DNA from: Epithemia pelagica
Taxonomy: Eukaryota > Protista > Bacillariophyta
DNA length: 64,000 nt
Direction of reading: 5' to 3'
NCBI GenBank assembly: GCA_946965045.2
Contig: OX337237.1
Span: forward strand, 806,001-870,000
Notes under the pieces: generated by a model
Told to the model about the DNA's origin: nothing
Database searches by the model: none
Seen by the model: only the letters and a program-made list of their open reading frames with translations
In this document: one piece after another, positions 1 through 64,000 of the stretch
Layout of the letters: each line of letters opens with the position of its first letter
Position numbering within the stretch: position 1 is the first letter of the stretch
Program-made: the position numbers and the translations under genes

Positions 1-2383
1 AACAATGATGCATATTCCGCTTGTAACACCACCATAGTGTTGTCGTTTACGGGTGCTCTGTGATCCTTTGATGGTTTGGGGGTGGAGCTGTCAAAAAAGA
101 TTTTGTCACGCGACAAAATATTTCATTCAGTAAAAGATTATGATGAAACCACTCAAGGGAATACGTTACAAGTACAAAAGAGAAGCTATCCTAACCGCCA
201 GCATGGGATTCGACCGAGATCGCACCGGATTGTTATTGGCGGCGGCAGGAGCGACGGCTTTCGCCTTTGCGGTTGTCTTTTACCCCCATCTGGCTCAATG
301 GGCCAAGTCTTGGCTGCATCTTTGGTTTTTGCCCCGTGGGTTATTATGTTGTACATGAGCTTGGTGGACATTTACGGAAAATCAAGTGTGGATTTTGAAG
401 ATGCTGGCCTTGTGCAGACGATGCCCTTATCTATACCACCTTGTGTTTTTTGGCTAGCATTCGCGGAATGAAGAAACGTCGTTAACTGCGAAATGGACAA
501 TACCCTCTTTTGGGGTTGTCGGACATCAAACTATTCTACAGACGACAATCAAACTATTCTTCTCACGAAATTCTTTTGGATCTGCTACTTTTGATCGATT
601 TAGATGTGATTGTGGGTTTGGTTTGGATACAGGCTGTTGGATTCCTCTGCTTCGTACAGGGCCAACTTGTGACCATGCTTCACTCTAGATCTCTAACTTT
701 GCCATGAAGGCACTGATAGCTGCGGCCCTATCCGAGCGAGACTTGGAATTTTGAAGAAAGTTGACGTCCGAGTCCTTGAGAAAGTCGACGCCCTCGATGA
801 TTACAACACTGGCAATAAGACCGGCTTTGATAATTTGGCCCTCTACTTCTGGTTGACTCGCAATAGCTGTCGGAACCCCGCAGAGTGTGAATACGACAAA
901 AAGATGGGTAAGAAAAGACAATGCATTTTCTCCCACAAATAAGGACAATGCCACGATCAATCATGGTTGCCTACCTGCAAGGCCCTCCTTCCAGGTTTCT
1001 CCCAACCCAATGCCTGCGCCTTGCAATGGAAAGTCATCACCGCCGCTCACAGGGCCGAACCAGTCCCCAGCGAATTGATTCTGCGCCGTCTTATCAGTGA
1101 ACTGTTGTTTTTCCACAGCCTCCGTCTGACGGAGAGAAGGTTCTTGTACTTCTGCGTCAACACCGAGGCTGGCAAAACACAAGACAAGAACAACCAGAAG
1201 GACCAGGAAAAGAGGACGGGAGGAACAAAGACTCTGGATTCGACCACTCTTGGTTTGCTCTGACAGATATTGGATACTTGTAGTCTTTTTGTGCGCTCAA
1301 AGTTTTGGATTTCAATTTCCGGTAAGTGTCTGCTTTGGCGATCCACATATAATAGGATAGCTCGATCGCTCCGTCAGTCCTCTGTAGAGAACGAGTGGCA
1401 TGCTTCTTCTCTGCTGGGGGTGTGTTCCGATCTTTCCAAGGCCACCGGGTGCTCGGAACGATGTTGCCCTTTTTCGGCGTACATTTAGTGTTGTTGTGAT
1501 CTCGTAGTTTTGGAATTCAATTCCCGGTATGTGTCTGGTTTGTCGATGCGTCAAAACTTGGATTGCTCCATCGTTCCGGTGTTCCTTTTACGAGAGAGGG
1601 ACATGCTGTTCCTTTCTCTGCCCTCTTCTCTAATAGTAGGGCCTTTGGTCCGATCTTTCAAAGGCCAACGAGTAGTACGGCCATTACCCACACAAGGTTC
1701 TATGCCGAGGCGAGGCCGCATCCAGAAACGGTCCATGTGCGTTTGGAGCCGCGGGCTCGTTCGGAATCTCCAATTTTCAATTTTCTCAAAATGTGACCCG
1801 AAAAATTCAATGTAGATGGAATGTCCGCGGAAGCGAACATCGAGCGCATTCTCTTGCATTCCCATGGTCATTTTCTACTCCTAATAAATACTCCTACGCA
1901 AAATATAGCTATGGCCCCTATACCTCAAACCTCAACGGTTTTTTAAAGGAGCGTCCAAGGTGCGACCTCTTACGACTTGGTAAGCGACCAAGACTGACTC
2001 ATTCGCAAAATCGAGACAGAACATTCCCAATTTGCGTTCGTCGTCGTCTCTCTTCCTTGTGTGGTGGTGTCCAATATACTTGTTGCGTTTGTTGTTGTGG
2101 ACGTGTAGGCGGAGACTGGTGCGAGATCAGAGAAAAAGTCAGCAACAAGACTCTCTGGGGAACCCAAGCGGAGGAGCGACGAACGAGTGAGATTGTGCGC
2201 AAGAGCAGGTACTTACTTTGTTGGCTCAAGAGTGTGAAGGACCACCAAGTCTCTCTCTATTATTCGATTCGAGAGAATTGTTGTCTCTTGTGTGGTGGCT
2301 GGATTATTCCGTTGGAAGAATCCCCAAGACTCCAAGCAATCATTGAACATCGTTTCAATCCACGGCAGTGACTGTCGGTACCC

Positions 2384-5300
2384 ATGACGCAAACCATGAC
2401 CTCGTTGCGGTGCACATCCAGGTCATTCCTGGTTCTCTTGATCGTCCTCGTTTGGAGTGGATTGGTCGCAACCAATGTACAAGCCTTTGTGCCTCTTCCT
2501 CCTCGTCACAATCTACAAAGTAACAATGTTGTTAGGCGCCAGTATGCCACTCCCCCCACGGACACGAATTGGTTGGAATTGCCACCCTCCTTGGCCACAT
2601 GGTGGTCGGAACAAGCGTCGTCGGGTGCTGCTGCCGCACATTCGTCGTCGTCGTCATCATTTTCGAGTTTGGGGGATCCTCTGGTTGGCCTCCAAACACT
2701 TGCAGCGTCGCTTCCCGGTCTCTCGAGTCTTCCTCCGGAATGGCACGATTTGGCCTCCTTGGCCTTGACACCCTGGCATGTGGAAATTGTCGTGGTGGTG
2801 ACCGTAATGAGCAGTCTCTTGTATTGGTTGCAGCTCCCAGAACACTACGACGAGGCACCCTACGAACCCGGTACCACCACGTACAATCCCCTCAAAGCCC
2901 AGGAGTTTTATCAACAACGTCCCGGCATGGTCCTCAAACGAATTTTGCGACTGGCCCTCTTGACGGGATCCTTCAATGTCGGCCTGGTGTGGGATTGGCT
3001 CGTCTTGGGCAAATTGTTGCGCGATGACAACTTTACCGCGCTCAAGGCGGCCGAACCGCAACGAGCCAAGACGGCCTTGCGCTTGTGCGAACAACTTGGT
3101 CCGACCTTTATCAAATTGGGACAAGCATTGAGTATTCGCACCGATTTGATTCCCGAAGCCTATGCCCTCGAATTGCGATCCTTGCAAGATGCCGTTCCAC
3201 CCTTTGATAGTACCACGGCCCGACAAGTGTTGCAACAGGAATTGCGCGTCACCGACTTGTCCACCGTCTTTGCCAGTCTCTCGTCAGAACCCGTTGCATC
3301 CGCGTCGATTGGACAAGTCTACAAGGGTACCTTGGCGAGTAAGCCGGACCAAGAAGTGGCCGTCAAGGTGCAACGACCGGGCATTTTGGCCGAAATTGCC
3401 TTGGATTTGTACGTTCTAAGACTCTTGACACCCCTCCAAACACGGTTTCAAAATCTCGTCAATGGCGTCGCCACGACACCCAAGGAATTGGAATTGGCCG
3501 TGGCCTTGGTCGATGAATGGGGTCGAGGCTTTGTCGCCGAAACGGATTATCGACTCGAGGCGCGCAATACCCAAGATTTTCAAGTCGCCATGGAATCTCG
3601 CCAGTTACATGCCGTGTGTGCCCCAACCGTTGTGGCCGATTTGGTGACGGACCGGGTCTTGGTCACGGAATGGGTCACGGGCACACGATTGGATCGCGAT
3701 GCCTCGCCCGATGTCCCCCGACTCTGCGGTGTGGCCATTAATGCCTATCTGACCATGCTCCTCGATACCGGAGTCTTGCATTGCGATCCTCATCCCGGTA
3801 CGTTTTTGTGAGATTGTGATGTGGTGGTGCTGTTGTTGTTGTTGCGGAGAGTAGTATATACTTGCAAAGACCGGACATTGGAACGATCATTTCTTACACA
3901 GCGCTATTGGATTCTCTCCATTGAAACCCACCCTCATTCTTATTATTATTCGATGAAACTTTTGGCTTATTCCCAGGCAACTTGCTTCGTACCACGGATG
4001 GAAAGTTGTGTGTGTTGGATTGGGGCATGACCTTGCAGGTTCCCGACAATTTGCAATATGCCCTGCTGGAATTGATTGCCCATATCAATGTCGAAAATTA
4101 CGAGGCCATTCCGCAAGATTTTATCAATTTGGGATTTTCCCCCGAGGGCGTCACGGCCGATCGATTGAAACAATCGGGCATTACCGAAGGATTGACCTTT
4201 GCCTTTCGACAATTGAGTGCCGGTGGGGGACCCAAGAAAATTCAAGAACGAGTCAAGGCCGAATTTCAAGAACGGTACGTAACACAATGGAAGTGAAAGA
4301 ATGAAAGCACTGCTGGGATTTCTCACAAGTGTGTCGCTGGGATTCTGTAGATACGGTGCGGAACTGTCCGATAACGAACTCCGTGAAGCGGCACGAGCCG
4401 AAATGCTGGAACGCATGGAAGCGCAATTGGCTTCGGAAGGAGTCGATGTCAAGGGTGTGACGAATATTATGGAAGAAATGTCCAAACGAAACCGTGAATT
4501 CTTCCAATTGCCACCCTATGTCCTTTATGTCGCCCGTGCCTTTTCCACCTTGGAAGGAATTGGCCTGAGTATTGACGAGAACTATGCCATTGTACAGGAA
4601 TGCTATCCGTACCTCGCCCGACGCTTGTTTACCGACCGTTCGCCACGGGCCAAGCGGGCGTTGCGGGCCATGTTGGGATTATCCGAAGACGCCGAACAGG
4701 AACAACCTCTGGCGTCGCAACAGACAACGACTTCGGCGCTCTCGTTTGTACAGAATGGAGCCGCTTCGGCCGTGGCAGGTGCGGATACCGACCAGACTGG
4801 GTCCAGCAACTCCTTGTCTCCCGGAAAACTGATTGAAATGTCACAAGGCTTTGCGTCCTACACGGCCGCGACCGCCAATGTCGACCGGGATGGAGCCGGC
4901 CAACAAGAGGCCATTCGTGAATTGGCCAAACTCATTCTCCTGAGTCCAAAAGGGTCCACTATTCAAGATATTTTGGTGGAAGAATCGGCTCGGTTGGGTG
5001 ACGCCGCTACACGAGCCGCCTTGCGCAGGGCCTTGTTGGAGAATCCGGCCGCACAGGTTGCCAAGGCAGCACTTCAAACACCCAAGCAGATTTTGGAGCA
5101 ATTCCAGCCCTTGGGACGGATCCTTCCTGGTCCATTGAAAAAAGCCTTGGTGGATCGTCCCTCGGAACTACCAGAGCTGTTGGAAGCCCTCTTGGCCAGC
5201 AACAGTGAAGACGAAACTGTCTTGGCCACGGCTGCGGAACTGCGGGATGCCTTGGTTGCTCTATTTCAAGAAAATATGGAGGACTTGAGGCCCAACGGAT

Positions 5301-5617
5301 CTGGTGGCAATTCTCCGGAAAGTTTGCAACAAATGGCCGCATCGCTCGCTCAAACAGTCGGCAGAAGCGATGATGGAAACACCAATGCCAGTCTCGATCT
5401 CATGGCGCAACGAGAACGTTTGAATTCTCTTGTGACAGAGGAATTGCCAGGCGTGGCCGCTTTGGGACGTCGTTTGGGCGCTGGCTTACTACGAAGAGCC
5501 GCCTACCGCGCCGATCAGAGTACGGTTCTTCCAGAAGCGACGCGGAAAACCCTGGTGGATGCCAATCGACGATTAGCGACAGCGGTAGACGTGGATGACA
5601 GTAATGACCAAGAATAG
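2384..5617 (+). CDS. ABC1K: ABC1/UbiB atypical protein kinase, probably plastid-targeted; 3 exons (introns 3798-3976, 4275-4350)
   Basis: Motifs LGPTFIKLGQALSIRTDL, LQDAVPPF, PVASASIGQVYKG, VAVKVQRP, LHCDPHPGNLL (joined across a GT-AG intron), VLDWGM, FQLPPY..RAFSTLEG. N-terminal hydrophobic signal followed by VQA|FVP resembles the diatom ASAFAP presequence. Confidence 0.92.
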
Positions 5618-5776
5618 ACATGTTATTATACTTTTATCAATCATTGTCATTGGTAGACTGCAGGCATCTCATTGGGTCTTTCTACATATCGCAACGGCAA
5701 AATGAGGGAGGAGTACAATGTCCTTCATTTCAGCATAAAATAATGGGTCATTTTTCCACAAGTATCATCCAGTGCC

Positions 5777-6985
5777 CTAACATTCAATCAAATTCTTGCA
5801 ACGAAGGACCCAATCAAATTCTTGCAATGAAGGACCATCCAACAAAAGCTTGTACACGGCAGAGTTCTTGTCCACCAACGGAAGCCTTTCAGATTTAGAG
5901 GTCTGCCCGGATGGCATGTCACCTCCAAGAACAACAATTTCATTGGAAACAACAACTGCTGCGCTAAACTCGCTTTGAGATTCCCTAAATTCAGGAAGGC
6001 TCCAGACTGTATTGCGTTTCGTGTCAAAAACCTCCACGGAACGCACTCCATCGTCAGCTTCGCCAGTAAAATCAAGAACTCGAGGGTCACGACTACCTCC
6101 GACCACAACCAGGCAAGATCCAACGCGGACAACAGAATAACACACACGAAGAACCAGATCCTTGTGCATTTTCCATGACAACGAAGATGCAAGGGTCGAT
6201 TCTTCATCATCTCTGCCATCATTGCCCGAATCGGTCAACAAGTCGAAGTATTCGACTGGAGTTAACTCCTCTTTTCTTCCAATAATCTCACACAATCCAC
6301 CAACAGCGTAGACACGCGAACCAATGGCGGCCATCCCAAAATAACTACGAGGAACATTCAGGGATGGTCCCTGGAAAATGAAAGGTTGACTTGCTTGAGA
6401 TATGTCAAGAATATCCACATTTCCATTTTTTCCTCCACCAATTACGATATACCTGTTTTGGACAACAGCAGCTGAGGACGACCATGCGTGCGTAGTAGAC
6501 AAACGGCACTCCAATGTTTTCCATGGTGTTTCCTTCTCAGTCTTGTTCAAATTAGCACTTGATAGTAAATCTGAGACTTGAATCCGCTCAATGGAATCCA
6601 GCATCCCTCCTCCAATGGCATAGACATAGCCATTACAGACAACCGCTGCAAGTCCTTCTCGCCGTTCATTCATCTTGGGACCTCTTGGATGTTGCTTGTG
6701 TGTGCTTCCATCACCATGGAAAAGAAGCACCGATTGAGTAACCTTATCAGTCGAATGGTTGGACCGAGAGGGCCTTTGGCCTCCCAAAACGACGATAACT
6801 TCTTCGCTTTCATCATGGGGAACATGTACGACTACCAATGCGTGTTCCCAACGTTGACACACTCCAGATGGGTTTGTAATCCATTGTGGTTCTTCTTGAT
6901 TGTTGCCCAAAACGAGTCCGGACAAACGTGCCTGCTCTTTCATGTCCTGCATCGTAACGCTGTGCCTTCTACATTCAATGGACAA
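5777..6985 (-). CDS. Kelch-repeat beta-propeller protein (first ATG at 6952)
   Basis: Repeated Kelch motifs: GPKMNERREGLAAVVCNGYVYAIGG, GPSLNVPRSYFGMAAIGSRVYAVGG, LVVVGG..VEVFDTKRNTVW. Confidence 0.85.
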   Translation of the reverse strand: MSIECRRHSVTMQDMKEQARLSGLVLGNNQEEPQWITNPSGVCQRWEHALVVVHVPHDESEEVIVVLGGQRPSRSNHSTDKVTQSVLLFHGDGSTHKQHPRGPKMNERREGLAAVVCNGYVYAIGGGMLDSIERIQVSDLLSSANLNKTEKETPWKTLECRLSTTHAWSSSAAVVQNRYIVIGGGKNGNVDILDISQASQPFIFQGPSLNVPRSYFGMAAIGSRVYAVGGLCEIIGRKEELTPVEYFDLLTDSGNDGRDDEESTLASSLSWKMHKDLVLRVCYSVVRVGSCLVVVGGSRDPRVLDFTGEADDGVRSVEVFDTKRNTVWSLPEFRESQSEFSAAVVVSNEIVVLGGDMPSGQTSKSERLPLVDKNSAVYKLLLDGPSLQEFDWVLRCKNLIEC

Positions 6986-7664
6986 TATGAAACGTTCCAG
7001 TTGGAATGGGTGGTAAAGGGATTATGTTCTTGTTGCTGTTGTTGTTGCTTCGCTTCTCCGTTATTTTTCAAGTTTTGGTGAAAAGTATGCGCTTCGATCG
7101 TGGACTAGCACGTTTTCGTGGGATTGAGGTCCAAATACATAACATAAACCAGATTCAGTTCCGTTCTACTGAATCGTCCGAACCTCTAGCATTTCATCTT
7201 TCCATGACGTAATAGACATTGCTACTGCTGTATTCCTTGTTCTGTAGTGGCTCTATCGCTTGTTGTTGAGTAAAGTTCGAATAATGCCAGGATCTCTCTC
7301 TTCTTGTGGTTCTTGCAATGCAGACCTTTCTGCATTGATCCATTGGCGCAACTCACAAAGCATGTTTGTATGCTAGGATTGTCCTTGCTACCACTACTCA
7401 CTTGAGCACATGTAGAGTCTCCGTTCTTGTCCGAGGGAGGACGATGAGTCCAAGACTGCTTTTTGTTCATGTGTTTGGACGACCCAAGAATTTTGTTGCA
7501 GTTGCCGATCGAACCTAGCGGTGTGTGGTATAGGGTCAACACGTTAGCAAGCACAGTAAAGGAGTTACTGGTGGTGGTATGTAGGAGTTGCCAGCGGTTG
7601 CGATCCCAAGTCCCAACCTCGCAACTGTGGACGTCTCATGGTTGTGTATTGGAACACATCGTTC

Positions 7665-10600
7665 TCATACCAAGGGAAGTGCCAATTGTTGCGGTCCCAG
7701 TCCAGGCACGGCATTGAGTAGATTGCGTCCCTCTCGAGGAATGATTTGGTTCATGGTTCGTTGGTAAATGTCACCATAGTTGCCAACCAACGAGATGCAA
7801 TCGACAAAGGCTTGTCGCATGGCATCGCCAAACAAGGAAAGAGCCGGTATTCGGGTGGCTGTGGATTGCGAAAGTTCCTCTTCTTCGGCATAAATCAAAG
7901 CCATGATCAGCCAATTCACCAATCCAGAAAACAAGGCATCGTCGTTCCGCGTCGCCAACCCGTACACTCGGTCATTGGCATTGTCGTAGTAGTGTGGCGT
8001 TGACAAGACCCACGATGGCCCATCCGTCGTTGGTTCCGATACTTGGTCGTCAATGTAATTTGTTCACCCACGACAACATCCACAGTCCCTTCCACCAAGG
8101 CTTGAAATCCCGCCGCTTGGTCAGAAAGAGGCACAATCGTCAAATGACCATCATCCCGATTCCCTTGTCCTTGAAACAAGGCGGCGGTCAAGGCCCGACA
8201 AAATTCGACATCAAAGTCGAACCAGGTTGGATCCTTCCATTCATACACTCCGCACTGAAGAAAGCCTCGTTGTTGCATGGCGGTAATTTTCGGTCAAGGG
8301 TCTACCTGATTGGCATCTGGTCGATCGGGGGATGATCCAGTGAGAGGAAAACTGTACAAGAGACCCGTATTGTCGTCCGTAGTATGCAGTGCATTCAAGC
8401 CACCACGGGGGAACAAGGCTTGCATGGATCGTTCGTACAACTCTCCATAATGTCCTCCGGCCGCCACGGCATACAAGAGACGATCCGCCAAAACCTCATC
8501 CAGGCCGTCGTCGAGCAACGAGCCCAGACTGGTCCGATCGTCACTCGCCAAGGCTTGTTGCGCCATGGCTTGAGTAAGACCCAAACCTTCGGCCACATAC
8601 AGCAGATCCATGACGGAATGGACCAACTGGCTCCATTCCGTGTCGACCGTGCTGCGTGTCGCAATCGCCAGTGGATTCCGTGACAAGAGACTGCTGCTGT
8701 ACGCCACATCCTCCTGATACCCCGCATTGCGAAAGGTTTCGAGACTCAAATCCAACAAGACTTCTCCTACCACAACTTGAACCGTGCCCTTTTTCAATTG
8801 TTGAATACATTGTCCCATCGAATTTTGCGTCACGATCGTAGCCGTCGGCAGGTAGTCCAGAATGACTGCCACATTTTGGACGGTACACACTGAAAGATTT
8901 GTTGGACACTCGTCGATATCGCTGACATTGGTAGTATTATCAATGCAGGCAATCGATTCGGGTCGTCCGGCAAAGCCCAACCCGGAATAATAATAGGGTG
9001 TTGCAAAGGACAGGCCCCGGTCCGCAATGGGCAATCGTATACTTCGTTCCAAGGTTACCGTTGTGGCTTCGGCCAAGACATCAATTTCTCGATTCTCCAA
9101 TTTGGAAAAGCGATTGGGAATGCCCACGGGGACAAATTCGACCCGTGTCGCATCTTGCAACACGACATGGGCCATTGCACGACAGACATCGGCCAAAAGT
9201 CCTTGGACCTTGCCTCCCGACGATGGAGCGGAAAGTCCCGGAGTGGGGAGTTGTACGCCACATAGGACAAGCTGTCGTTCTTGAATGAGTTGCAAGGTCG
9301 AAACAGTATCCAACGGAGGAGGGTTGCCACCTCCTCCCAGTGGTCCCTTTGCAGTGTTAGTGTTGGTGTCGTCTTGGTTGCGATTCCGGAGGGTCAGACC
9401 CAACACAATGGCCACCACGGCGGCCATGACAAAACACACGAGATCCACGACCAATCGCTTTTTGCGACAGGGATAAAACTGACCGTGAGCGTCGTCGTCC
9501 CGGTCATTGTCGTCATCCCGCAAGTGTTGAACGACTTCGGCTTGAACGGCTCGTTGCAAGAGCCGTTGTCCAATTTCCGCTTCCAATTCGGCATCGGTAA
9601 TGCATCGGGCCACGGGTGCACCACCGCCACCACCCGAGGACGACGATGCGGCAATCATTGGTTCATCATCCGGCTTGTCGTCGTCGTCGTCGTTGTCAGT
9701 ATCCTCATTCTCCTGGTCATTGGTCGGTGGTAAATGGTGTGTCGGTCGTGATTGTGGTGTTGGTTGCGAGTCGATCAAAAGGGCCGTGCCGTTGAGACTC
9801 GAGGACCGTGATGAATCTGGGACATTAGGACTCGTAGTGTTGTTTGGCTCCTCTTCCTGGACATGCGGGGCGGCAGCCGTCGTGGTGGTGGCCGTGCCAG
9901 AACGGGTCCGTTTTGTCAAATTCTCTTGCTGCTCTTCTTCTTCTGGTACAGTAGTTGCAGCTGGAGTATTGCTCGTCATGGACAGTGGTGGTTGTTCTGT
10001 TGTGGTTGTTCGGCAGAGGGTGGCACTGATGGTCCAATATTCGTTTTCGTATCATGAGTATTGATGGGTGGAGAGGGTTGAACGCGAAAGGCACCCGGGA
10101 TTCCCGAGGCGACCGAGGAATTGGTGGTGGAGAATCGAGGGTTGGATCCCGGACGGAGGGGATCCAGTTTTTCGAGCCGCGTCATGGTGGTGGTGGTAGG
10201 AGGAGGAGGAGTGCGAGTCGAAGTTCCATTCGTTGCGTTACTCCTGTTAGTTCTTGAAGAAGACGACGACGACGATTCTCCCTCCTTCTTGTTGAGTGTG
10301 GCCGGTGACTCCACCTCCTTTTTGGATATCGAGACCTTACGGGAGGAGGAGGACGATGCTGTAATATTCTTATTGGGTGCTCGGGTCGGATTCTCCGCAC
10401 TGGATGGTTCCGATACTACTGGACTTGGAATATTATTACCAGAGTCGTTGTTGCATGGTTCATCGTGTCGTCTCGCAGTTGTTGCATTCGTCGTCATCGT
10501 AGTTGTAGCCACAACCGCCGCCGAGGCACCTTCTCTTCTTCCATCATGTTGGTGTTGTTGTGTCAAGGCCAAGATACTACTCGTTCGATATTGCAATTCG

Positions 10601-10812
10601 GCCGATTCCTGAATGGCCAATTCGGTTTCATCAAACAAGCGTTCTTCCGTCGCTGTTCTTGTGGTTGTTGCAGTGGCGGCTGCTGCTGCTTGGGATTGTG
10701 GATGAGATTGCGTAGATGGTGGTGAAGATGCTGGTAATGCTGATTGTGTCATGGATGCTGGTTCGTTCATAGGAGGATCATGATCATCATGATGATTGGA
10801 CGATTCACTCAT
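7665..10812 (-). pseudogene. Type-II membrane protein with two AapJ/BztA-like amino-acid periplasmic-binding domains; 3 frameshifts
   Basis: Disordered N-terminus with PGAFRVQ and VQAEVV, then TM (LVCFVMAAVVAIVLGLTL). PBP1: IQERQLVLCGV, DVCRAMA, RFSKLENREIDVL, FATPYYYSG, GHYGELYERS, PRGGLN. PBP2 is split over ORFs 7916-8278 and 7665-8006 (FDVEFCRAL, GNYGDIYQR, PREGRN). Frame breaks near 10000, 8290 and 8000. Confidence 0.75.
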
Positions 10813-12602
10813 GGTTCGGTCCTCCAGTGTCACTCGAAATCCGTTTTCGTTTCGCTCTCTCTTGTTCGTGTAACCTGTTGTTGTTTTTGCGACAACTTTG
10901 GAGGAGAGAGAGCTTTGTGTTCCCCGCTCTTGTGTCTTCCAACTCTTGTGTCTTCCAACTCTTGTGTTGCCTTTTTGCGGATAAAATTTTGGAACGTGGC
11001 TAAGAATAAGGAGAATGAATCAATCAATCCATTCAATCTCTCTTTCTCTCGGTCTGTTCTGGACACCAACAAAACCAACCAACCAATTCTACATACGCTC
11101 TCTGTACTCGAACACACAAACGCAAGAGATGGTGGTGCGTCAAGAGATCATCTCTCCATTGCACCTCTCTTTTGAAACGTGACCAGCCATCACATTTCCC
11201 CACTGGCTCGATGTTTCCATGCACTTTTGTTGTTCAGTGCTGTGTGTGGTCAGTGTCACAAAATGTAAACCCTATAGGTCCAATCCTTAAATCCTTCGAC
11301 ATCTTGTACGACTTCTTTGATGAAGCCTTCCACCTCTACGCGCTTGAGATTACACGAAGCATGACCACGCAAGCCGACATCTCCTGCGTGACTGTGACAC
11401 CCTCTTGCACTATTGCCCACAGAAGCCATCCGCCCCGACGCCGCACGAGTGCGATACGGACGAGATTCGATGCCACAAGGAACTTTTTGCTATATCGTAA
11501 GTCGTAAGCATAGGTAAGGTTTCCGGTGTACGAATGTCGAAACAAGAAGAAGAAGAAGCTACCTGAAGACGCTGGAGTTTCGTCGCCGTGTGTCCGCAGT
11601 CCTGGCTCCAAGAACTCCGTCACCTGTGGGTTGCCGACCTCGAATACAATAGGTAGTTGTTTGTTGTTATGGATGGTAGGGTTTTGTCCCGGGAAACTCT
11701 CCTTTTTTGCACTGAACCATTGACACAATGGATTGGTTTTTGCACCACCTCTTGTCGTTGGATTCTCCCAACCGAGAACTCACCCTATCCTTTTGTGGAC
11801 TCGTGTGTTTTTACTTTCAAAAGGACGCCATGTCCATAGTCCAACTCTCTCGTTGGGACATTCCTCCTCGGATCATTCGCATTCTTGTAGACTCTCTTGT
11901 TGGCCACGAATCCAACACCCTGCAGCAGCAGCAACGACAACAACACCAATTGGGTGCCCACTGCAAACGGAAATGCAACGTATCGTTGCACGTATTTGGA
12001 CCAGTTCTTTCCATGTATGTATAGAGAGAGGTAGTTTGCCAATCGAATATGACCATCCAAAGACGAGATCTCCATTCCGTATAATCTATACAGTGTAGTA
12101 CCATCAAAAGGGGCCTCCTCGGGTCAAGTCGAATCGCCGCTTCATCATCCAAAGTAGGGAGTGATTATCGAGTCCAAAACGTCCAGGGCAAGGATTCCAG
12201 TCGTTGTGACGGAGGCCTTCAATACTCAAAAAGGCACAGTCGGACGGCAAACTCATTTTGTCGTGCATAGGCAGTTTCACCAAAAGAGCACACGAACTGC
12301 CACCCTTCATCAGGCGGTCCCACAGAATATCGTACAGTCTATCGGGAAGGAATCCAACACCCAGGGTGTGGTTCGAATCATTGTTGTTGTTGTTGCAAAG
12401 CCTCCAACCATTCACAAGATACAACCCGTCTGGTAGACTGATCCGACAAGATCAGAGTGGTATACCCAGTTGTATTATAATGAGCCAGTCGAAGCAAGGG
12501 CACCAGCTTTTAAGGAGGAGTAGATAATCCCATTATGAGATCATTGGTGTTCTTCCTCCACGATGGGTGATTCCGTTTCGTTCCTCAGTTCCAATCACGA
12601 CG

Positions 12603-22998: not shown

Positions 22999-24462
22999 TC
23001 AAGAACTTTCACTCAAAATGATACGGAACTGCTTCAGCTGGTTCGGTCCGCCCCCTAACTTACGCGACATCGTTATATCGTTGGGGACAACGAAGAAGAG
23101 CTCGAAGCACCCTAAGCCATTAAACAGAGTTTCTGCATTTGCTGAAAGTGGTTTGCTTCGTCCTGCCTTCATTTGAAGTGGTACGGTACCGTTTTGAGAA
23201 GTAAAGACAGAATCGAGCACCGGGAAATTGGACAGGTGTGGCAGCAGATAGCCGCCACTTGGGTTCTTTCGTGTCTCAAGAATAGCGTCCGTCAAAGGCT
23301 GACCAAGGTTGTTGTCCTTCAAGACGATTTTTGGTAATGATGCTGGGATGGTAAACTGTCTTGTAGCTGATCCGCTGCCGGTTGTCGTCAGGCTCTGCGC
23401 GATTCCGGCGACCCCTTCCGCGAGAATTTTCTTGTGGGCATACGCCTCGAACCGAATTCCCTTCAAAGTGCCATTTTGATCGAGAGTGTTTTCATACAGC
23501 GCCCATAAAGATTTCACTTCTTTTTCCATCAAGCGGTCACGAAGCCTCGTCCGGACATCTTCGCCGCAAAGCTCGATCGAGTAGTTATAATGGTCGACGG
23601 TCCCATCACTGTTACTGAGAGGTTTGAGGAAATAAAGAGACCATAGGTGCTTAAAGGCCGCATCCACTTCGCCTCCATCAATGACTTGTGGTTGATCGAC
23701 CGCTTGTCTCAGAGACTTTTCCTGCTTTTGTTTCACTTGCTTGAGTGCTGAGTCTTGGCCATTTGGCAGCAATTTCGGAAAGAGGTACCGCGGAACACCT
23801 CCAATGTTATTGTATCGGCTAGTCAATAGCTCTTCCGAGACTGAATTGCTGTAGCGCACGCTCCGCATTTGCTTCGCTTCTGCAAGCGAAAGCGTGCCCA
23901 AGTAGAGAATTCCTTGACTTTCCGCCGTTGCTTTAAAGAGTTTTTTGCAGTTCTCCGGATCCGGAGACACGGCAACCAAGATATCCTTTCCAAAAAAATG
24001 CTTCCGTGTGTAATTTTGCGTTTCCTTGGAGTTCTCGTGAGGATCAAACAGCACCACATCCACGTCTGTGCTATTAGCCACGTCCAGTTTCGTCAAAGCC
24101 TCAAATACGCCTCTAAACACTTCGTAGCCACCACCTTTCGATGGTGGATAGAACTTGTACATGCAGTCGGAGGGACAATCTGCATACAGTACCGTTTTCC
24201 CCTCCGTAAGCAATCGAAAAAGGACATAGTCGAGAAAACAAGACTTTCCAATACCCGGTGTACCCTTCACGAATACAGCTTGGATGCCACCACTCCATAG
24301 AGACTGACATTCCGAATACAACGACAGGTAAGCAGGATTCACAAACAGCGTTTCGGAATCCGCTGCCGGCCAATCCATGTCTCCTTTGCACACCACGCAT
24401 TGTCTTTTTTCCTGCATTTCCCATCGCAGCCGACGGGAAGCCTCTTCTTGCACGGGCGACAT
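22999..24462 (-). CDS. Crinkler/RHS-type CR-NTPase + restriction-endonuclease-fold (CR-REase) protein
   Basis: LFVNPAY..L; VFVKGTPGIGKSCFLDYVLFRLL (P-loop); VLFD; VAVSPD; RYNNIGGVPRYLF; KGIRFEAYAH; YLLPHLSNFPVLDS..VPLQM (PD-(D/E)xK-like REase). Likely ATG at 24462; intronless and intact. Confidence 0.8.
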   Translation of the reverse strand: MSPVQEEASRRLRWEMQEKRQCVVCKGDMDWPAADSETLFVNPAYLSLYSECQSLWSGGIQAVFVKGTPGIGKSCFLDYVLFRLLTEGKTVLYADCPSDCMYKFYPPSKGGGYEVFRGVFEALTKLDVANSTDVDVVLFDPHENSKETQNYTRKHFFGKDILVAVSPDPENCKKLFKATAESQGILYLGTLSLAEAKQMRSVRYSNSVSEELLTSRYNNIGGVPRYLFPKLLPNGQDSALKQVKQKQEKSLRQAVDQPQVIDGGEVDAAFKHLWSLYFLKPLSNSDGTVDHYNYSIELCGEDVRTRLRDRLMEKEVKSLWALYENTLDQNGTLKGIRFEAYAHKKILAEGVAGIAQSLTTTGSGSATRQFTIPASLPKIVLKDNNLGQPLTDAILETRKNPSGGYLLPHLSNFPVLDSVFTSQNGTVPLQMKAGRSKPLSANAETLFNGLGCFELFFVVPNDITMSRKLGGGPNQLKQFRIILSESS

Positions 24463-25114
24463 GATAGAATTCAAAGGACCTCCAATTATTCTGCCTCTCG
24501 TGAATGGCATACACTCACTAATAACTAGTCGCTCGTCGTCGACGAGCGGAGAAAAGCCAAAGGACAACTTCGGAATGATCGGATGGAAGGACGGACCGTT
24601 AACCTGACCCCACAGAACCTGACAGTGAAGAGAGCCACTTCCCACAAGAAGAATGGTCTGCAACTGCCTATGGAGACACTCAAGAGGACATCCCCTCAAA
24701 TGCCCCGGCTCCTAGGGGAGTTGGTTTCAGAATGAGAGCAATGGTTGACTCTGATCACGCAGGAGAGTTGCTAACATCCGTGACACCACTTTTCTTGTCG
24801 CTCGATATAGCATGTGATTTCGGGTAGCGACCATCCATTTTTATTCTTACCGGGCTCAACAACACTTCCTGCAGCTGCAACATGTGATTCTCGATATGTC
24901 CCTGTTGTATTGTTTTCGGAGATATCACATACCATCAATGGGGAGCGCACCAACAACATGACGATGGGTGGGCGTAGTCACACTTCGGCAACCAACCACA
25001 ATCATACTTAATGTGAAATGAGCTTGGTGTCCCATTCTTGTCCACGCTCACTGTAGGGAACAGAAGTCTTCCTTTTCACCTTTTGCATTAGTCCAAACAC
25101 AGTGTAGAGCCCAT

Positions 25115-26999
25115 TCAATGTACCTTTGGCTGGTTATGCCAACGACGGTGTCCAGGTTGTGAATTCCAAATGAGACACGGCCAGAGTGAATCCAATCTGC
25201 ATCCCCTCTCGCTAATATCTGGTCGGGCTCCATAGCGCAGGTATGTCACGGCAACACCCACATGATTGCTTTGATTGTTAACGGTGTTGTGCCGCATGAG
25301 TTTAGGGTGAGTTAGAAACGCTGTACAAATCATCAAGGGACACCAACGCAACGACGAACACCGCTGTTCGAGAATTAGTTTGATCATGGACAATCGCTCG
25401 TTATGTTCATTGGAAGCCAACCTTTCAAGCTTTCAAGGAGGGTTCGAACCTCCGTAGCATCTCCATGAATCGTACACCTGATGAGTGTGGGACACGAGTT
25501 CCACATTGGAAAGTTATCTATATCGCCTCCCTTGAACCAAAGAGTACGGAGTATTTGACGTCCACATGCCGTCGAAGGAGGGCGTTGATCACCGTCGCCA
25601 TCTTGTTCTTTATTCCATTTGACATTGGTTCCCGCTCTAACCAACAAATTTTCAAAAATCGACTTTTGTTGTTCTGCCGAATCGACTCTCTCCATTTCCG
25701 ACATCAATGCAAAGATTTCCTCATCAATCCCATAACCATTCATAAAGTCGACGAAGCTTTGAAAATCAGGAGGCAGTTGTTGCGATTCACTATGTAGTCG
25801 GTTGGTAAGGTGATTGTGAATGACATATTTCATGAGTGCACGGTTCACTGGTAGAATGTGCGAATGTTTATCTAATACCATGCAACGTGCGGGTATTCCA
25901 CCCGCATTTTCTAGATCCAACGAACAACCATGCTTCTCCACCAAGAATTAAACCACATCGTTGCGGGACGACACACCCACCTCGAACAACGCGGTCGTAC
26001 CTGCACGATCTTGATCATTCAACAAGTTTCGTTTCTTATCTTCAATACAAGGCCCTCCAACAGACTGAAACAAATTGCTTGGTTTTATAGACATTTATCT
26101 TTTGGCAACACCATCGATCTCTGGAAGCTGGACGACGCATCGTCCACTCGGCCATCAAATCCTGTCAATAAAACTGACTTGCCATTCAATTCTGGATTGG
26201 CTTGCAGACCATCCACGATAACCACTTTGCCATAGTAGGCTGAAACGCGAGCAGCGGCAATACAATACTCCACAATCAGCAAGGATTCGAGTGTCGCAAT
26301 ACTACTAGCTCCATAATGGACAATCGTTTTCCCAGTCACATCTTTGGCATCGGGTCGAGCTCCGTACCTCAGCAGTGCAGTGGCAATATCCACATGGCCC
26401 TTTTTGTCGAATCCACGTGGGGGACTTGTAGAAGTGTCAGTGGTAAGAACCATGTAGACAGACATGCATACGAGCAAAGGAGACAAGCGCATGGATGTAC
26501 ATCGTGTTTCGAGAAGCTCACGGAGAGCAGACGGTATCGTCCTTCCTCTGCTTTTATCCACCAGTGTCATATCACCGTAGGCGTAGTCAAACGCTTGTTT
26601 GAGGACGTTTCGGACCTTGGCCGTTTCGCCTCGAGCCACCTGTCCAACGAATGGAGAAAAGGCGTTCCACAGCATGTATTGTTGGATATCTCCTCCTTTC
26701 GAAAACAAACTTTGTAATATCTGACGTTTCGCCTCGGTCGACGGGGAACTTTAATCACCATTGTCCATGGGTTGACCATCATTGAGTTCGACATTTGTTT
26801 CTGCTTCAATCAGCAACTCGCGAATGACAGGTTCTCGGCCTTCAATGGTTTCTCTCGAGTCCAATATTTCAAACAAGGCACGTGAGTTGTGACTCAATTT
26901 CATTGAGCAGAAGTATTCAACAAAATTTTCCGGGAGAGGGAGATCACCACTCTCGTGCTCTTCTTCACTGATCGACTGTCGTTGCTCTTCTGAATTCAT
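25115..26999 (-). pseudogene. Two-unit ankyrin-repeat protein pseudogene
   Basis: LLRYGARPDAKDVTGKTIVHYG and DQDRAGTTALFEV..FLVEKHGCSLD ankyrin motifs. Internal duplication (QILQSLFSKGGD / QILRTLWFKGGD; LRYGARPD twice). In-frame TAA at 26751 and just upstream of 25944, plus frameshifts. Confidence 0.7.
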
Positions 27000-27382
27000 T
27001 TTTCTTGGAGGAATATGACCAAGTTGATTATCTAGATACCCCTCTGAAATGATGGTGACGCCGACGAGATTGTGGGCAGCTCAGACAATGAAACGATGGC
27101 CGAAGTTTGGCTTACCTCATTTTTCGGTCGCCCTTGGAGCATTTTGTGCGACCGTTCTCTTGTGGTGGCGACAAAACGGGGGGTTTGTGCTTTGGTGACT
27201 GCACTATGTGAAAAGGGCGATCAACGAAACATGTCACATATCACTTTCAATGTAGAGGAGTAATGATTATTTTACATTCTAGAAAAGACGCAGAAGTCTA
27301 TAATATTATTCGAAGCTACTCTCCTATGGAGATTGTGTGTCTTTTGCTTCGTTTTTGGACACACGCACCTTTTTTTTTAGCA

Positions 27383-27687
27383 CGGCGTAACAGGTGTGTC
27401 TTGACTGATCCCGCTATTCACCAATGCCGTCGTCGTGAGTCGAACCATTTTGTAAGCAGAAGCCACCAACGTCAAACGGATTTGGGTGGTTGAGGAATAC
27501 GGGCGTTTTTGAGTCTCATGAATGCAATGACATCTACCGACTCCTGGGACTATGCGACAAAAAGAAAGAAAAGATCGTGCAGCGTCATCAAGATATAAAA
27601 GACAAAAGCAACCACATCAATATCAAAGGCATCCACAACAGTGGCGTCTCTAGGGCAAAGACTTACAGCACAAACAGGGCGAACTAA
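27383..27687 (+). pseudogene. Degenerate inverted copy of the alpha-kinase 3' end
   Basis: VLTDPAIH..SNHF..TDLGG*GIRAFFESHECNDIYRLLGLCDKKK matches the C-terminus of the 18626 gene on the opposite strand. Confidence 0.85.
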
Positions 27688-28494
27688 GCCCGCTCTATGC
27701 TAGAAGAACAGATTTGGTGGCCACAGGGGCCCGTCCCGATCACCACATGGCTATCACATCTACCAATCGTAATGATAGCTATGGTCGAAGTTTTACTTAG
27801 GCGAACAAGAATGGCTATGAGAGAAACTTCGCCATAGAATCAGTGTTTCGTTGCAGAAGCGATCTGACAACTACTGTGAAAACTCTAGAATGTAGCACAA
27901 TGACAAGTCCATTCTTTAAACAAATCACAACATTCTCGTGGCATTCACATGCAACTGAAGGTTTCATCTCATTCAGAAAGTGCACGCGAGCTTGAGAAAG
28001 GTGCAACAAGATGAATACATCCCCAGGAAACGCCGTACATGGCCATCAAAACCACTACAGGCGTATAGCGCTCCATCTCCATCGTCATCCCACCGAAGAA
28101 ACGCTTTTGAAATAATAAGACAAGGAGCAGCAGGAGGATTTTGGATACGCTCGCACACGTATCGAGTCTTTGGTTCTAGGGAGCATTTTTCTTGATCATA
28201 GTCCAAACGATAGGTAGCTGACGGCATTCTAACACATAGGAGTAGTCACATTGCACTCACTCCCCAGAAGACAAAGGTAAAGCGAATGGTTACGGGATTG
28301 GGAAGTCAAATTTCCTCGGATGTTAGGCAACATGTTACTTTTTAATCACGAATATTGGACCCGCTGAAGAACATCTGACCGCTGGATTTTCTCCTCGTCA
28401 TCCTGCGTGTTTTGTGTGACCATGACGACGGCGGAGAAGAGGTCCGTATTGGCCATTTCCACCACCGATCCTCCTTGCAAATGACAGCTTCATC

Positions 28495-31400
28495 ATGAAC
28501 GTGGCGGAAGAGAAGAAAACGAAAGATGACACATCTCATTCCTCAACTGGTTTACCATGTACGGCTAGGATGACTGCTGCCGCCGACGATAATGGATCAT
28601 CAGATGACATGATGAAGAAACAGGAAGACGCAGCATCACCAGAACAAGGAGTAGATCTTCAGGAAGAAACGAAACCCAAGAAAGACGACTTCACGTCGAA
28701 CATGACATTAAGGGAAACAGAAGAATGTTTCGATGCTTCCCAGAAAACAAGGATCCAAGAGAAAGCGATGGATTCCAAAACGAAACACAAGCGACTTCAA
28801 GTCTCTAGTAATAGCTTTCCGGAAATACAGCTTTTGCCGGAAACGCAGCGTAGGACAAAGGAAACCAGAAGCACTGTGGCTGATATCAAAGAAACGAAAA
28901 AGAGCAACAAAAACAGGAATGTCACAATCAAGCGCGATGGCACTAATAAAAAGGACCAACCAGCCTACAGCAGCTCCGCTGTTCGATTGATGAAAGAAAT
29001 CTCGGGCCTTGATCCACATTCCAGTACTCATCATTCTTCTTCCTTTGAAACAACAATGAATATTGTGGACCAGTCTCATCGTTCTTCTCGGATCAATGAA
29101 GAACGCCACGCCTTAGACGGTAACATTTCTTCATCAAATGAAAACCAAGAACACCACACCGCAAACGCTGCTCCGCTGCCATTTACAAATCATAACCACA
29201 ATCTTCAAGGAAACGGTCTGGGAGGTCGACTTGTCTTGCCGGGAGCCGTGTCCTATTCGTTTCGCAATGGTCGTCGCGAACATCGACGACCACCCCTCCA
29301 ATGGCTGCCTGGAGGCATCATGAGAAAACAACAATTGACGGATGGTGGTCCACAACCTAGTACAGTTTATGAAATGTCGGACGAATTCCGTTCGTCGTCG
29401 TATCGCAATCGATCAAGTGACGATTTTTCGATTTCGGAACGAGACGCTGCGGAAGATCCAAACAATGACATTGGCGATGATAACACAGAGGAACAGCAAC
29501 AGGGCCGCACACAAGTGTTCGGCGATCCCTATCTCATATCTGCCACCTTGGTGGAAGACGACGATACTCGACAAAGAGCTCCTCCTATACCAATCACTCC
29601 AATGGTGGACGATACTCATTTGTTGCCCCTGGTCGATGCGCGAACCTTACCCGAAACGAGCCATGGTATGGGATTCCGTTCGCAAGAGGACAATGGCCCT
29701 CCCCAAGATCTGGAACAACCGGCCGTTCGCAAACCAAAATGCTTTTATGCAATCCAAGGGAGGCGCCTTTATCTGAGTGTCGGTGCAGTCGTGGTGGTGG
29801 TAGTTGTCGTGGTTCTTGTAACCACGCTTGTAGGAGGGGGAGTGAGTGCAAATGAAAGCAACATGGTCATGGACGAGGCCAGTTCACAAACCGTTCCTAC
29901 GGCACTACCATCTGTTCTACCCAGTACATCTCCTTCCACGAGTTTCCTTCCTTCCTCGGCACCCTCGGTTGCACCCAGTATGAAACCGACGACCAGCCTG
30001 GCACCCAGCTCGACACCCTCAATTTCGGCACAACCCTCCGCTTCCCCGACACGAATCGTCTCGGACATGGAACTCATGCTACGAACCAATCACCCAGAGG
30101 TGTTTGAAACGGAAGAAAAACAAACATTTTCCGAACACGATGAATCCTCAAACTGGATGAAGGCCTTACGCTATGTGGAAGAGACATCGACCGATATGGA
30201 GGATTGGAGAATCGCGCAGCGCTATGCCTTGGCAAGCATCTTTTATGCCACCAATGGTGTCGAAACACCATTGGTGTCGAAACACCATTCTATATCGAAA
30301 ACTTTGGGAATAATATATCTGTCATGGAATGGACCAAAGGTGGCTGGGCCGAGCGGGCCGATTCGATTCATGAATGTCGTTGGTTTGGTGTCACGTGCAA
30401 AGCGGACGAAGAGGATCAACCACCATTCGACCGAGACGATGCATCGCCGGCAATTTCCATTATGCTCACGGACCGACAGTTGACAGGGACGTTTCCAATC
30501 GAAGTCGTAATATTGAAGGAAAGCTTGGAAGTTTTATGGCTCTCCAACAATCCACTTTCAAATATCAACAATGGATGGGAGTGGTTGGGGGAGTTAACTC
30601 AACTTAGTAGTCTCAGTTTGGCTAGTACGGGATTTGGCTACGACGAAGGTCTACCGTCGGAATTGGGATTTTTGACAAGGATGGAAAATCTTGAATTGTC
30701 TCGATCTCAGTTACAGGTCCCTTGAATGCCACTGCAGTTTTTGCAAACATGCCAAACCTGGAATATCTTGCGCTCGGTGGTTTTGAAAACTTGACCAACG
30801 CCCATACTTTGTTTGATGTTCTGCCCTTGTTGCCACGTCTTTGGGTTTTGGAACTGAGTCATATTCCATTGAAGAGTTCGATCTCTTTCCAACTCTCGGA
30901 TCTTCCAGATCTCCAAGTTCTCCATCTAGACCATACTGATCTTATGGGTACTTTGGACGAGTTGTTTCGTTACGATGATACATCCGCAACATTGCTTCCC
31001 ATCAAGCTTTGGGGCCTTTATCTTTCCCACAATCCCAATCTGAGTGGTACCCTGCCAACTACGATTGGCCTTTTATCGGGGTTGACTACTGTAGACTTGG
31101 CCCATTGTGGTCTGACAGGACCCATTCCATCCGAGCTGGGGTTGCTTCCCTACTTAGATCATTTGCGTTTGGACCATAATGCCTTGAACGGAAGCTTTCC
31201 ATTCCATACAGGGGAAAGAGTGCGGTCGGTTTCTCTGCAGAATAACAATTTGACGGGAGGACTCGAACATGTACGCACTTTCAAGTCTTAACCTGGACAA
31301 TAATGAATTTCTGGGTGGACCTATTCCAACGACAATTGGATTCTTTACTAATCTTCGCCATTTGGGACTGGCCAATTCTGGTTTGACGGGTTCTATTCCA

Positions 31401-31664
31401 TCAGACATTGGTTTGGCACAATCGATGAGGAAGTTGCGCTTGAATGACAATGCACTCAATGGGACGATACCCTCATTATTTGGTGGCTTCTCATTTCTCG
31501 CTACCCTACAACTGCATCACAACAATTTTACGGGGCCCATCCCGTAGTCCATGTGTGATTTAGAGTTACAAGGAGAATCGCATTTTATGTTTTCGGTGGA
31601 TTGCAGTACCCTCGGAATGGACACATGTACGGATGCGGACTCGTGTTGTACAAAATGCTATTGA
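28495..31664 (+). pseudogene. Type-II membrane LRR receptor-like gene (LRR2), multiply disrupted
   Basis: Same architecture as LRR1. Frameshift from a 17-bp duplication at 30256-30289, further shifts near 30720 and 31270, TAG at 31545, family C-cap CCTKCY* ending at 31664. Confidence 0.85.
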
Positions 31665-32730
31665 AATTGTACAAGCAACGAAACGTTAACGGCAGTGATT
31701 CCCACTTTTGACCTAAGGGCTTAGTTTCATGTTCATTTCTTCACTGAATTCGCAACAGATGATGGGGATTAATTGGAATCGTTGTTCGTCTGAAAGTCGG
31801 TTTCAGTACAAGGTTCTACAGTGCCGATCACTTTGTGGTATTACAGAAACAGGGGAACGATGTGGTATTCCAAAACAGGGAAATGATTTTTAAACAAAAA
31901 CATGAGTTGCTGCTTCGCATGAGTGAGTTGCTGATTTCTCATTTTCACTGAGAAACATGTTGCAGAAACCAACAACCACAACAACCAAACCAACAACCAG
32001 CTTTGTTTCATGGACAAACTGGAGCCCACTCGGCCACTTCTTGAACTTGTAGTGTCGGGAAGGGGAAGTCGTCGATCCATCGGCCGTGTGCCCATCCATG
32101 TGGTCCTATTTCCTTAAAATCGATCATGGATCATGGGTGATGTGCACTCACAGAATTCCAATACGGGGATCGAAAAAATGAGATGCTATTTTGGTTCTTC
32201 TTGAATTCGGTTTTGGTTGGGAATCCTTCGAGTCACACTTCCTTATACTCTCGCTACAAGATACTGCGTAGCCACTCCCATTCCCTACTCCATATCCATA
32301 AGTACGGATACAATGTACGAGTAATAGATTTGCCGGTTGCCTTCGCAATTCTCTCTCCCTACTAAGGTTAAAGGTTACTCCCTCTCGTATTTATATATTA
32401 GCGAACTGCTACCGTATTCATATTGCAGATTGCAGTGTGCCGTGAAGGAAAGGGAGTCGCCGAAGAGTCAGATTCTGACTATTCGAAATTCGAAACTCTG
32501 AAACACTCTGTGTAAAAATTGTATGAGGTTACATAATGAGAGATGAGAGACACCTAACAATGTGAAAGATTCGCTATTGTTGTTTGTTGTACGGTCATCT
32601 CGACAGCAAACCCAGCAGCTAAGGCAAAAGGCAAAGAAGAGCAACCCAAAACGAAAGTGAGCCATGAGAAGATAGGACAATTGGAAGAGGCAAGCAAGCA
32701 AGTAGAAGCAGCATTTTCCATCACCTCACC

Positions 32731-35424
32731 ATGGATCCTGCTGGAAAAGAGAAACGTGATGAGAAACAAGAAACAAGAACTACAGAGATTGAGGATCAGG
32801 ATGGAGAGAGTACCGGCGAGAAGGAGCACACCAACGGAAATCAAAAGCTTCCAAAACGTCCAGTCGGTTTCTCTCATGCAGACGGCAACAAGGAGACGAG
32901 TCTAGATGACAGGGTCCCCTTGGCAACCAACGGAAAGACTTCGCCGCCGTTGTCAGTATCTCCTCCTCCTCCTCTTACTACAAGAAAGGAAACGGCAAAT
33001 GCTCCGACTGATCCGAACGTCGCAGCCACACCGTTTGCCCCCAGTCCACGAGAAGCAGCTTCGTCATCGCCGTCATCGCCTCGTACAGCAAGTACGAAGG
33101 TGCCAGCTCCTTTGGAACGAGCCCCCTTGGGTGGATTGGTGGTTGTCTTGCCAGGAGCCTTTCGATATTCCCTCCGAAATGATGGTCGTCGACAAGGACA
33201 ACGACGGCCTCCCTTGCACCGAAGTTATTGGGCACAGGAGGAGCGTGAGGAAGGAGCGACACGCAAATTGGCCCTGAGCAACCTACATCATGACGAAGCA
33301 TCAATTGGTTCCATTGAGGACGATGAAGTAGCAACCGGCGATAGGGATACTAGGGTCCAGGCCGTTCCGCAGCACGACGACGACATGGAAGCATCGTATC
33401 TTGTTTCGGCCACCTTGGTCGACGACACCCACAACACTACTACTGCTACAGCGAGGGACAACAATAGTGACATGGAACAAGCACTGGTGGATGATTGGCA
33501 TTCACTCCCCTTGGTAGATGCCAGGACTTTACCGACGACCCAGGACAGCCGTTTGGAAACACGCGGCGGAACCACCCATGAGGCATCTGCATCCGCACGT
33601 CAAGATTCTTTCTCGTTGACTCGCAGGAGTGTTGTTGATGGAGGACTGGAGGTTTCTGAACAGGTGCCACAACAGTCTCCCAGTGCTCGGAAACATTGTT
33701 TCAGGAAACGAGGGGGGGAAACGAGCCTTGTCGATAGGATTCCTGCTTCTTGCCATGATAGCGGTGGTTGTCGTGGTCGTTGGTTTGACGACCAATGGTT
33801 GGGGGAACAGAGGAGACAGTGGTACAAGTGAATCCAATGGGAGGAACGAGACTGAACCAGCATCCCCTCCGACGTTGCCTCCCAAAACGACGGCTCCGAC
33901 GATCAGTACAGAACCTTCCCTCCCACCATCTACGGCTCCCAGTTCCAGACCCTCGTCGAGTCTGACCCCATCCACAACACCCACCACTTCCTCCAAACCG
34001 TCCTTTCACCCACGAGATCTGTATCGCAAATTGAACTCATGTTGCGAACGAATCACGCACAAGTGTTTGAAACAGGAGAAAACAAACCCTATCATACCAC
34101 GACGAATCTGCCTATTGGATGAAAGCCTTGCGCTATGTCGACGAGACGTCTGGAGTGGAGAATTGTGCAACGCTATGCCTTGGCCTGTATCTATTACGCT
34201 ACCAATGGTGTTGAAACACAGTATTATATCCAACATTATAGAAATGATGAGAATGACACGTCTTCTGTCGTGGAATGGGAATTTCCTTGGGCAGACCGAG
34301 CTGGCACAATCAATGAATGCAATTGGTATGGGGTACAATGCGAAATTGTGGATGACAGTTTGACTTTTGCCCTGGGGGAAGGTCAAGTCATTGCAATTGA
34401 TCTCTCCACGAGAAGCGGTATCGGTATCACGGGCACCTTTCCCATGGAAGTGATTTTATTGAAAGAAACGTTGGAAGTGATTGCGCTCTCAAACAATCCA
34501 GTGTCCAACAATGGTTGGGAATGGTTGGGTGAATTGACTCAATTGCAAACCTTACGTGTTGACAATACTGGCTTTGGATACGACCAAGGTCTTCCAACCG
34601 AGCTAGGAATATTGACCAACCTTGAAACTCTTGATTTATCCAACTCGTGGTTCACGGGTCGGTTGAATGCCTCAACGGTATTTTCCAACTTGTCGAAACT
34701 CCGAACTCTGTCCCTCGAAGGACTGGAGAACTTGACCCATGCCCACACGGTGTTGGACTATGTGCCCACATTTCGCGATCTCCGATTCTTGACACTCAGC
34801 CACATTTCGTTCCAAACAGAAATTTCTCTCAATCTATTCGACCTTCCTCAGCTCCAGGAGCTGTCCATGAGCCACGCCGATCTGACTGGAAATTTGGACG
34901 TCCTATTTAACTACAGTGCGTCGATCGAGTCTTTCCACACCAATCTTCGAGTTCTCGAGCTTTCCCACAATCCCAATCTCGGCGGCACACTCCCAAGTGT
35001 GATTGGTCAGCTTTCGCAGTTGAAAACTTTGGACTTGGCCCATTGTGGATTGACAGGCTTTATTCCGTCTGAATTGAAGTCGGTTGTCCTACTGGATGAG
35101 TTGCGATTGGACCACAATGCATTGAATGGAAGTTTTCCATTCCATTTGATGAGCAATGGGTTGTTGTCGACTGTATCGCTCCAGAACAATAACTTGACGG
35201 GAGGACTGGAACCCATGTTGGGAAAGGAAAGCATGGATGGATATTTCTATGTATTGGACATACTGGACCTGGACAATAATGTGTTCTTGGGTGGGACGAT
35301 CCCGAGTTCCATTGGTCTTTATACAAGCCTGGACCGACTAGGACTGTCCAATTGCGGTTTGACAGGCTCGATACCATCGCACATTGGCTTGATTTTGTCC
35401 ATGATGCCTACTCGGGAATACTAG
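32731..35424 (+). pseudogene. Type-II membrane LRR receptor-like gene (LRR3), frameshifted and 3'-truncated
   Basis: PGAFRY, YLVSATLVDD and LPLVDARTL motifs. +1 shift at the G7 run near 33712 before the TM, more shifts at 34010-34150, then LRRs that end without the C-cap. Confidence 0.8.
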
Positions 35425-35624
35425 ATATATAGATGGAGGATCGAGCGATTGTATTTCAATCAGCAGGACGCAACAGAATGACTTTCATGACGACGAAGAA
35501 GGCGTGACTAAGCCTTTAGTGTGTTAGAGGATTCTTTTGTCACGAATGCTTTCGTGTGGCTACTCGTAGTGGAATCAAGGGAAATAGAGCGGTCGTGCAT
35601 ATGTATCCGTGTGATTGATTTCTT

Positions 35625-36905
35625 CTACCCTTCCTTGCGATCCAGACTGCTGGTCGCATCGACTTGGGCGGAAATGGCGCCCCCTCCATACACAGTGACA
35701 TGACTGGCGGTCCTGACTGTTCCTGTTCCGTGAGTGTCAATGTGAATCTCGGCATCAGAGGCCGTATTCACCACAAAGTCTCCCTCATGAGACTGAAACT
35801 CTTGGGCCTGCAACTGACTTGCCTCCGAAACCATGGTGGTCATCATCGCACTCGTGGTTGCTGCTACGATGCCCGCCACTGACGTTGGTTTCAAGGTCAC
35901 TTGGCTCCCGCCGCGTACCGTCACCGACGTGTGTTCAATCCTTTTGATCGATTCTCCCAACTCAATATCGGCATGACTTCCCTCCGATACCAGAATATTC
36001 AATTCATCCATGGAAGAATCGTCGCCTTCATCTTCTTGGACGAGAGCAGGACTTGTCGTCGTCGTCGTCAACAATGATGTGTCGGGTGTCATGACCAGTT
36101 GTGATCCTTCCTGCACTTGCAGATGCACCGTCCGGGCCAAGGCCACCCGCAAGGAAACTTTCAACTCACTGCCCTGTCGTACCTCCATGGACGACACTTG
36201 AGGGAGACGAAAGTGGACCCGAAAGGTTGCATCGCAATATGTTCCCGATTTGAGTATGGCTACCAAACTGTCCTGATTAGTACCAAGACGTTCCACTGTC
36301 AACCGATCCACCAAGTTATCATCCACTTGCAACACAACTGCATACTCTTTATCATCCTGTTCTCCCGGGAGGCTTAGTTCGGCCGACAAGCCCGTTTGGA
36401 TGGAAACTCCGGAATAATAGTCCTTTTGGGAGTAGGAAGGATCCAGAGCCGCAATATCGACGGGAACATGAACAATATTCCCCGAACCTCGGTATTGACA
36501 GGGATCAGACCAAAAAGGAGCAAGTCCAATGGGTCCCCACAACACAAACAAGACGAGCGCAATGACTGGAACGACAAGGAAGCAATCGTTTGGATGGAAC
36601 GTACAAGGGGGAGGAGTAGGAGGAGGAGGAACGCCCACATCAGCATTAGCGATTTCTTCATCATTGGATGGATGATGGCTTGTCGCAAGGAGTGGTTCCA
36701 CGTCGTCCTGGTCCTTTTGGGGTGGCTCCTCCATCATGCCCCCGATACAGATCCCAGAGAGACACACCATGTGCAGTAGCTCGTCCTTCGAGGTCACTTT
36801 CGCCGTTGCGCCACTCTTCTTTTCCATGGTGTCCTTGTCCTTGTTTGGTGGCTTCTCCTCCATGCTAAGATACAGAACCCCGAGAGACAAACAATATGTG
36901 CGCAA
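35625..36905 (-). CDS. Type-II membrane protein with a DUF2807 / GIN (adhesin head)-like repeat domain (likely ATG 36863)
   Basis: TM CFLVVPVIALVLFVLWGPIGL; RGSGNIV; VLQVDDNLVDRLTVE; repeating (V/I)xxGS/ASxV units (EGSQLV, EGSHADI, GGSQV, EASQL, TASDA, TASHV). Confidence 0.6.
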   Translation of the reverse strand: MRTYCLSLGVLYLSMEEKPPNKDKDTMEKKSGATAKVTSKDELLHMVCLSGICIGGMMEEPPQKDQDDVEPLLATSHHPSNDEEIANADVGVPPPPTPPPCTFHPNDCFLVVPVIALVLFVLWGPIGLAPFWSDPCQYRGSGNIVHVPVDIAALDPSYSQKDYYSGVSIQTGLSAELSLPGEQDDKEYAVVLQVDDNLVDRLTVERLGTNQDSLVAILKSGTYCDATFRVHFRLPQVSSMEVRQGSELKVSLRVALARTVHLQVQEGSQLVMTPDTSLLTTTTTSPALVQEDEGDDSSMDELNILVSEGSHADIELGESIKRIEHTSVTVRGGSQVTLKPTSVAGIVAATTSAMMTTMVSEASQLQAQEFQSHEGDFVVNTASDAEIHIDTHGTGTVRTASHVTVYGGGAISAQVDATSSLDRKEG

Positions 36906-38233
36906 TTTTTTGATTGTTGTATGAAGATTTGATGGGTCGTTTATCGTGTTTCTCAGCTTCCGTCAAATAGCACTTTTATACTCCCAAGCAAAAGTTAGTC
37001 GCTCATGAGTCAACTGATTCGTTCCATATCTGCAGGGTAATCATCTCATTTTTCAGCTCCTGGCGGGAATCTCAACTTACGACTGCTTAGGAGTAACCTT
37101 ATTAACAGACCCGGAAGTTCGAGAGGCCATAAAAAAGGTTTGAATCTAGTCTTCCAGCTGCCGCGCTCACCCACTCTACCGCCTGGGGTTAAGTCGACCG
37201 ACTGCTTAGGTAAACTTAGGTAATGAAATTTAGGTAGTTTAGGTGGCTACCAGTTCCGCCATCTATGGTGACTTAGTTCACATCGTAATGACACCGTACA
37301 AATCCTTGTCATCTTCCTCCGGGCCTGTTCATTTGTTTGTTTGTGGTAAGTATATCTGACCTTCATCAAGTATCTGAGATTAAGGCCAACTCTCAAGCCT
37401 CAAGCAAACATCAGCCTTGTCTTGCCCATGCATATGTTACGGAGGTAACTCCACACATTATTTTTCATGGGTTTGCAATACGCTCAACTGAGATCCCACC
37501 AGTTGACTGATCGACAGTAGAGGTTTGATCACAAGGTTGTACAGTTGCGATAGTGGCTCAATGCTGAGGAAGATCATCCGCCCTGTGTGTCCACCTGTAC
37601 TGACTCACCATTGCAACAATCAAGCTGCGTTCACTGTTCAACCCGGCGTCACATAGTATGGTAGCATCCATAGTTTCTTGGAGAGGACCTACTCCTACCT
37701 AAACTTTGGTGGGCACTTTCGGCGTCGTGAAAGATAGGCAAAACTTAGGTGCCTAAATTTAGGGGATGAAGTTTAGGAAATGAAACTTGAACGCACTACT
37801 CGGAATCATGGAGCGGAAGTTCGAGAGGCCATACGCACTTACTTGATGGTTTTTCTGGTCGCCGATTGAATCGTGATTCGAGATTTTCCTGTTGTGCGTG
37901 AGCCCAACCCAACAGGATTGTTTGAATAGCGCAGTGGCAAAAAAGCAATATTCAGTCACACCCAAATAATAATAAATGACTGTGTCACACCCAAGAAGAT
38001 TGCGTGACACGAAATCCAGAAGTGTTGTGGTTCGTCGTCGTCTTTCATTTTATTTTTTGGTTCGATTATTTTTTGTTGCAACAGCGACACAGCCTCGGAT
38101 TCTGGTTGTTGTGTTGGTGTATCTGTTAACTTACGGCTGCCTCTCTATTGTTGTCCCCTTTTTTTCAAGTGTGGCTGTGGTCCAATGCTGTCTCCTTTGT
38201 GTTGCTATCAAGAAGAAGAAAAGCCGGGATGGA

Positions 38234-41200
38234 ATGAGCAACGAGGAGGACGGCACGAATGAGACGCCACGACTTGACCCATCTTCCCAAACGACAGAAC
38301 CAGTCAACTGGGACAAAGAAGAAGATTCCAAGGATTCCGCCAAATCGATGATCCAGCATGAGCAAGGCGACGACGACGACAATGACAAGAAGAATAAGAA
38401 GCAGACAATTCATGATGCCGTCCATCCTGAACCACTCCCAAATTTGACTTGTTTGGAAAGCGACAGTTTGTCCGAAACCAAAGAAACCACCAATAGTGGC
38501 TATTCTACAAAAATGAGCAAGATCCACACGCCAAAGACCACCAGTAATCATCTTGGAACAAAAGAGAGAAACAGCAGCGACAACAGCAACACAATCGAAC
38601 CATCTGATGGGACGATGCCTCACCAAGAGCAGTCTTCTCCTCCTAGTTCCAGGAGTAAGGATACTACCAATGATTCACGTCCTGTTTCTCTTGCGGACAA
38701 CAAGGACACGATAGTTACCGACAATGGCGTGTCCGCTCCATCGGTTTCTACTACGGCTTTTCACAACGACGACGAAGAAACGACCAGCACTCGTTTGGAT
38801 GCACCACCGTTCTTGCCCGCTCCGACGACGCTCCATCCAAACCCTGCACTTCGACCGACGGCTACACCGGGTGCCTTTGTTTATTCTCCCCGCCAACGGC
38901 ATGGAGCACGACGTCCGCCATTGGATTATTCGTCGTCGTCCTTGTGGTTGGGCGGAGAATGTGGTGCTGGTGTTGCTGGTAAGCCACATTGTTGCAAAAA
39001 GAACAAGACAAGGATGAAGGAAGGGCAAGTTGTTCCAACTCTTTTTGTACACGACAATGATGACTCCGCGAGCAGTCATACGGAACAAACGGGTGACGAC
39101 GACTTGCGGAGAGCGCCACCACCACCACCACTAGGATGGAACACCCACAACTCCCACCACACAACAAATGGTGATGGTTCGGAGACATTGGACAATGACA
39201 TTTATGTCGTGTCGGCAACCTTGGTCGACGAACATTCGAGGCCCAGCCGCACGAGGAGCACTGCTCCTAGCATGGTAGATGATCATTACTTGTTGCCCTT
39301 GGTCGATGCATGGACCTTGACCAATGATGAATCGCCGAGTACCAGAAATACTCCTACAACGATTCGGTTCCGAAACATGACGCAGCACCCGCAACAAAAA
39401 GAAGAGGCAGGAGCATCCACCAATGTCGAACAAGCAATCGACCGACGACCCAAGCACTATCGGGGATGCTGGCAGTTGTCTCCTATCCAAACGAATCTCC
39501 TGGATTGGATGCTGCCTGCTCCTTGTTCTTTTTATGATTGCTGTAATTGTCATTGTGAGTGTTCTTCTTCTTGGGGCAGCATCCACCCCTACTGGAAGTA
39601 GTAGTACGGATGAACCAGCAGGCATGGCGACAACCCAACCTGGTGGTCCTCCTACCCAGTCCTCCGTTCCGCCCTCTACCACTGGTACACCCAGTATCCA
39701 ACCGTCCTTCAGTGTGGTACCAACAACGACCCCAACCACTTCCTCCAATCCCTCCCTTTCGCCCACGCGATCGGTATCGGCAATCGAACTCATGTTGCGA
39801 ACCAATCACCCCCAAGTGTTTGAAACAGAAGAAAAGCAGCGAACGTTTACATTTCCTGACGAATCTGCCTATTGGATGAAAGCCTTGCGCTATGTCGAAG
39901 CGACCTCTACGGAAATGGAGGAGTGGAGAATTGTGCAACGCTATGCCTTGGCCTGTATCTATTATGCCACCAATGGTGTTGAAACACCGCACTATATCGA
40001 ACATTACAGGAATGATGAGAATGACACGTCTGTCATGGAATGGGAATTTCCATGGGCGGATCAAGCTGGCACAATCAATGAATGTACTTGGTATGGGGTG
40101 CAATGCGAAATTGTTGTGGATGACAATTCGGCATTTGGCCCACTTGTAAGTCCCGTTGTCCATTTAGCCTTTGGCAGCCAAGGGATGACGGGCACCTTCC
40201 CCATGGAAGTGATTTTATTGAAAGAAACGTTGACATGGTTATTCATCGATGACAATCCAATCTCAAATTTTGGACTGGAAAACCTTTGGTGGTTGGGTGA
40301 ACTAACCCAATTGGAAAGACTTGGACTCTCTGGTAGTGGGTTTGGCTATGATCAAGGTTTGCCATTGGAGTTGGGATTCTTGACCAATCTCAAAAGACTT
40401 CGTTTGGTGAATTCTGATTTCACCGGTTCATTAGATGCCACTTCCATTTTTCAAAACATGTCTCACCTCGAGCGGCTCGTTCTGTCGGGATTGAACTTGA
40501 CCCAGGCCAATACATTGTTCGCCGTTCTTCCGTCGTTGTCTCAGCTAACGAGTTTGACCTTGCGCGATATTCCGCTTCAGGCAAACTTGTCCTTTCGACT
40601 ATCGGATCTTCCCAATCTCCAATCACTTAATATACGGAAAGCACATTTGACCGGAAATTTGGACGTTTTGTTCGCTACTGACGACTTGCCTGAATCTTTT
40701 TCCTCCACGCTTAACACTCTCATTCTTTCGAACCATCCCAATCTTAGTGGAGGCCTTCCAAGAACTATTGGACGTTTCTCACTGCTAAGAAGCTTGGATT
40801 TGAGGAATTGTGGTCTCTCAGGACAACTTCCTTCTGAATTGGCATTGCTTGATGAGCTACAATGTGTCGAATTCCGAAACAATGCATTCACCGGAACGAT
40901 TCCATCCCATCTAGGGAAGCATGTAACATCTTTGGCTCTGCAAAACAATAACTTGACGGGTGGCTTGAATCCTCTCTTTGATCGTGACAGCGCTCTTGGG
41001 GATTCGAACGAGCTGAAGAACCTGAACCTTTCAAACAATGCCTTTTTGGGTGGTACCATACCAACCACGGTCAGCCTCTTTCCCAAACTTGTGGATCTAG
41101 AGCTGGAAAATTGTGGCTTGACGGGTCCCATCCCCACCCAAATTGGTCTCCTACGTGCTCTGAGGTCGATGCCTCTGAACGACAATTTACTAAACGGAAC

Positions 41201-41417
41201 TATACCCACGGAACTAGGCGATCTACTGGTGTTGCAACATGTACAATTGCACAATAATGATCTGAACGGTCCTCTTCCGGATACCTTGTGTCGTCAATGG
41301 GACGTTCGAGAGGAACCAGTCCTCTCCTTTACATTGGATTGCTCGACGCTGCTATTGGAAAACGCGACGATGACATCGTGTGAAGAGGCGAATTCTTGCT
41401 GTACTCTCTGTTACTGA
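38234..41417 (+). pseudogene. Type-II membrane LRR receptor-like gene (LRR4) with a single +1 frame break just before the TM (about 39450-39490)
   Basis: The N-terminal frame carries PGAFVY, YVVSATLVDE and LPLVDAWTL. The frame of ORF 39423-41417 carries the TM, stalk, LRRNT, complete LRRs and CCTLCY*. May be an unrecognised intron or a sequencing error. Confidence 0.75.
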
Positions 41418-41457
41418 AGCATTCTTCCTGGTCCCAGAGCGAGAGACCTGCGAAAGT

Positions 41458-42089
41458 GGGTCTTTACTGAAATGTTTTTATCATAAACATAACATAAAAC
41501 ATAAACACAACGCAAATTTTTGTATTGGTTATGTTTGAGTTTATGATTCGTCGCTTGGTTATGAGGCATGAATTCATGCCTCATAACCGTTGTGTTCAAA
41601 CATAACACAAAACACATCCGAAAAATTCTTAACGCATGCCCAACACCGGGCATGCGCATGAAAATGGACACGAGTTCCCCACCAGATTCATGGGACTCTC
41701 TTGTTGGAACTTTGCCGAGATGATACACTGGTACGCTGGGTATGTCACTTCCGCTCAATGCTTGATGAGGAAGAAGGAAGGAAGAAGGAGGAAGGAAGAA
41801 GAAAGAAGGAAGAAGAATCATCAAGCTTGACCATCACACTAGCACCTCTTTTTTGATGCCAAAGAAAAGCAAGGCAAAAGCATAGAGATGCGTCGGATTG
41901 AGGTGGGGGGAAACTTTGGAGAATTTTTGTGTTCCGGCTGTTATGTTTTATGTTTCGCTATTATGTTTTATGTTTCAAAGAGTTTCAGTGGCATGAGCAA
42001 TCATAAACATAAACATAACATAACGAGGCAAAAACTTTGTGTTTCTGTTTTATGTTGTGTTTATGATAAAAACATTTCAGTAAAGACCC
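41458..42089. mobile_element. MITE, PIF/Harbinger (Tourist)-like
   Basis: Terminal inverted repeats GGGTCTTTACTGAAATGTTTTTATCATAAACA.../...TGTTTATGATAAAAACATTTCAGTAAAGACCC (about 60 bp, degenerate inward). 3-bp flanking duplication AGT at 41455-57 and 42090-92. No transposase ORF. Confidence 0.8.
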
Positions 42090-42092
42090 AGT

Positions 42093-42415
42093 ATCCTCGG
42101 ACCATGCCGCCGCCGCCACCTCACCCTTCAAAAAAGTCTCCCAAGGCATTGAATCAACAGTCACCAGTTTCCTCTCGGCATCCTTTCCCATTCAAAATCA
42201 GGAAACTGGCTTGCAACAACACCAAAAGGCTGATGGACGGGTCCTCGTGAGTAGTCGAGGCTGTTTGTTGACAGAATCATTAAGTCAAAAAGCCTCATCC
42301 AACCGCCGAAAAACCGAATGTCGGCCAAGAAAGGAGTTCAAGATATTGTTCAACAAAATGGAAGCAAGAGCCAGCCAATTGGCACTCTTTCTTACCACTG
42401 ACGAGGATAGAAAGA
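42093..42415 (+). pseudogene. Degenerate duplicate of the IPI1/TEX10 5' end
   Basis: Shares gccgccgccacctcacccttcaa, cattcaaaatcaggaaactggcttgcaacaaca and tcaagatat.gttcaacaaaa.ggaagcaa with 43190-43490. Confidence 0.8.
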
Positions 42416-43164
42416 CAAAGACTTAGTTTCGAGAAAACATACCCTTAATCACGAAAGAGATTTCAAGTTTTTCAGTGAATCATACCCAGCCATCAGTGGA
42501 TGAGCGCTGGATCTCACAAACGTGCAGCGTGAACGATTGAATGGGATTGCCACCTTCAAGGAGTCCGACTTTTTGGTTTACGTTTCTTTGGCCGCCAAGA
42601 AAACAACACAAAAGAGAAAAGGAACATGAGCGACTCAACAAACCAAGATCGCCTCTTTTGAGACAAGGAGGAGCTCAAAACAGTTGAGGATGAATTGGAA
42701 GAATTCAATGTAAGCACTGCTCAAAGCATGGTAAAAAACTTTGCGTTGATGAAAAACAAGCTCGTACAAGAACACCTCTCTCGTGCCAAAACCGAAATTG
42801 AACGAGCTACGGATGAATTGGAACGATTCAAGGCAAGCTAACCTTTCACGTTTGAAAACCAAAGCGATAAACTTGCCTTATTGAAAGAAACTGCTTCTGA
42901 ATCGGTCTTTAACCTAGTTCGTCTATGACTCCCTGACAAAACTTATGTAGATTAAGATCACATATATCAAATTGACATGGATCTGTTACACTCGCAGTGA
43001 AAGGATGCCGTAGACCATGGATCTGCAAGAAGGACTTTGGTGAGTTAGCATCACTAGCAAGAACATTTTAAAGCGACCGAAAATATGGATGAGTCGCATT
43101 ATGAATCATTGTCAGCGACCGCATCAGAACCACATAATATTTTCTCCATTGTTTTTTCTCGACC

Positions 43165-46100
43165 ATGGCGAGCAAGCGCACAGCATCCTCGAATCATGCC
43201 GCCGCCACCTCACCCTTCAAGAGGCTCAAGGCCAAGGTGGGAAAGAAGGCTCCCAAGGCACTGAATGCAACAGATACCAATTTCCGTTCGGCATCCATTC
43301 ACATTCAAAATCAGGAAACTGGCTTGCAACAACAAGAACAAAAGGCTGCTGGCCGGGTCCTGGCGAGTAGTCGAGGTCGTTTGTTGACGGAACTATTAAG
43401 TCAAATGCATCATCCAGCCGCTGCAGTACGAATGTCGGCCATGAAAGGCGTTCAAGATATCGTTCAACAAAACGGAAGCAACAGTCCTACTATTTCATCC
43501 AATTTGTCACTCTTTATTTCCGCCATTGGCAAGGCATCAGTGGAAGAGGAAGACCAGGATATACGACTGATTGGTCTTGAGGTATTTCAAAAGCTCTTGA
43601 AAGTACTTTCCCATCCTGCAATCTGGAAACCCTTTATGCCCCTAACCTTGGCATTTCTCCAGTCGGCTCTCAATAGCCTCGATCGAGACACCCGCAAAGA
43701 TGGCTTACAATACCTTCATTCGTTGGCTCGTACCGTACCACTGAATGTGGCCACGGTGATAACCATTCTTCCTGCCATTGTACGAATGTGGGATGACATG
43801 GCCTTTCTGCCGCAAGGTGAAGGACAAGGGGGCAAGAAACAAAACCACAAAAAGAGGAACAAGAAGCAAACACAAACTCAACAACAAAGCAAAGGAAATG
43901 AAGGATTCAAGAGTAAACGGTTTCCCTTGCTAGATTGTCTAGATATCCTCTTGACTGGAATTGGCGTGGACGATTCCAGTCAGTCTTCCAGTCATGGTAG
44001 AGACCTGGCATTGGCATTGCCCACCATGACGTTGGTGTCTGGTGCAGCATCCAAAAATGCTCTCTTCTTTTACTCCTTGCACAGGGAAACCAACCGCAGT
44101 AGCCATGACGCTTTGAGTAAAACTCTTGAGTCCATGACAGAATTGCCATCCTTTTCATCCTTGTCGTCGTCGCATGGGAACTACAACCACCAACCAACAC
44201 GGGCAATACTGCGCGGTGAGGCATTTTTGGATCTCGACTGCGCTCACAATCTGCTGGTCAAGTTTCGTGATACATTGATTGAACTGCAGCAAACACCCTG
44301 CTACGTCACTCTTCATCTCTTGGCCAAGGTGTTGGAATTGTTTTGGCACGTGTTTGGAACGCAGCTCGTCTCGGACTCGATGGCCACGAAATCCAAAGAA
44401 CCAAAAGGTACTAATACGATTGGCGCTGTAATGGAAACAATTCGAAAACTTTGCATGGAAAATTTTCCTGTTCAATCATTGTCTGCGGCATCGACGAATG
44501 GTGCCATGTTGGAGTCATTGAATGGACAATTGTGTTTGACTCTTGTACTTGTCACACACGCAGTCGATGAGTTGACGACACCTTTCACGAATGCACACAA
44601 CAGGAATCAGCAGAAACAACAACAACAACAACAATCTTCCGAAGGGTCGTCCACCAAATGGTTGAAACCAGTGGTTCAATATCTTTGCGATCGTCTCACC
44701 GACAAGAGTCTTGTGCGTCCTGGCAACGAAGAATCGCGACAGGCCATTCTCAAGGTACTACAAAAGTTACTTAAGGACGCACACTACTGCAAGATTCTCC
44801 AAGCCAATCCACGATTGGAAAAGAAGCTTGTTCAGGCATTTATGGGAAGTATCATGCCTCAGAGCGGTGCTCTTGCCCATGGGTCCACGGAGCGTTCTCG
44901 GCAGACGAGGTTGATTTCGGTCGAAATCATGACAACCATACTGGAACGATCTAAGCATTGTCTCAGACCCGACGAGGCAGCCTCCGTGGGAGATATCATG
45001 TTTCAAATCACCACAGCATTGTCGGACATTTTGGTCGTCTTGGGAGCTGACGATTTGGACTCAAGTGCCAAGGTGTTGTCCTCCTTGAGTCTCATTTTTC
45101 GTCGATTTCCATCCAGCGACGAAATGAACAATCACAAGGACAATGCTTTCGCCAAGGGCGTTGTTTCAGTCACATCCAAACTGCGACTTACGATCGACGC
45201 CATTGTGGATCCTGAAGGAATCACTGACAAGAATGGGACCAAACATTCCATCTTTGAATCTTATTCAGAACCAATGCAACGAAGTCTCCTCAATTTACTT
45301 GCCACACTTCAATCTCCAACGGAACATACATGTTCTCATTTGAGCGATATTTGTGCACGAGCCAATCTGACAATCATACCAGACAAGGTTTCACCAAATG
45401 TCTGCTTTTATGTGGTTCAAGTGATATTCGACATTCGCAAAACCATACCAATGCAGCAGTTTCTGGGTTTTCTCGTCGACTGTACCGGAGTGACTCGAGC
45501 ATCCTTACCCGACGATGCCAATACTACTGTTCCAGATAGTCGGATGGATCGGTTCGACCGGGGTGTGAAGGCGGTGACAAAGTCCCTTGTCTGTTGTGGC
45601 GTCCACAATGTCACGCCCATGATGATCCCATTGCTGCAGCTGTTCCTCGAAAACGACACTTCATCCAGCGCCACTTTGACACAAGCGCTAGTGCGACAGA
45701 GATTTGCCTTTTCGGTCATGGCCGAATTTGCTCACACTCTTCGAAAAAATGGTCGATGCGAGTCGCTGCTTCCACTACTGACGAGTGAATTGGAAGGCAA
45801 GATCCCTGTACGTATTTTAGAAGTCTTGCAGAAACCCGGAACGTACAATGATCATGGCAAAGTCAAACCGCAAACCATGACTCCAATTACAGCGCTACTT
45901 CGGACGGAACCATCCTTGATGGCCAAAGTGTTTCAGTATATCATTGACAATATTTTGTCGGTAGAGGAAGAGATACATCAGCGAAACATTCTGACCTGGC
46001 TTGTAGAGCAAGATCGGTTGATCGCATCACTCCCCGTTGCAAAGGTTCACGAGTTAATGGATAGCACAAAGGAGGTTCAGGCTGCAACATCGTCTTCACA

Positions 46101-46170
46101 AATGTCGAATCTCTTTGAGCAGTTGACTGTTGTTCTCGGACTCGCCATGTCTGGAACACAAAAGCAGTGA
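43165..46170 (+). CDS. IPI1: Pre-rRNA-processing protein IPI1/TEX10 (Rix1 complex)
   Basis: N-terminal FKRLKAKVGKKAPKALNATDTNFRSASI, LLSQMHH..VRMSAMKG, ALNSLDRDTRKDGL; HEAT/ARM-like body; intact 1001 aa. Confidence 0.85.
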   Translation: MASKRTASSNHAAATSPFKRLKAKVGKKAPKALNATDTNFRSASIHIQNQETGLQQQEQKAAGRVLASSRGRLLTELLSQMHHPAAAVRMSAMKGVQDIVQQNGSNSPTISSNLSLFISAIGKASVEEEDQDIRLIGLEVFQKLLKVLSHPAIWKPFMPLTLAFLQSALNSLDRDTRKDGLQYLHSLARTVPLNVATVITILPAIVRMWDDMAFLPQGEGQGGKKQNHKKRNKKQTQTQQQSKGNEGFKSKRFPLLDCLDILLTGIGVDDSSQSSSHGRDLALALPTMTLVSGAASKNALFFYSLHRETNRSSHDALSKTLESMTELPSFSSLSSSHGNYNHQPTRAILRGEAFLDLDCAHNLLVKFRDTLIELQQTPCYVTLHLLAKVLELFWHVFGTQLVSDSMATKSKEPKGTNTIGAVMETIRKLCMENFPVQSLSAASTNGAMLESLNGQLCLTLVLVTHAVDELTTPFTNAHNRNQQKQQQQQQSSEGSSTKWLKPVVQYLCDRLTDKSLVRPGNEESRQAILKVLQKLLKDAHYCKILQANPRLEKKLVQAFMGSIMPQSGALAHGSTERSRQTRLISVEIMTTILERSKHCLRPDEAASVGDIMFQITTALSDILVVLGADDLDSSAKVLSSLSLIFRRFPSSDEMNNHKDNAFAKGVVSVTSKLRLTIDAIVDPEGITDKNGTKHSIFESYSEPMQRSLLNLLATLQSPTEHTCSHLSDICARANLTIIPDKVSPNVCFYVVQVIFDIRKTIPMQQFLGFLVDCTGVTRASLPDDANTTVPDSRMDRFDRGVKAVTKSLVCCGVHNVTPMMIPLLQLFLENDTSSSATLTQALVRQRFAFSVMAEFAHTLRKNGRCESLLPLLTSELEGKIPVRILEVLQKPGTYNDHGKVKPQTMTPITALLRTEPSLMAKVFQYIIDNILSVEEEIHQRNILTWLVEQDRLIASLPVAKVHELMDSTKEVQAATSSSQMSNLFEQLTVVLGLAMSGTQKQ

Positions 46171-46461
46171 TGGAACAACACGGTTTGATTTACTGCTTTG
46201 ATGCGAGTGTACATTGGATCCGGAGTAATTGACCTTAATTTGTACAGGATTCGATCCAATCCACCGAAAGGTGGAGAAGCGAGTCAGCTTTGGTAATATG
46301 ATTTTTTCGTCAGAAGCAATGATGAACGTGGTCATTTCCGTGCACATGTCACAGTGGTATAACGGCAATGAGAGAGGTTATCCTTGTTGGTGGTAAAGAA
46401 CAGATCAAATATCGAACTCGCACAGCACAATGATGACGAAACGTTTTTGGAGTTTACAAAC

Positions 46462-49400
46462 CTAATCTGGTCGTCGTCGTTGCCGTGTGGAAGTGGGGTG
46501 CTGTGAGGCAGTGTCATGCACAGCTTGTGAATAATGTGTACGGCCATAATGGTCTTGTACTTGTGTGAGTGTCACAATCGGTTCTTCGTACGGTGGTGGC
46601 ATGGTTTGATGCGAATCATGGGATCCATCCCACAACGAAGGACCAGCAGGTGGTGGTGGTGGTGGCATGGAATGCATAGTGTATGGCTGGCCCTCCAAAT
46701 AATCGGCCCAGCCTTGATCTTGATGCTCATCCGGCTGCGTTCGATGTTGAAGTTCGGCTTGAGCTTGGCTCTGTCGTTCCGGAGACATGTAGTGGAGCAT
46801 ATTGTACCGTTTCAAAATGTGGAATTCAAAACAACACAGTTCCAAATCGGGTTGCGTCGAAAAATCCACATTCATGGGATCCTGGTACAAGGATTCGTGT
46901 TGTACATTGTGGTTGGTGGATCCACCACCAGGATAGGATGACGACGACGTGGAGGGACAATCAAAGCCACCATAGCAAAAGGCGGAACATTCCATGACTC
47001 GAATGACCGCCACCGCATCGAGCAGTAACACGTGGTCGCGAAACAAGAGTCGTGCATGGGCCTGGGAGAGACGAATCAGAGATTCCAAAAACCGGACCGT
47101 CACGGGAATGGTGCGACTTTGGGATCCTCGACACGCTTCGTAATGACGTTCCAGCAATAAGGCGGCTTCGTCACTCAGAACCGGAAAGAGCGTGTCCCGG
47201 ACAATGGAAATATACGCCCGCAACTTTTCCATGGACCAGGGTTCGGGGACAAAGGGTGATGACATGGAACTTCCATCTCCATTGGACTGTGGTAGCAGTG
47301 GAGTCCCATCATCCGAGGGGCCTGTTCCTTGAATGGCTTGGTTGAGCAGATAGGTGGTGATATTGTCGTCTCGTGTCGCATCGGACGAATCGACCAGCTT
47401 GAGAATGATATCAAATCTGGACAAGAGTGGTGTACCGAGACCAGTATTGACCGACAAACTACATTGGTTATCATACAGGCAATCGCGTGGATTCATGACG
47501 GCAATAATGGTGGCGCGACAATTGAGTTTGCATACAATACCAGCCTTGGCTACGGACAAGTGTTGTTGTTCCATGGCTTCATGAATCGTTAACCGATCTT
47601 GATCTCGGATACATCCAAATTCATCAATACAACACACGCCTTGATCGGCCAAGACGAGGGCACCGGCTTCCAAGGCAAATTCGCCACTGCTCCCATGTCG
47701 TACGGCGGCGCAGGTCAAGCCGGCCGAGGTGGTTCCCACTCCCGTCGTGAGAACGGCACGAGGACTCAGGGCGGCGGCAAACCGCAAAAATTGAGACTTG
47801 CCCGTTCCCGGATCTCCCACCAATAACAAATGAGATTGCGACCGCCGACGTGTATAGACTTGGGCATTGGAACGATGGTTTGGTGTTTGACGAGGTGCCG
47901 TGGGAAGGTGATTGGTCATTTGACTGGAATGTTCTTGTTGGTGATGTTGTTGCTGTGATGGTGGCTGCGCATCGTCTTCCACACCCGTACGAGTGGTGTT
48001 GGTGTTGTGGCGCCGACGTTTGGGTGGCTGGTTGTTATTGTCGTTGGCGTACAGGCTGTTGTAATCGAGTCCTGGTTCTTGAGACAAGGATGAATGGTTC
48101 TTGGGATGACGTCGTGGAATGACAAACAAGTCTTGGTGTTGTTGATGTTGTTGTTGTTGGTCGGTTTCTCTTGTATTTTCCTTATCCTCCGTCATTCCAT
48201 CAATAATAGGGTCGGTCTCTTGCATTATGTTGTCTATATTGCTATTGTGCGAAGAGTCGGACGACACTCCCCCAATCAATGTCAAGAGCAAGGCCAATTT
48301 AATCATGGGCAAACCGTACAGTTTGGGACAAACGGCCCGACAAATAAAATCACGAGCCGCAATGGGACGAGGGACTTGCAGTTGCCAATACCGTTCAAAT
48401 TCGGCTTGATAACGTTTGGTATCTTCGGTATGGGCATGATTGGTTGCCACGGCCGTGATCGAGGAGGAGGACGACGACGCGCCTGCGGTCGAGGAGGCTC
48501 GAGGATCGTCACTCAAAACCAGAATGGAATGCGCCAAGAGGGCCAATCCAATGTCGGGTTCGGGGACGTTGCGGACACTGGGAGGAGGACCCTGCGCTTG
48601 TTGTTGCTTGCCATTGTGCTTGTGGCTGCCACGACGAGGATTCATGGAATGGGTGGCCACATCGGAGTGCCATTGGGCCAACAAACTCCCGACAATCACG
48701 ACTTGATCGCCGGGTTGACAGGTATCGACCAAATCGTGTTGCAATTTGACCACGAGCGATCGAGGAATGTGTCCCAATTCTTGGTTCGAGCTATTGTTGT
48801 TGTGGTGGTTGGACGATTCTTGAATTTTGAGTTCTTGATAATCGGTATGAATGGACCCGACACTGGGATCCAAGGCGACCAAATTGGTACCACGGCAGGG
48901 TACTTTGGTCGGTGGTGCATTTGGAGTAGTTGTATTGGTGGTGGTGGTCCACAGGGGACAAACCTCGGGGGGTGTCAAGGCATTGTTGACATGTCCGAGA
49001 TTGGCATGGACGACAAAGGTTTTGCCGCATCCACAACTCGAACTGTCTTGTTTCTTTTTTGTTTTCCAACCTCCTCTTCGGCCACCGCCACCACCGTTGC
49101 TCGAGTCGGTGTTGTTGTTACCGCTCGTATTCTTCTTGGTATTATTCGTATTGGTGGGTTGACAGAGATAGGTGCGGGTGGATTCGTACATTTGAATGGG
49201 AGAGGCCCGTACGACGGTACCGGCGACTTGCCACATTTGACCAACATCGCGCGCTTGCAATCGCGACAGGGACGATTTGAAGCGGGAGGGTGGCAATTGG
49301 ACCAATCGCGCATGCAACCGGGTCGTATTATTTGGATTGCTGGTACTGGTGGTAGTGGATGGATGGTGGGTGCCGGACAATCCCCCCTTGACGGACGCGG

Positions 49401-50363
49401 TGGCCCAATTCACGGGTGGACCATCCTCCTCCTCAGTATCCTCATTGGTGTTGTTGTTGTTGTTGTTGGTGCCAGAGGTTTGTTGTTCCTGACGCTTTTG
49501 GTCCAATAAATCTTGCTGAGCTCGCACCAAGGCCTTTTCCAAGACGGGTACCAAGGTTGCTATATATTCGTCGTAATCACCGTCATCATCATCAGTATAT
49601 TATGCAATGGAGTATCGGATGGGAAATCGTACCGAATCGCAACATTAGGTAGTAGTAGAGAGTAATAGAATAGAACGAACCAAACGAAAACAAGATGGAG
49701 GTGTGAGCCATTCTTGCCATTTTGTACCAAAACGACACACACAAACATACATACGGGCCACTGACGGTCCAGTCCAACGAATCGGTTCCAGTCGAAAAAA
49801 ACTCTTTCGTTTTTTTATTCGAACCAGAAACCGCGACACCAAAACCTGCCGGCACAACCACCACAAGAACTCGAACGACTCCTACTCCAAACGAACGAAT
49901 AAACAAACGAATCGTACTGTTGTGTATACGTACCCGGATATCGGAGCAGCAAATCGCCCAAGACGGGATGATGTTGCAAGATATCGTAGGATCGGACTTG
50001 AATGGAATAATCACGCGTGGTGGTGGGTTGCCGCAACAAGTGGAACACGGCTTGGCGAATCGTGGGACAAGCGAGGCACGTTTCATAAAACGAATCTTCC
50101 ACGTGACTGGGACTGCCCAAATCCTTGTACGACGCCTGTTGCAAAACGGGACCCGTCCAACCACTTGTCGTGTCGTTGTTGTTCTCGGGAGGACGCGTTG
50201 AAAAGGAGGAGGGTTGTGGTGGCCCTTGGATTCCACCCATCACCGGATGGCGACAAGAACGAGGATAATCTTCATCTTCGTCTTCCTCTTCCTCGTTTCC
50301 ATAATCGTTCATGGCAGGATCGTCGTCATAGTCCGAAGGAGGACCGTCTGAAAAGTGGTCCAT
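46462..50363 (-). CDS. MCM9: MCM9-like helicase; 2 exons (intron 49560-49933)
   Basis: DYQELKIQE, LLLVGDPGTGKSQFL, TTGVGTTSAGLT, LEAGALVLADQGVCCIDEF, IHEAMEQQ, LLSRFD, TVRFLESLIRLSQAHARL. Splice CCG G|gtacgt...tatag|CA ACC keeps the frame. Confidence 0.88.
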
Positions 50364-51016
50364 TTTGTTTGCTGTTGACTTCTTGTTGGCCGGCGGATAT
50401 GGTCGTCGTCATTGGCGCCAAAAGGGAGGACCAAAAAAGTTCGTGCCGAGAGGGTGAAAGGGTTCGTGAGTTGGATGGCATGTCGGCTGGATGGCATGTG
50501 GGCTTCATGCGTCATGTGTGACACCCAACTTCTTCTTCCGGAAGATTCTCGATTGGGACAATGACTGCGACAATTCTCTTGTTCGCAAACGAGCCCTATA
50601 GAACGTGATCGATCGGTTTCTCTTGTTCGATCCTCGTCGAACGAACCCCCGAGGAGGTCTTCCACGGGCGGACGGGGTTTCTGTTGGATGGTCGCAGGTT
50701 GTGCCGCCGGCAACAAAACACAACGTACAAAACACTTTTGCACTTTGCACTTTGCACCCACACAAGCGATATACCAAAATGGCATAGAACCGACAGTACA
50801 TACGATACCCAAAGAACCCAAGGATCGAGTGAACCAAACCAGCTCTCTCTCTTGTCGGTGTTTGGGTGAGAGAGTGTCTTTGCCCAGAACTACCACCAAT
50901 ATAACTCTCAAGCGAACAACAACCACAACAACAAGACCACGAGTCCATCCTCTCATTCCAAACAAGACTTCCAACCACACAAACAAACATCCAACACGAA
51001 CCACCACCACACAACC

Positions 51017-51929
51017 ATGGGAAACACATTGGCTCGCCAATTTCAAGACGCGCCCTTGGGACAGGGTCATTTGACGTCGACGCAGGCCGCTCGTCAAACC
51101 GCCTTGGTACCCGATGCCGTCGTCTTGCATACCTATTCGCCCCGGACCTTGTGGGTCCACAAACAGGCCAAATCATCGTCCAATAGGCATCGCATTCGAT
51201 TTGTCCATGCCGAAACGTCCAATCTCCTCTTTGTCAACAGCACTACCACCACCAGTAATTCCATGACCACCACGACCACCAAGGATTTCAAGGGTCAATT
51301 GCTCTTTGTCACCAAGGCTCCCCACAAGGATTTGCGCGTCATTTACAAGGTCCTAGAACAACCGGCAGCACCGGAAGGAACGGCACCGTCCGAAGCATCG
51401 TCCTCGAATATGGAAGACGAACCCGATCATGCCAATCCCAATCACAACAATCACAAAAAGCAACCAGACGACTACCAAGATGGATGGACCCCCGTGGCCA
51501 AGATTGAAATTGATCACGTGGCAGCCTGTTTGACCGCCTTTCTCAGTGTCAAACGAGACACTCCTCCAAAAGGCCAAACTCCCACACCCCAAGAAACCAA
51601 CCACGAGAACCACGACGAGTGCGTCGTCGGGTTCCGTCGCTTCCAATGCATCCTCGTCGTCCAAGAATTCTCACAAAAAGGCCAAATCATCCTCCCCCAA
51701 ATCACAACCCGACCACCAGAATGACTTATTGTATGTCGATGTCTACAAGGCGGTCAAAATTCCCACCGTCCCCTACGGTGTCATGGTCGTGGATTTGACC
51801 ACGGGACAAGTCGTGGGCAAATCCGAACTCGACACGACCAAAAACAAGTGTCCCAAATTACTGGTCGCACCCGGGGCCGATGCCACGGCCGTGGCGGCCT
51901 TGACGTGTGTCTTGCATGGTGAATTGTGA
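51017..51929 (+). CDS. Possible LURP-one/Tubby-C (scramblase-fold) protein, with a frame break or intron near 51550-51700
   Basis: MGNT start (possible myristoylation). The C-terminal LLVAPGADATAVAALTCVL resembles the LURP1 terminal strand-helix. The two halves lie in different frames. Confidence 0.4.
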
Positions 51930-52210
51930 AACAAAAAGCAAAAAGCAACCAACCACACGAAACGTGTGACCACAATAAAGGAAGAAGAAAGTAGAGGACA
52001 GATTGGAACAACCCCACATCGTAACCAAAGCAAACAAGCCAACCATCACAAACCACACACACACCAACCAAAACTCGCCAGGAGGAGAGACAACGCCAAC
52101 ACACACAGACACTCTAGAAACTCCCACCACACAAGACAAACACCAGATGGACCAAAACTCGCCAGGAGGAGACAAGAGCAATCACAAAACGAAACTACAA
52201 AGGACCATTA

Positions 52211-52640
52211 CCATGACCAAGTGTGTGTGTGCATTCTCCATTTGGCAAAAAGCTAGTGTTGCGAAAAAGAAGAAGAAGAAGAGAAACACCCTCCAAAGCC
52301 CAAAAGAGCGTTTGTGTACACTGTTCATCCTGACGGCTACAAACCACACACGCGCAAACACACACACAAGAAACCATGGACCGAAACGAGACAGGAGCAA
52401 GCAAAAGAAGAATCTTGTGTGTGTGTCTCGTAACCAACGAAACGTGTGCACCGTTCCGACGAGAAAGTAGAAAGGATAACCACCACCACCAATGGGTTAC
52501 ACACACATGCGGACATGTGTGTGTGTGTGTGTGTGTGCATTCTTCATTGGCAAAAAGCTAGTGTTGCGAAAATGAAGAAAAAAAGGAAGAAACACCCTCC
52601 ACAGCCCCAGGAGCTTTTGTGTACACTGTTCATCCGGACG
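52211..52640. repeat. Two copies of a ~125-bp direct repeat with (GT)n and (GAA)n tracts
   Basis: gtgtgtgcattct...ggcaaaaagctagtgttgcgaaaa...aaacaccctcca...ttgtgtacactgttcatcc occurs at about 52220 and 52525. Confidence 0.8.
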
Positions 52641-53242
52641 ATTCTCTCCATTCTTATGTTTGATGGGGGTGTAGGTTTTATTTGGTTTGTGGAATCTCAG
52701 AGAGGCACGCAAGAAGAAGAATGGGCCCAATGTCGAATAATAGAGTGTAGTATGGGATTGGTGGAAGCGAGAGCACACCACGTTTCCGACCATTACAGTT
52801 ACGGGAGAAACGACGACGACGACCACCAAGACGCACCAAGAACGACGACAAGTGTCTCCTATTTCTACTGTATCTACCTCTCTACTAGAGTATGATGATG
52901 GAGAGAATCTATACACAAATTGGACGGAAATATCTCCCAGATAGGATAGGTTTCCTTCGAATGTCCCTTCTTCTTTCACTGAAGGTAGCCCCATCCTCTT
53001 GACAAACAGAGAGAGAATCGTAAGGCTCCTACTTCTTAACCCGGATATAGGTAGCACTGCTCGACAGAGGCCGCCCGTCGACCGTATATCACAAAAGGCC
53101 TCATCTCCAGGTTTTGATGTGAACTCCACACTTGAGTGGAGGCGCTGGCCAGCCAGCTTTTGTATTCGAATCCCCACGTGAAGTATCACTCTTGACAACG
53201 AGACTACGAAACAACCCTCCTTCGTAGCCATAGCGACTTACC

Positions 53243-56026
53243 ATGTTGTTGTCCAATACTAACCCACAGTCCAGAGTTGTTGGACATGACGACGCTGTGC
53301 CTGTGAAATGGCCAAGACTAATCAAGGTTTTTGAAGAACACGGGTGGCGCTTGGATCGCATATCAGGAAGTCATTTTATCTTTGTCAAGTCTGGTCACCG
53401 CTCCATTCCACTGGCGTTCCACGGCAACAGATCACTCACGAAAAAGTACGTCAAGTTGGTTCTGAAACAGGCGGATATCGTCGGCGATGTAGTAGCCGAA
53501 GATGAAGAATCTTACGAAGACGCCACCCCCCAAGTTATGGATGTCACCGATCCACCAAATGAAGGAGCTGCTGCTGTGAGACTAACAAAAAGGGTCGTCC
53601 CAATCCCTGACTCCAAGTGTTTGACCCACACCACCTCTCTCGATAAAGATGAATGGAGAAAACAGCACCAGACACAGCGTGTGGAGGTTTCGAAAGAGAT
53701 ATTACGACGGGAATCGCTCCTCGAGTCTGTCCAGTGCTTGGTAGCCGAAGGAAACTTTGCGCAGGCCTTGGCCTCCATTGAGAGCGAAAAACTCGATCTC
53801 GTTGACACTTCAGATAAGAATTACGAGGAGTTTTCCTCAAATCTATTCTTCTTCAAGATTATTGCCAAGATGGAGCTTGCTCTATCATATCCACTAAACT
53901 CGCCGCAACAGCGCGAGGGCATCATTGCGACGCTCAATCTTTCGAGTCGATACATGGAGGCAGTGCGAGATAGACGCCACCAAGCTCGAGAGCTTGCCAT
54001 GGGCCTACAAGCAAGGGTAATGAAGCTATATGTGCAAGAGGCGACAGAAGCGTCAAGAAAGTGCATGGCAGTGATTTTGCGTCGAGACCTTCCCACCAAT
54101 CACGCACTTCTCGATTTCTTTCCAAATGAAGGAGTCTCCAGTTCACGAGAGTTTGTGTTTTCTCAACTCGATGTCATGCTTGAATGTCTTCATTTCATCG
54201 TATCCATGTACAAGCTTGTTCTGAGCCAACCATTTGATTCCGTGAAAACAGTAGAACTGGCGGAAGAGGTTGAAGTGGCAACGTTGGTTTCACCCTGCAT
54301 TACCAGAATGCTTCTGTTGTTTAGCATGGAAAACTTTGATGCCGCAACGCAAGCGGCCGACAGCTTGCTCTTCGTGGCAGAGCACTTTCAAGAAGGAATC
54401 ACCATGATATGGCCCTTTGGTCCGAGAAAGGCATGGATTACAAAATCCCTGATCATTTCTATTTCAGAACATGTCAAGGCATTGGCCCCAGTATACCACT
54501 TTGCGAAAGAGGAGCTGAAATGGAGCCGTCTCGCAGGAGTGGTTGCCCGATGCAATGAGGCAGAAGATGTGGAAGAGTTGGAGACAAGGTTTCGGAGAGG
54601 TGCATTTTGCCTTTCCAGTGCCCTTACGTTCACGCAGAGAGCTCTCGACGTCATGGCAACTCATCGAAATGGTACAGAAGAGTTGATCGTTTCTACTTCA
54701 ACGAGAACGTTTATGTTCGATTCGCTGTTGGATCCAATCGAATTGCTGGGAGCCTCAGTGGATGAGTTCATGGCAACTGACCCCGTTGGAATGAAGCTGA
54801 ATGAGGTGAAGAAGTGGATTTCGACGCCAGGCCATGAACATATTGATGTATACATCAAGAAACATCAGGGCCCATGTAACCTCAGAGAATTCAGGACAGG
54901 GAAGTATGATCACCTTCGCCGTCAGCTGCTGCTGATCTTACGATATCTTCACCAAATCTCGGATGTTTACGCAACCTACTGTGATCACCTTGACACGGAG
55001 TCTCGGAAGGAGATGGAAGGCAACAAAATTTACACAAAGCATCGATTCGAAAGAATCAACTCAATCCGCTACGATCTTGTGTTCTTGTTCAGTATTCTTT
55101 TTGATAATGCCTCCCAAACCACAGCTTGGATGTTTGCTTATAAAGCCTTGGTTATCTTCTCGAGTGATCTGGATGTTTCGCATCGCTTTCACACGGAAAC
55201 ACCAAGCAAGCTACGTGGTCCGTGTGAGACGAAAGAAGAAATGTATGAACTTGGTGTGTGGGCTTTTGACCACGCGTTCAAGACGTACTCTCCGCTCTTT
55301 CTTCGTCGATACGTGATTGAAACAGAGGCGCGACGCCTGTGCGTCATTCGAGGAATCATTGGTCCCTTCCCCAGCTCATTCATGCCTGACCACCAAGGGG
55401 AAGCATTGGAAGCAATGGCTTTTTCATTGTTGTCCCAAGTCCTAAAGCGGTAAGGACGCAACATTCCGCAGTCATTTGTTCGAACAGTCCTACAAGATAT
55501 GATACAAACCCCTGACATGACGTCTGAGTCTCGCAGGTGGATCAAGAGCAAGGCAAAACGATACACCGAAAAAGTGCGCAGGTTTCAAAAACTAACGTGT
55601 GAGGAGGAAGCGAAGCTGAACTCCTGTTTGGCTTCAAGAAAGACAGCCATAGGTATATTGATGGAGAAACTTGAGGACAGCACGATGAAGCGCCGACGCC
55701 TTCCGTCAGATGTCTCCGAGAGAGTGTCGGCTTGTGCTGACCACAAAGAAAGGGTTCGTCTTGTCACTGCAAACTGCCACATGATTCGCCAGTGGTCTGC
55801 TGAAGATGCGACTGAGGTCGATCGGGCAATGTGGGCGTTGCAGGATTCCGCGGAAGTTGCGACCAGCTTTTTGCACCTGGCTCTTGGCTACCCAAAGGTA
55901 TCTAGCTTGTCAAGCCCTTCGTGGTCTCTCTCGGAATCTCAGACTTCCTTAAGTGACAATGTTCAGAATGACATTACCTGTCTGCAAAAAATCTTTGAAA
56001 AGGCGAATGCGCTGTTGGATGATTGA
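53243..56026 (+). CDS. Large alpha-helical protein with an N-terminal HicA-like mRNA interferase domain; in-frame TAA at 55451-55453
   Basis: aa 21-79 VKWPRLIKVFEEHGWRLDRISGSHFIFVKSGHRSIPLAFHGNRSLTKKYVKLVLKQADI match the HicA pattern. The 736-aa ORF and ORF 55499-56026 share a frame, separated only by this TAA. Confidence 0.75.
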
Positions 56027-56142
56027 GTTGAGGCGCGAGACCGCACTCGAACATATCAAAATAATTGTTACATGCAGCTTGGTCTGCGACTTTTGCCATG
56101 TAGCGCGACTTCCTTCGATTTCTAGAATATGTAATGTCTCTT

Positions 56143-56640
56143 TCAGTAAATGACAATCGCGATAGGATATCTTCCGGTCAGTAAAGGAAGGCCTTCCTCG
56201 AAAGCGATAGAAATAACAGGTGAATCCCTGTTGAGAATGTTGTCGATAGAACCAGTGGTATCAAATCTACCGGTGCATACCACGCCCGACCAATCGCATT
56301 GGCGGACAGTACTCGCCCTGTCTGCCCATGAAACCGCTGCATCCCATTCTAGGACAGATGTCTCATTTTCATTCATAAAGTTTTCAACATAGTACGGGGT
56401 CGAAACATCGTTAGTGGCATAGTAGATACATGCCAAGGCATACCGTTGCGCTATTCTCCACTCCTCCATCTCTGAGGATGTCTCCTCCACAAAGCGTAGC
56501 GCTATCATCCAATACGCTGACTCGTCATTGAAGTTTTGTTCATAATCCTCTGGGTAATTGGTGCGCAACATTACTTCCATGGCCGAAACACATCGAGTGG
56601 GCAATAGAGAGGGTTCGGAGGAAGTGGAAGGCAGCGTGGG
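56143..56640 (-). pseudogene. LRR receptor fragment (stalk + LRRNT), array copy 1
   Basis: MEVMLRTNYPE..WRIAQRYALACIYYATN..CDWSGVVC; 1-bp deletion at IVI(L)LKET. Confidence 0.8.
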
Positions 56641-57442
56641 GGGTATACCTCACTGGTTGACGGCAATTCGCTGGGAACAGCCGAGAAGGAAGGCTACTGA
56701 CTTGATGATGGTATCTTACTGGCGAGAACAATCGGCGTTCTGGATCCACTGTAAGGCACGGGCGAGAAGAATGGGTAACTACTCGAGGGAATCTGGTAAG
56801 ACACCGTACACAATGGGCAACGTATGCATGGTATGTCCAACCTTCCAATCCACACCTCCGTTTTAGGCCAGAATAATAAGTACGTCTTGTTTCCCCCACA
56901 CGCTACGAACTAACACTGTAGCAGAACTCTCATTGAAGAAAGACAGCCATAGGTATATTGATGGAGAAACTTGAGGACAGCACGATGAAGCGCCGACGCC
57001 TTCCGTCAGATGTCTCCGAGAGAGTGTCGGCTTGTGCTGACCACAAAGAAAGGGTTCGTCTTGTCACTGCAAACTGCCACATGATTCGCCAGTGGTCTGC
57101 TGAAGATGCGACTGAGGTCGATCGGGCAATGTGGGCGTTGCAGGATTCCGCGGAAGTTGCGACCAGCTTTTTGCACCTGGCTCTTGGCTACCCAAAGGTA
57201 TCTAGCTTGTCAAGCCCTTCGTGGTCTCTCTCGGAATCTCAGACTTCCTTAAGTGACAATGTTCAGAATGACATTACCTGTCTGCAAAAAATCTTTGAAA
57301 AGGCGAATGCGCTGTTGGATGATTGAGTTGAGGCGCGAGACCGCACTCGAACATATCAAAATAATTGTTACATGCAGCTTGGTCTGCGACTTTTGCCATG
57401 TAGCGGGACTTCCTTCGATTTCTAGAATATGTAATGTCTCTT

Positions 57443-57940
57443 TCAGTAAATGACAATCGCGATAGGATATCTTCCGGTCAGTAAAGGAAGGCCTTCCTCG
57501 AAAGCGATAGAAATAAGAGGTGAATCCCTGTTGAGAATGTTGTCGATAGAACCAGTGGTATCAAATCTACCGGTGCATACCACGCCCGACCAATCGCATT
57601 GGCGGACAGTACTCGCCCTGTCTGCCCATGAAACCGCTGCATCCCATTCTAGGACAGATGTCTCATTTTCATTCATAAAGTTTTCAACATAGTACGGGGT
57701 CGAAACATCGTTAGTGGCATAGTAGATACATGCCAAGGCATACCGTTGCGCTATTCTCCACTCCTCCATCTCTGAGGATGTCTCCTCCACAAAGCGTAGC
57801 GCTATCATCCAATACGCTGACTCGTCATTGAAGTTTTGTTCATAATCCTCTGGGTAATTGGTGCGCAACATTACTTCCATGGCCGAAACACATCGAGTGG
57901 GCAATAGAGAGGGTTCGGAGGAAGTGGAAGGCAGCGTGGG
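57443..57940 (-). pseudogene. LRR receptor fragment, array copy 2
   Basis: Identical to copy 1 except D(S)PLISI versus D(S)PVISI. Confidence 0.8.
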
Positions 57941-58742
57941 GGGTATACCTCACTGGTTGACGGCAATTCGCTGGGAACAGCCGAGAAGGAAGGCTACTGA
58001 CTTGATGATGGTATCTTACTGGCGAGAACAATCGGCGTTCTGGATCCACTGTAAGGCACGGGCGAGAAGAATGGGTAACTACTCGAGGGAATCTGGTAAG
58101 ACACCGTACACAATGGGCAACGTATGCATGGTATGTCCAACCTTCCAATCCACACCTCCGTTTTAGGCCAGAATAATAAGTACGTCTTGTTTCCCCCACA
58201 CGCTACGAACTAACACTGTAGCAGAACTCTCATTGAAGAAAGACAGCCATATGTATATTGATGGAGAAACTTGAGGACAGCACGATGAAGCGCCGACGCC
58301 TTCCGTCAGATGTCTCCGAGAGAGTGTCGGCTTGTGCTGACCACAAAGAAAGGGTTCGTCTTGTCACTGCAAACTGCCACATGATTCGCCAGTGGTCTGC
58401 TGAAGATGCGACTGAGGTCGATCGGGCAATGTGGGCGTTGCAGGATTCCGCGGAAGTTGCGACCAGCTTTTTGCACCTGGCTCTTGGCTACCCAAAGGTA
58501 TCTAGCTTGTCAAGCCCTTCGTGGTCTCTCTCGGAATCTCAGACTTCCTTAAGTGACAATGTTCAGAATGACATTACCTGTCTGCAAAAAATCTTTGAAA
58601 AGGCGAATGCGCTGTTGGATGATTGAGTTGAGGCGCGAGACCGCACTCGAACATATCAAAATAATTGTTACATGCAGCTTGGTCTGCGACTTTTGCCATG
58701 TAGCGGGACTTCCTTCGATTTCTAGAATATGTAATGTCTCTT

Positions 58743-59240
58743 TCAGTAAATGACAATCGCGATAGGATATCTTCCGGTCAGTAAAGGAAGGCCTTCCTCG
58801 AAAGCGATAGAAATAACAGGTGAATCCCTGTTGAGAATGTTGTCGATAGAACCAGTGGTATCAAATCTACCGGTGCATACCACGCCCGACCAATCGCATT
58901 GGCGGACAGTACTCGCCCTGTCTGCCCATGAAACCGCTGCATCCCATTCTAGGACAGATGTCTCATTTTCATTCATAAAGTTTTCAACATAGTACGGGGT
59001 CGAAACATCGTTAGTGGCATAGTAGATACATGCCAAGGCATACCGTTGCGCTATTCTCCACTCCTCCATCTCTGAGGATGTCTCCTCCACAAAGCGTAGC
59101 GCTATCATCCAATACGCTGACTCGTCATTGAAGTTTTGTTCATAATCCTCTGGGTAATTGGTGCGCAACATTACTTCCATGGCCGAAACACATCGAGTGG
59201 GCGATAGAGAGGGTTCGGAGGAAGTGGAAGGCAGCGTGGG
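58743..59240 (-). pseudogene. LRR receptor fragment, array copy 3
   Basis: Near-identical to copies 1 and 2. Confidence 0.8.
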
Positions 59241-59533
59241 GGGTATACCTCACTGGTTGACGGCAATTCGCTGGGAACAGCCGAGAAGGAAGGCTACTGA
59301 CTTGATGATGGTATCTTACTGGCGAGAACAATCGGCGTTCTGGATCCACTGTAAGGCACGGGCGAGAAGAATGGGTAACTACTCGAGGGAATCTGGTAAG
59401 ACACCGTACACAATGGGCAACGTATGCATGGTATGTCCAACCTTCCAATCCACACCTCCGTTTTAGGCCAGAATAATAAGTACGTCTTGTTTCCCCCACA
59501 CGCTACGAACTAACACTGTAGCAGAACTTTCAT

Positions 59534-60275
59534 TGAGAATTCAGAAGGGTAATAGGTAGTTGGGTAAAAGGCTCGCTGAGCCGACAATCGAATCACCAAC
59601 CGATACAACAATCCTCCACGGGTCAGAGAAGAGTTGCAAGTCAAAGTCCGCCGTGGGTGGGGGCAGTCGGTCCACTGATAAGAGGTTAGTCTTAAGATGA
59701 GTGTTAAAATGGTGATATTAATGATTGTGAGATGATTACTAACTAAGGTGTTTGATGAAGGTCGAGGTCCTGGCTCTTGTATACGGCCATGGATCTGGTG
59801 TGATAGGTCCTCAAATGGTTGGAGTAGACCTGCATTGTTGTATTGAAAGTATATGCAGTTGTATATCATATACCAATGCCAACAGCTCTTGCTTTGTTGT
59901 GATATAGGTAGTTTTCTTGGCGCGTTGTTGATTGCATTCTTGGAATTGTGGGAAAGGAAATATGGTCTCGCGTGATCGTGATTCGTGCTTTGATTACTTA
60001 GGTCGTTGAGGTAAGTCGTGGAGGTGCTCACTCGGATCGTGATTGCGCGCGCTTGAGAATATTGGGCGCGCACGTGATGGGCCATAGTCAATATCCGAGC
60101 GGTCGCCGATAGCGCGTGCATTGCGAGCATGCCTTGGCCAAAATTATAGGTCCGCGAGCATGCCGTCGTTCTTTTCTCACTTTTACACAAATGTCATCGG
60201 ATGCCATAAAATACTAGCATCAGTTGATGTGTTGTAGATTCCACCACCACCTAGTTAAAGGTGAGAATCCTAACA
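59534..60275 (-). repeat. Putative 3' LTR (about 742 bp)
   Basis: On the minus strand a PPT-like GTGGGGAG (60276-60283) is followed by TGTTAGG...; the segment ends ...GAATTCTCA at 59534, where the tandem-array sequence stops. The second LTR is not visible, so the boundary is unconfirmed. Confidence 0.65.
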
Positions 60276-61849
60276 CTCCCCACAATTCGTCGAGTGAGGA
60301 TTGTTATTTTCCTTGTCATGCTTCTGAACGTTTCCTCCCCAGAAGAATATGATCTTGAACGTGGTCCATACTTTCGAGAATTTCCAATGCTTACTGACAA
60401 TGTATCCCGGACGCTCTCATAGGGATATCTCAGGCAATAAGTAATCAGTTCATCATTCTTCAGTTGGTAGGTCTTGTCGGTGCCCTTTGAGCTATGCTCC
60501 CCAGGTGCCTTCTTCATCCAAACATTGGGATCTGCTTTAGTTGGTGACAAATCCATATCAAGTGGGATGTCAAAGAAACAGTCACGCCAACATGCTCCTG
60601 AAGATTTTAATCCCTTTGAGGCCTTGTGCGTAATCAAGATGTGACCTGATTCCTTGAGTTCTTGTCTTGCAACTATCAAGATCTTCTCTCCAGATAAAGC
60701 TTCCAGGTCGTGTGCATTTCCAACTTTTGCTCCCCATATATCCATATCATTGAGAATCCCAAGACAGGTGGTTGTATGAAAGTTGTGAATGGAAGTAGTA
60801 CACAAAAGGATTGCCTCAACCGGTTCTTTGGTAAAAGCCTCGTCTGTGATGAGAAGTGCTGGGCGGCTATCATCATGTTTTACAAGATGGATTTGAATCT
60901 TGTTCTTGTGATACTCTTCTGGTGATGCATTTATCATTTCCCTTCTCTTGAACTGAGCTTGAACGCAATCCTTGACTTTCGTGAGGGATTGGATCTGTGA
61001 AGCCTGAAAGAGCTCAACTTCAGTAGTGTCGTGCCACTTTCTTTTACCATGTTGCTTGTCTAACAAAACAACTAATTCTTCATTTGTCATTGAAACTTGA
61101 TAACCAAACTTGTACTTGATGGAACGACAGACTTGCTTGATTCTTGACTGCTGTTTGGCAGCTTGAACAAGGCATTTACTGGTCTTGACAAAACGCTTGA
61201 GATGTTTCCATCCAAGTTCATTTAATAGGTCATGTTTCTTGGCATAGGCATCATTTACCATGAGTGACGGAGGCTCATAGATCATCTCCCCAGTCTCCCA
61301 ATCAACAAGTATATTACAGTGACTTCTTTTGTAGTCAGGATTGTTGCTAATACTTGACGGTTCTTGATCTGCAACAACGTCCCTGAACTGAAAAACGTCA
61401 TCTTCAGTTTCCTGTGCTTGGTTGTCCTGTTTGATGTATTCCATATGTTGACGGTATGAAATTATCTTGTCAATGTCGGAAATGGATTTGCAGAAAGTGT
61501 ACTTGATACAGTCTTCTTGCTTGAGAGCATCTTGTTCTAAATCAATGACGCATCTTATAAGACACGGTTGTGGTTGCTCCTCATTATACGGTTGTCGTTG
61601 CTCCCCATTTTCCTCTGGATCATAAACAAGGAAAGGTTGTCCAATAGTGTCATCATGTTTGATCGTTGGAATTTGCGTGGATGGATCTTCACCTTTGCTA
61701 GAAATGAGAACAATGTCAGCTTGCTTGCCGTTGGGTTCACTTGGAAGCGATTCCTCCCCTGAAGAGGTATCCACACAAAGGTTGCTGGGTGGCGTGGGTG
61801 CATCATGAAGAATGGCAGAGTAACAAAGGGTTTGAGTGTCCAGAGACAA
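60251..61849 (-). pseudogene. pol: Copia pol relic (chromo-like linker and partial RT)
   Basis: ILVDWETGEMIYEP..YAKKHDLLNELGWK; degenerate RT motifs KVGNAHDLEAL (DVGNAYLEA), KASKGLKSSGACW (KALYGLK) and KADPNVWM. No YVDD, RNase H or integrase core seen. Confidence 0.8.
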
Positions 61850-61972
61850 AGTATCACCAATAGGAGGGGCAAAAACAAGCCAGTAGCCAAGTGTCGTGAC
61901 AAAAGAGGGAGGGTAGGGACGGTAGGGACGGTGGGAGAGGGCATATGATTCGGTAAAGTAGGGGGCCTTGTC

Positions 61973-63667
61973 CTAGATAAGGAAGAAAAGAGGGTGGGTA
62001 ATGCCGGGTGGGCGACCATTGGGGATCTCAAGAGGGATATGGCCCGAAACGGTCACGACGTACGTTGTCCTCTTAACGGTCTGATAACGGTTCTCAGCCA
62101 TGTTCTGATCTTGGAGGTATGGTTTGGAACAGTATTCTCCAAGCAGGGGTGTGAAGAAGGAAGGCGTATCAGGTCCATGATCGTAAGGTAAATCCAAGAG
62201 AAGGTTGAGGTTACAGACAACACGATTGGTATACTTCCCAAAAGCATCATTCGGATTGCCATCATTTTCAACAGTCCTCGAAGAAGGTGCCGTATCTTGC
62301 ATGGGATCAAGATACCAATGATTATAGCCAGTCAATTGATTGTCACCGGAGAAAGTAGACATGCGAGAGAGCAGATGTCGAGATATCTCAACTTTCTGTT
62401 TACAGTTGTTGTTCTCGAGGCAATCATTAGGGACGGATGTTGCCTTGGTATTGGACACCAAATTAGCAAGATCAGATGTTGGATGATTGACATCAAAATT
62501 GGTCACAACTTGTGGAACCAACCGGGTAATCAGATCAAAGAAATTATCTTGATGGTCTTGGGAATCATCTTGAATCATGTCGTCAATCCATGCACGACCA
62601 GGGTCGGGATCAGGTTCCGGATCAATGTCAAGAGTATGCGTCTGTTCCATGCATGCAGTTGTTGATGACACATTCTGGGTAGACTTGTTGTACGCAATGA
62701 TTACTTGACGACTATTGTCGTTGAGTTTACTCCATAGATTTCTTGGAAGACTGATCTTTGGACGAAGCGAAGATGATTCCTTGGTCTTCACGTTAGTTCT
62801 CTTAATCATGCGGTGTTTTTCTTTGGGTGATAGATCTTTGATATCAAAATCTTGATCATATTGAAAGTCGCATTGCTTGGTATGCTTAAGTCGGTTAGAC
62901 TTTGGTGCTCGAGTTGCTTGGTTATGATCATATGCGGCATCAAGGAGAAGACGGAAATATGATTGATAACAAAGTGTCTTTGCACCAGACAAGATGTTGA
63001 CTTGTCGTAAATCAGGTACCTTTTCAACGGCTTTCATCAGGAAGGTCATCCAAGTGGAGTGGCCAGGAATGTGATCAAACATTGATCCCAGATTGTCAAG
63101 AAGATGGAATTGGTGTTGAAAGTGGAGAAGAAACTGATAGGTTGTGCCGTGCCATGAATCATCGAGACGAAGATTGGAGATGTAGTTGTTAAGACGTAGC
63201 ACCTCTCTTTTTGCTAAACGAAATGACAAAATGCAACCTTGGTTCAGACGGAGCTTGGTGAAGTCTGCATTGATTCTCCAATGATCATAATTGGCCTTGG
63301 TGAGGTTCAACCAGGTAGAGCGAGGTAAATCAGACTGCTGCAGGGTTGAGGTTTGTTCTCGTGACCAATGTGCTAGGATCTTCAGTTGATGCCTTGTATA
63401 TGTCTTCAGGTCCATGGTCTTGTTCCCATACTTGTATTGTCCAAGGTCCTTGATATTCTTTTCTGGATTGACTGCAAGATAGTCGATGACATTCATAATG
63501 TGTTCGAAACCACTATGTTTTATCCATTGATGAAGGGCTTGAGCTTGTTCTTCATCACATTCAAATAGATGCTGGGTGATATGATTGAACACTTGTGTAT
63601 CTGATATGTCAGGCGGTACTGAGTCGTCAGAAGGAAGAGAAGGTGTCTTGGGGTATGTTGGATCCAT
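61973..63667 (-). CDS. gag: CoDi-like Gag (possibly fused to a truncated pol start)
   Basis: YISNLRLDDSWHGTTYQFLLHF, FLMKAVEKVPDLRQV, Y.SY..LLLDAA..H resemble diatom Copia Gag; lies upstream of the pol relic. Confidence 0.7.
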   Translation of the reverse strand: MDPTYPKTPSLPSDDSVPPDISDTQVFNHITQHLFECDEEQAQALHQWIKHSGFEHIMNVIDYLAVNPEKNIKDLGQYKYGNKTMDLKTYTRHQLKILAHWSREQTSTLQQSDLPRSTWLNLTKANYDHWRINADFTKLRLNQGCILSFRLAKREVLRLNNYISNLRLDDSWHGTTYQFLLHFQHQFHLLDNLGSMFDHIPGHSTWMTFLMKAVEKVPDLRQVNILSGAKTLCYQSYFRLLLDAAYDHNQATRAPKSNRLKHTKQCDFQYDQDFDIKDLSPKEKHRMIKRTNVKTKESSSLRPKISLPRNLWSKLNDNSRQVIIAYNKSTQNVSSTTACMEQTHTLDIDPEPDPDPGRAWIDDMIQDDSQDHQDNFFDLITRLVPQVVTNFDVNHPTSDLANLVSNTKATSVPNDCLENNNCKQKVEISRHLLSRMSTFSGDNQLTGYNHWYLDPMQDTAPSSRTVENDGNPNDAFGKYTNRVVCNLNLLLDLPYDHGPDTPSFFTPLLGEYCSKPYLQDQNMAENRYQTVKRTTYVVTVSGHIPLEIPNGRPPGITHPLFFLI

Positions 63668-64000
63668 GGTAGTATATGGTTGGTTCGTTGTTTATTTAAT
63701 GTGTGGTGTGATCTGAACCCGGATGTACCACGTGTGTGCCACGTATGTAAGTACCCGGATGTGTGTTGTGCTTGGAACCCGGATGTGAGGGTCTCGGTTT
63801 TGTCTCTGGTTTGTCGTGGAAACTACTTAAAGTTACTTATCCTTGGTCACTTCCAGACTCGTTGCGGTGATCGAGTTGAACCGGGGAGTCAGGAATAGTG
63901 GTAGCTTCCTCGTCTTGCTCGTAGTCCTCAACAAAGTACTGGTCAGGTGAGTATTGGGAAGGTAGTTGCACGGAGTCCTGGTCCAGCTTGAGGTCCTGGA

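Follow-up and report, generated by a model that had tools for sequence, protein, structure and literature searches.

The 64,000-nucleotide stretch of the Epithemia pelagica genome analysed here (hereafter the window; GenBank assembly GCA_946965045.2, contig OX337237.1, positions 806,001 to 870,000) raises the question whether a diatom gene genuinely encodes a bacterial HicA toxin domain fused to a large helical protein, as originally predicted from the letters alone, and, if so, what such a protein could do without the antitoxin HicB. The features of the locus are collected in Table 1. The adjoining loci comprise MCM, unknown ORFs and repeats, and no defence cluster was seen among them.

The profile HMM analysis confidently identified the Pfam HicA_toxin family (PF07927) in residues 23-79 of the 736-aa protein, with a match to profile positions 1-58 of 58 (E-value 5e-12); the whole protein scores 46.1 bits and the piece aa 1-100 scores 49.6 bits, and the curated gathering cut-off is 27 bits. 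It is the only HicA match in a genome-wide six-frame search (score: 50.4 bits). The original prediction had placed the HicA pattern at residues 21-79 and listed a G-S-H motif, an HG pair and an LKQA end helix, and all of these are present (G42-S43-H44, H60-G61 and LKQA). Identity to stand-alone bacterial HicAs of ~60 aa reaches 59%. The AF2 model of aa 1-100 (core pLDDT 83-96) reveals helix 23-32, strands 36-41, 44-48 and 55-58, and helix 67-76; in a Foldseek search against the PDB its top 7 matches were HicA structures or the HicA-like Thermus protein 1whz (rmsd 1.6-3.6 Å). Superposition on solved HicA toxins (TM 0.81-0.84, rmsd 1.6 Å) recovered the HicA fold, for which structure prediction had been proposed as a check.

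HicA proteins carry a conserved Gly and a catalytic His at the turn between strands 1 and 2 (BpsHicA Gly22/His24, YpHicA3 His28, StpHicA His36), and the residues at the BpsHicA Gly22/His24 positions are required for toxicity (PMC11594946). Sequence matches to the solved HicAs 5yrz, 6g26 and 4c26 place His44 of the diatom protein on the catalytic His. Gly42 and His44 are invariant in the alignment of 11 eukaryotic and 25 bacterial HicA sequences, as are W35, R39, I40 and H60 in the aligned diatom and bacterial HicAs, and the allele in the window (allele A) keeps every family-invariant residue of the domain. We conclude that the domain is a genuine bacterial-type HicA, which has retained the catalytic-type Gly and His. 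A word-index sequence search with the HicA domain alone or with region 12-90 reported only the gene's own alleles, a result from a tool too limited to indicate absence elsewhere.

Table 1. Features of the HicA-solenoid locus; positions are those of the window.
Feature	Position	Strand	Remarks
ORF, allele A of the HicA-solenoid gene	53243..55453	+	736 codons plus TAA, single exon
HicA_toxin domain, aa 23-79	53309..53479	+	Pfam 46-50 bits; alpha-beta-beta-beta-alpha, dsRBD-like fold
Gly42-Ser43-His44, catalytic-type motif	53366..53374	+	His44 = BpsHicA His24; Gly42 = BpsHicA Gly22
His60-Gly61, strand 3	53420..53425	+	His60 invariant in aligned diatom and bacterial HicAs
Disordered linker, acidic	53480..53635	+	net charge -7, measured over a 39-residue core
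Alpha-solenoid (TPR-like) body, aa ~132-736	53636..55450	+	AF2 of orthologue; family profile search; generic helical-repeat fold matches
In-frame TAA	55451..55453	+	interrupts an ancestral frame of ~927 codons; at ~residue 765 of an intact 964-aa orthologue
190 in-frame codons behind the TAA	55454..56026	+	homologous to the family's C-terminal helical domain
Segment with the whole gene	53231..56101	.	opposite orientation in the second haplotype (L002) relative to conserved flanks
1300-bp unit, three tandem copies	55624..59550	.	DNA depth ~2.6x that of single-copy DNA

The linker is acidic in 11 of the 11 family members examined (-2 to -10), yet its sequence is not conserved; the HicA domain in front of it is basic in each of them (+4 to +12). 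An acidic linker beside a basic HicA domain hints at masking. The sequence behind it, originally described as helical, is all-helical in the AF2 model of an orthologue with 42% identity. Foldseek reported nothing in the PDB for the full model at E<=0.001, and the weak fold matches of the body are generic RNP or scaffold solenoids (eIF3, spliceosome, SKI3). In a wide VIA fold search with the full model, designed repeats and BamD reached Z<=10, which is below the meaningful level for helical repeats, and a feature search of the ESM Atlas matched TPR-like eukaryotic clusters at chance level only (scores 0.75-0.80). Neither Pfam nor PADLOC models matched the body and NCBIfam gave nothing meaningful, while PADLOC models had no match in P0003, P0001 or the C-terminal piece. 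Kinship to the HEPN RNase Las1 (VIA, Z ~7) was considered and rejected, being at the level of noise, and the sole R-x6-H of P0003 (R579-H586) is absent from the window protein. In the shape search of the Atlas we came across a bacterial cluster of 554-aa YcfA/HicA proteins, mostly cyanobacterial (TM 0.11/0.17). A search for related loci with a two-row alignment of the body picked up HicA motifs and returned small prokaryotic HicAs only. Docking of the HicA domain against the body by prediction of the complex scored 0.00, a value that carries no verdict either way. The 190 in-frame codons that had been noticed behind a single TAA can be aligned colinearly with the C-terminal domain that intact relatives carry, and run to the ancestral stop at 56024-56026.

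A profile search with the body alone retrieved 57 protein clusters (19 at E<=1e-30). The survey for the same fusion suggested with the original prediction found an N-terminal HicA above the cut-off in nine of the ten full-length relatives, as well as in three N-terminal fragments; among the sources are Attheya sp. CCMP212 and an MMETSP transcript, and intact natural members (e.g. P0068, P0013, P0012) are 945-1004 aa long. Mean pairwise identity is 57% in HicA, the most conserved part, whereas the body reaches 25-34% and the linker 16%. The proposed phylogeny, for which the bacterial HicAs were pre-selected by motif, grouped the eukaryotic domains into one clade among bacterial HicAs (support 100/99), and its sister (97/91) is a HicA from Spirochaetota encoded in a canonical hicAB operon. 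Judged by these comparisons, the HicA-solenoid fusion is a conserved diatom family, apparently derived from a single bacterial acquisition. Comparison of the loci of family members revealed no partner gene conserved beside them.

At the locus in the window the gene is damaged on both haplotypes. The unitig covering 54771-55548 shows 0 differences in 4 runs, and the TAA at 55451 is a real premature stop, with which allele A loses the conserved ~190-aa C-terminal domain. On the second haplotype, sequenced to similar depth (~70 vs 62), allele B is frameshifted within HicA and has lost ~640 bp; given these lesions, the gene at this locus is either cut short or in decay. The original interpretation is partly supported. 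It stands as regards a bacterial-type HicA fused to a helical protein without HicB, while the helical body as an auto-inhibitory sensor and the protein as an abortive-infection or cell-death effector are hypothetical. For this particular locus, the premature TAA in allele A, the frameshift and deletion in allele B and a dN/dS of 0.54 between the two speak against it. The inverted segment with the gene is 85.6-88.7% identical between the haplotypes, against 93.2% for the flanks, and dS is 0.20 at the gene locus vs 0.07 in the flanks. Each 1300-bp unit of the tandem array consists of the gene's last 134 codons and a minus-strand ORF of 153 aa. The branches of the two alleles bear practically the same number of amino-acid changes (21 and 19), even though allele B is dead. 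In another species, 16 non-synonymous and 6 synonymous changes separate two intact copies and a third has a 1-nt deletion, and an MMETSP transcript of the family also has a frame break. Recent selection, as far as these substitution patterns tell, looks relaxed. Sequencing run X3 covers both alleles up to ~56142 and has depth 0 at 56284-56651; it is probably RNA, since this adjacent repeat DNA is absent from it.

We put it at an even chance that the gene at this locus is a pseudogene in decay that no longer has a function, irrespective of what the family does in other species. The loss of the conserved C-terminal domain from allele A, the lesions of allele B, the near-equal rates of amino-acid change and the rearrangement of the locus by inversion and by tandem triplication of its 3' end all favour decay; against it, allele A retains 736 uninterrupted codons with all family-invariant HicA residues intact, the dN/dS of 0.54 is below 1, and the probable RNA run covers both alleles. 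Decay of the local gene is compatible with the explanation that we prefer for the family (see below).

The search for HicB bears on how the HicA domain might be controlled. Neither PF15919 nor PF05534 had a match (0 in total) in a six-frame search of the 60.5-Mb genome, which extends to the whole genome the initial remark that no HicB-like ORF lies nearby, and hhalign comparison of the body profile with a HicB sequence gave a probability of 0.1. The locus thus lacks the adjacent HicB gene of a type II HicAB module, which the nearest bacterial relative has, and the protein lacks the HicB domain that fused HicA-HicB proteins contain in the same polypeptide. It shares with canonical bacterial HicAs (B. 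pseudomallei 6G26/4C26, S. pneumoniae 5YRZ) the Pfam family, the fold and the Gly-x-His motif, but the diatom domain is eukaryotic and nuclear, forms the N-terminal 8% of a ~930-960-aa protein and has neither HicB nor an operon.

A survey of HicA contexts distinguished 14 classes, all of them prokaryotic and none like the diatom fusion (PMC10865869, Gerdes 2024, mBio); the fusion had been thought uncharacterised, in agreement with its absence from these classes, and the literature searches run here for HicA in diatoms or other eukaryotes found nothing. The fused monocistronic HicAs of that survey combine HicA with HicB (classes 11-13) or are SMC-HicA proteins (class 14), and resemble the diatom fusion in that one polypeptide contains HicA together with a larger, partly helical partner presumed to control it, which raises the same question of how the toxin is restrained (PMC10865869). 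The diatom partner is however neither HicB-like nor SMC, and HicA is N-terminal in it, whereas it is C-terminal in class 13 and class 14 proteins (PMC10865869). Sensors of the CapRel(SJ46) type, with an N-terminal toxic enzyme and a C-terminal region that inhibits it and senses the trigger, offer a working analogy only (PMC10865869). Their fold and chemistry are unrelated to those of the diatom protein, whose auto-inhibition is hypothetical. Among eukaryotic proteins, RNase L combines ankyrin repeats with a KEN/HEPN domain, and SMG6 a helical region with a PIN domain. In these proteins, as in the diatom fusion, a small nuclease domain of prokaryotic toxin type is combined with a large regulatory module made of repeats or helices, but their nucleases are HEPN or PIN rather than HicA, and the body of the diatom protein is unrelated to them in sequence and fold.

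The best explanation, which we consider somewhat more probable than not, is a nuclear diatom gene of a conserved family with a bacterial-derived HicA RNase restrained or aimed in cis, of which the local alleles are impaired. On this view, a family protein starts with a HicA-type endoribonuclease domain, which came from bacteria in a single acquisition, followed by the acidic disordered linker and by a ~820-aa alpha-solenoid ending in a separable C-terminal helical domain. The HicA domain would be an active RNase that needs no ribosome, and since HicB is absent, the solenoid, the acidic linker or both may hold it in check or direct it in cis, an arrangement that would be like that of single-chain fused toxin-antitoxin proteins. 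Stress or conflict would be the most plausible setting for it, e.g. antiviral RNA cleavage. Allele A stops at codon 737, without the C-terminal domain, and allele B is broken by its frameshift and deletion. The role of the body is a guess, because it has no informative homologue or fold match. The seemingly relaxed recent selection and neighbours that form no defence cluster also count against this explanation.

A different, and in our opinion unlikely, possibility is that HicA serves as a non-catalytic, dsRBD-like RNA-binding module that tethers a helical scaffold to RNA or RNPs in ordinary RNA metabolism, with no toxin-like cleavage. The dsRBD-like fold, the strongly basic character of the domain, the weak similarity of the body to the RNP and scaffold solenoids of eIF3, the spliceosome and SKI3, and surroundings with housekeeping genes such as MCM would all suit such a role. 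However, members that share only 25-40% identity in the rest of the sequence all keep the Gly and His that serve toxicity or catalysis, not folding. Nor would one expect both haplotypes to carry broken copies of a housekeeping gene, or its N/S ratios to be near neutral.

It is highly improbable that the TAA is bypassed by an intron, programmed read-through or recoding, so that a ~926-aa protein is still made. The TAA does lie within a splice-donor-like GGTAAGG, the downstream frame is open for 190 codons that are homologous to the family, and two other lineages have breaks nearby (orthologue positions ~695 and ~730). Nonetheless, no acceptor lies at a plausible distance to give an in-frame intron, the protein alignment stays colinear across the stop and contains no insert to splice out, the probable RNA run has unspliced contigs across 54771-55548, and the breaks in the other lineages differ in kind, being 1-nt indels. 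An intron starting at the GT at 55450 was rejected, as it has no frame-restoring acceptor. A hotspot of breaks at orthologue residues 695-766 (three breaks) is not claimed, as the pattern was noticed post hoc and further pairs of fragments point to splits in other places.

An artefactual fusion, made by contaminating bacterial DNA or a chimeric join in the assembly, which the otherwise prokaryotic distribution of HicA and the single match in the genome might suggest, is very unlikely and effectively refuted already by the position of the gene ~860 kb into a large contig, its continuous single ORF with the G+C content of the surrounding DNA, the syntenic flanks and the same fusion with the same neighbours in the second haplotype, the unitigs of 4 runs that connect intergenic DNA upstream of the gene with the HicA domain (52297-53881, at the depth of the flanks), as the read-level check of the join had called for, and the recurrence of the fusion in other diatom transcriptomes and metagenome contigs.

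Returning to the preferred explanation of a cis-restrained HicA RNase, we speculate, with considerable doubt, that diatoms domesticated HicA as a single-chain innate-immune RNase, in which the solenoid would respond to a viral or stress signal and free the nuclease to shut down translation, leading to abortive infection or programmed cell death. If so, the locus would be expected to evolve as immune genes do, with old, structurally different haplotypes (inversion; dS well above that of the flanks), loss-of-function alleles and near-neutral N/S ratios.

HicA as a prokaryotic toxin is already known; the eukaryotic HicA-solenoid family is new. New as well is that the TAA at 55451 is real, that the 190 codons behind it are homologous to the family's C-terminal domain, and that the gene on the second haplotype is frameshifted, has lost ~640 bp and lies inverted. 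This locus is of lower value, because both of its alleles are damaged, and it is the intact natural members that make the RNase idea directly testable. With this family HicA joins PIN and HEPN among the few toxin nucleases that eukaryotes have put to new use, and a conserved eukaryotic family with the catalytic motif, without HicB and with an 820-aa solenoid is a natural experiment on taming a toxin without an antitoxin.

The original prediction placed a HicA toxin domain in the window ORF. Both the Pfam search and structure prediction came out positive; a HicA match and a HicA fold were found, and therefore the observation stands. Residues 23-79 match Pfam HicA_toxin (PF07927) across all 58 profile positions, well above the gathering score of 27 bits (whole protein: 46.1 bits; aa 1-100: 49.6 bits). 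A phmmer search of PDB sequences matched the solved HicA entries 5yrz_B, 6g26_E and 4c26_A (E-value ~6e-3) and aligned Gly22-Ser-His24 of the Burkholderia toxin, of which 4c26 is the H24A mutant, with Gly42-Ser43-His44 of the window protein. The AF2 model of aa 1-100 (alignment input: 11 eukaryotic and 25 bacterial HicA sequences) comprises a helix (23-32), strands 36-41, 44-48 and 55-58, and a helix (67-76), with pLDDT of 83-96 in the core. Foldseek reported HicA structures or a HicA-like Thermus protein (1whz) as its best 7 matches in the PDB, with 6g26 at the top (TM by target: 0.81-0.84; rmsd: 1.6 Å; identity: 30%). In bacterial toxins, toxicity or RNase activity needs Gly22/His24 (BpsHicA), His28 (YpHicA3), His36 (StpHicA) or His23 (EcHicA), and the catalytic-type His is masked by HicB (2024 review: PMC11594946). 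With all three testable features present (profile, fold and Gly/His), the window domain belongs to the HicA family, and judging from its sequence the nuclease domain of the window copy (allele A) is intact.

The fusion of HicA to the solenoid is conserved across a family. We searched 1.84 billion representatives with a profile built from the helical body alone (HicA columns left out), which retrieved 57 clusters (37 at E<=1e-10, 19 at E<=1e-30). Of the 10 full-length members tested (737-1004 aa), 9 score above the Pfam cut-off for HicA_toxin at the N-terminus; three short N-terminal fragments carry a match as well. P0027, a 929-aa member from a Logan contig, has the full body without a HicA match, and N-terminal remnants resembling the GSH and LRQA segments, which suggests that its nuclease domain may have been lost secondarily. 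The family's named sources comprise Attheya sp. CCMP212 (EukProt) and one MMETSP transcript. In genomic metagenome contigs a single-exon 953-aa family gene adjoins a gene with a diatom-typical HA domain. Mean pairwise identity is 57% in HicA, 25-34% in the body and 16% in the linker; among the 11 eukaryotic sequences 15 HicA columns do not vary, and six of these positions (W35, R39, I40, G42, H44 and H60) are likewise invariant in the aligned bacterial sequences. This pattern points to long-term selection on the putative nuclease site, beyond the fold alone; the rival explanation is that HicA serves solely as an RNA-binding handle.

The large helical sequence predicted behind HicA was confirmed by the AF2 model of P0003, an intact 964-aa orthologue 42% identical to the window protein (31-row family alignment; mean pLDDT 78.9, pTM 0.74), in which the body is all-helical (Table). 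The body revealed no similarity to Pfam, PADLOC or HicB, and its fold matches are generic helical repeats alone (Foldseek: E>=0.04; VIA: Z<=10, the matches being designed repeats and BamD, a TPR protein). We regard it as a predicted TPR-like alpha-solenoid, specificity not assigned. In 11 of 11 members a basic HicA domain (+4 to +12) is followed directly by a net acidic segment (-2 to -10), whose sequence is not conserved across the family; this would fit a possible masking or RNA-mimic role. The nearest ESM Atlas model by shape (TM 0.11/0.17) belongs to a bacterial, mostly cyanobacterial cluster of 554-aa "YcfA family" proteins, 98% of them with HicA_toxin, which may be another long HicA fusion.

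A motif-guided search of prokaryotic genomes yielded 125 HicA relatives (up to 59% identity), which are stand-alone proteins of ~60 aa. Maximum-likelihood analysis of 40 bacterial and 11 eukaryotic domains groups the eukaryotic sequences in a single clade (support 100/99), whose sister among the pre-selected bacteria (97/91) is HicA from a Spirochaetota MAG; the gene for this HicA overlaps one for a HicB-HTH protein in a canonical hicAB operon. We claim no donor lineage, given the short alignment (64 columns) and a bacterial set chosen beforehand for its similarity. A six-frame search of the whole diatom genome gave exactly one PF07927 match at E<=0.001 (two candidates scored) and no HicB, which extends the predicted lack of HicB near the gene to the whole genome.

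Features of the window and of the orthologue P0003
Feature	Coordinates	Strand	Remarks
DUF2807-like ORF	35628-36905	-	
MCM helicase	46462-49554	-	immediate neighbour of the HicA gene
HicA-solenoid ORF (allele A)	53243-55453	+	736 aa
Stop TAA	55451-55453	+	ends the 736-aa ORF
In-frame codons behind TAA	to 56026	+	n=190, same frame
153-aa ORF in 1300-bp unit	56143-56604, 57443-57904	-	weak LRRNT-like Cys/Trp motif
P0003, HicA (AF2)	residues 32-87		
P0003, disordered (AF2)	residues 100-138		
P0003, all-helical body (AF2)	residues 140-963		
P0003, disordered loop (AF2)	residues 733-747		before last helical domain

The single TAA with 190 further in-frame codons was also correctly predicted, and these codons are colinear with P0003. 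Residues 19-953 of the orthologue align colinearly across the TAA, which is the sole interruption, so the ancestral gene had ~927 codons and the stop takes away a conserved C-terminal helical domain. It lies in the context GGTAAGG and maps to about residue 765 of P0003, just past the helix following the disordered loop. An intron was rejected, as none of the acceptors would keep the reading frame and the aligned proteins show no extra segment to be removed; so was an assembly error, the unitig over 54771-55548 being identical in four runs from three samples. Two other breaks are known: a frame change in the MMETSP transcript L095 (protein P0018), a distant member, at nt ~2294-2323 (~orthologue residue 730), past which 211-213 aligned residues are still colinear with full-length relatives, and a 1-nt deletion at gene nt 2029 (~residue 695) in the metagenome variant L098. 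All three independent breaks thus fall in a stretch of ~70 residues immediately preceding the C-terminal domain; such clustering could be chance or ascertainment bias.

Contig L002 from another assembly contains the gene between the same neighbours. Both forms occur in the same samples at similar depth (~70 vs 62 in run X1), and the contigs of long-read-like runs add up to ~120 Mb, against a genome of 60.5 Mb; therefore L002 represents the other haplotype of a diploid. Within the genome assembly, no second full copy was found by protein search. Over 8 kb of flanking DNA the identity is 93.2%, and the gene segment 53231-56101 is only 85.6-88.7% identical to L002 9893-12131 and lies in opposite orientation relative to both conserved flanks, with no inverted repeats at its borders. 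In allele B the HicA reading frame is shifted between Trp35 and Arg39, and window 54838-55471 is deleted. Between alleles, dN/dS is 0.54 (dS 0.20) over the N-terminal 512 codons of the HicA gene, vs 0.13 (dS 0.077) for the MCM gene and 0.72 (dS 0.071) for the neighbouring ORF 51017-51724; selection on the HicA gene looks relaxed. Its dS exceeds the values of the flanking genes (0.07-0.08) by a factor of ~2.6, and together with the inversion this possibly reflects an old inversion polymorphism, suppressed recombination or balancing selection. With P0003 as outgroup, amino-acid changes are equal (21 vs 19), therefore constraint on allele A is not visibly stronger than on the dead allele B. The window copy is truncated or decaying. 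Run X3, whose library kind is not on record, has zero depth at 56284-56651, where the DNA runs are deepest, and is therefore probably RNA; it covers both alleles, with no splicing across the TAA and coverage ending near 56142, and the gene is likely expressed.

Downstream, a 1300-bp unit occurs in three tandem copies (55624-59550; 99-100% identity), each comprising the 3' end of the HicA-solenoid gene (its final 134 codons) plus a 153-aa ORF on the minus strand; DNA depth there is ~2.6 times single-copy and X3 depth almost nil, and 700 bp (56102-56801) have no counterpart in the second haplotype. Upstream lies a CA/TG-rich low-complexity tract (52200-52550), where 368-bp and 99-bp skips distinguish the second haplotype. 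Two LRR-repeat proteins (34135-35421 and 39423-41414; Pfam LRR_4, LRR_8, LRR_14) are encoded 12-19 kb upstream, and the immediate neighbours other than MCM are ORFs without family matches.

We infer that the diatom HicA domain would share the RNA-cleaving activity of bacterial HicAs. Since free HicA arrests bacterial growth, the eukaryotic protein would be restrained or aimed in cis by its solenoid or linker. Such cis-restraint logic has been proposed by Gerdes for prokaryotic fused HicA proteins, by analogy to CapRel (PMC10865869). A conflict or stress role fits the old, rearranged haplotypes, the loss-of-function alleles at the window locus, a variant with a 1-nt deletion that occurs alongside intact copies in another species, the ratio of 16:6 non-synonymous to synonymous changes between two intact natural variants of that species, and the frame break in the MMETSP transcript; all these signs agree equally with relaxed constraint. 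HicAB systems have an adjacent HicB, whereas the diatom gene has none, adjacent or fused, and with neither HicB nor SMC it fits none of the 14 described prokaryotic HicA contexts (PMC10865869). The literature searched yielded nothing on eukaryotic or diatom HicA. The diatom HicA-solenoid family is of real interest.
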